A stretch of DNA of 64,000 nucleotides from Entomortierella parvispora E1425. Taxonomy: Eukaryota; Fungi; Mortierellomycota. Under the pieces are notes generated by a model that was given only the letters and a program-made list of their open reading frames with translations, made no database searches and had not been told where the DNA came from. Within the stretch, counting starts at the first letter, position 1, and every line of letters begins with the position of its first letter. This document shows positions 1 to 64,000 of this stretch, piece by piece. The stretch covers positions 248,001 to 312,000 of the forward strand of contig BQFW01000005.1 of assembly GCA_020891255.1 (NCBI GenBank), in the 5' to 3' direction. The translations under genes were made by a program, and so were the position numbers.

Positions 1-884
1 CTCCAGAAATAACGACAACAGCGAAAGAGGAAAAAAAAATAATAATCACGCAGAACCATAAAGGGGCGGATCATCATCATCATCATCCTTCATCGTTCTT
101 CCACCCCAAGGAAAACAGAAGAGAGAACCAAAAAGAAATTTCCTTTGGGACAGTCCACCGAGATAAAAATAATGGGCCAAATGGCACCCACCAACCGTCT
201 TCAAAAATAACAGCCGACGCCGGTACATCACTCCTGCCCCCGGTTCATATGCAACCTACTGAGCCCCAGCATGCCATACTTACATCCTCAATGTCGCGTA
301 TCCGTTTCTTGAGATCCTTGTATTTGTGTTTGTACTTGGCGTCTACTATTTGCAGGTTGAATGAAAAAGAGGGAAAAAAAAAATCAGCCAGACCCCTCGA
401 TTTTACTCTCTGTCCTTCTTTGCAAACCTCTTTTAACATCGGTATTGACATCAACATCAATCAATGTTATGTCCAACCATCATCATCATGGTTCCACACA
501 TACCATCGACAGCGGTGGCAGCGGTTGCAGTTGTAGCAGTTGGCGTGGTTGTTGTTATGATTGGGGTGGAAGTCTTGCCATTCTGAGAAGGGTCTGTGGC
601 GGTGGCGATTGTGGCCACAGGGGCAGCAAGGGCAATGGGAGCAGATACAGGGGCAGATACAGGGGCAGGGGCAGGGGCAGGGGCAATGGCGAGAGACGAA
701 AGAGATACGGACGGCTGCTTTGTCTACCAGAGAATGAGGGGAATGAAACGGCAGAATATATCAACAACCGGAGAGCGATCCAAAAAGGGCTCGTTTGAGC
801 ATAGAAAATCAAATCTCTAGGAGAGGAAGGCCACGCTACCTTTGTCGGAGAAGAGCCGTTGACAATAGAGGACAGGGCTGACAT
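1..884 (-). CDS. 5' part of an intron-containing gene running off the left edge; Ala/Pro/Thr-rich N-terminus followed by a basic coiled coil resembling Nhp10/INO80-subunit N-termini
   Basis: Inferred exons: 884-840 (MSALSSIVNGSSPTK), about 724-504 (APAPAPVSAP...TAVD) and 342-284 (DAKYKHKYKDLKKRIRDIED, followed by a gtaagt donor). The intron ends in a pyrimidine tract at the window edge. Family assignment is from motif recall only. Confidence 0.45.
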
Positions 885-970
885 GGTGCCTGTTGTCTTT
901 GTGTGTGCTTGTCTGCGGACGAACGAACGAGGTGGTCGCGTGTATGTATGTGAATGGAGAGTTGGAATGC

Positions 971-1002
971 AATGAATGAATGAATGAATGAATGAATGAA
1001 TG
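971..1002 (+). repeat. (AATG)8 microsatellite
   Basis: Read directly; lies in a low-complexity intergenic region. Confidence 0.9.
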
Positions 1003-1692
1003 CGACGTGGTGGGGATTCGCGTTTCTTTTTGTTTGTTGCAGAGCGATATTATTTTCCCTTTCAGGGCTTTCGGGAAAGGTGTCGGTTGCAACGGTCGGA
1101 GGGTTGGGCGAGTTCAGGAGGGAAGAAGAAGGAATGGAGGGGAATGAATGAACAGACAGACAGACAGACAGGAATGAATGAACAAAGGAATGAATGGGGG
1201 GGATCAATGGAGGGAATAAAGGGGGAAAGAGGAAGAGCGAGAGAGAGAGAGAGAGAAAAGAGGAAAGGAAAGGGAGGGTGCTGTTGTGGTCAGTCCGTGT
1301 CGTGTCGTCGTTCTTTTGTTCGTTCGTTTGTTCCTTCGTAGGGTCAAGGGAAAGGATTCTTCTTTGTCGTCCTTTGCCTTGTGAGGAGGGGTCGAGTCGA
1401 TTGATACGATGCCCACAAAAACTCCTCCTTCTTCTTCTTGGCTCTCTCATCTCTTTCTTCTTTTCTTTCCCTCTTGGCTCGCTTTCAAATGTATTTCATT
1501 TCCCTTTTTGCTGCACCGCAAAGACAAACAAACAAAGGAGACGAGAGAATGCAAAAAGAGAAGAGTGCTCAACCATGCAACGTGGTGGTGGGTCGGTCCT
1601 TTCCTTGAGAATAGGATAGGATTGATTCTCTTTCATCCACTCCAGACAAACAGACAGGCTGAGGCTGCAATGGGCAACCACAGAAAAGTGGA

Positions 1693-1723
<31 letters not shown>

Positions 1724-2181
1724 GTTCTTTGTTGCTCTCTGCTATTTTCACTTTTCATTCTTTCATTCATTCGTTCATTCTTTCCTTCCTTCCTTCCCTT
1801 CTCTCTCTTTTTCTATTTCTGTTCCCTTTGGAATTTTGGATCCAATTTCAAAGGAAATTGATTTTCTCTCTTTCTCTCTTTTCTCTTCTCTTTCTCGCTC
1901 TGTCCGTCATCGCCTCTCCCTGCGGACTGACCTAGGGGGCCAAACCATGTGCGAGAGCTCCCTTTCTCTCCAACTCGACCCCAAGAACTCTCTTTTTCTC
2001 ATATGCAATGAATGTTCCTGAGAACGACTCTCTCCCTCCTTCTCCCTCTTTCTTTCGTTCTCATCATTTTTCTTTGCTTGTCAAGTGTTTATTTTTATAG
2101 TCAATATTTTTTTTGCCCACTGACCTAGCTCTGGTGGATAGACCGATAGACAAACAACAGGGCACGCAAAGAAGGTGGAGA

Positions 2182-2376
2182 TCAGACTTGCCCAGGTCCT
2201 GGCTCTTGGTCCCGTTGTCGCAGCTGATCTTTGTTTCTTCCGAACCAACTCAACCTTGACCCTGTCTTTTTGATCGGAGGTTGATCTTGTTTCGTCAAAG
2301 TCGGCGACAAACTGGAGGTTGACTGCGGAAGAGGCGAAAAGGGTCCTCCGCTCCCTCCTCCTGACGAAAGCGTGCT

Positions 2377-2407
<31 letters not shown>

Positions 2408-4146
2408 CGTTGTGGTTCCTGTTGTTGCGCCATGGTCGTCCGTTCAGCCTTCTCAATCTCGTCCGCGACCCAGAGCGCACAGCCAACAATATTTGTCCAC
2501 ATGAACAACAAATTAGCGAGGGGGATGAGTTCCAGCAACACTGCAATGCCTCCGAAACTAAAACAACATGCATAAAAAACAGCGCAGTGGCGCACCAGGG
2601 AGAGAGTTAGTCTTTTTCCATCATGGCCCACAACGCCATGGATAGTAGACAACAGGCGTAGTATAGGGAGAAGGGAGGATAGATGCTTACCCCACAAAGT
2701 CGGATCGTCGTTTCCAAGCTTCTGATTTGGATTGACTGACGGAATAGTTTCGGATCTCCACGTCGTAGTGGAACCGCATGCCAAAGGTTAGGATCCAGCC
2801 ATTGATGCCCGCGTAAATGACTTGGCCCAGAACAGGTACCAAGTTCAAAGGCAGGGTCAGGAGTAGCACAATAATCTACAATGACGCGTACATGGGATGG
2901 AGAAGCAAAGAAGGATGTCGCATGAGCAAAGAAGAAAAAAGAAAAAAAAGAAAAAAAAAGGAGGGAGGGTCCCAGACCGTTATCAGATCAAAAATTAAGC
3001 CGAGCCATCTCCAGGTCGTTTTTTCTCCCGCCTGCAGGAAAGGACGTAACGAAGAAAGAGCCATTTGGGAGGGGAGATGTGCCCTTTTCCATCGACTCAT
3101 CCTGCCCCCACCCTGCGCTCCATCTTAATCCTGTCGGGAGGTCGAAAATGGAGACTGAAACCCGCAGATAATAGGGTAGATCTCTCTTCTCTCGTCTATT
3201 CCCAAGTCCGGACCTGATGCATGTCAAACACGCTCAGATTTTTTTTTTTGTTTCCATCTTTGCCGACAGGGGTGGCGAATGCACTCCACAAATGGGACCC
3301 ACTGGGCACATGTCTCGAGCCCTCTTGTCGTTCGGAAATAGGTGCTCTCCCCGCCCTTTTTTACATGTCGTGCTCAAGTCCCCATGTCCTGTCTGACGTG
3401 AATGTCCCATGTTCAGTCCCAGTCCAAGGGCAGGTCCCAGCTAAAGTGGCCAGGCCCAGGCCCCAGTCCTCTGTCACTGTTCCTGCTCCTGTTTCCTGCT
3501 CAGTTCAATCTAGTTTTGTAGTGTACCTGGATAAAGACAATCAAGAGTCCGCCCTGGACACCGCGCATGCACTTGACCACGCCATTGCCCTTGTTTTGTT
3601 CCAGAACATGGCGAAGGCCTCGGAGCTTGAGGACTCTGTCAAACAGCCCATCCTGATAAATAGGCAAGATGATCAAGTAGAACAAGAGGATCATCAAGGC
3701 CAGTTCTAACAGCACAAAGATGACGCACACGAACCTAACGAGGAAGGATGATGGGGTGAGTTCTCTTTTGTTGTTTGCTCCTCGTTGTATTGGAATTCTT
3801 TGCATGACCCGAGAAAAAGTGGGACCAGCAGTTCAATATTTTGCTTGAATAAGTCAGAAGGGAGAGATTTTTTTTCCTTTTCTTTGTTCTCATGAATGAG
3901 GAATGAATGAGGCATGGGAATGCCAATGCAGTGGGGAAATGAGTTGTACCATGCGAGACCGGCTGGACAGTTGACGCGAATGAGGGCGTGTGCCTGAACT
4001 TTGAGCAGGTAGGCAAAGGCAAAGATAGTAGCGGCTATAGCCCAGAGGATGGTCATGATGATGGGGCAGAGGATACTGGTGATGAGTTGTGGGTGTCCTA
4101 TGAAGTACATGACGCCCTGGACGGGGTAGCTGGAGGGGATGATCAT
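2182..4146 (-). CDS. EI24-domain multi-pass membrane protein (yeast Rrt8/Lds-like), 4 exons
   Basis: Exons 4146-3950, 3734-3527, 2875-~2691 and 2557-2182 splice in frame with GT/AG. Motifs: SYPVQGVMYFIGHP, LPLNLVPVLGQVIYAGINGW, FGGIAVLLELIPLANLLFMWTNIVGCALW. Poly-Q C-terminal tail. Confidence 0.8.
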
Positions 4147-5220
4147 GGTAGTGTGTGTATGCGAGTATGTGTTGCCAGGTGAGTGAATACGGAAAGAAGG
4201 GAGGGAGTGAAGTAAACAGGGGTGATGATGTGAAAAGGAAGTCTGGATGGAGAAACAAAGAAGCAAGGGAAGCAAGTCCGTGTGCTCATGGCCTTGTCCG
4301 AGATAAGCATCGCGCACACAGAGCGTCCAATGCGCGCGATTGGCGGCGCACCTGTTTTTTCTGTGTGGTCTGTCTGGTATGTGTCTGTGTCTGCGTGCAT
4401 GTCTGTCTGTCTGTTTGTCTGTCTGTTTGTCTGTTTGTCTGTCTATCTTGTCTGCCTCTTGTCCGCTCTCAAAAAAAAAAAAAAAGCGCGCGTCGTGCAA
4501 TGGGTCACGAATTCTCGGGATTCCACTTTCAAGCGATTTTATTTTTTTATTGCATGCAGCGCGTTTTTTATCCGGCTCTTTGCATTAACGACTGCAGCTG
4601 TGCTGGTTTGTAAGATTTCATGCGGCCTCCACTTTACGCTCTTGAAGTGGATCCACTCCGGTGGATCGTTTCCTTTCGAGATATCGAGCGCTTGTTATGT
4701 AGGCATTTGGGGTCATGTCGGATTTGTAAGAGCTCATGTGACGTGTCGTGGGCAAGATCTCCGTCCGAGCTGACCTGCCTGTGCATGTAAGAGACTCGCG
4801 TGTGCGACGCGCCGCAGCAGGATGTTGCAGGGTTTCTCTTGACCTTCTTTCGTGTTCTTTTGGGTAAAGAAAGACCCTAGGCTACACCAACAACAACAAC
4901 AACAACAACAGCAACAACCACATTGCACGCCGCATCTTCGCTTTTAGAAAGAGCCCAACTGAAGCCAAGGGAAGGAATTGTAGGTGGACACCAACCATGT
5001 CAACTCCTCGGGATTGTAAAGATCGTTGTTGTACGGGTCTCTTTTTTTTTCTTTCTTTCTTTCCTGATTGCCTTGCTCACTCGGCTCTTTTTCTGTTTTC
5101 CTTTCACTCTTCTTTCCACTTTCTTTCCTCCTTCCCCCTTTTCATCTCTCTGCGCCTTTTCCATCCTCCTGCCATCTCCACTCTTCCACCCCTTCTCTGC
5201 GGTCGCCCATCACATCTTGC

Positions 5221-7609
5221 ATGGCGACCAGCCCATCCACGACGTTGCCAGACAACTCTGGGACTGATCACGACCTTACTTCGGTTGCATCCAGGATGTC
5301 CAGCTTGTCCCTCCAGGCCGTAGACCGACCACTGTCCACATATTCGTCTCCAGACACCACCATTTGGGATGATGACATGCCTTCTCCCCTACCGCCTATA
5401 TCTGTAGACAGAGACGTTCGTCTTCAGGCGGCATGACCTCCTCAAGACTTACCTCTAGAGTTCCATCCAGTCAACCAGACAGCAAAGAACGAGCCTCCAA
5501 GCGCCTCTACAGTGGCACGAACGGATGTAGGTTAGTGGAGACGCCTCAGCAGAAAGAGACTCACCCTGCTACCTCCTCCACCGGAATGATGAGCAACCTT
5601 GCCTTTGACTTCCAATCGACGATTCAGTTCAAGGAGACTCCTCTGCCAGCGAAGCTGCCAGTGTCTATGAACAGGGATGTACCATCATGGAGCAGACCCC
5701 CTGAATCGCAAGCGGATGCAGACGCCATCTATCGAGGTTCACCTCCCAGCTTTCAGCAGTCAACTCCCACTCAGCCAGCTGTGCAGCCAGGGAGGCCAAT
5801 CTCGGATACGCCACCATCCAAGTCTGTCAACAGGGAGATACCACAGGAGCCCAGGCCCCCAGAAGATCCGGCTGGAGCAGGGGCTAGTCTTCGAGTTGAT
5901 CGAGATACACTTCTCAACTTCAAGCAGTCAACTCCAGTCAAGAGCACGCAGCCAGCAGTCCATCAGCAGCAGCCTGAGAAACCAATTGGATTTGGATCTG
6001 TTCATCATGTTAATCGGGATACACCTCTTGATCTCCGTTCAGCCACCGAGAGACCCACTGTTGCGTCTACACCTCTAGTCCCACCGTTGCCACAAGCAAA
6101 TGTGGATAGAGTCAAGAAGACGCAGCAGAAAGAGTCTCTAGGTCATCCCATTCTGCGAAAGGATAATGATAACCAGGACGCTCCTCCGGGGGACCAGGAT
6201 CGCGACCTCCTCCTTGACTTTAAACCTGCGAACCAGGTCAGCGGCGATCAACCAACAGTGACGATGGGTCGCAGGCCTCCAAACGACCCGGAGGGGGCTG
6301 GGCCTATTCTTCGAGTCGATCGAGACACACTGTTCGACTTCCAGTCGACAAATGCCGCCAGGATTCCGCCAGCGCCTCCGGCTCCACCGATCTCCATCCA
6401 AGCGAAGCGGGAGGAGTGGGCTCCCCCACCACCGCCACCAAGCCCAATGAGGGTTGATCGGGACAGACCACTTCATCTACAATCAGCGAACGGGGCCCGG
6501 CACGGTTGTCAGTCTCCAGCGGTTCCACCGATCTCGGCTCAGGCAGAGAATACAGTAAGTTCCATCCACCCCCGCCGGCGTCGATGAAGGTCGATCGAAA
6601 TAAACCTCTAGAGTTCCGTTCAGCAAGTCAGGCGAGGGAGACTCAACCTCCAGTTCCTCCATTGACGAATGCGAATCCAGTTGAGACTCCAAAGCCAAAG
6701 CCCCCAGTGACGCCAATATCGGAGGCGGGAGCGGGAGAAACCAAGGAATCAGGAAGGGGTACTCCACCGTCAATGTATGACGATGGAGAAATGCCACCAG
6801 ACCTTTATTCATCTCAAAGATCTGAACCTCGGCCATTTGTATTTAGAGGCTATCCGTCCCCTACATTCGGCTCGGCCCCATCTCCGGCGCTGGTGGATCG
6901 GGATAGACCCCTTGACTTTCGCCCTGCTAGAGGCACTGGACCTCAGTCATCTGCATCCAGCGGTTTCTCTGCACCAACACAGCAGTCGGGAACACATGGC
7001 TCGGCCCCATCTTCGGCATTTGTCGATCGAGATAGGCCTCTCAACTTTCGTCCCTTTGGTCACCCCACCTCTCCAATCACTCCACTGACGCCGTCGATAA
7101 GTACCACTGCACATCCTTCTGCAAGACCAGTTACTCCAACCAGCCCTTCCAATGCTTGTACTCCTGTAGGAGTAGAACCTCAACCCAGCTATCACCTTGC
7201 TCATTATCAATCCCCCTATCAGCAACCGGTAGGACCGATACAAGGACAATATCCCCAGCATCATCGCCCCCCTGACGGACAAGGACACCCTACAACCGTC
7301 TATTATCCAGCTCCAGTTGCTCCTCCACCAGCAAGTTCAGGTCCCCAGCCTACCTATTATCCATTGCCGCCTGCCTCACAATGGCCCAGTCGGAATGTGT
7401 TTCCTCCTCCAGGGCCAAGTTTACACACTAGTCATCTATACCAACCTAACTCTTCGCCTTGGAACGTCCACCCGCCAGCGCTGGTGGTAGGAGGTGTGGC
7501 TCCTCAACGGTCTGAAGCACCGGTACCACCTCTTCCTCCCATTAGATCTGGAGTCATACCATCACCTTCTGCCTATGTGCCCACAACACAATACAAAGGC
7601 AGGTCTTGA
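5221..7609 (+). pseudogene. Pro-rich protein with about 12 (V)DRD(T/R)PL(D/E/N)F-type repeats, split over three ORFs; pseudogene or unusually spliced gene
   Basis: ORFs 5221-5436, 5433-6587 and 6506-7609 all carry the motif. In-frame TGA at 5434-5436, after which the same frame still reads QDLPLEFHPVNQ. Frame changes near 5530 and near 6545. Confidence 0.6.
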
Positions 7610-8530
7610 TATTTTCTTGCATGATGTTAATGGATTAGGAAATAAAAGGCAGGAGGGTATTATACGTGAGAGCGAAAGGTGAAGCATCCAAAAAAAAAAA
7701 ACATGCGGACCTGTCCAATTGATGGCCAATGGATGACGCGTGCTTTTCTTTTTCACGCAAAGCGCGCACAGACGCAGGATTTTTTTAGAACAACATTGGG
7801 TCGATTGCAGACAAGAATGCTCTCGGTAAGATGGCGTTCCTCACCTCAGATTCTAGTCATTTTGAGGGCTACTTTGCCTTTCCTTGGCAGAAGCCCCGCA
7901 GGGTGATCATGTTTGAGCGTCGAGTTACAAAGCAACCAAAGCTGTTGCGATCCATAGGTCTGCGCACACTGCTTGCTCAGCATTTGTATGCCAAGCACAA
8001 TTGGATGAGCCAATCGCCTTTTCTTTTTTTTTTTTTGGAGTAGAAGCAAAGACTATTGACTTTTTGACGGCGGATCATGGACCAAGGACCCCTGTTCCAG
8101 AAGCAGCATGCATAGGCAACAGAGCAGTTCTGTTTGCTTGTCGCTGATCGGCCTATAAAAACGCAGCCCATGCTCCATCTCGTTTTCGATTGGGGACAAA
8201 CAAAGGTGCATGAAAATGTTTTTTTTTTTTTTTTTTCTCGTAAAAACGGAAATTGGGCCAAGGTGGACGACCTGATCGGGTAGAAATATCTAACTGACAG
8301 GGCAAGTTCAAGGGGAGGGGGATGCTCCAGGTGGCGATGGAGGGACATTTGGCAAAGCCAATTGACCATAAAGATTTGTTGAGGGTCCATTTCCTCGCCT
8401 CTTTTTTTTGTTCTTGCAGTCAAGTCAGCACTACATTAGAGCACCAAAGCGCCCTTTTTTTTAAACTGCCCATCTTGTCCCTCTCGAACCCCAAGCGGCT
8501 GCATTCCCTTTTGCCTTTAGCATCCTCACC

Positions 8531-11500
8531 ATGTCCTGGTCGAATCCGCTCGACCTTGTCGAGCAGCAGCGGCAGTCAACAGCAGCCAATTCCTGGAGCG
8601 GCGACAGCAATGGCCCCTTTGAGTCGGCCATGGACACCACGATCCGAGCCAGTTCTGGATCGACAACAGACTCTTCTCCAGAGGAAGAGCTTACTGAGGG
8701 TGACACAGGGATGATCAGTGAGGTCATAATCGCCGATAGGCTTTGCAGCCCTGTCTGCAGCCCTGTCAGCATCCCTGCTCTTTCTCCTTCTTCTTCGCCT
8801 TTGTTACATCCACAGCAGGACCGGCATGCATCCCTGTCGGTGGGCGCAGATCAGGTCCGGATCTCGGCTGCACTGGGAGATGAACGGTCACTTGACTTGT
8901 CTAAATCTCAGCCAGGGCTGCAGACCAGGGCAACGGTGGCACCTGCCAATGCGATTCAGGTGGCACCATCGACAACGGCCTGTGCACTCACTCCTCCTGC
9001 ATCTGATTCTTCCATTGGTCCAAATGTCGACAAAAGACAGGCAGGTTCTAGTTCGACTCGTTGCAGGACCGCCGAGTTGCCGACGGTTGTTGAGGTGGTT
9101 GACCCAACCCTGCCTATGCAGAGACTTGCATCCACAGATGTCTCTGCAGCGTTCTCACCTTTGCCAACACCATTTCTTCAGAAAGCCCAAATGGCAAAGC
9201 TCATCAGCGACAGGTACAACAAGGGCAAGCACGTAACGTTCCAAAGTCGATCGCCATATCCAGATTTGATATCAAAGAACAACCACCGTCGAGGGCAAGA
9301 TAGCGGCGGAGGTGTTGGCTCTGCAGTCTTTGAATCAAGAGTGGATCCAACAAATGACATTGTCACATGTCAACCACGCTCTATGGAGGCGAAGGAGCCA
9401 TCTTCACCACCAGAGTCGGTTCCTTCTGCGGAATCGACGCCCCAGCTCACCCTGGTCCTTGAGACTCCAGACGAGTACGTGTACGGTCCTCCACAGAAAA
9501 AAATCCACTCCGAATCGGCAGTATGTAAGTGGGGCTGAGAGCTGTGCAACACGCACGATACGTTGAGTTCAGCAACATTGGAAAAGACGGGGCCTTTTCA
9601 TAACAAGCTTGAACTCTCTTCGTTCCTTTCAACAGCGTACAGATGGGAAGTCATGCAAATCGCCTATACACCAACAACTGATTCGTAAGGAAGAGAGTTT
9701 AGAGTGAACCAACGCCTCTTGCTAAATATCTGCCGTTGAAATGACCAATTGACGCCTGCTTGTTTGTCTACTATTATTTAGAGGAAGCACGCATGAGTCA
9801 GTCATGATCACTAAAGAAAGGCCTATCTACGAGGTAACTAGGACCGACCTTTGAAGCTTTGGCTTTCAATTACTCGAAAAAGATACAGCCATCAAGTATT
9901 TTGTTTGTTTACAAATGACTCTTTTTGGGTACATAGTGCCTTCTAGATATCGCAACAATCGAACCTGGGTGGTACTGGATTGTTCTACATTTGGAGCGTT
10001 CGCCATATCTAGGGAGGCAGATGATGAAGAACCTGACCATCAATGTGGAAGCGAATGGACGGGAAATAAATATGGTGAGATTTTGTGGGTACCTTTCCTC
10101 CTCGCCCAACTATTTTTGACCAACTTTCCTAACCTCTCTTACTCTCTACATCTTCTAGAGCAAAACCTGCAAAACAAAATTCGACGACTTCGATCTGGAC
10201 AACTTCTTTGGTAGGTGATCCCGCGTTGTTCCCGCCTAGTTTTCACTCACAAAAAAAAAAAAAAAATTGAAATGACTAAATCATTCCGTCATTCTTAGAT
10301 GGAGGCTGCTCCCGCTCGCGGTATGTACGACTTCATCGACAAATCGAGATCAATTCTCGAGACAGTTCTGGAAATGATTTGCAATTGAGCGTCGAGTCGG
10401 ATATCCAGACCGGTTATGCGGATGACCATCTCAAAGTGCACTCGATCCAACTGACAAGAGGTCTCCCCAACAACAGCGGTAAAGGACCTTTCACCGCCAG
10501 TATGATCAATACCAAATCCACCACTCTGCTAGTTTTTTGACCCGCCTGCTTTTTCATCACTAGATCTCATTGTCTATGGGGAAGGTAGACCGCACGATAT
10601 TATCCACATCCCCCAGAAGAAATCGAGCGACGGTGTTCCCAGGACTACCAGCATCCACAGCTTCAGTATCTCAAAATCACGAACCTACGCAGCAACCCTA
10701 TCCTTTGACGAGGATGACATCCATATTCAAGTCTGGGATCTTCAAAAGCCTCCCTCCCTCAATGATGGTCTTTTCTCGCCCCAAGAAAATAGCAATTATA
10801 GACCGCGGGAGCACAGCAAGCCGAAGGCTGAAACGATGTACAGTTTCAAGACAAGTCGTTCAGAGCTCAAGGATATCTGTTTTCAGATCTCCAATTCAGG
10901 GCCGCAAGTGACGCTCCACTCAGTTGAATCTGGCTCTACTGATCATGGAATACCATTCTGTTTGTTCCAGTATGCGGACAAGCGTCCTGCAGTTAACGGC
11001 GTTAGCGGTAACCTCGTCCCAGAAATGGCCCTTGCATCAGGGTTAAATAGCTTCTATGGGTACGGATGCTTTCATTCGCAGGACGAGGATCTCAACTCCA
11101 AGGAGCGATATATCACCTGCGAGGGAACTCGAGTCCGCCTTTACAACACAACATCTGAGAAAAGGAAATGGGACCTTTTGTACACATTACATTTGTGTCA
11201 TGAGCCCAACATAGATGCTGCCCTAAGGTTATATCTCAGTTTGCATGGCCAGTATTTTGCCTGGACAGGATCCAAGGAAGTGGTCACCATCTGGGACATC
11301 GAAACAGGGCGCTACATCTCAAATATTGCAACTTCCACCGAGGACAACGCCGACGTGTTTGTCAACTTTTCAAGGTTGGGAAAGAAAGTGGCCATCTCCA
11401 CCTCAGGGAAGATTACGGTCCATCAAACGCATTCGGGGATATTACTGGGAGAATATAGCAGCATGGGCCTCAACGAAGACAGCCTTTATGAAGTCGACTT

Positions 11501-14500
11501 TGACGAGGACTACTTTATGGCTATCGATCAGGCAGCCTCAGCAGAAGCAAGGGGGAAGCAAGAGTCCATTTCGAGCTGCAGGCGTATTGTGGATACGAGA
11601 TCAAACATGACAGTTCAAAGGACGTGCTGGGTCCACCGAGATTACCGATTGCAAGGAACATCTGGCAAACGAGTACCAATCTTTGCATGCGGTCAGGTAC
11701 GTAGCTGGAAATCCTTTTTTTTTTTTTTTTTTTTTTTTGCAATATGATGAGCTTGGAACTGACATGATTCGAGTTTCTTTCATTTTAGGGCTCGACACTC
11801 AGTCTCTTCACATTGGCTGACCCAATTGCCCCAACACCCGGATACAGAAATCATCCGAGCTGCTCTACCGAAAATGTCAGCGTCAATCGATATATACATA
11901 CTATGTCCCATGCGGTCCTGTCTGATGAAGAAGTCAGCTTTCGCATATCGAGCTCGCAAAGGAGTATACGTGGTGTCTGGTCCACGGTTTTAGAAATCTC
12001 GCGAACGGAGGACAGCTCAAAGTCAACGATTATTCCCTTGGGCCCTGCCATTTCTGCATACCATGGTATCTTTGTGGCAAAGACAGCACATTTAATCGTC
12101 GTTGTTGGGTGCTTTTTGCAGCGCTGGAGATTGTTCGCGACTGGCCCCGATGTCTGTGAATTGGACTTCGTCCGCAAGATCCAAGATGATAGCGAACATC
12201 CAAAGGAAGTCTGCTTTCGAGATATTGTCAGCGCTACTTTTTGCAGCCAGTGTCAAGAGGTTAGTCTTCATCTAGCCTCTCCGCAGTGGTTCAGGCGTCA
12301 CAGGCGTATTGAGGACGATAGCAAGAACAAGGCCAAGCAGAGACACCAACATGGACATCAACAAGAGACTGATACCATCAAAGTGCCACCCGAACATGAT
12401 GCAGCTTTTCAGCCCTCAGAGAACTGTGAGATTCAAGGAGTGGTTGGAGCGGTGACTATGTACACTGAAGGAGATGTGGTCATGAAGAAGTATGTCATTC
12501 AGTACCTACAGTCCTTGATCCGTCAATCGCAGAAGAACCACATATCTTCCATCGTCTGCTTGTGCAGGTCTTGGACACCCGAGCGCAGAGTGTCCATCGA
12601 GAGTATCCTGAGCAATCTGCTCTCGTTAAAGCACATCGCTTGGGTCCCCGACACGCTTGCGTCAAAGAAAAACGACCCGCTCTCCATCCTCATGGAGATC
12701 ACAAAGCGTCAGCCCAATGCCATTGGAGCTTCCCGAATTCTTCTCGACTATTGCGCGCACCACGCGATCAGCTCTCGCAACTTGTCGTTTCTTTTTCCTT
12801 TGTTCTTGAGCATCCATGAGCTCATGAATCTGTTTCCAGAGGATGCCTCCGAGTACCTGTCGAGGGTCGCCTTCATCCCTGTTCAACAACGGTCATTTAT
12901 CATTGACAACCATTGCGTGATCCCGCCACCAAAGATGTTCCATATTCCGTTCTTGAAAGAGAAGCAAGTGATCTTGCACGCTGAGATCAAGGATCCCATC
13001 TTGCAATTGGTGGTCACTCCTCCCGGAGAGAGAGATGCTGCCAGTGACACTTTCACAAGACCCGTGTTCATGACCTCATTTGACGCGTTGTGGACGAAGC
13101 TGGACGACAAGGAAGATCTGCAATCGGCCAGGTCGGGCCAGTCTCTCAAAGCGTCAAGGATACCGACAGTCGATTCGCCTGGGACAGATGTACTAATAGC
13201 AAGAACCAATTATGAGGATTATTGGGCCAAGAAAGAAAGGAGGAAGCGAGAGGGGTCGAATTGGATCAAGACGGCATTCTACATGATTGGATACAAGTGT
13301 CAGTTCCGCAGTCGGACGTATGTGAAAACCCACAAGTTCAAGGCCCTTGAATACTTTGACAATCCAGCCATTGCTGCTTTAGTCGCGTACAAATGGTATG
13401 GACACCCTCTCTTTTGTAATATTGAACATGTCGGTCCAACCCCGTGTTTTTTTAACAGGTTTTCCAATGAAAAATAGGAATACGATTGGATATTCATACT
13501 GGTTCTTTCGCTTCATGAGCCAATGTGTCTTTTACGCGTTGGTGTACTTTGCGGCGCTCTTCCAGGTCTATGATCGGGAGAACCCCAGTCAACCCATTGG
13601 CCATTTCATTGCCATCTTGGTTGTAGGCGCGGGCTTTCTCTGGCTTGAGCTCTTGCAGATGATCAGGAACCCGGTCCGATACAGGAAGTCTCGATACAAC
13701 TTGCTGGATTTGGTGGCATACGGGTTGCCAATGATTGCCAGCATTGATCAGATCATTGTCCATCAATCGGACGATGTTCAAGGGAATACCCGTATTCTCA
13801 GTTTTTCTCTTATTGTCATTTTCTTTCATATGGTAACAGCAGATCCATGATATCGAATAGCTACGTAACCTTTTTGCAGCTTCTACAAGGCAAGCTAACA
13901 TATCTCGTCGTCTCATCACATTAGCTGTTTGAGGCACGTGTCAATGAAGGCATCTGCAAGTACGTGACCATTATCCAAGAGGCGATTGTTGAGATCAAGG
14001 TCTTTCTAGTAATATTTGCGGCGGGGCTGCTGGGATTTGCAGTCGCGATTCTTCATCTCATGCATGGAAGATACCCGATGGGCAATTACAATCCGAGCGT
14101 GGACGATGTGGGGACCAATTTCCCATATAATTTCCTCGGCGCCGTCTCCGCAACATATTTCTTTATGGTACGACGGAAAACGGGAGGGAAGAGGTTGACT
14201 CTTTTCCCTTCATCGCGTAATAACAATCTACTCTTTTTTTCTCTCAAAATTAGGGAGGGATTTACGACTCTGTAAGCGATAACTTTGCAGGGGATGACTG
14301 GGCATTCCACCTGATGATGGCCCTCTGTTTCTTTTTCACGGTCATCCTCATGCTCAATGTGCTTATTGGTGAGCAGTGAACAAACTATTTTTTTCCGTCT
14401 GTTTTCGGTCCTATTCCGGATGGAAATGCTTTGTGTTTTATTTCTGAGACTAACTCATCCATTCCACTCTTCATTTGCAGCCTTGATCAACGTGGCATTC

Positions 14501-15022
14501 GCCAAGAGCGATGACGACTGGCGTCTTGTCTGGATCCAATCTCGGTTGCAGTACATTGAAGCGGCCGAGAACATGTCTTACTACCTGCCTGGTGTCCGGG
14601 ATGCTCATGACAAGTACTTTCCAGAGGTGATTTATTTCACAGCGACATGGAAAGAGGTCAAGGACTACAGACTGAAATATGAAAAGAAGAGAAAGGAAGG
14701 CGCGGCCTTGGCTGAGATGACAAAGCAGCTCTATCTGAACGAACAGAACGCGCAGGTGCAGGTCACTAATGGTGTTATAGATGCGGCGACGGCTGAAGAC
14801 ACAGGGGAACCCTTTGAGTCCTTGGGCGCAAGCGGCCGCTCGAGGTCCCCGGTGATAGAAGAGAACAAGAAGAAAGGGGACGAGAGAACGATGGTGGAAG
14901 ACGTGTCGATAAACAGCATGTTGGCTCAGATGGAGGCCTTGAAGAAGATGATGAAGGAAACCCACGATATAAACCATGCTCTGGCAAAAATCTTGTCCAT
15001 AGACTTTGACTCAACATCCTAG
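8531..15022 (+). CDS. TRP-like 6-TM cation channel with Ser/Pro-rich N-terminus, WD40-like region and C-terminal coiled coil (paralogue 1)
   Basis: Multi-exon and in frame: 8531-9524, small exons (SYRWEVMQ; CLLDIATIEPGWYWIVLHL; SKTCKTKFDDFDL), WD-like AWTGSKEVVTIWDIETG, FDNPAIAALVAYKW, S1-S4, pore ATYFFMGGIYD, S6 VILMLNVLIALINVAF and TRP-box-like WRLVWIQSRL. The true start is uncertain because an acceptor-like tttag sits at 8516-8520. Confidence 0.8.
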
Positions 15023-15122
15023 ACTAACATACACACTTCTTTACGAGCGAATAATAAAACCCAATGCATTACTCCTACGGTTGTACCGGCAATCCTGGTC
15101 GAAAGAGAGTCCAATGCGACCT

Positions 15123-16682
15123 TTAATGACTATTTACAGTGTCTTGCTGGCTGTTCTTTTCTACAATATCCAAAACTTGCACTCCTGAACGCACACATTC
15201 GGTTATAAGAGATTTGCTGTGTCCGATAATGATCCCGACATCGGCTTCCACTGTTGAGCGAGGAGAAGGGTGAAGAAAAGACGGGTCGTGTTAGTAAAAG
15301 ATGGACGAAAAGGGCATTCGCTTTTCCTATCCGTCGATCGCAATCTCATTTTCAAACTTACCGAGACAGCCCAGATCCGTAGTCGAATCTCCAAAGTAGG
15401 CCCATTTCGTTTCTGCGAGCGCCAGATCATGCTTGGCCGCATAGTCCCGTTGAATCTTTTGGAACGCATGCAGCTTGTCCGTCCCTGTCAAACATTTGAC
15501 TCTGACCTTGCCGTTCGACAGACGTTCTTCGCCCTCGGATTGCTCGCTTTCGCTCAGCCCTCCATTGGAAGAGGCGATCGACAATCTGTTTCTTTTCGCG
15601 TCAGCGGCCGCTGTGGCTCTGTCCTCCCGTTCCAAGACTTTTGAACTGACGGCCTTTCTCTGCTTCATGAGCACATCCCGGCATTCTTTCGAGAATTGCA
15701 AGTTGGAGGAAATGATGTTGGCGTCGGGCAGGTAGCGACGTGTGGCCTCTTCACTTCCAAAGATCTGGTCCATGGCGCCCTTGATCAGGTCCCGGCTCCA
15801 GTTTACGGACACGATCCATAATTCTCCACGTAGTCGTTGTGGAGGTTGATCTTGTTCAAGGGAAACCGCCTCGTCCGTGTTGTCTTTTCCTTCTGAATGC
15901 TGCGCACCATTCTGATCCTGGAAGGGTGTCTGTGTCGGTTGCTGCTGGTGTTCTTTTTGATCTATCCGATCTTGCTCGGCCACAAAGGCCTTCAAAAACC
16001 GAACCATGCCGGGGCGAAGACGGATATGGTCACGTCCATACGCCCGAATCTGGGCCTTGGTCATGCCCACCAGGTTCCCACTTTCGTAGACACGGTCGAG
16101 GGAGATCTTTTCGACGGCACGTTTCCGGACCTGGGAATGAATCCAGGGTTGCAAGGACGGGATCTTGGGCGTGGGCAACTCGGGTTCAGGGGTGAATTTG
16201 CGTCCGTCCGTGTGGCATTTAAGGTCACGGACCCTGGGGTCGATGTGGAGGGATGGTTGGGGTTGAGGGTGCAAGAGTCCATCGTCCTGGTGGTTGTGGT
16301 TGTGGGTGTTGAGATGACAGAGATCGCTGATATCGACCTTTTCGAGATCGTCGAGGTAGGCTTGTAGGATCTCGGACCAGGACAGTTCGGGTTGGTCGTG
16401 TTGTTCTTGACGGATCTGGCCGGCGATGGTGTCAAAGGAAGACGTAGTGTCGTGGTCGGTGATGGTCTCGTCAAAGTCGCAGACGATATGGTCAAAGCCA
16501 CGGATGCCCTTGGTGGACACGGGAGACGGCGTGGGGTGGGCGCCATTGAGGGTTAATGAGCCTTGGACGGAATGGACCTCGCATCCTGGAATGGGAGAGT
16601 CGGGTGTTGAGGAGGAGGAGCTGTGGCCGAGAAGGTGGGTGAGTCCCTCGGCAGCGGTGAATCGGTAGAGGGTTGCGGCCAT
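15123..16682 (-). CDS. HAD-superfamily hydrolase, yeast Cto1/YCR015C and plant TH2 phosphatase-domain-like
   Basis: Motif I CDFDETIT; motif IV YFGDSTTDLGCL|VEADVGIIIG across an intron (second exon from about 15250 to TAA at 15123-15125); cap region IRLRPGMVRF, IVSVNWS. Confidence 0.75.
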
Positions 16683-17441
16683 GGGGATGTGCTTTTGGGT
16701 GGACTGTGCGAAAAGGAGAGCGGAAAAAAAGGAGTGAGAAGAGAAGAAAGAAAGAAAGAAAGAATGAGGTCATGGATGCATTCCATTGAATGGTGACAAG
16801 AACAAAGAAAAAAAAAGACAGGAGACAGACAGGAGACACGCGGATAACGTGATCTGTGGGCCAATGGCATCGATGCAAGTTGGTGGCGTGTGTTCAATTG
16901 CAAGTGTCCTTTTTCGCTCTTCTCTTCTTTACGTTCCTTTTCTCTTGCTTGTCCTACTGTACAGTAGTCTACATTACATACATGCACTTTTGAGGGTCGC
17001 AATGGTCCGTTGTTGCTGCAGGGCTGAAGACTCGATCCCCTTTGGTCCTTCGGTCAAGTCAGCAAGCACCGCCCTGCGCACATAAGGCTGGTCTGGACAC
17101 GGTTCTTTTTTAGTGCAGGCTCTTGTCCCTTTCCCCGAGGAGATTATTGTTATTTGTTTATGTGCAATGGATGGATGGCTCTCTCCATCTTCAAGTGTGG
17201 TCCCCTGTTTTCTTTCTTTTTTCCCTTTCCCTTTGGTGTATCCACGCCGCTCCTTTCTTTGTTTTGGAGCCTTTCTTCATCTTTCTTTCTTTCTCTCTCG
17301 TTTTCCTTTTTCCTTTTCCCCTTCTTCCTTCAACTCCTCCTCTCGGCTCCCCTCCCTTCCTCCTTCCCTTCCTCCTTCCCTGTCTCCCTCGACTACAGCC
17401 AAGGATCGATAGTCACTCCATCACCCACCTCTTTCTCTGCA

Positions 17442-20400
17442 ATGTCCTCAACGGACCCTCCTGAAGAGCACAAACGCAAATGGTCCCCCTTGTCCGTCTT
17501 TGGGAAGGGTGGAAATCCTCCGCCACAGCAGGCTTCTGAAGGGCCTGCGGCCATGGCCGTTAGTTGGGACCAGATGCTCCCCGCCCAAACCCAACCAGCG
17601 CCAGCGTCATACTCTATGTTTGTCGATCGGAATCAGCCTCTTCCCCCAAAGACCTACAGTCTTGCCGACTGCGGAGGGCAAGCTCCCATGTACCCCAGTC
17701 GAGATGAACGTTTGCAGTACGTCCAGGCAACCATGCCCGATGACAACGCACGGCCAGCATCGGAGCTTCGTACTGGTTACACTGGAGACCCTGGTGCATA
17801 TCCTCCGACAACTTTCTATCCTCCTACTCTGCCTACCAACAGGGAGGACCTACTGGAATCGCAAGCCCCCATGTTCCCAAGTCGAGATGAACGGTTACAA
17901 CCTATTATTGTCCTTCCGAATCTTCAATCTGAAAACACTGGCAACCCTAGTGCATATCCTCCAACAACACAATCTTTCCCCGCGCTGAAGGTCGAGTATG
18001 AATATTTGAAATCAGACATGTTTATCGATCGCGATAGGCCGTTGGAACTCACTGTCAAGCAAGTTGATAATCTGGGCATCAGCAGCAGCACCGTTGATGG
18101 AGATCAGGGACCCATTTCCAGCACGCCCAGCAAGGATGCTGATAACAGGATCTTGGAGACCAAGGATGCGGGCGCCAATGCAGAGATCGCGCCTAAAGTG
18201 GACCCTCCCGACATGGATCCGGAAACAGCTGCCGCCGTGGCGGCCATCAGGGCGATGCAGGCGATGCCGGATCAGAGCCTAAACCCCTTTGCTCACCACA
18301 CCCTAATGACCGTGCACCGGGACCATGTCTTGCCCCTGCCGTCAAAGACAAAGGAACAGGGCGAAGACCAGGAGGTGCCTCTTCTGGTGTCCGCCTCAGG
18401 ACCTGTCACGCCCATCAAACCAGCCTCCACATCCGTCCCCAATCCCCCGCTTTCCTCTTCGTCCAGCAAGCTGTCGAGTGTCGGCGAAAACAATAGGTCG
18501 AGGTTGCATGTCGACAGGGATACACCTTTGGTGACTTCTGTTCATCCCGAAATGTCGGCGATGAGGGTGGACAGGGATACACCTCTACCTCGTCCGACCC
18601 AGCCTATCATCACGCCTCCGCAATCATATCCAGGACCTATGGCGGTCAATCGGGACACGCCTTTGCCCTCGAGGACTTCGCAATCACAGCAGGGAGCCAT
18701 GAGGATAGACAGGGACACACCTCTACCTCGTCCGACTCAGCCTATCGTCACGCCACCACAATCTCATTCAGGACCAATGGCGGTCAATCGGGATACGCCT
18801 TTGCCCTCGATGCCTCCGCAATCACAGCAAGGAGTTATGAGGGTGGACAGGGATACACTTTTGCCGCGGCCACCTATAACTCCTAGCGAGTCGACCTCTG
18901 GACAAATGCATGTAGAACGGGACACGCTTTTGCCTGGAGGCATGTCGCCAATGCATGTTGATCGAGACACGCTTTTGCCTATAGGCATGTCACCAATGCA
19001 TGTGGATCGAGACACGACTCTACCTGTTACAGAGACCCCTGCAGTTACAACAGGCTGGACTCCTTATCCAGCCAGATTCGGTTTTCCTAATTTCCCATAC
19101 GTTGCAGGTGGCGACAAGATCGATAAAGCCGGCCCTATTGACACTCCAGCGGAGGGTCAGGACGTTCCTCAGGAAGAAGCAGGCAACAATAGCAATTCTG
19201 GCGGTGCTAATACTGCCTTCACGGGCTACAACCCAATGATGTACCCAGCCCATTTGATGAACAATCTTCAGCACCATCCGCCATATATGAGACCCATTAT
19301 CGAACCAGATCCGACCAACACTGTACAGCCCATGATACCCCCTCCATTGGTTCTCCAAACTCCACAAAAGAACGCCCTTGGAGCTCCCGAGAAGATAGAT
19401 GGAAAGACTGCAGATGGTAAGCCATGTTCTAGTGCCCAGTTGAACCGGGAACAGAATCTATCGAAAGAAAAAGTGAAAAAGCTTTCCCTGACCCATTCTC
19501 CTAAATTTCACAACCATAGCATACCGTTGGAAAGTGCAGCAATACACTCAGTCGGCAACCATGTAAGCATGCCGTTGTACCTTTGAATGCAGTTTTCCCC
19601 CAGACGATCTATCTTTTTTTCTAACAAAAAATCAAATCCCCTTCTAGGTACGCATGGCAAACCTTGGCGCTTTACAGAGGAAAGAGTCACTACGAGGTAA
19701 GGGGCTGTTCCCGTCTGCCTACAAGTAAAGTGGAAGGATAAAAGGGAGAGGATCTGCTCTAACCGTTAATCTTGGATAGTGTACCTTGGATATCTCTGCT
19801 GTTGAAGGCGGGTGGTACTGGATTGTGTTTCACATGGAGCTCTCCCAGTTCTTACGGAGACAAATGATGGACTCTCTTGTCATCGACGTCAAACAACTGG
19901 ATTGGGATGGCAAGGAGATATACATGGTAAGTGGCGACTTCAGCTATTTTGAACAATTTCTTATATTTTTCAGCATTTTCCACTGACCAATATTTTCGTC
20001 CCTCAATCCCTTTCAAGAGCAAAACATGCAAGACCGAGCTCACTGACTTGGACTTCAACAATATGTTTGGTGAGTTTGCTTTTTGCGATGAGCAGTTAAA
20101 GTAAGCAAAAATGAAGGGTTATGAATCGCAGCAGCTAAAGTTCAGTTTTCAATTGTAGCTTCAAGATTGGGAGTTCCCATACGGGTGCGACTTCACAGAC
20201 AGATCGAGCTGCATCAGGGAAAGGATCTACAGGTGACAATCGATTCTAGTATCCAGTCTGCTGTCGGGGACTACCTCAAAGTGCTCCACATCGACATCGT
20301 CAGGGGAGAAGCCGACAACAGTGATGTTGTCGCCTATGGCGAAGGAAGACCACAGGAGGTGATTCACATTCCTCAACATCATACTCACGGCAGCTCCCTC

Positions 20401-23400
20401 CGGACCACCAACGTTCATTTCTGCAGCCTCTCAGAGTCGCGGAACCATGCAGTCACCCTATCCTTTGCGAACGACAGGGCATATCTTCATGTTTGGGACT
20501 TGTCGTCGTCAGGGCCTGATGGACCGTCTACCATTATTCCAGAGAATCCCCGCTCACCTACGGATCACAGAGTGCCGTTTGCTCAAACCTCATTCGACGC
20601 CAGAGCGGCTAATCATGAAGAAATCAAGGATATTTGTCTCGGGATTTCAAGCACGGGAATGCAGGTGGCCATACATTCGATTGAGCCCGACAATGGTCAA
20701 GGCATCCCGTTCAAGCTATTCCAGTACGCATCCAAAGTCCCTGCGGACCATGACATGTCCACGCCTTGGAGCCTGGTCAACGTCGACACACTTGGAGTGG
20801 GATTGAAGGATTTCTTTGGCTATGGATGTTTCCACACACTGAGCGGAGAGGAGAGTGCCAAAGAAAAGTATGTCACCTGCGAAGGCACTCAAGTCCGCGT
20901 GTACAGCACAATAGCGCACGGAGGCCGATGGGAGTTGCACTTTACACTCCCGCTATGTCTTGAGCAAAACTTGGATGCTGCCCTGAGATTGTATGCCAGT
21001 ATCTATGGACGCTACTTTGCCTGGACTGGATCCAAGGATGTGGTCTCTATCTGGGATATCGATACGGGACGTCATGTATCGTATATTGCTACGCTGACCG
21101 AGGATGATGCAGAGGTGTGTGCCAACTTTTCGAGGTCGAGCAAGAAGGTGGCCATTTCTGTCTCGGGCAAGATCCGGATCCACCAGACACATTCAGGCGT
21201 ATTGCTCGGAGAATATACCCAGGGATTGGACGAGGACTGTTTCTATGAGGTCGATTTTGATGAGGATTATTTCATGACGATCGATCAGACAGCTTCCACC
21301 GCAGCAAAGGAAAGGCAAGAATCTCTCACGAGTTGTCGCCGGATCGTTGACACGCGCTCCGACATGACCATTCAGAGGACGTATTGGATTCACCGAGATT
21401 ATCGACTTCAAGGAATAACTGGAACAAAACAGCCTCTCTTCGGTTACGGACAGGTATGCCTTGATGTGTAAATCTCCACAAATTGTCATAAAAAAAGGTA
21501 GTTTTACTAATATGGACAAATCCTGGTTTTTAGGGCTCAGTATTCAATCTGTTCCTATTGCCAGATCCTATCGCGCCTGCCCCCAGTTACAGTGATCATC
21601 CTAGCTGTGATCTGCGCGGAATTGTTGTGGACAGGTACGTAGGTGTCGTGTCCCTAGGTTTCCTCTCGCATGCAGGAGACAGTTTCCAAGTCTCGAGCTC
21701 CCAACGCGCCATCCGCGGTATTTGGTCCACTGTCCTAGAGATCAGTCGATCGACAGATTTCTCCAAATCTGTGATTCTCCCTCTTGGTCCAGCCATGTCC
21801 ACCTATCATGGCGTCTTTGTGGCCGAAACGTCGCATCTGGTCCTCGTGGTCGGATGCTTTTTGCAGCGGTGGAAACTATTGGCGACTGGACCCGAGATCT
21901 GTGCGTTGGAGCTGATCTGGAAAATTCAGGACGATTCCAAGCATCTGAAGGATATCTGTATCCGAGAGATCATGAGCGCAGGAATTTGCAGACAGGGCCA
22001 GGAAGTCATTCTTCAGCTGGCGCCCCCTCAGTGGTTCAGACGCTACAGACGCATCGAGGAGGAGGACGAGGAAGAAGAGGATGAGAAGAAGTCAAGGCAG
22101 CCAAGGCAGCCCAGACAGCTAATACCCGAGATTGCCACCGTGCCCCTTTCACAACATGACACGGTTGCTCTCTCCTTGGAAGATCGAGAGATTCAAGGAG
22201 TCGTTGGAGCAGTGACTTTGTACTCTGAAGGAGATGTGGTCCTGAAGCGCTATGTCATTGAGTACCTAAAGTCTTTGGTTCGCCTTTCTCAGGAGCACAC
22301 CTTTTCTTGCGTGGTTTCCTTGGCCAGGGTGTGGACACCCGAGCGCAGATCTTCAGTCGAGGGAATCTTGAGCGAGCTCCTTTCTTCAAAGCGTGTCACC
22401 TGGGTTCCCGACACCTTTGCAACAAAGGAGAACGATCCTCTATCGATCCTCATGGGGATTGCAAAGCGTCAGCCCAGTGCCATTGGTGCCTCGCGCATCA
22501 TTCTCGACTATTGTGTGGAGCATGCGGTCAATTATCGCAACCTGTCGTTCCTCTCGCCCTTGTTCCTGAGTCTTCATTCGCTCATGAACTTGTTCCCGGA
22601 GGAGGCTTCTGAATACCTTTCCAAGATTGCCTTCATTCCAGCTCAACAACGGTCGTTTATTATCGACAACCATCAAGTCGCTCGACCACCGCGAATGTTC
22701 AGGATACCGTTCTGGAAGACGAGCTCAGTTCCACTGTACAAAGTGGAGGATCCCATCTTGCAGTTGGTCGTCACCCCTCCCAAGGAGAAGGATGCTGCCA
22801 ATGACACGTTCACACGGCCCGTCTTTATGACCTCGTTTGACGCTTTGTTTACTTATATGGACAATGACACGGGATCGCGATCAGACGTTGTGGATTCGGA
22901 TGCACCGTCCAACATCTTGAGAGCGGCCACGGTGTATTCTCCCGTGGGGAATGGACCCAATACGGTGGTGCTGGAGGATGACAATTCTTGGATAGAGAAG
23001 GATAGCTTGGGCAGGAAGCGGACCAATTGGTTCAAGATTTGGCTGCATATGGTGCGCTACAAGAGCAAGTTCCGTTCAAAGATCTTTGTCAAGAGTCATG
23101 ACTTTAATCTCGAGTTTTTTGACAATCCAGCCATCGCAGCTTTGGTTGCATACAAATGGTAAGGCGGAAATTATTGACGTTTTCCTTTTGCGTGTCCTAC
23201 CCGTGGAACTAACACCGTGTTGAAAAAAAAAAAAAAAAAAAATAGGAACACGATCGGATACTCGTACTGGTTCTTCCGCTTTATGAGTCAATGTGTCTTT
23301 TATTTCTTTGTCTACTTTGCAGCCCTGTTCCAAGTCTATGATCGTGGCAACCCGAATCCAACGATTTGGCATTTTATTGTCATTTTAATCCTTGGCGCCG

Positions 23401-24760
23401 GCTTTCTCTGGTTGGAGCTCTTGCAGGCAATCCGAAACTGGCACCGCTACAGAAAATCGAGTTATAACATGCTGGACTTGGTGGCGTATGGGTTACCGAT
23501 GATTGCGAGTATCGACCAGATTGTGATTCATCAGATGGATATGGTGCATGGCAACACGCGTATCCTCAGTTTCTCGGTCATTATTGTTTTCTTGCACATG
23601 GTAAGTCTTGTTAATATCGTTTTGCCTTTGGGACTGCAGTTGTCTGTGCAAAGAAGGTGAGGTTTCTCACCAGAGGAATGTGTTTATTTTTCAATGACTC
23701 TATAGCTCTTTGAAGCCCGGGTCAATGAAGGCATCTGCAAGTACGTGACAATTATCCAAGAGGCGATTCTTGAGATCAAGGTCTTTTTGGTGATCTTTGC
23801 TGCGGGTCTGTTTGGGTTTGCGGTGGCGATCCTTCACCTGTTGCATGGAGGGTACCCGATGGGCGATTATGTCGACAGCGGACCCAATGTCGACAATAAC
23901 ACATTCCCGATGAATTTCGCGGGAGCTCTCTCTGCGACGTATTTCTTTATGGTAAGAGAATGAAGGCGAAGAAAAAGAAGAGCGGCGGATCAAATTCTCT
24001 TGGAGCGGGAAGGGTGCTTTCAGCGGACTAACGTAAAACGATGGCCTTTTTGTCCTATAGGGAGGAATATACGATCCTATCAGCGCCAACTTTGACGGTG
24101 AAGACTGGGCATTCCATATCATGATGGCCTTGTTCTTCTTTTTCACGGTCATCCTCATGCTGAACGTGCTCATCGGTAAGAGTCCATTTCCAGACCCTTA
24201 TTTTTTGTGTCCAGAGACGAGACCGCTCCTGCTCACCCTTTTCGTTTTTTTTTTTTTTTTTTTTTTTTTTTTGGTTGTCTTCAGCATTGATCAACGTAGC
24301 CTTTATCAAGGGTGGAGATGGATGGCGTCTCGTCTGGATCGAATCTAGATTGCAGTACATTGAATCGGCCGAAAACATGTCCTATCACCTACCTGGATTC
24401 CGGGATGCCCATGATGAGTACTTTCCCAAGGTGGTTTATTTCACAGCGACGTGGAAAGAGGTCAAGGATTACAAACAGAAATACGAAGAGGAGAAGCAGG
24501 AGGGTGCGGCAGCCGCAGAAGCCACCAAGCAGTTGAATGAACGGGTGGAGGCGTGCGATGCCGTGGCTCATGGTCATGGTCATAGTCATGCCGCCGCGGC
24601 TCCAGAGACGCCAGGCGGAGGTGCTGTCGGCAACGGAGGGGCCTCGGAGGCGACGCTGGCGGGTATTTTGGCGCAATTGGAGGCGTTGAAGCTCATCATC
24701 CTGGAAACACAAAAGGCCAACAATGCTGGAGGTGCTGTTGCAAACACCCCAAGCGCTTGA
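17442..24760 (+). CDS. TRP-like 6-TM cation channel with N-terminal VDRDTPL repeat array, WD40-like region and coiled coil (paralogue 2)
   Basis: ATG 17442 (MSSTDPPEE), about 12 motif repeats, then exons AYRWKVQQ, YAWQTLALY, CTLDISAVEGGWYWIVFHM, SKTCKTELTDLDF, 20167-21471, 21558-23162 and TM exons collinear with paralogue 1. WRLVWIESRL TRP-box-like motif. Confidence 0.85.
18561..19020 (+). repeat. Coding tandem repeats: 138-bp units (starts 18561, 18699, 18837) then 45-bp units (starts 18906, 18951, 18996)
   Basis: Read directly. The 46-aa unit is MRVDRDTPLPRPTQPIITPPQSYPGPMAVNRDTPLPS... and the 15-aa unit is MHV(E/D)RDTLLPxGMSP. Confidence 0.9.
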
Positions 24761-24990
24761 ACAGTAGGAGCCGATATTCACGAACGGAAAGAATAAATAT
24801 ACCAGATACCATATATAATACCAGATATTTACCAACACACACAATAATAATAATATACCAGATGTCGATATTGACGGAATGAGAGATGGGTCGTCTCAAG
24901 AGGATTTTCTTTGAATGGTGTCTTTTGTTTTATAAAGAAAAAAAAAAGATCGGGTAATGCAGAGATGATGAGAGAGGACAGGGTGTTCTT

Positions 24991-26978
24991 TTACTCCTGG
25001 GCAACAAACTTCCAGCTGGGGTCAAAGTTGGACTTGAGACCCTGCCAGGCCTTGAAGTAGTCGTGCTGGACCTTGCCAGACTCCTCGAGGGCCCAGTGAG
25101 TGGGCTGGAGCTGCATCGAGGACTCAAACATGAAAGCCTGGGTGCCCTTGGCAATGTACATGGGCTTCAATTCCTCGGTCGAGGCCTTGGCGAAGGTGGG
25201 GGCATCGGGTCCATGAGGGGTCATCATCGAGTGAAGGGAGGCACCGCCGGGAACGAATCCACCCTGCTTGGCCTCGTAGGTTCCGTGGATCAATCCCATG
25301 AACTCGGACATGCAGTTACGGTGGAAGTAAGGAGGACGGAACTATGGGGATGGGGGTATGCAGTAAAAGGAGTGAGTGACCATGCTCAATTGACTTTTGT
25401 TACAAAAACAAAATGAAAAAAAAAAAAAACAAAAAAACAAAACAAGAAAGTGGAATCAGATCCGACTTACAGTGTTCTCCTGGACAGACCAGCGAGGGGG
25501 GAAGATGACGAAATCAGCCACGGCGACACCGGGCTTCTCAGACTTGCAGGTCAACACTGTGAAGATCGAGGGGTCAATATGGTCGAACGAGACAGAGTTG
25601 ATGGTGTTGAAGTGGGCCAAGTTGTACTTGTAAGGGGCATAGTTTCCGTGCCAGGCGACAACATCGAAAGGTGTGTGATCCTGCTTGGCCTCAAACAAAC
25701 GGCCTCCGTACTTGTTGACAATCTTGAAGGGCTTCTCCTCCTGCGAGAAGGCAGCGACAGGGGTCTGGAAGTCACGGCCGTTGGCCAATCCGTTGGCACC
25801 AATGGGGCCGAGATCGGGAAGGGACCAGGTGCCGTTGAAGACCTCGCAGATGTATCCGCGACTAGAATTATCAAGGAAAGAGATGAAAGGACGGGTTAAG
25901 AGTCGTTTTCCTTTTGCATGGTGAATAGTGTGTCTGTCCAGTGGATAGTAGCCATCCTCTCCTGATGCTCGTTGTTACCTTGGTCCATCGGGAAGGGCGA
26001 CAGAGTAACGGATACCGCGCTGGATCACGCAAATCTCGTTGGGGTGGACCATGATCTTTCCAAACTCGGTGGTGATGTCCAAGCGACCCTGCTGAGGAAC
26101 TATTCAGTTTACAAAGAGGCAATTCGAGTTAGTTCTTGTAAAGAGGATCGGACGGTCGCCTCACAGTATCCAAACACGCACTGCACAAGGAGCAATGGCA
26201 AAAGAAAGAAGAAGAGAGAAGCATGAACGTACCAAACAAAAAGTCACCGTCCGAGTTGTAGAAGGCAGAATCGTCCATGGACTTGTTGGCGGCATAGACC
26301 AAGACGGCCATGCCGTGCTTGACGCCAACATCGCCTGCGCCAGCAATTGAGTGCAAGCCCTGCACAAAGTCCGTGGGCTCTGTGGGAATGTCGAAGGGGG
26401 ACCAGCGCAGCTGGTTGGGGGTCACACTGACGTTGCGATCGTCCGTGTAGTTTCCCACGAGGTGCGTCTTGGTCTTGGAGAGCTCAAAGGGCGTGTGGCA
26501 CACAGAGGGGCGCACGCGGTAGAACCACCTAGCGTGAGAGAATGACGACCATTGTCGAGTTCATTAGTCTTTTGCAGGGTGGACATGAAAGATCATTCGT
26601 GCTGTTCATGTTGCACCATCGCGGAGTAACGCAGCATGAAGAGAACTCTCATGCAAAAGACATAAAAAAAAAAAAAAGTAGCAGAAAAAAAACATACGTG
26701 CGCTCGTTGTGCTTGCGATCGACGGTGAAGGCAGTGCCGGAGAGCTGCTCAGCGTAAAGGTTGTAAGGGCAGACCTGGGGGGTGTTCTGGCCTAGATGGA
26801 TGGAATCACTCGACAAGTTAGATTGCTGGCCTCATTCGCAGGCGTTCATTTCGTGCATTGTTTCGTTTTCTCCGAACGTACCCTTGGGAAGAGCGTCTGG
26901 AAGAGCCTCGGACGAGAAATGGTTTCCGAAACCGGCGTGGTATTTGTAGTCGTTTGCGTAGTGCTTTGTGGCAGCCAT
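24991..26978 (-). CDS. hmgA: Homogentisate 1,2-dioxygenase, multi-exon
   Basis: [21 protein letters not shown]|[95 protein letters not shown]. Confidence 0.97.
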
Positions 26979-29411
26979 GGTGGTGGGTATGAATCAGGGG
27001 TAGGGAAGGAGTGAAGAGTGAAGGGGACTAAGGAACGGAAAGTGTGGGAAAGAGAGAAGAAGAAGAAGGAAGGACGGATCCAGAAGGAAGGAATCCTTCC
27101 CCCAATCCCCCACATAAAAAAGATTAACGGGCTTATTTGCCGGGCACGCGTTGTGATTGGCTGCTGCGACGCGCAAGGGGCTTAGTACACTGCATCTGCA
27201 GTGCAGCGCAGGCGGCGTTGTGCCGTTCGGGCGGCCGGGTGTGTGTGTGTCCGTGGAGGTGGAGGAACCTGGTCGATGTGTGTGCCTGGGCTACGAGGGA
27301 CTGGACCGTTGTTTGCTACAAGTCTAATGGTACTGTGCTCTTCTCGTAATAAGTCCATGATCTGTGAGGTTAGTCATGGATGAAAGGGGTAGAAACCAAG
27401 GTCTACGCCACCAACAACGAACGCGTATCTTTTTGGACTTTGGTTCGACAGGGCGAGAAACATGATCTAGACAAAGCACTGTTTCCAAGAGACTAGAAAC
27501 TACACAATTTGCTCACTGTTTGAGCAGAGAATTGAACAAGGTGGTTGCACCCCCTTGTTTTGAGCACTGATCCTCGGTCCTCTCCCCCCTGGGGAGCTGT
27601 TTACGACCATGATAGGGATCAGGATCATAGAATGCAAACACGCACAAGCACAAACAAAAAAAAAAAACCTGCCGGGGTGCAGACACAAGGAGGATGGAGG
27701 GACCAGTCTTGTCCGTCTGGCTTGTTGGTCTAATTTACGTGCACCCAGATCCCGCGCTGTGTGTGTTTGTCCATGTTGCGCCCGAGAACAATGAGGCGCG
27801 AGCGCCCAACTTCATTGTGTCTGTGGTTCTCGAGGTCTTACACAAGAAAGCTGTAGTGAGCCTGGATGGAGTTCAAGACAGGGGCTAGTTCCGGTGGTGC
27901 GGAGGATCTCTGCTGACGACGGCTTGCAAAATCATTCGTGGTCGCGCAAACACCGACCAGCTCTTCTGTTCTCCTGCCACCACCTGGCCAACATCCCTTC
28001 TCCCTTTTCCTTCACTGTGGGCCAAAAATTCATGCGATATCCTTTTTTTTCCTTCACTATCGTGCACGCCCCAGCACATCCTTGTCAGCATTGACGACCA
28101 GTGTTGGCGGGAGAGATCAATAGCATATCAACGGGCACAAGGCAACAAGGAGGGGGGAAGATTGGACACGAGTGGACACAGACAAGGACATGGGCGGCCA
28201 AAGCAACCACCCGCGAGCGAACAAACGGGTAGAGCGTGCGCACAGTCCCGTCCCTGTGGTGTTTCCTCACTTTGGAGTGCGACATCATTCACCCCTTGTT
28301 TTCTTTTTTAATTCAGCGACCTCGGTGCATCTTCAGCCTTCAAGTTTCCCTCTCTTTCTTCCTTTCCCTCTCTTTCTCTCTCCCTTCTTTTCTTTCCTTC
28401 TCTTTCCTCTTTCTATTCTCCTTCTCTCTCCCTCTCTCTCTTTCTTCTGCCTCCTCCATCTTCCTCTCACCCAACAATCGTTTCATCACCCAAGCCAACA
28501 TCCTGGTCGCTTGTCCTACCTCTTGTACGTCTATCTCAGCTACTTCTTGTCCTCTACATTCAGACAACACACATAGACTGTATCCAAGGGTTGGATGTTA
28601 TTCCAACTGCCTCCCCACCTTGAAGGTGCTCCATGTACCTTTATTGTCTACGGCATCGATGTCTCGATCCTTCCTTATGTTCTATTCTTTACAAGCAATC
28701 GTTCTGCAGCTGTGTCATTTTGGTCAGGGCAATCTCCTTTTTGGTCCTCCTGTAGCTCTCTTCCTCCTCCTTCTCCCCCCCTCTCTCTCCCTTCTCCGTT
28801 GACCGTTATTTACTTCCCTCGCAGCGAGACTCTCCTTCTCTGCTCAATAATTCTCCTTCACTATTCTATTATTTGAATGAGCACTCAAGTATAGCCGTTG
28901 GAGAGAACCTTTCGACCTTTGAACGTCTTTTGAGGTTCCTCAGCGCTGGGCTTGCTCTTGCTCACTCTATCTGTGTTGAGTGGATGATTTGATGTTTTTT
29001 TCCTCATCTTTTTTTTTTCCAGTCGCGCGTTGGCTCTTCTCTTTTTTCCCCCCTTGTCCGTTATGTCCGTTAGCTCAGAGGACTCTGACAGTGCACGAAA
29101 AAAGAACTGCCCTCCTACGATAATGGCTCACACTCATCGTTCTTGCGTCCTTTTTTTGCCTCCTTAGGATCCAGGAACCAAAAACAGACACAAAGAAGAG
29201 ACCCAAGAACCAAAACCTCTTTTCCCCCCTTCCCTCCCTCCTCTTTCTGACTCCAAAAAGGTTTATTTTTTTCCCTTTTTCTTCTTTCTTTCTTTTTGAC
29301 AACCACACTTAACCACATACCTTTCTGTTCATTACACCAACCAACGGAAAGAGACCCCACCAACTCTCATTCCCTCCGTCGCCGCCTCCCCCCCCCCCCC
29401 CCGATCAAAAG

Positions 29412-31301
29412 ATGACCCTGGATACTCTCAGCGCATCTCCCCCGATTCGAAAACCTCTCGCCCTTCGGAATCTTCAACCCAGGGCCGCCGCCGCCGTCAA
29501 TTTCGCAGATGATTTCTCGGACGACGACGACCTGGACGAGTTTGGAGGCCATGGCTCCAGTTACCTCAGTTCGGATTACAAGGCCCAAAGGAGAACCACA
29601 CAAGAACTGGTCGACTTCTTCAAGTCCGCCCCACCACCTTCACCGCCCCGCGACCTGATGCCCATTGCAGAGGAAAAGAAAAAGACATTGTTGCAGCGGT
29701 TGCGGTCCAGAAAGTTGAGCGCCAGCATGGGCGCCGTCGGCGGTCGACTCGGCTTGCCCGGAACCAACAGCTCGATCAGTGGCATGAGCGACACGACGGG
29801 CGGCTCCAGTGCTTCGGGCACGGCTACGTTGCCCAATGGAAAGAAATATGTCATGATCGCAGTCGATTATGACGGCAAGGACGGCAAGCCCCCCAAGCCA
29901 AGCGGCTCGGATTCAGGCGACTCCCTTCTTAGCAACAACCCCAGTATCCAAGTCACGTCTTCTGCCAAGGACAAGGGAGTGAGCGGCAGTGGCGTCGTTC
30001 ACTACGCTCACCAAGGAACGGGCACGGGAAGAGGAGACACTGCCAGTTTGGGAGGCGACCAAAGACGATCCATCATCATCCAAGCTGGTGGCGGAGAGGG
30101 ATCCTCGTTCATCCTGGACAGCTCGCCGTTCTTGCTCGACAACTTTGCACTGGATGCAGACTACATCATGACGGGAGCCAATCCCGACACAATCGACGGT
30201 CAACTCGGACATCGCAGGACTGGCTCTTCGAAATCCGGACAGAGTCAAGGAGCGGATAGCATTGGGGGCGAAGACATGCGTCGAGGCGGATCAAAGAGAG
30301 GCAACAAGGTCAAGTTCAACATGCCTGGCGACATGCCTTCCGCCGTCGTCCTGGACGACGATGCTCTTACAAAGGCCTTGAACGACCGCATGGCCAACCA
30401 CAGAGCTCAATTGGCCCAACACCCCGAGATGGCAACCGGGACTGGGGACAGTGGTCCCGGCGGCGACAAGGAAGAGATCCCACCAGAAGTTGTCCTTCCA
30501 AAGCCAGTAGCCAGGAAGCGAGTCCGCCACGTCCAGATCCAGACCCAGCACTGCGTGATGCGACCCATGTATACCCAAACAGAACCTCTAGAGTCCATGG
30601 CACATGATCTAGAAGTGAAAGAGTTCAGCTGCCAGACAGACTCTGATGATGCCTCCTCAACTGTTGCCTCCACGGCGACCATGACCACGAACATGACCTC
30701 TTCTTCCACGACCGCGCGCTCTAAAGCCGCCCATTTAATGACCAAGCCTATTTATATTACCTCTACGTCCACCACCTCTATCTCCACGTCAACATCGACA
30801 GTTACTTCCCCTACCACCCCTCGTGGCGCCGAAGCTGGATCTTTGGCCATGTACAACGGCTCCTCCCTTCCTCCTACAACGTTGCCTGCGAACGAGGCGG
30901 AGGAGTTGATCATGTTGCGCCAACAGAACGCCACCCTTCAAACCCAGGTCGCTCACCTGAAGCGCGATCTCGCCTCCGAGATCCGGGCACGGACACGGAC
31001 AGCCGTGGCCATGCAGGACACACGCGACAAGTTTGAGATGTTGTCCGCCATGGCGTACAAGAAGCTCAAGGAGATGATCTTTCAACGCCATATCCTCGAA
31101 ATGGAGTCCCGGGAGTTGCGGGTCAAGGTTGATATGTTGACGGAAGAAGGAGATTTATACAACCCTCACCAACAACAAGTTGTTCACCACGGGCATCATT
31201 CTCAGCAGCACACCGGACATCAACATTACCCACACCACCACCACCATTCCAATGGACACCACAATGGACACCATCACGGAAAGGCAGAATATGTCTCGTG
31301 A
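29412..31301 (+). CDS. Intronless 629-aa largely disordered protein with TQELVDFFKSAPPP motif, TQT-like motifs, C-terminal coiled coil and His-rich tail; function unknown
   Basis: Single long ORF with biased codon usage; heptad segment EELIMLRQQNATLQTQVAHLKRDL...ELRVKVDML. Confidence 0.8.
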   Translation: MTLDTLSASPPIRKPLALRNLQPRAAAAVNFADDFSDDDDLDEFGGHGSSYLSSDYKAQRRTTQELVDFFKSAPPPSPPRDLMPIAEEKKKTLLQRLRSRKLSASMGAVGGRLGLPGTNSSISGMSDTTGGSSASGTATLPNGKKYVMIAVDYDGKDGKPPKPSGSDSGDSLLSNNPSIQVTSSAKDKGVSGSGVVHYAHQGTGTGRGDTASLGGDQRRSIIIQAGGGEGSSFILDSSPFLLDNFALDADYIMTGANPDTIDGQLGHRRTGSSKSGQSQGADSIGGEDMRRGGSKRGNKVKFNMPGDMPSAVVLDDDALTKALNDRMANHRAQLAQHPEMATGTGDSGPGGDKEEIPPEVVLPKPVARKRVRHVQIQTQHCVMRPMYTQTEPLESMAHDLEVKEFSCQTDSDDASSTVASTATMTTNMTSSSTTARSKAAHLMTKPIYITSTSTTSISTSTSTVTSPTTPRGAEAGSLAMYNGSSLPPTTLPANEAEELIMLRQQNATLQTQVAHLKRDLASEIRARTRTAVAMQDTRDKFEMLSAMAYKKLKEMIFQRHILEMESRELRVKVDMLTEEGDLYNPHQQQVVHHGHHSQQHTGHQHYPHHHHHSNGHHNGHHHGKAEYVS

Positions 31302-31419
31302 AAAAAGTCATAATAAAAATTATAAAACAAAAATAATTTTAAAAATTAGGCGAAAAATGCGATATATTACAAGGGGCGTTGAGCGGGAAATTAGACTAGG
31401 TAATAGGATGATGTTTGCT

Positions 31420-33178
31420 CTAAGCCTTGAGCTCCACGGTCTTCTCCTCGTCATGGCTGACCTCCTCGATGGGGGCAGGGTTCAAGGTGGAGACATCGAA
31501 TCCGTTGGCAGCCAAGTAGCGCTTGAAGTCCTCATCCTCCTCGCCAAGGTTCTTCTTGGAGTAATCGGGGATCAAAACCCAAGTGAAGATGGAACCCAAA
31601 ATGGCCAAACCGGAACCGAGGATGAAGACACGGCCCTGACCGAGGATGGCATCACCATGGCCAAAGTTGGCAATAGCGGGCTTGAAGGCAGAGGTACCGC
31701 AGAAGGCACCAAACTTGCCGATAGCGGCGGACCAACCGTAAGCGGTACCACGGATAGCAGTAGGGTAGATCTCGGCCGAGACCAAGCCCAACATATCACC
31801 GGGACCAAACTCACCAAACATCATAAAGATACCGTAGAGGACAACGAACAAGGGGAACTTGTTGAGCAAATCCTTGTAGAAGCATCCCATCAAGATTCCG
31901 AGGACACCCTGGACAAAGAATCCGAGGGTCATGGTCTTCTTGCGTCCAATGCGGTCAGCGGCCAAAGCGCCCGAGATGGATCCGGGGAGGTAGAAGAAGT
32001 TCAACAACAACATCCACTCGGCGGTCTGAACAAAGGTAGCGTTGGTGCCCAAAGCCTGATCCAAGATGGTGCCCGAGAAGATACCGAAGGGGTAAGAGAT
32101 GAAGTTGTAAAAGAACCAAGAACCACCAGTTCCCAAGAGGTACTTCCAGTATCTCTTGATGATCAACAAGTAAGGGACGTTCTTCTTCATCGAGTTCTTC
32201 TGGTAGATCTGCGAGTTGTCCATCTTGAAACGGAAGTACAAGACCGAGAGAGGGGGCAAGACACCGAAAGCAAAGGAAGTGCGCCAGATGACCTCGTACG
32301 AGCAACCGGCAGCACCCAAGATCAAGGGGAACAAGGCGGACAAGACGAAACCAGAGTCAATGACAAAGTTGGTGACCAAGACAAACAACATGCCACGGCG
32401 GCCGGGCATGACCTCGTCAGCAGCCTCAGAGGCGGAGGCGGAGGAGCAAGGGTACTCGCCTCCGACACCGACACCGAGGATACCACGGTAGATGGTCAAG
32501 GCCCAGAACATGCCCTCGATCGATCCGTTGTGACCATAGGCGCCAGCGCACAGGGCGGCACCGATAATCACCAGGAACGTTGTCATCATCAATCCGACCT
32601 TACGACCGACACGGTCGCAAATAAAACCAAACGAGATTTGACCAATGATGCATCCGACAAAGAGAGAGTTGCTGATACGGGTAGAGATGGCAGAGGTGAA
32701 CTGTTCGCCGTAGAGGTTGGTGAAGCAGACGTTGACCAAGGACAAGACACCGACTTGGTAACCATCGGACAACAGGGCGAATCCTGGGAGAGAGCGGAAG
32801 AAAGAAAAAAAAGAAGAGAGGAACAGCCGTTAGGAGAGTTCGGACATAATACTTTTTTTTTTTTTTTGGTTTGTGGAGAGAGCGACGATCACACACACAC
32901 AATAAATAGATCTGCGTGAGAAGACATGTGAAGGGAGAGGACAAAGATTTCAATGGGAAAGCAGGGGTCCTGTCGAATAGATGTAGGGACAGAGGGTGGT
33001 GGAAAGTGTGGGGGGTGGAGGGGGAGTAAAGGTGAGGGACTGAGTCTCTACCTGAGAAGATGACGGTGAAGACGGCGGCAACTCTGGACTTTGTCTTCTT
33101 GGCAGTGACTTGATGGTCTGCGGACTGGTCGGGGAGGACCACGGCCTGAATAGGCTCGTTGGCGGCTTGCTTTTCCAT
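31420..33178 (-). CDS. GIT1: MFS glycerophosphodiester/glycerophosphoinositol permease (Git1-like), 2 exons
   Basis: Exon 33178-33052 spliced to 32783-31420 gives VIFSG|FALLSDGYQ; contains DRVGRK, LGVGVGGEYPCSSASASE, GEFGPGD and PTAIRGTAYGWSAAIGKFGAFCG. Confidence 0.88.
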
Positions 33179-36100
33179 TGTGGGGAGTGGAGAAGAAAAG
33201 GAGGGAGGAGGGGGAGGCGGAAAGGAGGGGGTGAAAAGGTCGATGGTAGACAAGGGACAAAGAAACAGGAACAAGGAGGGCGGGGACAAGGGCAAGTATT
33301 TATGTTGTTTGGGAAGAAGTGAGGTGAGAAAATAATATTGGTTGGCTAGCGCGCTTTGAAGAGTTGGAAGCGGAAAGGAGTGAATGGGAGGCTAATACAG
33401 TCATGACGATGGGAGTGGACAGCTTATTCTGTACGGACAACGGACTACCAACTGCCTCAATTGAGCCACAAAACAGACGAGGCGAACAACCCTAACCTTC
33501 GTTGGGACGACGAGTGAGCGAAGGGTCGGGCACCGCCAACACAAAAGGAATCTGACGATTTGAGAGCCCGGAGCAAGTTGAACGGGTCGTGGCCCCTGTA
33601 CGACCTCTCATGTGTTCACCTGGTCTTTTTTTTTTACTTTTGGGCAAAGTCTTTGCTTCGGATGCCCCGTTCGTTCTTGCTCGTGTTTGCTGTTTGCGGA
33701 AGAAAGAAAAAAAAAAGAAAAAAAAACAAGCTGGGACTCAATTGCACAGAAGAGGCTCGTCCCAATGGAAGGCCGTCTTTGGGCAAGGACCTACTCCCAT
33801 AAAAGAAATCGTCTCCCCTGTGAAGGCCCAGAGACAGACGCTCATTCCCTTTTTTTCTTAACCTTTCTTTCTGTGGCGAATGAGGAAAGAGGAAGGAGGA
33901 GTTCCAATATTGACCGATGTCAAAAAAAAAACTCAGCTCTTCTCCAGTTTTTTTTTTTGGTCATCTTTCGCCTTACACCTTCATAGATCGATTGAGCTGG
34001 CGCTTCAATTAGTGCTGTGGATGACCACCGATGAACGGATGTAAAATACATGGCCATGGTACCACCCTTTTTTTTAATATCATTGTACGTCCTGGCGCAC
34101 CCTTGCCTCCTCCAATCATCGCGCTGGCCCAAAGCACTCGCCTCCCAGGGACCATGGCGGATGGCTGACAGAAACGTGGACAGACCTTTGGGCTAAAAAA
34201 GTAATAGCCCGCAGCCCGCCGGATTTTTTTTGGCTATCCCAATTGCTGAAGACGTTTGTCCGCACCTGCTGCTTTCCCACCAGAGAGTGGACAGCAGCCA
34301 AGAGGGCAAGGATATGATGGAGCGAAGATGATCCTCGATGGTCTTGAAAGAAACGGACAAGCCATTTTCCCTGCGTTACCCCGCATCATACGATTCTCAC
34401 TCTAGACTTGTTGTCAAAGGTACTCGGTCCCTGTACCTGTACCTGAGCTCGCATCCGGACTTCCAGCCTCGTTCAATATATTTTTTATTTGCTAATACAC
34501 TCGGCCTCTCCAAATATGTATCTGCTCCATAGTAGCAAGGACGTTCAAAATAGCTGGGTTCTAGCTCCAGCCCCCACCTTTGTGTCCCCGTCACTCTTAC
34601 CCCGATCTCAACTCAGGCACATGTGTACCCCGAGGAACCATGCGAAATAATCCAGCCAACCAGGATGGGTCCAGCTGCCCACGTTATTGCAATGCTTTCC
34701 CTCGAAAGCGACTAGGTTGGTTCACAGGAGGGCGCCCAAACTGGTCCCGCTACATGGCACAGAACCGTAGAGCATGCAAGGCTGTGTAACTTGTATGCCG
34801 AGTCTCAAGACCCTTGAGGGAGATCTTTTTTACGACATGGGGAGAAGTTCGCATCCTCATTCAATGGCCTGAAAATGCCTCGCTTTTGCCCTTTTGTTTG
34901 TGATCACATTATGTCCATGTCCAAAAAGCCGAAAGGGCAATTCCTGTTACATCCCTCTTGTCCATGAAGGGATTGGAGTGGAGGGCCAGTGCTACTGCTT
35001 TTGTTTGGCTCCTCTCTCCTCCCTCTCTTTTTTTTTTCTTCCTTCAACAACAATGAGGGCTGAACGTCTCTTGGTTCTTGGGTAACCTGATGATACAACA
35101 ACAACACTAGTTTGCGGTTCTCAATGCACACCGTCTTTTCTTTCTTTCATTTGCTCGAAGAATCAAACAGTTGAATGCCCTCCTCGTATGTTTCTGACAG
35201 GCTCCACCATGGCATGCGGATATCCTCCGGTGGGTGATCGGTTCAAACTATGTGTAACATCTCCATGGTCGTGTGGTGGAGTTGTGTCACCCTGGAACCA
35301 CCAAAAGAAAAAAAGAAAAGGGCGGCGCCGACTCACGAGGGGAGATCTCACCATCCACAAACAAACACGCGTTGAACAACAAAGAAAAGAAAAAAAATGG
35401 GAGAGCGCCGGATTTGCTCACCTGGGCACCTCCATTTGGAAAGCATCCTTCTCTTCATGTTGCTTCGTTATATTTTTCTGTGATGGGGAGGTGTGTCCGA
35501 TGGGGCCCAATATCCAAGCTTGTTTCTCCATGTGAAAGAGCTGCTTTTGTTCCCCGATGCGAGCAAATGAGAGAGGAGGGCGGAGAATCCTGTCCTCTCC
35601 TCGCAAGGTGCCACAAAAACAAAATTGGTTGCTCTCTTTTTTTGTTCTTCACGTAAACGTAGAGTTCGAGAAAGCTCTAGAGGATTAGGGTTCTTACCAT
35701 TATGATTCCACTACGCAGTGTTAGCTCCCGCCCAGCTACAAATCTCACCTTCAAACAGAAGCGAGGTATCAGGGGGGAAGGAAGACCCTAGCTTTCTGCC
35801 TCTTTGCTGTCAGTCGCCAATGACAAGGTTCAATCACAAGAATCGCCTTGGATCGGATTGTTATCCTGTTGGACCCTGGCATGTGTTACGATGGCTTGCG
35901 CTAGAAGAACAGCAGACAACAAACCCTCGGAAGGAAGTGAAGCAGCAGGTTTGACGTTCAATTGCCTTCAGCTGTAACTGTCTCTTTCCCACCTCCTCAA
36001 GTTCCCACCCTACAGTGATGGTCTCCCTTGGACCCCGCACCCTTTGCAGTTTTCCGAAGTGCGCCGAGAGCGCAAAGCGGAGCCAGATTTTATTTCTTCG

Positions 36101-36896
36101 GGGGCTGAGAAAGAAATGTGGGCAGTTGTTCGATGGTGCAAGGATCAAAGTTAGAGTGATCCCTGCCCCTTCCTCCAATCCGAGTCCGTTGGAGGGGCCT
36201 TTCTTCTTCTTCCTCTTCCACTCTCGTCCTTCCCTTCATCGCCCATCGCAATCGTAATCATGAAAACACTAAGAAAAAAAATAAAGCCCCCAGCTTTATT
36301 CCTTCGGAGGTTGAACATGGACAAAGATGGATGTCGCTGTTACTGAACTCATGTAGGAGGGCTATGAGCTTCGCTGCGCATTAAATAAGAGCGTCAAGTG
36401 TAGAGTCTAGCAGATCTAGGGGCAGATCTACGATAAGTCTTATCAAGCACCCTTGCATCGAACCAATGATATAAAATAAAAAGAAGTAAAAAAAAACCCT
36501 CCCAAAGGATGAGAACAAAGACTTTTGGAGACGGAGAAGATATTCAGTGAACCAGTCCCGGCTAAGACTCTTGACCTGCAAGGTCCATGGTTGGGTAAAA
36601 AGACAATGACCAAAGATCAAAAAAGGAGACTCATTGCCCTGCGCTCTGGAGTGATTTCTGACGATGCACACAACAGCGGACTCGATCCCTCTTTTCTCTT
36701 CTCTTCTCTTCTTCCTTTCTTGGCCGTCTGCCTTGTTTCGTTCTTGCCCTCTCCTTGAAGTATCGCGTTCCTTCAAGTCCACGGTGTTACGCGCGGCGCA
36801 AATTCACGACTTGATCAATACCAAAAAAAAAACTTCTTTCCGTATTCCCCCTCTCCCTGCAGGGCCGGGCAACGACAAGGGGCCAGATGAGGGAGT

Positions 36897-36984
36897 TGCC
36901 GTGCAGCTTCCATGGTGGTTCTCCCCCCTCCTTGATCCCTTGCCGTGCAGCTTCCATGGTGGTTCTCCCCCCTCCTTGATCCCT
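36897..36984 (+). repeat. Perfect 44-bp direct tandem duplication
   Basis: tgccgtgcagcttccatggtggttctcccccctccttgatccct at 36897-36940 and 36941-36984. Confidence 0.95.
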
Positions 36985-37342
36985 TTCTCTCCTCGCATGG
37001 GCGGATACCTTCCGCCGGAGGCTTTTGAGTTGCAACTAGTCGGTTGCCCCTCCATGGTCTCCAAATCTTATCTCTGACAACTGTCCCTTCCATCCTTCCG
37101 TCGCTACATGCCCAGCATCCCGCCCAGCAACCCGCCCGGAACGCGACTCTTCATGCAGTGATATAATCGGCGGGGGGCCCTTCATTGTCACTTTGACACT
37201 GGTCCACTTTGACACTCTCTCATTTTGACTCTCTTCTCCTTGCAAGTGTGCACTCTCCTTTTCTCTCCCATCAGTCCCATCAGTCCCATCAATCCCATCA
37301 ATCCCATCAAATCGCACGCAACAAGCCCTTGGGATTCCCAGG

Positions 37343-40300
37343 ATGAGCAACCACAAGCCTCCTTCTGACAAACTTGTCCAGTCCAGAGCATCATCATCAT
37401 ACGACCCATACTCATCCACCATACTCGACCTCGACACCGACGACGAGAAAATCATCCGTCGCCATGCACTGAAACAATTCTACGGGAGCGAAGGCACCGC
37501 CGCTAGTAGCTTCCTCACGGAGAAAAACGGCAAGAAAGGAGACAAAAACCTGGATTCCGATCGGCCGCCTTCGCCCATGACCGCAGCCTCATCCATTGCA
37601 CTCGAGCCAGAACAACATCCGTCATCCTCCAACAAGAAGCCAATGTCGAAGCCATTACCAAAGCCAGTCCTCTTTATCCAGGACGAGCTACAACGTCGAC
37701 GCCATCTTAGTCCCAAAAGTCGCCTTGTAGGATTTGGGTGTTGCTGTTGCTGCGTGGTGGCGATCCTACTGGCTGTGATCGGAATCCCCGTCTTTTATCT
37801 CGTCTGTCTACCGCGGATGGTCCAGTCAACAATTCAATCATCGCAAGTGCATTGGGATCAGATTTTGTTTGAGCCACCACCTTCTCTGTCATCCAACATC
37901 ATGACGTCCAAGAGGGCCGAGAGCAGCATCTTCAGCATGAAATTCGATGGCAAGGTAGAGAAGGCGGGCTTCTTTCCAGCAGTGATCGAGTTTCCGGACC
38001 CGATCACGGTCTATTGGCGAAAATCAGAGCTGGGCCAGCTGACGGGCCTCAAAGTGTTGGAGGTGACGATAGGAGGCCGAGGCACGATTCAGGAGGATAG
38101 GACCCAGCTTGAGATCTGGGATCGGGACTTGTTCTCAGGATTTGCAAAGAACTTGGTAATTGCACGACCAGATGGAGCTATACTTCCAGAGTTGAGTCGA
38201 CTTTTCGCTAACAGGCATTCTTTCCCTTTGATGTTGATAGACGGCTGCGAGTGGGACCGCTCAGGACGTGGATTGGTCAATATCAACGCGGGCTACAGTG
38301 TGGATAATGGGATTTATCCGCATCCCGAATGTTGAACTCCACAAGGATGTGCCAATACCAGGTAATAGGGCAAAGTACATATTTTCTCTGCTGTCGCCCA
38401 TGCCTTGATTTGTGAGTGTTTGCGCAATAAGGCTGGTCCACTGAATGGTTTATTTTTATTGGGTCCACATCAGGGATGAACGGTCTCCAAGACATCAAAG
38501 TTGCCAGTTTCGACCTCCCAGGAGACATACCTTCCAATAGCACCGGAAATGGCGGTGTCTTGATGGCGATGTCTCTTTTCTTGAACAACCCTTCACCTTT
38601 TGGCCTGGCACTCGGAGCTGTCACTTTTGATCTCATGTTTCAAGGGACCCTTATTGGCCAAGCAATCACAGTCTCTACAGAAACCAACACCGCGACACTC
38701 CATGGCAGTGGAATGTCTTCTTCGTCACCGTTGATGCTGGAGGGCTCTCTTTATCGGCAAACAAATCAGACGGATCTTGACAACTTGTCGACGCTCATGT
38801 CCAACTATCTCGCTGGAAAGATTTCCAACATCACAGCAAGGCCTGTCACTCGCGGATCCACAGATCTCAGTGGGGGCGTTACCCCTGATTCTTGGTTCTA
38901 CGACGACATCATGGCCTTGACGCTCAATATCCCTTTGCAGTCACCTACGACCCAAAACGTTCTTCGTGATGTTCAAATCACAGATCTTGGCTTCGTCTTT
39001 AGTCAAGCCTCAGCGTTTGCCCCGACGATCCAATCCAAAAGTATGTCTGGCGCGTTCAAGCTCCCTTTTAATATCTCGACTCAGGTGCAAAGCGTCCGGA
39101 ACACTATGGCTCTGGCAACTTCCCAAGGAACTCTCTTGGGCGACCTGAAGGAACTGGCGCCCAGCGTTGCCAGCTCTAGGGCGCCAGGAGTGATTGCGTT
39201 TAGTCTTGCGCCATCAAGGCTGACCATAGTCAATGAACAAGCCAAAGCGGATTTTGAGGCGTTCCTGGTCGACTTGACGAGTAAAGCAGAGGTACCATTC
39301 TCCATCACGGGTCTGTCGAATGCAACAATGAATACGGCTCTGGGACCTTTGATGCTGTTAAATCTACCGTTTAATTCAGCAGTGTCGATCAAGGCCTTTG
39401 GTCTCAACAGTCCAGGGCAAATGTCAGATGCGGTCGTGTTTTCGAATGCAATAGTTAGCGGGGGCACAGAAGACCATTTGATCATCACAGGGACGGCCTC
39501 ATTCATGAATCCTTCAGCCCTGAGTGTCATCACGGATGCGGGGATAATGTTGATGGTTCTGGACAGGAACACCAACCAGGTACTGGGTGAGCTCTCTGTC
39601 GGGAGTCTGAATATCGTCCCAGGATTGAACGTCATCCAGACCCAATTTTTATTCCATCCCATGGATCCTAATATCCGTGATATGTTCTTAAGCCAGTCCT
39701 TGGCTGGCGGGTCGACTGGACTGGGGAGTTATTCGACACCGTCCATCCCAATCCGGATCATCGGCTCCGGGTCTCCCTTTGCTCCTTTCGCCATGGGGCC
39801 TCCTCTTGCTGGCAGTAATCCAGAGCTCGAAAAAGCGTTATCACAGGTCGCGCTAAGCGGCTCTATTGCTGGTCTGAAGCCTTCGACTCTTATCACCTGG
39901 GGCCAGCTCACCTCCACCATTGGCGGCGCCGGCTCTGGACTTCTCACCACCCTCAGTTTTCAATTCCACAATCCGTTTGTGACCGAGCTTGTGATCACCG
40001 GCATCTCCAGCCAGATCATCTGGCGTGGCAATCTTTTTGGAGCTGTCAGTGATTCCGCAAGTATTAACTCTGTTCCTGCGAACGGCATCGCCTCATCGAG
40101 CACATCGATGCCGGTTCAGCATCCTCCGGGGCTGGATGGGTTGTCTATGACGGGTCAGTTTGATACTGCAAACCCGGGCGTGGCGCTGGGAGCAAGTGCG
40201 GGAGCGTTGGTGGCGTTTGATCTGGACAACGTGATCCAGGTCCGGATCGGGGGGCCGGTCGGATACGCAGCAACAGTCAAGTATCGCCAGACAGTGAATT

Positions 40301-40578
40301 TGATGACAAAGGTCAACGTACCCCCTCCAGCAGCCCTGGAGGCACCTCCTCCTCCTCCTCCTCCTCCTCCTGCTATTGTTGCGCCTTCTCCCCCTCCCCC
40401 TCCTCCTGCCACTGTTGCACCTCCTGCGCAGAAGCCTGCCCCTACGTCCGTTTTGTCGTCTGCCCCAGTCCCGGCGCCGGCACCGATTGCTGGAGCCGCT
40501 GCGGTGCCCGTAACTGACAGGACTGGTTCTCACCCCTCTACGCCCCCCACTTCGGCTCCCTCCCCAGGCTCACACTGA
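37343..40578 (+). CDS. DUF3712 (Tag1/LEA-2-like repeat) single-pass membrane protein with Pro-rich tail, 3 exons
   Basis: N-terminal TM helix (CCVVAILLAVIGIPVFYLVCLP); middle exon DWSISTRATVWIMGFIRIPNVELHKDVPIPG then MNGLQDIKVASFDLP; repeated (F/L)xNPSxxxxxLGxxxF modules. Confidence 0.75.
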
Positions 40579-41848
40579 CTCCAAGATCTCCCATCGATTT
40601 AACTTGGTAAAATAATTCTCAGCTGGGTCGTAGGAATAAAAAGCGAGCAGGAGGAAGATGAATCAAAGCCAGGCCTTTTTGTTTCCATAGAGTGGAGGGT
40701 TGTCGTTTCCAACAGAACGAGTAGCTCTTGTTTGCCCAGGAAAACAAGATCAGGAAGGGCGGCGCGAGTGTGGCAATCATATTTTGGGACGACAGGGTTG
40801 CACAGTGCTAAAAAAAAAATCATCAAGGTCGATGTCCAGTAGGAGGGTTTGGGCTGGGGTGAAAATGGTTGCCACAGCCAAAGACAGCAAAGAACAATCA
40901 AGAGCTTCGCTGGGAAAGAAAAAAAATAATGTGGCAACGCCTCTGGTGGCAAAGATCCTCAATTACCGTTAGCGCCCAGAGCTCTCTCGGGCGGCGTGCA
41001 GGATCTAAAACAGACTGACAGGGAGCAGACACGAAAAGGAAAGTATGAGTAGACAGCAACAGTTCAGAAGGCGGAAGCGGATTTGACAACAGCGACGGTC
41101 GTCGGCATAGAAGATGTGGACCTTGTTTGTAAGGTCCATGACAAAAAAACCCCCCTACGAGAGGAAGCGTTGAGGATGAAAGTGCCTCCTGGTCTGGCCT
41201 GGAAGAGAGAAGATGGGAGACAATCACCCCCGGATAGAGTGCGTCTTTTTCCCGTGTGCAATTTCCTGGCAATTGCTCTTCTTTTATGGTGGGTCCCCTG
41301 TCACTGACCTTTCCCCTGTCTGTTGTCGTTGTTGTCTCTGTTGCGAGTTGGAAGGCCGTCCAACCAACCAAAGTCCATGCAGGCCTATAACTCCAATAAT
41401 AAACCCCCCGATTGTCCACCCAGCACGCAGTCGCGAAAACTCTACCTGTCCACCTCGACTCCTCCTCACCCTTCGTCCTTCCGCGCCTTCGATTGTCATA
41501 ATAGACCTTGAACAAGAAAAGAAAAAAGAGAGAGCCTGTCCTTCCCTTCTTCTTCTTCTTCTTTCACCTTCACCTAACTTCTCCCTCCTCCACGAGTCCT
41601 CCTCCATCCTCTTCAACCGTCGCTGCCACCCACTTTCCTTCTCCCAGGACAGAAAACGCACAATTGGCGCACACCACATCCCCTCCCAACGGCTGTGAAA
41701 CATCCTCGGGCTTCTTGTGACCACAGGCACAAAAAAAGGGCCAACCCTTGGAGAACACCCCAACGCTCATTCGGCTCCATTCCTCGGTGAATCACCATCG
41801 ACAACAACAACTACATTCCAAAAAAAAAAAAAAAAAAAATACAGCAGG

Positions 41849-43829
41849 ATGCCTCGCAAGTACGGCACCACGGTCTATGTGAGGAGCAAGTGGCCCCTGA
41901 TGCTGAGAGTCAAGGGTACTGTTATCTTGGCTATCTGGTGGCAGATTCTCTTGGTCGGCATTTATTCCTCCGTGGTCTTTGTGATCCACCACTACACGGA
42001 CTGGAAGATGAACTACGGCTTGGTAAGTCCTCTTTGACCCCAAAAAGTCAGACAGAGCAGACCGAGGGAGGGGCCGAGATCTCGATCGTATCTTCCCGAG
42101 TACAGTACCAAGGCACTACCAGGAGAACAAACAGACAACAGGACGGAGATTTGAGGGGGGTTTCCATCGCAGGCGCTGAGTGGTCGAGACTCTAATTCAT
42201 TATTAACCTGCCCCTTTTTTCAAATTATCTAGTCCCTGGTTTCCATCATGGGCATGGTCGTTTCGCTGTTGCTGGTTTTCCGTACCAACACTGGTAAGTC
42301 AATGAGGTCTTTTCTTTTGTGTTTGTGGCTATACAAACTTCACTGCCCTCCTGGTCTTAGTTCTTTTTATGTGGTCATTTTTTTCGTGTTCCGCGGATGT
42401 TGCGGATGAGTATTTGTTGCCTGCTGTTGAATCATGGACGTGCTCATATTCCGCTTTTGTGCTCTCTGGGCCTCATTTCATTTGCAATTGGGCTTTGAGG
42501 GGTCCACAATTGGGGATTTGGGGAAAAGAAAAAGGCCGCAGCCCACCACTCACGCCGCAACAACAAAAATACAAAAGAAAAAAAAAAAGATGTCGCCAAC
42601 CGGTTCTGACTTTCCCCGTCCCACTGATCCGTTGAACAAAATTAGCCTATGACCGTTACTGGGAAGGTCGTCGTCTTTGGTCCCAGATGACGCTCTCGAT
42701 CCGTAACTTGACTCGTGGTATCTGGGTCTGTGTGGCCGAGACTGAGACGCGGGACGTGCTCGAGAAAAAGTCGGCCATCAACCTGTTGGTGGCGTTTGCG
42801 TATGCGACCAAACACTACTTGCGCGAGGAATACGGATACGATTACGATGACATGGTCGATCTTTTGACCCATATCCCCAAATACTCTCTCCCCACCTCGA
42901 CTCAACCCATGGACTGGCGCAGCGATATCCCCACCGCTCTCGAGACTCTTCAACAGCAACCCCCAGCGCGCTCTCACTTGTCTGAGAAGTCTGGCGGACA
43001 GGATATCGGAGCCAGCTCAAACGTCAGTCAGTCTGCTGGCACCCGAGCTCGTCATCGCCAGTCCAAGGCCCAGGCCTTGGCCTTTGATTTCTTGACGCCC
43101 ACCAACATCCCCGTGGAATTGACGTACTATATCGGATCTTATATCAAGGCGTGCAGCAACAAACAAAAGGTCGATGCCGCGACCTTGACCATGATGAACA
43201 ACGCCCTAGTGATGATGGTCGATTGCTTGACAGGATTCGAGAGGATTCTCAGGACACCAATCCCCTTGGCCTACTCGATTCATTTGCACCACGCCACCTG
43301 GATCTATATTCTGGCTTTGCCCTTCCAGCTGGTCAGCGGTATGGCCGCCTTGATGATCCCCGCCGTGATGTTGGCGGCGTTCACATTGTTGGGAATCTTG
43401 GGTATCGGTTACGAGATTGAGAACCCCTTCAATGACGATTATAACGATTTGCCCTTGGATGATTTCTGCAAGGTCATTCAGGCCGAGGTCGAGTCGATGG
43501 TGGCCACCCGTTCGCCTGTCCCCTCCGATTGGATCTTCTCTGATGACAACTACCCTCTTTCCAACTCGAGATTGTCGGCCAAGGAGCTCTCAGTCCTGTC
43601 ATTGGAAAAAGTCCACGAGCTGATGGCCCAGGAGAACCAAGGAAGAAGATCTTCAAACGTGCAATACTCAAGAGCTGTGCCTGGCAACAACAATGGAGGC
43701 GGTGCCTATCTGGAGCCTGGTTCACCCACAAGGGCCCAGTCCGGCGGCTTGCCGTCGGTGGTCATTGATGTTCCTCCCACTTCGTCCAGTGGATTGACCA
43801 AAGTTAACAGCAACAAGGCCACCGTCTAA
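41849..43829 (+). CDS. Bestrophin-like (UPF0187/YneE/VCCN1-type) anion channel, 3 exons
   Basis: VVSLLLVFRTNT|AYDRYWEGRRLWSQM, FAYATKHYLREE, ERILRTPIPLAYSIHL, IGYEIENPFNDDYNDLPLDDFC. Confidence 0.92.
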
Positions 43830-44190
43830 AAAAAAAAAACAGTCGATGAATGACTTCTTTCTCATGATCGGGAGGTTGGTCCTTCCTTCTCTTTCTCATC
43901 TGAACTTCAAGGAATCGAGTCGACTCGACGAACAAAGACCTCTCCCTCTCCCAGCACTTTTAAAAAAAATAATAAAAAACGCCCGACATTCATAATTCAT
44001 AACATATTTTGATCAACGTCACCAGGAAGGCATGGTCACTTTTGATGATGATGACAAAAACCGCAAGGTTTTTTACTACTACATTGGTCCTAATGCAGGA
44101 CAATACAATTACAACATAATATACAGTATGTACAAGATACATCGATGGCCACACCACCTGCATCTCCAATCCGAGATACTTGAACGGGAC

Positions 44191-46206
44191 TCATGGGAGA
44201 GAGGGGAACGCCGAGCCGACTCCAAGAGGATGCCTGGCCATCCATGCCTGGACCTTATAAAGGATCTCTCCTTGCCATTTGTCGGGCACTGCGAATCCGA
44301 CGCGATCGTAAAGGCCCACGATGGTTTGTAGCACCGGCCAGTTCTCCCGCATCCATTCGAGCTCCTGAACACCAATCTTGTGAGCCATCTTCGAGACATC
44401 TAAGATCCGCAGCCGCTTCAAGCCTCCCAGTTCATCTAGACCAGATGAAAGCGACATCGAAATGCAGCGGAGTTGTTCTGGCTGTGGGCCACCTGACGAG
44501 ATCGTCCTGTTCCTTTGTGGCATACGGGTTATGGTGGACACCTGACTGTGGGGACCATGTCCAAGGCAGAGCTCCTTGAGCGAGGTGAGTTGCCCCAATT
44601 GACCGTATATCTTTTGGCTCTCCGTTGTCGCCTCGTCTTCTTGGTGCGAGACTACGACGCTGGCGATGTTCGAATCGCTGCTCGAGCTAGTACTCCAATC
44701 AATAAGGTCTGAGCGCGGGATCCCTCCAATGTTGATTGCAAGGGACTCGAGTCCCAAGCATGACCAAGACGACGGGGCATCAACATCGGAGTTCAAAGTA
44801 GCTGCAGCCTCGGTCTTGACTGACGTGACTTGACCATCACTCGCTTGGCCTATCTCTCCCATCTCCTTCTCTACGACTGCACTTTCCACGATTGGATCAA
44901 ACAATCCACCAAAATCCATTGGTTGGTACCGGATGTGATGAGCGGCGATTGACAGGTCAAACCTCTGGACAAACGGACGAGAGAAGGTCAGTCCACTCAG
45001 CACTCTGAGATTCTCTGCAGCGACTAAAAATTCCTGCAAGAACTCCCCATCGAAACCAGAGACTCCCTCGACCACCAAACTCTCGATCATTGGCGCGCCG
45101 CTGAGAAGAAACGACCTTGCGCGACCCCCAATCGTTCCTGACGGCGACAGGGAGAGGTGCTGCAACATCACCCCCTCCAGAAAAAGGCCCGCGATTTCGT
45201 CTGTCACTGCCGGGACGTCGTAGCAGAGTCCCCTGAGATTCTTTAGTTGCGTGCGAACAGCAGAACCAAGGCGAGCTGGTGCCATTGACCAGGCACGATA
45301 CCGATGTATCTCGAGCGTTTTAAGGTTTGGGCAGCGTTGTAGGAAGGCCACCAAAAGTTCCTCGGGAACTAGCCCACTCACGGAGAAATGCTCCAGTACT
45401 GGCAGAGTAGGCAACACACCGTTGGGCACAGATCCCCAGCCCCGTCCGTTCTCGACATAACCGAGCGCATCCAAGTCCACAAATAGGGACCGGAGAACAC
45501 CTGATTGAATCCAAAAGAGCGCGCAAGTGGATCTAGGGTCGTTACCCTGCATAGGACTCAGTCTCCTAATTCCAGACAAAGACAGATGCCTGAGTGCACC
45601 TGCCCTACGAACGACCTCTAAGATGGTCTCCAGTTCGGATGCCACCAGCGACTGGACTTGAGGAAAGGCCAAATGAACCGATTCCAACATTTGCAGCGCT
45701 CTTTCGGCTCGACCAGCAAGCAGCATCTGACCGTGGCCTAGTCCTTGTGAACTCTCGAACGATCGAAGGCGTTCCAAAGAGGCTTGGAACAGTATCTGAG
45801 AGGAATCCCGGTGGAATCGTCTGCACTGAAGAGGCGAATACAAGCGAACGTCGCTCCAAAGTTCTCGGGACCACATTCCACTCCACTGCTGAGAGACCCT
45901 GCAACACCTGGCTATACTTGCATGGCCAAGATATCCTGCTATCGTCGGGGCAATCTCCGGAGGTAAGTAGTTCCAAGATGTGATGCGAGGGGCGGGGACG
46001 AGGGCGAAAGAAAGCACAGGAGAAGACTCCTGTTGGACTGTGTGTTCAACGACAGTCTGAACTCGCTCGCGTGTGAGTTGCTGCTCCCAAACAGATCTCC
46101 ATGTTCTCGACACCAATTTACAGTTGAGTTTATCCTCCTTGGAGAGATAAATGCAAATGAAAGAAACAACCTCAGGCCAAAGAAGATCCCAAGAACTGTT
46201 GGTCAT
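44191..46206 (-). CDS. Intronless F-box/LRR (RNI-like) protein with two F-box-like motifs (copy A)
   Basis: LWPEVVSFICIYLSKEDKLNCKLVSRTW and LPPEIAPTIAGYLGHASIARCCRVSQQW; LRR tail LGQLTSLKELCLGH...SGLDELGGLKRLRILDV...ELEWMRENWPVL. Start at 46206 is supported because copy B has a 1-bp indel in the upstream extension. Confidence 0.88.
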   Translation of the reverse strand: MTNSSWDLLWPEVVSFICIYLSKEDKLNCKLVSRTWRSVWEQQLTRERVQTVVEHTVQQESSPVLSFALVPAPRITSWNYLPPEIAPTIAGYLGHASIARCCRVSQQWSGMWSRELWSDVRLYSPLQCRRFHRDSSQILFQASLERLRSFESSQGLGHGQMLLAGRAERALQMLESVHLAFPQVQSLVASELETILEVVRRAGALRHLSLSGIRRLSPMQGNDPRSTCALFWIQSGVLRSLFVDLDALGYVENGRGWGSVPNGVLPTLPVLEHFSVSGLVPEELLVAFLQRCPNLKTLEIHRYRAWSMAPARLGSAVRTQLKNLRGLCYDVPAVTDEIAGLFLEGVMLQHLSLSPSGTIGGRARSFLLSGAPMIESLVVEGVSGFDGEFLQEFLVAAENLRVLSGLTFSRPFVQRFDLSIAAHHIRYQPMDFGGLFDPIVESAVVEKEMGEIGQASDGQVTSVKTEAAATLNSDVDAPSSWSCLGLESLAINIGGIPRSDLIDWSTSSSSDSNIASVVVSHQEDEATTESQKIYGQLGQLTSLKELCLGHGPHSQVSTITRMPQRNRTISSGGPQPEQLRCISMSLSSGLDELGGLKRLRILDVSKMAHKIGVQELEWMRENWPVLQTIVGLYDRVGFAVPDKWQGEILYKVQAWMARHPLGVGSAFPSLP

Positions 46207-46440
46207 AGCTGTAACGAGAGGTGGTTGGTGGACGTTGTTATTATTGTCTTTAGAGAAGATACTATAGAGTAAGTTCACTTGCAGACTTGATCCGGGTCAG
46301 AGAGGACAGAGTGGGCCAGGCGGGAGAACAGGCGAGAGAAACGGGCGAAGCGCGGTGGCAAATTTAGAGCGGCAGAGATGGCGCGAGTCGTATCGAGGGG
46401 GGGTTCCTTCTCTTGAGGAATCAACAATCAGACAGACAGA

Positions 46441-46476
46441 CAGACAAGCAATCAGACAAGCAATCAGACAAGCAAT
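46441..46476 (+). repeat. 12-bp unit cagacaagcaat x3, preceded by a (CAGA)n run
   Basis: Read directly, upstream of F-box copy A. Confidence 0.85.
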
Positions 46477-46969
46477 CAGGCAATGAGTCTTCACGTTGAT
46501 GCAAATGCACGCGTGCAATGAAGAAGAGAGATTGCTGATGAGTGAATCCCTTTTCCCAGCGGCACCCCTTTTATATTTTATATTTACATACGGCCCGCAC
46601 GCGTCAACGGACAATGGACGTTCTCAATATTGTCGCGCACATACCCCTTCAAAGAACAGTCACCTCTGCCGCAGCACTTGAGTCACCCATGTACCATACA
46701 TATAACACATGTCCTTCTGTCATTCCCTCTTGCTCATCAACCAAACCCTTCCGAATGAACTGCACTACTTTTGGACTCCTACAACGCAACGACTCCTTAG
46801 TACTTCGATCTGGCGGAAACCACTCTCACTTCGATCCCGATCCGGCAACACTACTATCTATTACTCTCAAAGACATGCCTTTCTGCTGGTTTGCTTTTTT
46901 TTGTTGGCTTTGCTGTTTTTGCTGGTTTTTGCTGGTTGTTGGATGTTGGTTGGTGTTTATGGTCGGTGT

Positions 46970-47014
46970 GGGTTGTGGGTTGTGGGTTGTGGGTTGTGGG
47001 TGGCGGGTTGTGGG
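46970..47014 (+). repeat. (GGGTTGT)n heptamer array with seven G3 tracts; potential G-quadruplex
   Basis: GGG at 46970, 46977, 46984, 46991, 46998, 47005 and 47012, separated by 4-nt loops. Confidence 0.8.
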
Positions 47015-47599
47015 TTGTTGGCTGTTGGTTGTGGGTTGGTTGTGGGTTGGTTGTTGGTTTTTATTTGTTGTTTCTTTCGTTTCTCCCCCATGTCTTGCTC
47101 TCAGGTCGACCGCTGCCCTCTTGCCCCCCCGCCCCCAGTTAGCGAAGGACGACCTGCGTCGTGGGTGAGCCCCTGTCTGAAATTTATTTCTAGACACCGC
47201 ACGAAGAAGTGGGTGTGCAGGGGAACTACAGAGGCGTCGCTGGGTTAACTTATCGGGAATGTGTCTTCGACCTGACCGGCACCCAAGGTAAGTCAAGGTA
47301 AGTGGGGTGCGATGGCCTGCCGCCTGCTCGTTGGCGTGCCCTGCACAACTTGCTTATTTCTCTTTTCGAAGAGAGATGACAGTTGACTGAGAGCAGGCCC
47401 AGATAGAAACTGGGGGTTTTTTATGGTGAACGAAATATTAATAAATGTGATTTCAACTATTCTCATCTCTCTCCCTCTGGAATCTTGTGTATCGAGTCGA
47501 CTCGACAAAAAGAAACAACGACCCCTTCCCCTTCCAGCATTCCTAATAATGAAGCACTCGACGTCTATAATTCGTAACATGTTTATTGTACATGAACGC

Positions 47600-48800
47600 T
47601 CGTTGGTCGCTAGGTGAAGGAAGTGGATACCTCTTTTTATGACAAACTTGGGTAAATGTTTGTGGATGCTTAACAAGCCATACTCGAACGGTTTGGAGGA
47701 CTTCCATCTGCCATTTGTCGGGGATGGGGAATCCAACTCGGTCCTCTAATCCGACGATGGTGTGCAGCACCGGCCAGTTGACTCTCATCCATTGGAGTTC
47801 CTCGACACTAATTTTATGAGCCATCTTGGATACGTCCAAGATCCTCAGCTGTTTGAGGCCAGATAGTTGGCCTAAGCCGGATTCAAGTGACAGAGATATA
47901 CAGTAGCTGCTCAGCCTGTGGGCGACTCGAAGAAATTGTTCAGTTCCTTCTTGGCATTCTGGTAATGGAGGATGCTCTGCTACAAGGACGTGTGGCCAAG
48001 ATGCAGTTCGCACAGCGACGTGAGTTGTCCCAGCTGGCCATACACCTTTTTAATCTCGGGGGTCATCGCGTCCTTTGCGGACGTTACCACAGCTGTAGCT
48101 ACACTCGAGCCATTGTTAGAGCCAGGAGTCCAACCGTACATATCGGAGCGTGGAATTCCGCCAATGTTGATGTGGAGGGACTCTAACCCCAGATTGTTGT
48201 AGCTGAGCTTTTGCGCGAGTACAGTTCCTTCATGGTCATGGTGATGGTCGGTCTCGTGAGAACATGGGCTCTTGTTATCCAGTTCAACTGGCTCGACCAT
48301 TGAGGTTTCCTTCCTTGCAACAAAAGCCTTCACTGAATGGGAGTAGTGGTCAACTTGAACATCAACCCCACCTTGTCGCATCGCCTGACTGGTCAATTGG
48401 CGCTTTGACTTGAGCTTCCTGAACATTTTGAGGTTCTTTGCGGCGGTTAGGAGTACTCGCCATCAACCCCCAAGACCTCCTCTACTCTGAAACTATTCAG
48501 AGTTGTAGCTCTGCTCAGAAAGATTGCTCTTGTACGGGTCCCAGCGGTCCAGAGTGACCGCTGCGAACTAGACAGTGCAATGGGCTCAAGTTCAATACCC
48601 AAGTTTCTCGGAATCAGTAGCGAACCACTGTGCCAGTGGTAGTGGAGTTGGAGGCCCGAACTGGTGAATGTACAAGGGGTCATTCAATGGGCTTTCGCCA
48701 ATGAGCCGTTGGCTGTAGAACCTAAAAGTCTGGATGGCACTCTCGAAGCGAGTAGAGTTGATTTTGCCGAGGCCAGTATCTGACCGTGAGTTTCTACCAG
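47600..48800 (-). pseudogene. Decayed F-box/LRR paralogue with nonsense codons and frameshifts; degenerate homology may extend to about 50150
   Basis: Fragments HGQIL, GTRTRAIFLSRATTLNSFRVEEVLGVDGE, LESLHINIGGIPRSD...LGQLTSLCELHLGH*, ITRMPRRN*TISS and ISLSLESGLGQLSGLKQLRILDVSKMAHKI...WPVL match copies A/B in shifting frames. Confidence 0.85.
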
Positions 48801-49084
48801 TCCAAGAGAACTTTCAACGTTTCGATGGATAGGAAAGAAATGGAGCGCTTGCGTCTACATAGAGGCTATTCTAGAGTGCCAATAAAAGATCTATCCAGTT
48901 GGGTTCGGACTAATGAGCTGGTCGCAAATACTATATTAACGACCATTGAAGAAGGATGGAAATCGAGGGCGGTCAACAAGGAGCGGTGAAGGTTTGTCTT
49001 TGTGATAGAGTTGTTAACATTTGAGGGAGCAGTTCAGGAACGTAGAGGACCGACGATGCGGTATAACACGCAAAGCGAGAGGAT

Positions 49085-49620
49085 ACAATGGCCGTATCTA
49101 CAAGTTGAGAGAACAAGAAGAATGAGGATGCTTTCTGCGCGCCTTTCTGACGACGAATCCAATCTATCAGTCTTTCCTTCAAATGGGGGCCCGATTATCG
49201 TTGTCCGGCACTGATGATCTTGATCTCACGACTGGTCGACTACGCCCAGTCCATGCGACGCGTCACTACTGTTTGAACATGACCGGAGATAATAAGAGTC
49301 TAGTCTTGTGTGCTGAGTTGGGCGTCTCTCTGCAGATCAGTCTGCTGCGTGGCAAGCGTTACCTCGAGATAGACCCTTTTTTTTTTTCTTTTTTTTTTTC
49401 TGAAATTGAATTAGAGGAGCTCGGTAGCCAGCGGGTTTCCATGTCGAGGCAAGAAAGCAGGGACAGGCATCCTTCGGCCTCACTGAGCCTTGAAGTGGGC
49501 CCCTCACGTTGCCACCATTTGAACGAAAGGCTGATAGATTGGATTCGCTGGCAGAAAAGTGCTCAACAATAGGTCTTCTCCTCTCAACTTCTCAACAACA
49601 TTAGACGACACGTTGTATCC
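49085..49620. repeat. Imperfect inverted repeat; arms about 49085-49185 and 49516-49620
   Basis: The reverse complement ending at 49185 (catttgaaggaaagactgatagattggattcg) matches 49516-49547 (catttgaacgaaaggctgatagattggattcg) at 30/32 positions; similarity weakens beyond this. Confidence 0.75.
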
Positions 49621-50380
49621 TTATATAGTATCTCGTAGTCAACCTCACCAGACGAGTGTCCTTCGTTCTAGCCCTTGATCACCATAGTTAAACCAATCCC
49701 TTCCATACGCCGTACTACCGCCTCTTGTCACTGGCTTATCATTGCAGATTTGAACCTGCCAGATCCATCGCCTCGTATCGAGAAATCAGCGTCCTTTCTT
49801 TGGAATTACAAGCGCTTCAATCGTACCACGTTCCTATCCTTTGACAGTCGCGCAGGGCTGATTCCCAGCTAACTGCAACCAGTGAATCGGTTTGAACTCT
49901 TGCTGCAGAGTCTCCTATTGTCATCTCGCATACTCTTGTCCATCCAGCACGTTGGGCAGGTTTGATGAATGGTTTGCCATTTGAAATCGCCTCAATGTTC
50001 GAGCCTCGAAGGCAGAGAACCCACACCATCGCTACTTCAAAAGGGCACCTGCTCAGCGACATTGATCGGTTGTCTACCCGGGGACGAGGCGACCATAAGT
50101 GAATGGACGCACGTATTCCAGATCGGAATGAGGATAGACGGAATGGGAAGCGAGGATGACATTCATAGGGTCCACGTTGATAAGTCGAAAGTACAGTCAT
50201 TCGCTGTAGACTCTCCTCTCGGGTCCATTCAACTGCCTCGCAAAGAATCTTCCATGCCTATTCATAGCTGCAGAGCTGCATGGCAATTCCTGATAGGATG
50301 ATCAGGCATTGCCCAAAGATCAAGTAGGAAAGACAACAAGGGAACACCGAGGGGATATTGCTACAGAACCATGGACTGCA

Positions 50381-50414
<34 letters not shown>

Positions 50415-50512
50415 AAAAGATCATTATCTAGTTTGGATGACAAAAAGCTTTTCGGTTGCGATATGTCAGCAAAGGACTCCTTTTAATAATAAGTTCCAGT
50501 ACTTTTTTTTTT

Positions 50513-53185
50513 TTACATGAATGAACCATTGCTGCCTCCAAACTGTTGTTGCTGCTGTTGCTGCTGTGGCCACGACTGTCCATTATTGTTATTGTTGTTG
50601 AGACCATTCCCATTCCCGGTCATGTTCATATTTCCAAAGGCGTTGTTCATGTTGCCCATGACGTTGTTGTCCCCCCCCATCATCCCGGTGGGTTGCGTAG
50701 GTACCTTTCCATAGTTGGGCGAGAAGGGGTTCAAAGGATTGGCGGAGGGTGCAAAGGGGTTCGTGCTTGCACCAGTTGGTTGTGACGAGAGATTGGGCAT
50801 GGTGTTGAAGTGGCCCACGCCGGTCATCATGGGCATCTGAGGCACAGTTCCTGCTCCAGATCCCATGGCCGAGGGTCCCAATCGGAAGGGGTTGCCAGTG
50901 CTCTGGGGCATGATCACACTCTGACTACCAAGTCCGTTTCCGAGTCCATTGTTGTTATTGTTGTTGCCCATCAAATCCATCATGTTACCGGTACTGTTAT
51001 TTCCAAAGCCAGTATCCTGTGGTTGCTGAAGCTGCATTGCAAAAGGGTTGGTGGCGTTGTAACCCGTAGGTTGAGCAGCCAACATTCCAGGCTGCTGTTG
51101 TTGTAAAGAAAACGCCGAGGTATCGACCATGCCGGTGAACTGATTCTGGAGCATCATATTCTGCTGGGCTGCTTGCATCTGCTGCATCTGAAGAAGTTGC
51201 TGCTGTTGTTGGAGCTGGAGCTGGAACTGCTGGAAATCATTGCCGCCGGTCAACATCTGAGCCTGGAACTGGTTGGGGTTCTGGACAATGGTGGTCTCCT
51301 CTGAATCGATGCTCGAGAAGAAATCAATCATATCCTTCTTGGTGCTCATCCGTTTGGTCTCTTCTGTCGTCTTCTTTGGCGACCAAGCATCTTCATCTAA
51401 AAAGAGGGAGTAGACAGGAGCAAAATGTGCGAGTACGTAAGAAAGGGCCCATGAACAATGTGGATTTGGTAAGCAAGTCACTTACCAAACTTGGCGGAGC
51501 TCTTGTCGTTGTTATTGCTGGAGGATGTCGTCGAAGTTTTTGTAACAGCAGGCTTGGAGGTGGATTTGCTAGACGTGATCTCCTTCGTCTTTGCCTTCGA
51601 GGCGGAAGCCTGTTCTTCCTCAAAGTCGGGGCTGTTCAAGTATTCCTCCAAGGTCCTGACGAGCGACAGTGGCGCCTATAGTTTGAAAGCGACGTTAGAT
51701 CCATGCTAAGACGTCGATGAAAAACGTCATTTTCACCCCTTCTTTCTTCCGGATCAATTTAGAATCCATGTTACATACGTGCTTCAGTTGAGGGATATCA
51801 GTATGAATGACGCGCTCCATGCGTTTGGCGACACTGAGGTAATCCATGACCTTTGTAGTTTGTTCCGCAAAGACCTTGTAAATCTTCAATCCGAGGCGTG
51901 CTTGATCCTTGGACATTTCAAAGTAGTGCTCTATAAACAAGAGGCATCTGTTGATCAGTTTTGACAGCCAAAACAGACATTGGCAGACTTTTTGTTCAAT
52001 TTCCAAAAGAAGACTCACGAAGAATATTGATCACGCCCTCGTTCATGGCCTGGAAGAGTCGCAAGAGATCCTGGACCAGAAGTGCAAAGGCTCCAATCGT
52101 CACCTCGTTACTCAATTCATCCATGTAGAACTATCCAATGTGAAGATACAAGGATAAAGAAGATCCATGATGTCGTGCGGTTAGTCATCCGAAAATCCCG
52201 AGTCTCTTAAGGCGCATTTGTCTTGAAGAGATTCTCCCTCACCTTGCAATCCAAGAGGGCACCAATCTGTTTCTGCAGAGCCGCTACATGGGCCAATAGT
52301 CCCTTTGTCAAAGGCAAATTCCGGAGATATCCATCCCGTCCTTGCACGCCTGTCCGCACCAGATCCCGTTGCACCTCTCCGTAGACATGGATTTTTTCGA
52401 TAAGGTATGCTGTGTAGCTGCGAATGGTAGCCGAGTGACCACCTATGGCGGAGGATTGTAAAACATAAAACAGGTATTGGACATGTTATAAAAAAGAAGA
52501 CAGAGAGAGGTCATCGTGTCATGGTCCATTTCCTGTGTGTTGATCCTTCTTTGCTACACTTCCTCTCTCTTCTCTTCTGCAATCCACTTACTGTTGGCAC
52601 CTCCCTTATATGCTGCCGAGATGATTCCACGCTGAGAGGCGCAATAGCTCAAGACGTCATTTCCGGCATCAGAGCGCATCAACAAATGAACGACCAAAAG
52701 AGACTTGAACGAAACCTATGACCATATCCAAAACGGATTGGAAAAGGTATCCCAAGGTTGCGTTAGAGAGAATGATCCCCGACATCTATAAAAAAATAGA
52801 ATCCCTTGCCCTTGAGGGCACACGAAACATAAAAAAATATGCATGTCTCTCTCAAACAGATAAGGCGTCCTTTACCGTCCAGGTATTGTTGGAGAGTCTG
52901 GGCTGTAGGGCATTCATAATGAGCATGATGTTCTGCATGGACGAGGTTGCTCCAAACAACAGCGCTATGGCCAAGTCAAAGAATGGAAAAAAGATGGGTC
53001 AGTCTTGGGTCTTCGTTCAGCTGAGGAATGCACGCCTTGGCGCATTGACCAAGAAAGGATGTCCCAAGGTCATCCATCACGCCTTGTCGCTTGGATAATG
53101 ACGAGCAAGTCTGCTTACTGTCGAGGTATTTCAGCTTGGGGTACATGCACTTGGGCTTTGTAGCCCCGATGACGGCCTTCTCCAT
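50513..53185 (-). CDS. ANTH-domain clathrin assembly protein (AP180/Yap1801/PICALM family), multi-exon
   Basis: MEKAVIGATKPKCMYPKLKYLD, WVIVFKVLI-type ANTH helix, HYFEMSKDQARLGLKIYK, DIPQLKH, LEEYLNSPDFE; C-terminal DFFSSI, four NPF motifs, QPTG repeats and Q/N-rich tail. Confidence 0.92.
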
Positions 53186-54676
53186 GGTTGATGAATCCGA
53201 CTGGTTGTTTTTGGCGTGAAAGAGAGTGACGGGGTGACGGAGCGAATCAGCCGGTGGAGAGAGGATTCCCAAGAAGTGTTGAGGGTTGGCGAGATTGAGA
53301 GGAGGGGAGAGGAGGGGAGAGGAGAGGAGAGGAGAGGAGAAGGGGGGAGAGGCAAAGGGCAGAAGGAAGAGAGTCGTCGTTCGTTCGTTCGGTACGTTGT
53401 TCCAGAGGCGCAAGGAAAGAGAGAAAGAGAGCAAAGAGCAGCTCACACGTCGCATTCAACCACTCCAGACGGCGATAAATTTGGCCGTGACCTGTCTAGC
53501 TGCAAATCGACCGTTGTACCTCCGTAGACGCAATATCCTCGGTGTTGCCACCAATTCTTACGGTCTCGTTTTTTGGGGTCTTCCTGCAGGGCCTGAGGCA
53601 GGTCTGGAAGTGCGGCTTCATCTACATCCTACTGGCATCTCTGCACTCGTTTGTTGGGACAGAGCTGACAACGCTGGAGTGAACTTACACCCAAAGAGTT
53701 GATTCATTGGCTCAAGGAGCGCCAAAGTAGACTGTCAGTCCCTCCCTGCTCCTAGAAGACGCGAATGATCCTTCTGACCTAGGTCCTCATCCCAACCGCT
53801 AGCTATAAAGTCCAAGCCCCGACAATCCTGAAGACAGAATGCAGCGAGTCCTAACCGTAGTCCATCCGATCAGTTCCTTCCTCTTTAAGCAAAACAAATC
53901 CCCTTCCAGTTGCACAAAAAAACTCGTGGCGGACAATAATTTTCTTTGTCATTCATCTTTCTTTGTTTGATCTTGCGTAACCAAAGGCCAGATCCAAGGG
54001 TCACTCTTCCTGCATGAATTTCTTTGCAGTCATCGCTGACAGCGGGCCTAACAAAAGACAAAGGGTCAGATCGACGCCTCTTGCCAAGAGAATGTTACTG
54101 CCATCCCCTGCTTTCCTATATCGTCAGTAGTGGGGCCACCAGCCGAGAGAAGAAGGAGACGCTGGCAAGGGCTGCGGCCAAAGGATCTAAAGGTCGATCC
54201 GAGGAAAGAAAAGGGGACAGTCTTGTCAACGGGACACTCTTGTCAACTACTCACTCCTAAGATATCGAAAATCTGCGCTCCCACCACAGCTGCAGCAGAC
54301 AGAGGCGGAGTGTGGAGATCTGCCTTCCCATGAGCCCTCGCATCGTTAGAATGATAGAGAAAAGATGGGGCAATGCATTTCAGGGCGCCAAGTCTGCTGT
54401 CGAACAGCGGGGGACTCGATCCGCCCAAAGTGGGGAAGGAAGAGTGGAAGGAGTGTGAACTCACTCAAACAAAGAGAGGCAAGGATTGCCCAACTGGACA
54501 GATAGAAACGAAAAAAGTTCGTGCTCCGCACGCACCAAAGCGGAATGGAAAAATAAGGATGGCGAGCGAGGGGCTGTTTGGGCGGCAAAGTGCGGAAGAG
54601 ATCTTTTTTGTTTGGTCGCTGTTGCCAGTGGCCAGCAGATGGTTGGATGGCCTAGATCCGTTAGTCAACAGTCAAC

Positions 54677-54707
<31 letters not shown>

Positions 54708-54800
54708 TAAATAGCGCGCAGAGTTGGTTATTTTCTTGTTTTTTTCTTTTCCGCTTCCTCGATCTTTCTCTTCTTCATCCCCATTCCTCCCCTTCTTATC

Positions 54801-56489
54801 ATGTCCCTCGAATCCGTTACTTACGGACTGGCGATTACCACCATCGTCCTCTTCGGACTGGGTGCTCTTTACATGGCCCGCGCCCGCCAACGTGTCCAGC
54901 AAGATGACACCGAGTTCTTCTTGACTGCTCGTCACTCTGTCCCCGAGAGCACCATCGCTTGGTCCTTTTACGCTTCTGGTGTCGGTGCATGGTAATGATT
55001 ACATCTAGCCACATTGTGTAATGTGGTAGAAATTTACTCCTTTGTGCTTCTTGTCTCTAACCGCCGTGGCGTCCTTCCATTTATCTCCGTCAGGGTTGTC
55101 TTTTCTATGCCAGCCTATGTTGTCTCTGCAGGAATTGTCGGTCTGGTTGCGTACGCCATCTCCTGTGGTATCCCCATCATCATTGTGGCCTATGTTGGTG
55201 CCGTCCTCCACCGCAAATACCCCGGAGTGTTGTCGCTTGGTGATTTCGTGCAATGGCGCTTTGGCACCATTCCCACGATCATTGTGACTTTGGTCATGTT
55301 GTTGAATATGTTTATCGCTCTCTGTGCCGAATATACCTCTATTGGAAACCTCATGGGGCTCGTCATTGGAGGTTCTCGTCTGCCTATCGTCCTCTGTGTC
55401 GCCGTTGTTACCTCTATCTACACCGCTGCAGGAGGTCTTTATGTCTCGATTTTGACGGACGTCGCCCAAGGCATCTTTGGTATCGGATTGTTGATCATCA
55501 TGGCAGTTTACGTTGCAGTCACCTATCGTCCTGCCGATCTGCCCACTCCTCTTCCCGATGGCCTGGGACCTAACTACTGGGGCTGGGCTGCCATCGCAGC
55601 GATGCCCATCTCGATGACATGTGCTACCTTCTTTTCTGAGGCCCCTTGGCAGCGTATCTGGGCCTCTGCTGACGAGCGTGCCTTGAAGCGTGGATCTTAC
55701 TGGGGAGCCCTGGGACTGATCATTGTTTGCTTCTTATACGGATTCGGTGGATTCTTGTCCATCTGGGGCGGATTCCCTCAGACCTCTACCGATGGATCGA
55801 CCGCCTTCTTTGATCTCCTCAATGCTGGCAAGTCGAAGGCTCCTGCTTGGATCATGGTCCTTGCTGCCTTGTCGACTGTGGCCATGAACGAAGGTTGCGT
55901 GGATTCACTCCAGAACGCTATTGTCGACACTTTGGCCTCCCGCTTTTTCCGTGGAAAGTCTGTCTGGTACCCTCGTGTCTTGGTCTTCTTGATCAACATC
56001 CCTATTGTGTTTGTCTCGCTCAAGGGTTACAACATTATTATCCTCTTCTTGATTGGAAACTTGGTCTGCACCATTTGCACAGTTCCCTTGTTGCTGGGAT
56101 TGGTCGACCGTCTGGAGGGCTATGTCACTGCTTGGTCCTTTGTCTTTGGAATGATCATGGGATTCTTTTCGATTGTCGTCTTTGGATATGTCAAGATGGG
56201 CTCTATGGCTGCGGGTATGCAGTACACCTTTGTTGATGCATATGACTGGCCCTCGTTTGTGCTGCCCATCGTCTTTTCGTTCATTGGCGTCTTTATGGCC
56301 GTTGGAGTGGAGGGTCTGATCCGAAAGTCCCTTGGGTTGGCATACCCTGTTCCTCTGGATTTCCCCCCTGAGGCTCGCATGATCCACGAGACTGAGACTA
56401 AGGAGGGCAGCGTCAGCACCCTCGGAGAGGCCGAATACCATGCAGGCAAACAGGACGTTTTCGAGGAGACCATCGAGCAGACGAACTAA
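54801..56489 (+). CDS. Sodium:solute symporter (SSF), DUR31/NCU01977-like; probable thiamine or thiamine-precursor transporter, 2 exons
   Basis: EFFLTARHSV...WSFYASGVGAW|VVFSMPAY, TSIYTAAGGLYVSILTDVAQG, FFSEAPWQRIWAS; about 13 hydrophobic segments; TPP aptamer immediately downstream. Confidence 0.88.
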
Positions 56490-56891
56490 GTGGATTACTT
56501 GACCAGATCCAACTCTTTGATACGCACGAGGATATGGAAGGAGAAAGGAGAACGACAAGTCGACAGGAGCCCAGGAAATAACCAGCGCAAGACCCGGTAG
56601 ACGTTCGGTCAAGTATCCCTCGAGTTGAGGAGGACGACGAAGAGAGTACCCGACTTTTACCCTCAAGCCTCACCTCTCGATGGGGTTTTTTTCTTTCTTT
56701 CTTTTTCTTTTAACTTTCTTTTCAATTGCTTCAATTGTCGGGGTTCTGGTTCTTTGTTCACTTTTCCATCTCGTGTCCATTTATTTTTTTATTTATTTGC
56801 ATCTTGAACATCATAATCATCATCACTTTTCTTTTGTTGTTATTTATTTTCATTTTAATTCTTTTTATTTCTCTTTTGCATTCGGATTCAT

Positions 56892-57024
56892 GAGTAGCGC
56901 AAGGGGTGCCCGGACGACATTTTTCGCTTTTCTTTTCATTTTGAAAAAGAGTCGTCTGAGCTGAGATCATACCCTTATTACCAGATCAGGATAACGCCTG
57001 CGATGGGAAAACATTGCGCTCCTC
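56892..57024 (+). ncRNA. TPP (thiamine pyrophosphate) riboswitch aptamer in the 3' region of the SSF transporter gene
   Basis: P1 AGCGCAA(56896-902)/TTGCGCT(57014-20); P2 AAGGG/CCCTT; P3 GCCCGGACGAC/GTCGTCTGAGC with a TTTTTC/GAAAAA extension; conserved CTGAGA and ATACCC; P4 CCA/TGG; P5 CAGG/CCTG with loop ATAACG; conserved GATC and GCG. Confidence 0.93.
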
Positions 57025-57134
57025 GTTTCGAAGACGAATTGCATTTTTAATCACCCTTTTTTTTGGTACCCTTCTTGTCGGCGAATGTCATGGGACACGG
57101 AGGACTGTTGAATGTCATGCATGAGTTGTTCCAG

Positions 57135-57147
57135 ACTAATTTGATAG
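57135..57147 (+). promoter_or_regulatory. Candidate branch point and 3' splice site downstream of the aptamer
   Basis: actaatttgatag: CTAAT branch consensus followed by TAG at 57145-57147. Alternative AGs end at 57134 and 57164. Confidence 0.5.
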
Positions 57148-58089
57148 GCAACGCATTTCGCTAGTTTGTCAATTGCCACCACTTTTCTTCTTTTTTGTTA
57201 TTGTTTACGTTACTTTTTTCGTACCTCGGAAGTCAACATCCATCTTCTGAGGGCGAAGGACGCGAGAGAGTTGATTGTTACCTTATTTTTTTCACTTTTT
57301 TGGTTTGAAGGGGGGGAGGGGTTGCATGAGGGCCAAAAACATTTACCTGCATGGTCAAGTGTCACCCAATGGAGAGGAAGATGTTCCTGTGCCTCCCCCC
57401 ACTGTTTTCTTGTTCACACTGATTATTTTGGATAAAGCCCAAGGATTCCGGCAAGAGAATCGAGTCTGTCGATAACGAGCAACCGGGCCCACCAGGATCA
57501 AGCAAGAAAACGGACAAAGAAGGAGACAGGGGGAAAAAGAGAGGGACGGGAGATTCTTTTTTGCCAACAAAATAAAGTCGGAAAGGACAAAACAAATCAG
57601 AAGAGACAGTGCAAGATTGCCAAGAGACAGAGTCGACCAAACAAACAATTTGAGTGCGAGAGGGAGGGTGGTAGGTGCGGATCAAAATCACGAATCTCCG
57701 GAAAAGATGCTCGGAAAGCAGGCAGCTCAGGGGCAAGAGAAGGAAGCCAATGTCCATTCTGGGCATTGCGAAGCAACAGGGGTCCGCCGGAGCGAATCGC
57801 GCAGGTCATACATACCAAACACACCAAGAAAAGAGAAAAGAAAAGGACGCACTAGTACTCTGCCACGATGCGACATAAATTCCCTTTTTGAGCCAAACAC
57901 ACACCTGACACGCCCTCACCCCGTGCAATGAAATGCTTCCTCCCAAAGGGCACTACAAAGGTCGCTTCGCCTCTCTTTTCTTTTCTTCTTCTTCTTCTTC
58001 TTCTTCTTCTCATTCCATTACCCACCACTCTCATTCACTCTCTCCACTCTGCATTAGAAACGCTTCATCGCCAGCATTCTCTCTGCCTC

Positions 58090-59886
58090 ATGAACAAGGC
58101 CCTAGATCCGCTCCGGCGGCTGGTGGTCCAGTTTAACGCTCGCTTTGCCCAGGCTCAGTCCAGGGCACTTGCGTCCACAAACATCCCACCGGCCCCACCC
58201 CACCTCCACCATGCTCCTTCTGCGCCCACTACCGTGCACCACCCTTCCACTGCTGCTCCCCTCAACAAGCTGGGCAGCGGCCTCCCCATCTTTGGCCAGT
58301 TCCAGGCCAAGGTCGCCGTCCCCTACCACAAGGACGGGCCCCTGCTGCTCGCCCATCTGAATCAAAAGCTCAACTTCTTGGCTCGCAACGTCCTGCTGCC
58401 AGAGCCCGCTCGAGTCGCTGCTGTCAACTACGCCTGTCGATCTGCAGGTCGCCCCCAGATGGCGTCGCTGTTGTCCAGGGGATCCCAGCGGATGATGCAC
58501 CACCAGCCCTTGAAGTTTGCTGTTCCCCACGGATTCGTCCGCAACGTCGGTCTGTCGTCCACCCGCGGCTTCTGCTCGTCTGTGCAACCAGCCGTGAACG
58601 GTCCTGCCAGGATGCTGGCCCAGATGTACGCCAAGCCCCTAGGCATCCTTCCCAACCATGCCCAGAAATTGTCCCCTTCTGACGGTGATCGTAAGCGTTC
58701 AGCGGTGGCCAGGAAGAGACAGTCTTCCTCTCGTAAGGCCCACAAGGCCCAGAGCAAGGTCGGCCGCCTCTCTTCCTCCACCATCCGCTCCTTCCTCGCG
58801 CGCGCCACCTTGGTTGAGCAGCAGCACCAGTTCTTGGACTTGTGCGGCACTAACAAGGCCGTCTCGACTGCCACCGCCATCTCGTTGGCCAAGGTCGTCG
58901 GCAAGACCTGCTCAGACTTGAACTTGCTCCCCAAGCTCAAGGCATCGGAATACTGCCCCACCAACGTCGACATGTGCTTCTTGCTGGATGCTTCGCCTCT
59001 TTGGCATTTGGATACAATGGTCTCGGCTTTGCACACGGATTCGCTGCGCGCCCCCAAGCAACTGAATGGTTCCTTCATCGAGGACTTGCTCCAGATCACC
59101 AACGCCCAGTACCAGCATTTCTTGGAGGTCTCTGCGATCCTTCAAAAGTTGGTCCAGTGTCCTGAGGCACGCGAGATTTCGCTGGAGGGCTATGAGCTTC
59201 GAGTGCACTTTTTGGGAACGACTTTGTTTGACATGACCCAATTCTTGAGAGAACTTTCGATCGACCCCAAGAGTCCTCATTTTGACTTGGACGAGTATTA
59301 TGCAGACATGGAATTGATGCCGGAGCAGTACTTCCCTCAGGCGTCCGTCAACCAGTACTATGCACCTTCGCTTTCGGACAATGAGACCTGGGATGAATGC
59401 AGCAGCCTGCAAAGCTCCCTCATGATGTATGGCGAATCGGAACGATGTTCGAGCGTGGCTAGCTTTGCGACCATGGATGCTCTGCCGGAACCTTGGGAGG
59501 GCGCTATTGGACTCACCTCTGCCGCCGCAACTGAGGACACCTCGTCTGACCTTGAAGTGGAAACTGATGCGATCACTGAAGACGAAGAGGAAGAAGAGAC
59601 TCCACAGGACATCGTGGAGACTGTTGAGGCTCCTATGGTAATCGCCGTTGACTTTACGCCTGCAGAGGATCCCGCTCTGGTCTGGACTGCCCCTGCAGAG
59701 ACTGACAAGGAGTCCATGTCCATGATCCAAGAGTCGACCCGCAACCTGAACCAGATGTCGAGTCATATCTTGACGACTGAGGTCACCGAGGGGTACTTTG
59801 ACGACATTCGCGGATTTTTGGAAAGTCTTGACCGCCATAACACGGATCTCTTTTCTGGCGCCATGATATCTCCTTCCGCTCTGTAA
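58090..59886 (+). CDS. Intronless hypothetical protein with basic N-terminus, central globular region and acidic C-terminus
   Basis: Long ORF, likely start MNKALDPL at 58090. The NVGLSSTRGFCSS motif recalls an uncharacterised fungal family (from memory only). Confidence 0.7.
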   Translation: MNKALDPLRRLVVQFNARFAQAQSRALASTNIPPAPPHLHHAPSAPTTVHHPSTAAPLNKLGSGLPIFGQFQAKVAVPYHKDGPLLLAHLNQKLNFLARNVLLPEPARVAAVNYACRSAGRPQMASLLSRGSQRMMHHQPLKFAVPHGFVRNVGLSSTRGFCSSVQPAVNGPARMLAQMYAKPLGILPNHAQKLSPSDGDRKRSAVARKRQSSSRKAHKAQSKVGRLSSSTIRSFLARATLVEQQHQFLDLCGTNKAVSTATAISLAKVVGKTCSDLNLLPKLKASEYCPTNVDMCFLLDASPLWHLDTMVSALHTDSLRAPKQLNGSFIEDLLQITNAQYQHFLEVSAILQKLVQCPEAREISLEGYELRVHFLGTTLFDMTQFLRELSIDPKSPHFDLDEYYADMELMPEQYFPQASVNQYYAPSLSDNETWDECSSLQSSLMMYGESERCSSVASFATMDALPEPWEGAIGLTSAAATEDTSSDLEVETDAITEDEEEEETPQDIVETVEAPMVIAVDFTPAEDPALVWTAPAETDKESMSMIQESTRNLNQMSSHILTTEVTEGYFDDIRGFLESLDRHNTDLFSGAMISPSAL

Positions 59887-60136
59887 ATACGTGGAAGCCT
59901 CTTCCCTGTTGCCGTTTATTTGTTCCTTTCAGCTCCCCTGTCCCCACCATCGCCCATCAACTCCTCTTCTTTTCGCTAATGATATGATCCCCCCCAATTC
60001 TTAGTTCTTCTCCACAGTTCCTTCCTTCCCACCCGCCCAGGTCTTTGCGTGCTCGAACGTGATGAAAAAAGAAAAAAAAATGAAAGCTTCAGAATAAACG
60101 ACAACTCCCCCAAAGATACTTGTTTCCAGTGTTTTA

Positions 60137-60997
60137 TTAGAACTTTGTCTCCAAAGCCGATCTATGTTCTTTGGTTTCTTCCGCAAGATCCAACTTTTCA
60201 CAAAGAAGAACTAACTCCTGTCTGTTGGGCTTTGTCTCGCCCTCGCTCAACAACTGCTTCTGAATCGTGTAAGCATCCTCGAACCTGTCCAAATGTCTCA
60301 ACACAAAGGCCTCGGACCACCTTGCGATCCTATATGTGCTCTTTGTCTTGGCCGTCTCCTTGTTCTCCAACGCCCTCTTCCGGATCGTCGTCGCCTCTCG
60401 GAACATCTCGAGCGACTCTTCATATTTCTTTTCATCAAACAGATCCCACGCCGAGTTGTTCAATGCAATCGCGGCCCAACTCTGAGTGTGGACATTTTCC
60501 GATCCACGTGCAATCTCGAGGGTGCGTTGGGCCCAAGTCGTGGTATCTGAAGGACCCGAATGCGGGTAGAGGATCGCCAGCATGTGGGCTGCATCTGCGG
60601 CAAAAAAGTCTACACCAGCAGCAGCAGCAGCAGCATCGGCGGCGTTGTTGGCTTGGTCGTAGGCCTTGCGGAAATAAGGAGCGGATTCTTCAGCGGGGGC
60701 TTTACTGGATCGGAGAACGCGGCCCATCTCGAGGTGGTAGCGGATATGAGGGATGAGCTCCTGAGAGGTTGCGAGGGCTTCTTTCAGGGTGGCTTTGGCA
60801 TCTTCAAAGTGGTCTTGGAGACCCTGGGCGCGGGCGAGTTGGGTCAAGGCCTCGGCCCGGAGATCAGAGGAGAGGGGAGGGTTGCTATCATTGTTGAGGA
60901 TCTGGCGAAAGGCGGTTTCGATGGCGGAGTGATCTGTGTGTTCGTCCCAGATATGGGCAAAGGCAGGGATTTGAGAGTCGGTAGTGGTTAGGGACAT
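60137..60997 (-). CDS. Intronless tetratricopeptide-repeat protein of a bacterial-type family
   Basis: IWD...E.AFR, EALTQLARAQGLQDHFEDA, RYHLEMGRVLRSS, FFAADAAHMLAI, WAAIALNNSAWDLFDEKKYEESLEMF, YRIARWSEAFVLRHLDRFEDA. Confidence 0.85.
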   Translation of the reverse strand: MSLTTTDSQIPAFAHIWDEHTDHSAIETAFRQILNNDSNPPLSSDLRAEALTQLARAQGLQDHFEDAKATLKEALATSQELIPHIRYHLEMGRVLRSSKAPAEESAPYFRKAYDQANNAADAAAAAAGVDFFAADAAHMLAILYPHSGPSDTTTWAQRTLEIARGSENVHTQSWAAIALNNSAWDLFDEKKYEESLEMFREATTIRKRALENKETAKTKSTYRIARWSEAFVLRHLDRFEDAYTIQKQLLSEGETKPNRQELVLLCEKLDLAEETKEHRSALETKF

Positions 60998-61692
60998 AAT
61001 CTGGTCGTCTTTTCGGAATAGAGAAAGGAGACAAGAGGGAGCAGAGGGTGGAGCGGTGAGTGAGAAATAATCCACTTCTGCCGGAATGGGGGGAGAACGG
61101 GTCCTTTTATACCTCTGGAAATGTTTGTTTGTCCCATCGCCTCCCATCTCTCATGGCAACCAGGGTCAAACAAAAGTCCAGGGTCCAAAAACGAGGCCTT
61201 AATTGGTTCGTTTGTGAGGACAGACAGACAAAAATTCTCGGAGGGAAAGGAGAGCCAATGGCCTGCTCAAGAGCACGTTTGTTTTCTGTGCTCTTCCCTG
61301 CAAGGTTTTTTTTTGTGGCGGTTGGGACAAGGCTAATTTTGTTCACCAACGCCGCAGGCGGGTGGTCTATGAATGGACGAATGGCATATTCCACTTAGTT
61401 GACCTGTCTTCAAACCGAGAAACTAACTAGTGAGGACCAAGAGACGAGTTGGCTGAAAAAAGAGAGAGAGAAGAAAAGAAATAGAAAGAGAAAGGCCACG
61501 CTCCTTTTTTTTTTTTTTTTTTTTTTTTTGTTTGTTGCATCCACGGCACGATTTGAAACAGCAGCAAACATCTTTGCTGTACATGCCATACATGATGGTG
61601 TTGATAGCATTCACAAAACGCCGAGGGTTTTACTACTAAAGTATGGTACATGGTACAAGAAACTATCTATACAACAAGAATATACAAATACA

Positions 61693-61827
61693 ATGGCGAT
61701 CACTGCACTGCAGATCATATCAAGCTCAAAGGGTTTCATGGCGATCACTGCACTGCAGATCATATCAAGCTCATAGGGTTTCATGGCGATCACTGCATTG
61801 CAGATCATATCAAGCTCAAAGGGTTTC
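61693..61827 (+). repeat. 45-bp unit x3 abutting the stop codon of F-box copy B
   Basis: atggcgatcactgcactgcagatcatatcaagctcaaagggtttc starts at 61693, 61738 and 61783, with one substitution in each of the last two copies. Confidence 0.95.
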
Positions 61828-63841
61828 ATAAAAGACGGGGGAAAGCCGAACCAATCCCATGGGGGTGTTGGGCCATCCACTCCTGCACGTTGTGGAGAAT
61901 CTCTCCTTGCCACTTGTCCGGAACCGAAACCCCCACACGATCGTAAAGGCCAATGATGGTGCGCAGTACTGGCCAGTTCTCCCTCATCCACTCCAGTTCT
62001 GCCACACCGATCTTGTGCGCCGTATTGGAGACATCCAGGCTTCTCAATTTCTTAAGTCCCGCCAATTCATCCAGGCCAGATGCGAGCGAAAGGGAAATGC
62101 ATTGAAGCTGTTCTGGCTGCGGAGCTGCAGAAGAGATTGCCCTGTTCCTCCCCGGCATACGGGTGATTGGGGACTCCTTACTGCGGGGACCATGTCCAAG
62201 GCAGAGCTCCTTGAGCGAGGTGAGCTGCCCCAGTTGGCCGTATATCCTTTGGATCTCATCTGTCGCGTCATCCTCTTCGTGCGAGACCAAGGCGCTGACG
62301 ACAGTCGAGCCACTTCTTAGGCGAGTAGTCCAACCAACGAGATCTGATCGCGGGATCCCTCCGATATTAATTGCAAGGGACTCGAGCTCCAAGCATGCCC
62401 ATGACGACGGGGCACCAACATCAGAGTTCAAAGGCGCTGCAGCCTCGCTCTTGACTGGCGCAGCTTGGCCATCGCTCGCCTGGATTGTCTCTCCGGTCCC
62501 CTGAGCCACGACAGCGCTCTCCACGATGGGATCAAACAATCCACCAAAGTCCATGGGCTGATACCGGATGTGATGAGCCGCGATTGACAAGTCGAACTCT
62601 TGAACAAGCGGACGGGAGAAGGTCAAGCCGCTCAACATCTTGAGGTTCTCTGCAGCAACTAAAAAGTCCTGCAAGAACTCCCCATCGAAACCGGAGACTC
62701 CCTCGACCACCAAACTCTCGAGCATTGGCGCGCCACTGAGAAGAAACGACCTTGTGCGGCCCCCAATCGTTCCTGACGGCGACAGGGAGAGGTGCTGCAA
62801 CATCACCCCCTCCAGAAAAAGGCCGGCGATTTCGTCTGTCACTGCCGGGACGTCATAACAGAGTTCCTTGAGACTCTTCAGTTGAGTGCTGACAATCGAG
62901 CTCATACGAGTTGGTGCCACTGACCAGGCAAGATTGCGATGGATCTCAAGCGTTTGGAGGTTTGGGCAGCGTTGTAGGAAGGCCACCAAAAGTTCCTCTG
63001 CGACCAAACCACTTACAGAAAAGTGCCCCAAAGACGGCAGAACAGGTACTGAGTCGTGAACACTAAACATCCAGTGTTGCACATTCGCTGACCAGTTGAC
63101 CACGTCGAAGTCCACGAAAAGGGACTGAAGTGCCCGTGACTGGATCCAGAACAAAGCACAGCTTAATCTAGGATCACTTGCCATAGCAGGGTGCAGCCTC
63201 CCAACGCCAGAGAGAGATAGGTGCCTTAGTCCACCTGCTCGACGAACGACCTCCAAGATGGTATCCAGCTCCGATGACACCAGAGGCTGAACTCGAGGAA
63301 AGGCTAAATGAACCGATTTCAACTTTTGCATCGCTCTTTCGGTTCGACCAGAGAGCAACATCTGGCCGTGGACCACTCCTTGCGAACTCTCGAACGATCT
63401 CAGTTGGTCCAAGGAGGCTTGGAAGGCTAACTGGGAAGAGGCTCGGAGGAAACGTCGGCATTGGACAGGCGAATACAGGCGAACGTCGCTCCAAAGTTCT
63501 CGAGTCCACATTCCGTTCCACTGCAGAGAGACCCTGCAACACCTGGCAATGCTCGCATGCCCAAGGTAGGTTGCAATCGTAGGGGTAATCTCTGGAGGCA
63601 AGTAGTTCCAGGAGGTGATGCGAGGCGCGGGGACGAGGGCGAAAGAAAGGACAGGAGAAGGCTCCTGTTGGACTGTGTGTTCAACGACAGTCTGAACTCG
63701 CTCGCGTGTGAGTTGCTGCTCCCAAACAGATCTCCATGTTCTCGACACCAATTTACAGTTGAGTTTATCCTCCTTGGAGAGATAAATGCAAATGAAAGAA
63801 ACAACCTCAGGCCAAAGAAGATCCCAAGAACTGTTGGTCAT
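61826..63841 (-). CDS. Intronless F-box/LRR protein with two F-box-like motifs (copy B)
   Basis: 671-aa ORF collinear with 44191-46206; same motifs and homologous upstream DNA to the window edge. Confidence 0.9.
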   Translation of the reverse strand: MTNSSWDLLWPEVVSFICIYLSKEDKLNCKLVSRTWRSVWEQQLTRERVQTVVEHTVQQEPSPVLSFALVPAPRITSWNYLPPEITPTIATYLGHASIARCCRVSLQWNGMWTRELWSDVRLYSPVQCRRFLRASSQLAFQASLDQLRSFESSQGVVHGQMLLSGRTERAMQKLKSVHLAFPRVQPLVSSELDTILEVVRRAGGLRHLSLSGVGRLHPAMASDPRLSCALFWIQSRALQSLFVDFDVVNWSANVQHWMFSVHDSVPVLPSLGHFSVSGLVAEELLVAFLQRCPNLQTLEIHRNLAWSVAPTRMSSIVSTQLKSLKELCYDVPAVTDEIAGLFLEGVMLQHLSLSPSGTIGGRTRSFLLSGAPMLESLVVEGVSGFDGEFLQDFLVAAENLKMLSGLTFSRPLVQEFDLSIAAHHIRYQPMDFGGLFDPIVESAVVAQGTGETIQASDGQAAPVKSEAAAPLNSDVGAPSSWACLELESLAINIGGIPRSDLVGWTTRLRSGSTVVSALVSHEEDDATDEIQRIYGQLGQLTSLKELCLGHGPRSKESPITRMPGRNRAISSAAPQPEQLQCISLSLASGLDELAGLKKLRSLDVSNTAHKIGVAELEWMRENWPVLRTIIGLYDRVGVSVPDKWQGEILHNVQEWMAQHPHGIGSAFPRLL

Positions 63842-64000
63842 AGCTGTAACGAGAGTGGTTGGTGGACGTTGTTATTATTGTCTTTAGAGAAGATACTATA
63901 GAGTAAGTTCACTTGGAGACTTGATCCAGGTCAGAGAAGACAGAGTGGGCCAGGCGGGAGAACAAGCGAGAGAAACGGGCGAAGCGCGGTGGCAAATTCA

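Follow-up and report, generated by a model that had tools for sequence, protein, structure and literature searches.

A lineage-restricted array of a nine-residue motif in the predicted disordered tail of a TRPW-like fungal channel

In the genome of Entomortierella parvispora, the first exon of a predicted ion channel gene repeats one short peptide about a dozen times. What is this peptide, does it belong to the channel, has it been described elsewhere and what could it do there? We addressed these questions in a 64,000-nucleotide stretch of DNA (the window), starting from a sequence-only reading that had listed about 12 copies of a seven-residue core, usually preceded by M-x, in a disordered region that splices in frame to a TRP-like channel.

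The motif array and the channel that carries it

All 12 listed copies of [VI][DNEH]R[DN]x[PLTV]L were found in one frame of the open reading frame at 17154/17442..19586(+). Their V/I positions lie at 17622, 18024, 18312, 18510, 18567 and 18645 (copies 1–6) and at 18705, 18783, 18843, 18912, 18957 and 19002 (copies 7–12). Two extra degenerate copies, P-M-[YF]-P-S-R-D-E-R-L at 17694 and 17877, put the array total at 12–14. Methionine precedes the core at −2 in 11 of the 12 copies, as had been claimed, with leucine in the remaining one; the seven-residue core is present in 12 strict copies, and the conserved unit is longer, at nine residues, and takes in the Met at −2. Shuffling the residues of the exon gave a mean of 0.0034 chance matches and a maximum of 1 in 20,000 shuffles, against 12 observed. 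When all six frames of the window were scanned, the motif was confined to this array and to 5895-7022(+), where it occurs in six copies. The features of the array and of its gene are as follows; comparisons are with a soil-metagenome orthologue (P0001), a Gryganskiella homologue (KAG0050305.1, P0003) and a further homologue, P0154.

17442..19416, + strand: exon 1, encoding an N-terminal cap (MSS[TA]DP..W-S-x-L) and a predicted disordered Pro/Ser/Thr-rich tail with 12 + 2 motif copies
17616..17642, + strand: motif copy 1, M-F-V-D-R-N-Q-P-L, also retained in P0001, P0003 and P0154
17694..17714, + strand: degenerate copy, P-S-R-D-E-R-L with M-Y before it; aligns with M-Y-x-x-R-[ND]-[EQ]-P-L of the orthologues
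17877-17897, + strand: second degenerate copy
18018..18044, + strand: motif copy 2, M-F-I-D-R-D-R-P-L followed by E-L; this extended type also occurs in the paralogous array
18306..18332, + strand: motif copy 3, M-T-V-H-R-D-H-V-L; identical in P0001, within a generally conserved block
18504..19022, + strand: dense part of the array, copies 4–12, spaced by 15–26 residues
19417..19519, + strand: intron 1, 103 nt, GT..AG; its phase matches exon 2, and paralogue 1 has an equivalent intron (9525-9635)
19520..19562, + strand: exon 2, peptide Y-R-W-K-V-Q-Q-Y-T-Q-S-A-T
19648-19696, 19780-19926 and 20018-20069, + strand: exons 3–5
20159-21453 and 21534-23158, + strand: exons 6–7, predicted beta-sandwich, WD40 propellers and family-specific helical domain (from AlphaFold and Foldseek on homologue P0154)
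23246-23600, 23706-23951, 24061-24175 and 24285-24760, + strand: exons 8–11, predicted six-helix TRP-like pore domain and C-terminal tail

Exon 1 encodes 15.5% Pro, 8.2% Ser, 8.1% Thr and 5.5% Gln, and its AlphaFold model has a mean pLDDT of 39, with one short helix and otherwise no secondary structure. Residues 1-171 of P0154 likewise fall below a pLDDT of 35. These models agree with the earlier description and place the motif array in an intrinsically disordered region.

That the repeat exon is joined in frame to the channel, as the sequence-only reading proposed, is supported by comparative gene modelling. A phase-consistent GT–AG model comprises 11 exons and ~2125 amino acids and is collinear with the complete Gryganskiella homologue; P0003 and P0154, both themselves predicted gene models, have the same layout. 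The donor that closes exon 1 is GTAAGC, in phase 1. Conserved counterparts of exon 2 occur in paralogue 1 (9636-9685), in the read-through of P0001 and in P0003 and P0154. Exon 2 contains no in-frame ATG and is closely preceded by a stop, which requires its junction to exon 1. We placed the channel start at the conserved MSS[TA]DP because the Gryganskiella sequence upstream of it contains in-frame stops and no ATG; on the same grounds we rejected a start at the in-frame ATG further upstream (17160), which would add a hydrophobic extension. As Gryganskiella adds no upstream extension or signal peptide before MSS[TA]DP, the tail would be cytosolic.

The identity of the channel itself was approached through its homologues. 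In the AlphaFold model of P0154 (residues 1-1200), beta-propellers are predicted at a pLDDT of 80–95, and the top Foldseek matches are double-propeller WD40 proteins and WDR5, with the COP1 propeller also among the matches; Pfam matches to WD40 propellers were weak. A profile built from nine C-termini of the family matched only TRP chains in the PDB (TRPM2-like at 2.8e-6, then TRPV3 and TRPC4), and Pfam Ion_trans was detected in homologues P0152 (34.7 bits) and P0154, which bears out the description of the carrier as TRP-like. On these models the carrier combines a beta-sandwich, a double WD40 propeller and a TRP-like pore domain in a TRPW-like architecture.

Novelty, conservation and turnover of the motif

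The motif array is previously undescribed, in line with the initial statement that it was not a named repeat: Pfam gave no family at E <= 0.1 for the 714-residue open reading frame, the ESM Atlas gave a best score of 0.53 with generic Pro-rich clusters only, and none of six motif strings was found in the literature.

Across 46 pooled instances, drawn from three organisms and five genes, the consensus is M-x-V-[DN]-R-[DN]-x-P-L. Position −2 is Met in 36 of 46 instances (Leu in 5, Ala in 3). With the other positions held fixed, the tripeptide (V/I)(D/N)R is matched by V/I in 34/41, D/N in 34/41 and R in 38/40, and the residues beyond it by D/N in 38/39, P in 34/40 and L in 38/41. The x between them is free (T, Q, R, K, H and others), being Thr in 13/38 with the other positions fixed and Gln in nearly all Gryganskiella copies. 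Within the motif, four codons (CGG, CGC, AGG and CGA) specify Arg and six specify Val/Ile; this diversity of synonymous codons points to selection at the amino-acid level.

Motif columns were more often identical than linker columns in P0001 (80% versus 56%, Fisher p = 1e-5), Gryganskiella P0003 (47% versus 27%, p = 5e-4) and P0154 (64% versus 29%, p = 2e-3), with motif-column identity somewhat inflated because repeats tend to be aligned with each other. The tail is otherwise poorly conserved, at ~30% identity to Gryganskiella. Among the 150 family representatives listed, the only motif carriers were P0001 and P0003, with P0154 found separately; word-based protein searches with the tail found no carriers beyond these three, and a metagenome scan with the N-terminal alignment found only L002, from the same organism as P0001. 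The motif is kept in P0001, P0003 and P0154, and by these comparisons it appears restricted to the Mortierellaceae, where it spans at least two genera and a metagenome relative.

Within the window, three further features belong to the motif repeats.

18561..18858, + strand: recent tandem duplication, 138-nt unit x2.2, 86% matches, two motif copies per unit
18905..19016, + strand: recent tandem duplication, 45-nt unit x2.5, 89% matches, one motif copy per unit
5433..7609, + strand: paralogous array of V-D-R-D-x-P-L-[DNE]-F-[RK], six strict and several degenerate copies

Copies 5–9 lie inside the 138-nt repeat and copies 10–12 inside the 45-nt repeat, and the recency of the duplication has kept the linkers in these blocks alike as well. 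A constant core with varying linkers, as had been claimed, holds across species, where motif columns exceed linker columns, but not within the recent duplications. At the Gryganskiella locus L003 a 57-nt spacing occurs four times, so that the expansions, built on 138-nt and 45-nt units in one case and a 57-nt spacing in the other, appear to be independent. In the alignment, motif copies can be seen to turn over at a roughly constant number. Conservation within the recently duplicated part of the array is uninformative.

The array at 5433-7609 spans two overlapping open reading frames in different frames, upstream of a paralogous channel (8531-15022) that itself has no array, and may represent a stand-alone array gene just upstream of that channel. 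Gryganskiella encodes a stand-alone Pro/Gln-rich array protein with ~9 copies of R-D-x-P-L (L004:~3085-5025), ~5 kb upstream of P0003 and with a minus-strand gene between; a protein search with it returned only an unrelated Gln-rich protein. Judged from these loci, the motif is not exclusive to channels.

Candidate functions

We consider the array to be a lineage-restricted multivalent short linear motif that serves as a multi-copy docking site for a partner protein, a reading to which we give a probability of about 0.5. Binding itself, and the identity of any partner, are inferred. The tail, predicted to be cytosolic, carries 5–14 repeats of [small]-M-x-V-[D/N]-R-[D/N]-x-P-L; each would be a low-affinity site for the same peptide-binding domain of the partner, anchored through the invariant Arg and the Pro-Leu. 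With ~20–56 sites on a channel tetramer, avidity would hold the partner. The candidates for it are a cortical, endocytic or cytoskeletal scaffold, through which channel position, clustering or membrane residence time might be affected. Birth and death of tandem units would maintain copy number, and the stand-alone Pro/Gln-rich RDxPL protein would compete for the same partner or bridge to it.

Familiar ligand classes were compared with the motif and rejected. Register was wrong or key residues were missing for the PxxP SH3 classes, WW, EVH1, MYND PxLxP and ANK PxLPxL, for tankyrase RxxPDG, D-box RxxL, DxxLL and the Cdc4 degron, and for 14-3-3, WDR5 Win/VDV and COP1 VP; a PY-NLS fits at R-x2-P-L, but the motif is acidic and its carrier a membrane channel. 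A point against the docking reading is the narrow clade of the motif, since a ligand of a general adaptor should be more widespread, although single copies escape homology search.

The partner might instead lie within the channel, with the motif binding its own WD40 propeller or beta-sandwich in cis, between subunits or in trans, for autoregulation or clustering. WD40 propellers commonly bind short Arg-centred peptides, and the WDR5 and COP1 propellers are among the Foldseek matches. Moreover, the motif is fused to the channel in gene 2 of the window, P0003 and P0154, and elsewhere lies beside one, directly before the array-less channel at 8531 and ~5 kb upstream of P0003; by Rosetta-stone logic such fused or adjacent pairs tend to interact. 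The Gryganskiella linkage is loose, however, given the intervening minus-strand gene, and the frames at 5433-7609 could be a separate gene or an upstream exon. The earlier suggestion of docking to the channel's own propeller also lost ground when a single-chain AlphaFold2 model of P0154:1-1200, built with 40 aligned sequences, left the motifs unplaced and undocked at a pLDDT of ~28 (below 35 throughout the motifs), a weak negative. We regard such self-binding as unlikely, and, if anything, slightly more so in its fuller form, in which fused tails act in cis and neighbouring stand-alone proteins in trans on the WD40 propeller while copy number tunes clustering or gating. If true, this fuller form would be a regulatory principle undescribed for any TRP channel.

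It is improbable that the array is a functionless, slippage-prone repeat in a tolerant disordered tail, its apparent conservation a product of recent duplication. The 138-nt and 45-nt duplications, at 86–89% identity, do cover 8 of the 12 copies, and the rest of the tail has diverged as described; yet at least two genera retain the motif, as does a metagenome relative with diverged linkers, its internal codons are synonymous and diverse, its expansions are independent with different unit lengths, and the same core recurs in an unrelated stand-alone protein. Quite improbable, too, is a variant STAM/Hse1-Gads SH3 ligand that links the channel to ESCRT-0 for endosomal sorting. The ligand of the STAM/Hbp and Gads/Grb2-C SH3 domains is given as PX(V/I)(D/N)RXXKP (Kato et al. 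2000, in the form cited in PMC2172215 and PMC10453029) and shares with the array the (V/I)(D/N)R core with its key Arg, a nine-residue footprint with defined positions −2, 0, 1, 2, 5 and 6, and a disordered setting. The array motif nevertheless lacks RxxK: the place of Lys at R+3 is taken by Pro (34/40, with no Lys in any instance) and that of Pro at R+4 by Leu (38/41), −2 is Met where the SH3 ligand has Pro, and the sole copy with a nearby Lys (V-D-R-N-K-P-L at 6590) is out of register. This resemblance was compared at the consensus level only, and no description of the SH3 ligand as a 12-copy array is known. Modification or cleavage of the repeats, by Thr-Pro phosphorylation or by a metacaspase or other Arg-specific protease cutting after Arg, strikes us as very improbable. 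Most E. parvispora copies contain R-D-T-P and the Arg is near-invariant (38/40); in orthologues, however, the x position has Gln, Arg, His or Lys in place of Thr, so phosphorylation cannot be the conserved function, which weakens the Thr-Pro array proposed earlier. A protease site accounts for Met(−2), Val(0) and Pro-Leu(+5, +6) no better than docking does, and metacaspase cleavage is pure speculation.

Significance and comparison with known systems

The locus adds a fungal TRPW-like channel with a conserved, countable peptide array, encoded either within the channel gene or next to it. Because the clade is narrow and the function a matter of inference only, its value is that of a lead and not of a result. 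As a lead, the array offers a concrete handle for a partner search and for testing motif valency against channel placement and activity. For the study of short linear motifs, it provides a clean case in which the birth and death of copies can be seen in a young, clade-specific motif.

TRPW proteins, first described in 2026 as ancient sensory receptors, are WD40-propeller relatives of TRP channels from choanoflagellates and other eukaryotes (bioRxiv 10.64898/2026.06.15.732144, 10.64898/2026.06.15.732245 / PMC13663828). Like the carrier, they are described with one or more N-terminal WD40 propellers followed by a type-I-TRP-like six-helix pore domain, a likeness of architecture and not a phylogenetic placement. 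The fungal channel differs in having two propellers together with a beta-sandwich and a family-specific helical domain. The carrier family is fungal, and the available portions of the TRPW descriptions include neither fungal members nor an N-terminal motif array.

At the level of the motif, the acidic dileucine signal [DE]xxxL[LI] comes close in places: two copy types, V-D-R-D-T-L-L and V-E-R-D-T-L-L, are exact instances of D/E-x-x-x-L-L. The first-Leu position is nevertheless Pro in 34/40 and Leu in only 4/40, and the array conserves Met −2, Val 0 and Arg 2, none of which the dileucine signal needs.

At the level of organization, multivalent arrays in disordered tails include the 12 DLL/DLF clathrin-binding repeats of AP180, the DPF/NPF arrays of Eps15/epsin, the TQT arrays for LC8 and the GW repeats of GW182. 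The channel array resembles these in that a short core is conserved while linkers and spacing vary, in its disorder and changing copy number, and in the avidity binding presumed for it; it differs from them in its unrelated motif sequence and in being carried by an ion channel.

The motif array and its gene

Using the pattern [VILM][DNEH]R[DN]x[PLTV]L, we found 12 matches in the ORF 17154..19586(+), whose start is likely the ATG at 17442; the sequence-only reading had counted about 12 copies and implied exactly these positions, and its preceding Met stands at -2 in 11 of the 12. Shuffling the residues of the exon gave a mean of 0.0034 matches versus the 12 observed, and across six frames of the 64-kb window the pattern occurred only in this ORF and at 5895-7022(+) in the adjoining paralogous locus.

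Features of the array-bearing channel gene
17442-17492, +: 17-residue N-terminal cap, MSS[TA]DPxE..W-S-x-L
17694 and 17877, +: degenerate copies, M-[YF]-P-S-R-D-E-R-L
18219-18260, +: helix predicted by AlphaFold (A-A-A-V-A-A-I-R-A-M-Q-A-M region; exon-1 residues 260-273)
18561-18858: tandem duplication, 138-nt unit x2.2 (Tandem Repeats Finder)
18905-19016: tandem duplication, 45-nt unit x2.5 (Tandem Repeats Finder)
19520-19562, +: exon 2 (Y-R-W-K-V...), matching 9636-9685 of paralogue 1, the second channel locus
19648-19696, +: exon 3, matching 9782-9833 of paralogue 1
19780-19926, +: exon 4 (donor 19927), matching 9937-10077 of paralogue 1

The small exons 3' of the array ORF were found by comparing the two paralogous window loci. 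An in-frame ATG is missing from exon 2, and its reading frame is closed by a stop 30 nt upstream, so that a preceding coding exon is required; the GTAAGC donor that the array ORF carries at 19417 has just the phase needed (intron 103 nt). Completed with the complete Gryganskiella paralogue P0154 as guide, an 11-exon model of ~2125 aa has only GT-AG introns, lacks internal stops and is collinear with P0154 residues 1 to 1582, which supports, by comparative gene modelling, the proposed in-frame splicing of array to channel. The tail is predicted to be disordered, as had been expected: AlphaFold gave exon 1 a mean pLDDT of 39 and one helix. This helix, just upstream of the V-H-R-D-H-V-L copy, is conserved in the soil-metagenome homologue P0001 and partly in P0003 of Gryganskiella.

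Conservation and distribution of the motif

From 46 instances in five genes, we derived the consensus [small]-M-x-V-[DN]-R-[DN]-x-P-L. The Arg codons vary among CGG, CGC, AGG and CGA, and the remaining positions also vary synonymously.

Residue counts by motif position, taken with all other positions fixed
0: V/I, 34/41
2: R, 38/40
3: D/N, 38/39
4 (x): free (T 13, Q 10, R 7...)
5: P, 34/40
6: L, 38/41

Part of the window array is young. Linkers are likewise conserved within the 138-nt and 45-nt blocks, so the claim of a constant core with variable linkers cannot stand on the window gene alone; it fails inside the duplicated blocks and holds in comparison with three homologues.

Motif versus linker identity (Fisher test); motif-column identity is flattered, as repeats tend to align with one another
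P0001: 80% versus 56%, p 1e-5
P0003: 47% versus 27%, p 5e-4
P0154: 64% versus 29%, p 2e-3

In alignment with orthologues (A2), some copies that are intact in one species have decayed in the other, and the overall number remains near 12-14. Gryganskiella L003 shows a 57-nt spacing four times, versus 138-nt and 45-nt units in the window, and the expansions are independent.

A profile of the family-specific domain matched 308 proteins, the named ones all from Mortierellaceae (Gryganskiella, Dissophora, Mortierella, Entomortierella). Conservation in orthologues, which the earlier reading had made a test, was found: among 150 listed representatives, only P0001 (a soil-metagenome ORF, 45% identity across the whole tail) and P0003 (KAG0050305.1, Gryganskiella cystojenkinii) carry the motif, and in P0154 (complete at 1589 aa, with Pfam Ion_trans) four copies are clear and a fifth is degenerate. 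The cap is conserved in all four motif-bearing tails, each followed by a Y-R-W-[KRE] exon (seen in P0001 via in-frame intron read-through). In Gryganskiella the start was placed at the cap because the sequence upstream has in-frame stops and no ATG; with this start, neither an extension nor a signal peptide precedes the cap, and the tail should therefore lie in the cytosol, as do the N-termini of other TRP channels.

In Mortierellaceae the channel family has expanded, and its members carry swapped N-termini (window 8531-15022 and 17442-24760; 308 matches). Dissophora ornata KAI8604126.1 (P0152), a related channel (~34% identity), has a different repeat, P-[YH]-[RK]-P-L-[ED], five times in residues 40-210; it shares with the studied motif only a basic-Pro-Leu-acidic flavour and may represent either an array of separate origin or a diverged one. 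Judged from the matching order and lengths of called genes, the window's gene order (channel paralogue, minus-strand gene, start of motif-bearing channel) is apparently kept in a soil-metagenome relative (contigs L005 and L001).

Arrays beside channels and the role of the motif

Channels are not the only carriers of the motif.

Array loci outside the channel gene
L004 (Gryganskiella cystojenkinii JAAAIG010000258.1) ~3085-5025, +: gene for a stand-alone Pro/Gln/Tyr-rich protein
Window 5433-7609, +: array with a similar Pro/Gln/Tyr-rich end

The L004 gene precedes the P0003 channel by ~5 kb, and a minus-strand gene separates the two. The L004 product contains R-D-x-P-L about nine times, in most cases with Gln next, amid polyproline stretches, and its similarity to the window array is limited to the motif itself. 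Between the window array and the paralogous channel downstream of it are 0.9 kb; the channel's own N-terminal ORF begins at 8531 and is free of the motif. The window array may be a gene in its own right, an upstream exon (weak GT donor 7603 and AG acceptor 8519-8520, phase-compatible with ORF 8531-; intron 918 nt) or a decaying relic or pseudogene (frameshift at a C5 run, ~6567-6571, and in-frame TGA 5434-5436); its locus, 5221-7609(+), is split over frames (ORFs 5433-6587 and 6506-7609, with a frame change between).

That arrays are either fused to a channel or adjacent to one suggests a joint action of the two. Multivalent docking to a putative partner is the likeliest role, and we give it a probability of about one half. 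The main rival, that the array binds the channel's own propellers, is kept alive by that arrangement despite a negative AlphaFold result, and we consider it unlikely. In P0154:1-1200, run with 40 aligned family members, confident domains (beta-sandwich, two propellers, helical domain) lie past residue 172 (pTM 0.72, pLDDT >80 over most blocks), while residues 1-171, with all motif copies, have pLDDT ~28 and are undocked, so the suggested docking to the propellers was not predicted. Thr-Pro phosphorylation, also suggested earlier, is ruled out as the conserved function, since the Thr at the x position is not maintained.

Comparison with known systems

What this TRPW-like fungal channel carries is a real, conserved array of a short linear motif that has no name, a solid lead in a narrow clade. 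As the sequence-only reading had supposed, it is not a named repeat: we found no Pfam family, Atlas cluster or literature match to the motif strings. An acidic dileucine signal matches only the few L-L variants. On sequence, the closest named motif is the STAM/Gads SH3 ligand, PX(V/I)(D/N)RXXKP (PMC2172215, PMC10453029), which shares (V/I)(D/N)R and footprint but is defined by RxxK, which the array motif lacks.

The TRP-like nature of the carrier was supported: in the PDB, the pore region matched TRP channels alone (TRPM2-like at 2.8e-6 with the family profile, then TRPV3 and TRPC4). Foldseek matched the P0154 model to double-propeller WD40 proteins and WDR5. Because of its WD40 propellers and TRP-matching pore region, the carrier is predicted to be TRPW-like: beta-sandwich, double WD40 propeller, helical domain and TRP-like pore correspond to the architecture described in 2026 for choanoflagellates, in passages that do not mention fungal members (bioRxiv 10.64898/2026.06.15.732144 and 10.64898/2026.06.15.732245 / PMC13663828).

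Follow-up and report, generated by a model that had tools for sequence, protein, structure and literature searches.

The TPP class is, to our knowledge, the only riboswitch class established in eukaryotes. In plants, a TPP riboswitch in the 3' UTR of THIC was reportedly described by Wachter et al. in 2007. The plant THIC riboswitch is also referred to by McRose et al. (PMC4260697). In algae, 3'-UTR TPP aptamers are found on SSSP-, SSSF- and SSUA-like genes (McRose et al. 2014, PMC4260697). In fungi, the aptamers described in the surveys consulted here are located in 5'-UTR and internal introns and work by alternative splicing, with one additional, unvalidated 3'-UTR case beside eIF5B (PMC5882874). 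This case is a TPP match in Postia placenta whose structure was not validated by the authors (Mukherjee et al. 2018, PMC5882874). In a survey of medically relevant fungi, the placement in the Mucoromycota is in the 5' UTR (PMC11683625).

The closest described systems are the Dur31/NCU01977 symporters of the Ascomycota. Dur31 transports thiamine, and a TPP riboswitch controls its splicing; the C. parapsilosis protein is 525 aa in length and its riboswitch intron breaks the reading frame after approximately 58 codons (PMC5997356). In N. crassa, long-range alpha-alpha' pairing with the P1 3' shoulder has been shown for NCU01977 (PMC3597705). NCU01977 and 113 fungal homologues make up part of the SSSQ group of McRose et al. 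(PMC4260697). No literature on a TPP riboswitch combined with Mortierella or Chytridiomycota was found in full-text searches, and an earlier description may exist in Moldovan et al. 2018.

The window analysed here is a 64,000-nucleotide stretch of contig BQFW01000005.1 of Entomortierella parvispora E1425. It contains a symporter gene with a TPP aptamer on the 3' side of its stop codon, an arrangement also seen in related genomes. As the initial annotation had suggested, this placement departs from the published layout of fungal TPP riboswitches (PMC5882874, PMC5997356, PMC3597705).

Comparison with described TPP riboswitches

The locus shares several features with the Ascomycota Dur31/NCU01977 system (PMC3597705, PMC5997356). 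In both, the gene encodes an SSS symporter of approximately 525 aa, the riboswitch is of the same ligand class, and the aptamer has a long P3 and no P3a. Both also have a coding-region intron after approximately 60 codons and, close to a motif resembling a 5' splice site, a candidate element with the potential to pair with the 3' shoulder of P1. The position of the aptamer is different. In the Ascomycota it is contained in the coding intron, close to the 5' end of the gene, whereas in the Mortierellaceae and in a chytrid the coding intron is 72–155 nt long and empty, and the aptamer lies 52–530 nt past the stop codon. Protein identity between the two groups is only approximately 28%.

As in plant THIC, the aptamer is on the same strand as the gene, in the 3' UTR and downstream of a sequence resembling a 5' splice site. 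Unlike in plant THIC, there is no poly(A) signal between donor and aptamer, the donor does not pair consistently with P4/P5, and no spliced form was seen. The regulated gene also differs, being a transporter rather than HMP-P synthase.

A TPP aptamer in the 3' UTR of a PF00474 symporter gene is shared with algae (PMC4260697) and with diatom THIC and SSSP genes (bioRxiv 10.1101/2022.01.04.474978). In contrast to those cases, the present lineage is fungal, and upstream of the aptamer a donor-like motif and a hairpin are conserved. The diatom THIC and SSSP aptamers are reported to be unresponsive. The Postia placenta eIF5B match is isolated and lies next to a gene unrelated to thiamine, whereas the aptamers described here occur beside a thiamine-type transporter throughout a family and in a second phylum.

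The TPP aptamer

The aptamer and its parts are as follows.

56892–57026, + strand: TPP aptamer (RF00059 match, clade model and covariation)
56890–56902 with 57014–57026, + strand: extended P1, approximately 13 bp and unusually long
56903–56909, + strand: P2 5' strand, GGGGTGC
about 56910–56958, + strand: long P3
56961–56966, + strand: CTGAGA
56969–56974, + strand: ATACCC
56980–57006, + strand: P4/P5 with the GCG bulge
56984–56987, + strand: GATC
57000–57002, + strand: GCG

The aptamer begins 403 nt past the TAA of the symporter gene EMPS_03589 and is on the same strand, in agreement with the distance of approximately 400 nt past the TAA at 56489 given in the initial annotation. The CTGAGA, ATACCC, GATC and GCG elements, helices P1, P2, P4 and P5, and the long P3 are all found where they had been placed.

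With relaxed filters, RF00059 aligns to the aptamer from end to end (model positions 1–105) with a score of 42.4 bits. The E-value is 4.7e-7 in 500 nt and 6.1e-5 over the full 64 kb on both strands, and this is the only match in the window with E <0.005. An Rfam scan at the gathering threshold (54.3 bits for RF00059) returned no match, as the score of the aptamer is too low. The Rfam check named in the initial annotation therefore yields a significant match that misses the gathering score. The low score is due to two features that are usual in eukaryotic TPP aptamers, namely an insert in P3, here of 42 nt, and the lack of P3a.

Homologous aptamers were compared across 13 loci: one chytrid gene and twelve Mortierellaceae genes, among them paralogues, the two members of a tandem pair and one gene on a metagenome contig. 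RF00059 scores in nine other loci range from 40 to 55.5 bits, the highest being that of an orthologue. A covariance model built from nine of the aptamer sequences recovered four loci outside the model with 93–123 bits and gave no further match in 179 kb. In the alignment of all 13 sequences, 91.2% of helix cells are paired, compared with 36–48% when the partner is slid by 1–3 columns. Compensatory changes are present in 12 of the 23 helix pairs, and the observed values were reached by none of 500 shuffles. P1, P2, P4 and P5 are in the consensus arrangement and have covariation support. The Rfam call for Actinomortierella wolfii misplaces the 5' half of the aptamer, which is located approximately 130 nt further upstream; the P3 insert there is approximately 150 nt long.

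From these comparisons, the aptamer is judged to be genuine and maintained by purifying selection. A decaying relic that no longer functions would be consistent with the score below the gathering threshold, and in one diatom study the predicted 3'-UTR aptamers are reported to show no thiamine response (bioRxiv 10.1101/2022.01.04.474978). A relic is, however, extremely improbable given that the ligand-contacting motifs, CUGAGA (J3-2), ACCC (P2), the GCG bulge and GGGAA, are invariant in 13 of 13 sequences and that compensatory changes maintain the helices across genera and two phyla while the flanks cannot be aligned.

The symporter gene EMPS_03589

The genes on either side of the aptamer are as follows.

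54801–56489, + strand: EMPS_03589, SSS-family (PF00474) symporter of 528 aa (Pfam SSF match), with exons 54801–54991 and 55094–56489
58036–59886, + strand: next gene, with its ATG at 58091 and no Pfam family, outside the riboswitch unit (start from an RNA contig of a relative)

The exon-2 translation of EMPS_03589 is 100% identical to the NCBI protein. The gene has a single intron of 102 nt (54992–55093) after codon 64, which was solved exactly against the protein, and its stop codon is the TAA at 56487–56489 on the + strand. There is no TPP aptamer in the intron. This empty intron may correspond to the riboswitch intron of the Dikarya. The protein is intact up to its conserved YP(V/L)P end and aligns end to end with a chytrid homologue. 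Among the symporter homologues, the tails beyond the YP(V/L)P motif are short and variable.

In word-based and exhaustive profile searches, the closest relatives of the symporter among the matches listed are from the Mortierellomycota, Chytridiomycota, Blastocladiomycota, Zoopagomycota, streptophyte algae and alveolates. The best 150 representatives of the exhaustive search, as far as these are named, are from early-diverging fungi, algae and alveolates, with one Lipomyces protein. The Lipomyces protein, annotated as a 'urea transporter' of 532 aa, is the only Dikarya representative among the relatives sampled. It is 28% identical to EMPS_03589 over 505 residues (E 6e-54) and of about equal length. 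In the protein atlas, the neighbours of the symporter are Ascomycota 'urea transporter' clusters of 523–529 aa.

EMPS_03589 shares with the Dur31/NCU01977 family an SSF domain (PF00474), a length of approximately 525 aa and full-length homology, the last by way of the Lipomyces protein, itself a putative clade-V Dur31. In the initial annotation the gene was called DUR31-like. The domain and the length agree with this name, while the link to the Ascomycota is distant at 28% identity. The label is plausible and reasonable but unproven. A role as an importer of thiamine or a thiamine precursor is likewise plausible, considering the riboswitch together with the published work on Dur31 and SSSQ.

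Conservation of the aptamer beside the symporter

The aptamer loci were obtained from the DNA around symporter homologues, with the exception of one soil metagenome contig that was found via the aptamer core. Beside the window, the Mortierellaceae loci are from Dissophora, two tandem copies in Haplosporangium, the E. parvispora paralogue EMPS_05732, Lobosporangium, A. wolfii, M. alpina, E. beljakovae, Linnemannia elongata, Mortierella sp. AM989 and the soil metagenome contig. In all 13 loci, the aptamer is on the same strand as the symporter and lies 52–530 nt past its stop codon. In the chytrid Cladochytrium replicatum, it is on the coding strand 164 nt past the symporter stop. The symporter homologues of Spizellomyces and Neoconidiobolus have no aptamer within 4 kb. 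A metagenome scan with the aptamer core found one genomic contig and no transcript contig.

The downstream neighbours of the aptamer are of five kinds across the 13 loci. In the main orthologue group, a same-strand gene with no Pfam family follows the aptamer. In the paralogue EMPS_05732 the downstream gene encodes clathrin light chain, and in the first Haplosporangium tandem copy it is the second symporter copy. The downstream genes are convergent in A. wolfii (an aldehyde dehydrogenase gene) and in C. replicatum (a small ORF). Because the place of the aptamer relative to the symporter is kept while its other neighbour changes, the aptamer belongs to the symporter.

Transcription and the 3' end of the mRNA

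The RNA evidence is from runs labelled E. parvispora whose contigs are only approximately 88% identical to the window and are treated here as those of a relative. Two of these runs are DNA-like, with intron 1 present, and one (X10) is RNA-like. In X10, intron 1 is spliced: a 1973-nt contig lacks exactly 54991–55092 (GT..AG). This coding contig is co-linear with the DNA contig for 372 nt past 56339, to the equivalent of approximately 56777. It is unspliced across the donor-like site described below, so the dominant form is not spliced there. A second X10 contig of 635 nt covers 56881–57043, plus 145 nt before and 327 nt after. On DNA-contig coordinates the two contigs overlap by approximately 30 nt, which equals the assembler word length minus one, and they are probably neighbours in one transcript graph. 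The depth of the aptamer contig is 172 and that of the coding contig is 61, a difference that a simple 3' UTR does not predict. A further X10 contig carries adapter letters at 58036 and marks the transcript start of the next gene, approximately 1 kb downstream of the aptamer.

In the relative, the aptamer is transcribed and appears to form an extension of the symporter mRNA. Since the RNA contigs run from the coding region to the aptamer region and the next gene starts approximately 1 kb further downstream, they support a location in the 3' UTR.

The aptamer could instead be on a separate transcript, as the 5' leader of the next gene (ATG 58091) or as a non-coding RNA starting from a T-rich tract. 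Most orthologous loci have this same gene with no Pfam family downstream in the same orientation, the aptamer contig is separate from the coding contig and about three times deeper, and T/C-rich tracts also precede the symporter's own start. Against this, the downstream neighbour changes to clathrin light chain, a symporter copy, or convergent genes in A. wolfii and the chytrid. In the relative, the downstream transcript starts with adapter letters at ~58036, and on DNA-contig coordinates the overlap of the two RNA contigs is ~k-1. An AATAAA lies between the aptamer and the next gene, and there is no conservation with the relative from 57043 to 58036. A separate transcript is therefore improbable.

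Candidate signals for the 3' end of the symporter mRNA are present downstream of the aptamer.

57431–57576, + strand: poly(A)-signal-like GATAAAG (57431) and AATAAA (57571) (motif search)

The symporter mRNA probably ends in the region of these elements. Their position agrees with the 327-nt extension of the RNA contig beyond the aptamer. No AATAAA is present between the stop codon and the aptamer in any of 12 loci, which is a weak test given that fungal signals are degenerate. In 11 of 12 loci, an AATAAA is located 160–630 nt past the aptamer, often as GGAAATAAAG after a pyrimidine run and CAG. With the probable poly(A) signals past the aptamer, the aptamer would lie inside a 3' UTR of approximately 0.9–1.1 kb. 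The 3'-UTR location claimed in the initial annotation is thus supported by the linkage to the stop codon in 13 loci, the RNA contigs of the relative and the poly(A) signals downstream of the aptamer.

The reading favoured here is that a TPP-binding aptamer acts in cis from the ~0.9–1.1 kb 3' UTR of the mRNA of a Dur31-type symporter, a probable importer of thiamine or a precursor. Taken together with the mechanism proposed below, this reading is considered fairly probable.

Elements between the stop codon and the aptamer

The further elements of the 3' UTR are as follows.

56610–56618, + strand: donor-like CAA/GTATCC, with its GT at 56613–56614, 124 nt past the stop (ortholog alignment)
56615–56687, + strand: hairpin with 5' arm 56615–56631 and 3' arm 56667–56687 (duplex energy -20.8 kcal/mol)
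56688–56890, + strand: T-rich tract between hairpin and aptamer (sequence reading)
57136–57147, + strand: branch-point-like CTAAT and AG, a weak candidate acceptor for a 3'-UTR intron (motif search)

In an all-against-all blastn comparison of the stop-to-aptamer regions, the only shared block is CAGGTAAACTCGACTTGA, which corresponds to the donor-like motif. The donor-like motif of the relatives is CAG/GTAAAC or CAG/GTAACC, with CAG/GTAACT in Lobosporangium. It is located 54–188 nt past the stop in Dissophora, E. beljakovae, L. elongata, Mortierella sp. AM989, the paralogue, Lobosporangium and the metagenome contig. In the Haplosporangium tandem copy HapB, the GT is replaced by GA. The core of the motif is complementary to the 5' end of U1 snRNA. 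The motif has A at +5, while all 11 of 11 real introns in the family have G or T followed by G at the corresponding place (GTAAGT, GTATGT and GTGAGT types).

The hairpin starts directly after the donor-like motif, with its 5' arm beginning from +3 to +5. Its energy of -20.8 kcal/mol was matched by 0 of 200 shuffles. Equivalent hairpins are present in the paralogue, L. elongata, E. beljakovae and the metagenome contig, all of them significant, and also in Dissophora. In Lobosporangium, as read by eye, the donor-like site lies within a small stem. Within the T-rich tract, a 33-nt island (56723–56755) is kept in the ~88%-identical relative.

No acceptor conserved throughout the aptamer loci was found. 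The CTAAT of the candidate acceptor in the window resembles the CTAAC/CTAAT branch points used by real introns in the symporter family, and L. elongata has TCACTAAC(N9)CAG/G at a similar distance from the aptamer. Two other acceptor positions were rejected. In the hairpin 3' arm, the AG is missing in E. beljakovae and Mortierella sp. AM989. Within the aptamer (CTAAY...CCAG, J2-4/P4), the branch-to-AG distance is only approximately 7 nt and the branch motif varies. In several species, a pyrimidine-CAG sequence is found directly upstream of the poly(A) signal.

The conserved stretch before the donor-like motif was considered as a coding mini-exon, which would make the annotated stop codon something other than the protein end and would place the aptamer in a last coding intron, as a coding-intron aptamer like that of NCU01977, with a further exon downstream. 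The stretch reads S-N-Y-G-T-F with third-position changes in some species, and in the Haplosporangium tandem copy HapA it is in frame with the coding region. However, its spacing to the motif is 18, 19 or 21 nt, the indels are not multiples of three and break the frame, and in-frame stops precede the stretch in most loci. Furthermore, the RNA contig follows the DNA without a break from the coding region to beyond the stop, the proteins align end to end with the chytrid and Lipomyces homologues, and the sequence after the aptamer is not conserved. The mini-exon was rejected and a hidden exon is very improbable. The stretch appears instead to be conserved at the RNA level.

Possible donor pairing and proposed mechanism

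The initial annotation had proposed a plant-like arrangement in the 3' UTR. The position in the 3' UTR is supported, and the plant-like splicing mechanism that it implied is conjectural: no splice joint was found, no AAUAAA is located between stop and aptamer in 12 loci, and pairing between donor and aptamer is inconsistent. Duplexes of the plant or NMT1 type between donor and aptamer differ between species, rank at 0.02–0.47 of background windows and do not exceed the background. In five loci the donor pairs best with the 5' strand of P1/P2, and in the others with P4/P5 or different segments.

A second type of pairing is closer to that of NCU01977 and involves the following element.

56584–56591, + strand: AGCGCAAG, an exact copy of the P1 5' strand and a candidate alpha element in the sense of NCU01977 (complement search)

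This copy of AGCGCAAG lies 22 nt upstream of the GT in the donor-like motif, and a partner for it would be the P1 3' strand at 57014–57020. In Lobosporangium, E. beljakovae, HapB and the paralogue, the P1 3' shoulders differ from one another, and the best or near-best complement to the locus's own shoulder starts 25–29 nt before the donor. In a search for ungapped complements to the P1 3' shoulder, no single locus beats shuffled sequence. In most loci the interval from -40 to -11 before the donor has a low rank; the combined p is ~0.01, for an interval chosen post hoc in related sequences. Pairing of the P1 look-alike in the donor region with the P1 3' strand is a lead that is suggestive at best.

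In the proposed mechanism, high TPP would lower expression of the transporter by altering the processing of its 3' UTR. The most likely route would be through the conserved donor-like site CAG/GTAAAC, which is CAA/GTATCC in the window. TPP would stabilise the aptamer and its long P1, and the P1 3' strand would then pair within the aptamer. In TPP-free RNA, this strand would instead be available to the P1 5'-strand look-alike that directly precedes the donor, following the logic established for N. crassa NCU01977 (PMC3597705). This pairing would alter use of the donor and hence whether an aptamer-bearing intron in the 3' UTR is removed or retained. The fate of the mRNA would be set by an exon junction more than 50 nt past the stop in the spliced form, or by a structured 3' UTR of approximately 1 kb in the unspliced form. 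In nonsense-mediated decay (NMD), the limit for an exon junction is usually 50–55 nt past the stop. Because the donor is 54–188 nt past the stop, the junction of a spliced mRNA would lie beyond this limit. Either the spliced or the unspliced isoform could be the repressed form.

The riboswitch may also act in the 3' UTR without splicing, with TPP-dependent folding of the long P1 and the aptamer directly altering export, decay or 3'-end formation of the mRNA. In that case the donor-like motif and hairpin would have no connection with the riboswitch and could serve, for instance, in binding or processing. In the assembled X10 contigs of the relative, only the unspliced form is seen and no spliced 3'-UTR form is present, though contigs drop minor forms. 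The acceptor is not conserved, the donor consensus is weak, and the deeper aptamer contig could be a protected 3' fragment. In algae, McRose et al. report 3'-UTR aptamers on single-exon genes (PMC4260697), for which action without splicing must be assumed. On the other hand, the CAGGTAA core with its U1 complementarity is kept 54–188 nt past the stop amid a diverged 3' UTR, which is hard to explain otherwise, and all experimentally dissected fungal and plant TPP riboswitches work through splicing (PMC3597705, PMC5997356). Control without splicing is the main alternative and is rated as rather unlikely.

The more general proposal is that in early-diverging fungi, namely the Mortierellomycota and at least some Chytridiomycota, TPP riboswitches are located in 3' UTRs and act via a 3'-UTR intron that holds the aptamer, with pairing between a donor-adjacent P1 look-alike and the P1 3' strand. 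This proposal is tentative.

Implications

A 3'-UTR TPP aptamer in fungi probably represents a mode of control that has not yet been described for fungi, while 3'-UTR aptamers are already known in plants and algae. The position is conserved across a fungal family and a chytrid, and the partnership between SSS symporter and TPP sensor predates the sensor's present position. Pipelines that assign aptamers to the next downstream gene would mislabel such cases. Mortierella alpina and Linnemannia elongata are culturable and transformable and offer a tractable fungal system for the mechanism of a 3'-UTR riboswitch.

For an unnamed transporter family of the Mortierellomycota, Chytridiomycota and Zoopagomycota, the aptamer points to a likely thiamine-related role. 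If the proposed mechanism is true, the combination of a 3'-UTR intron and a P1 look-alike would be a third design of eukaryotic expression platform. The 3'-UTR placement would then possibly be the ancestral fungal state, and the 5'-intron arrangement of the Dikarya would be derived.

Symporter 3' UTRs and aptamers at homologous loci

Haplosporangium sp. (locus L002, 3038-8036) carries the symporter in two tandem copies, each with its own TPP aptamer. The reading frame of the first copy continues across the conserved stretch that precedes the donor-like motif (a CAG|GTAAAC-type site between stop and aptamer), and the aptamer there begins only 52 nt past the annotated stop. The 3' UTR of the chytrid Cladochytrium replicatum contains a textbook intron-like sequence of approximately 73 nt (GTGAGT ... 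CTAAC ... TTTAG; L006, 5677-5749), which starts 17 nt past the stop and is positioned between the stop and the aptamer.

In Actinomortierella wolfii (L005, 6276-6514), approximately 150 nt of extra sequence in P3 divides the aptamer in two. The Rfam match covers only the 3' two-thirds of this aptamer (6419-6508). The true 5' strand of P1/P2, GTAGCGTATGGGGTGTCC, lies upstream, approximately 130 nt before the point where that match begins.

Genes and sequences flanking the symporter

A run of approximately 37 A residues (window 54679-54715) is immediately upstream of the T/C-rich promoter region of the symporter. This run underlies a weak match to the RNase P model RF01577 (40.6 bits versus a gathering score of 100), which is spurious.

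The next gene after the symporter in most Mortierellaceae is a conserved gene of approximately 570-650 aa with no Pfam match. Its protein start, MxxALDPLRRLVVQ, is conserved.

Positions of the downstream gene in the window and at loci of symporter homologues
window: 58091-59886
L001: 7583-9298
L004: 6973-8802
L009: 7044-8774
L010: 5603-7408
L012: 5881-7683
L013 (soil metagenome contig): present

A (CTT)n microsatellite (window 57985-58010) is found just upstream of the transcript start of this gene.

Public sequencing runs and transcript depth

Runs X4, X5 and X10 are public data labelled with the species name of the source genome. When compared with window 54600-58200, they share only approximately 88% identity with the symporter coding region, and their 3'-UTR flanks cannot be aligned with the window. 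Their source is probably another species, or else a strain that has diverged deeply.

The downstream gene has an RNA contig depth of 1630 in this relative, versus 61 for the symporter. Within the RNA-like run X10, the aptamer-bearing contig (window 56881-57043) has a word depth of 172, approximately three times that of the coding-region contig (61). This excess could reflect 3' bias, persistence of a stable 3' fragment, or the existence of a second transcript.
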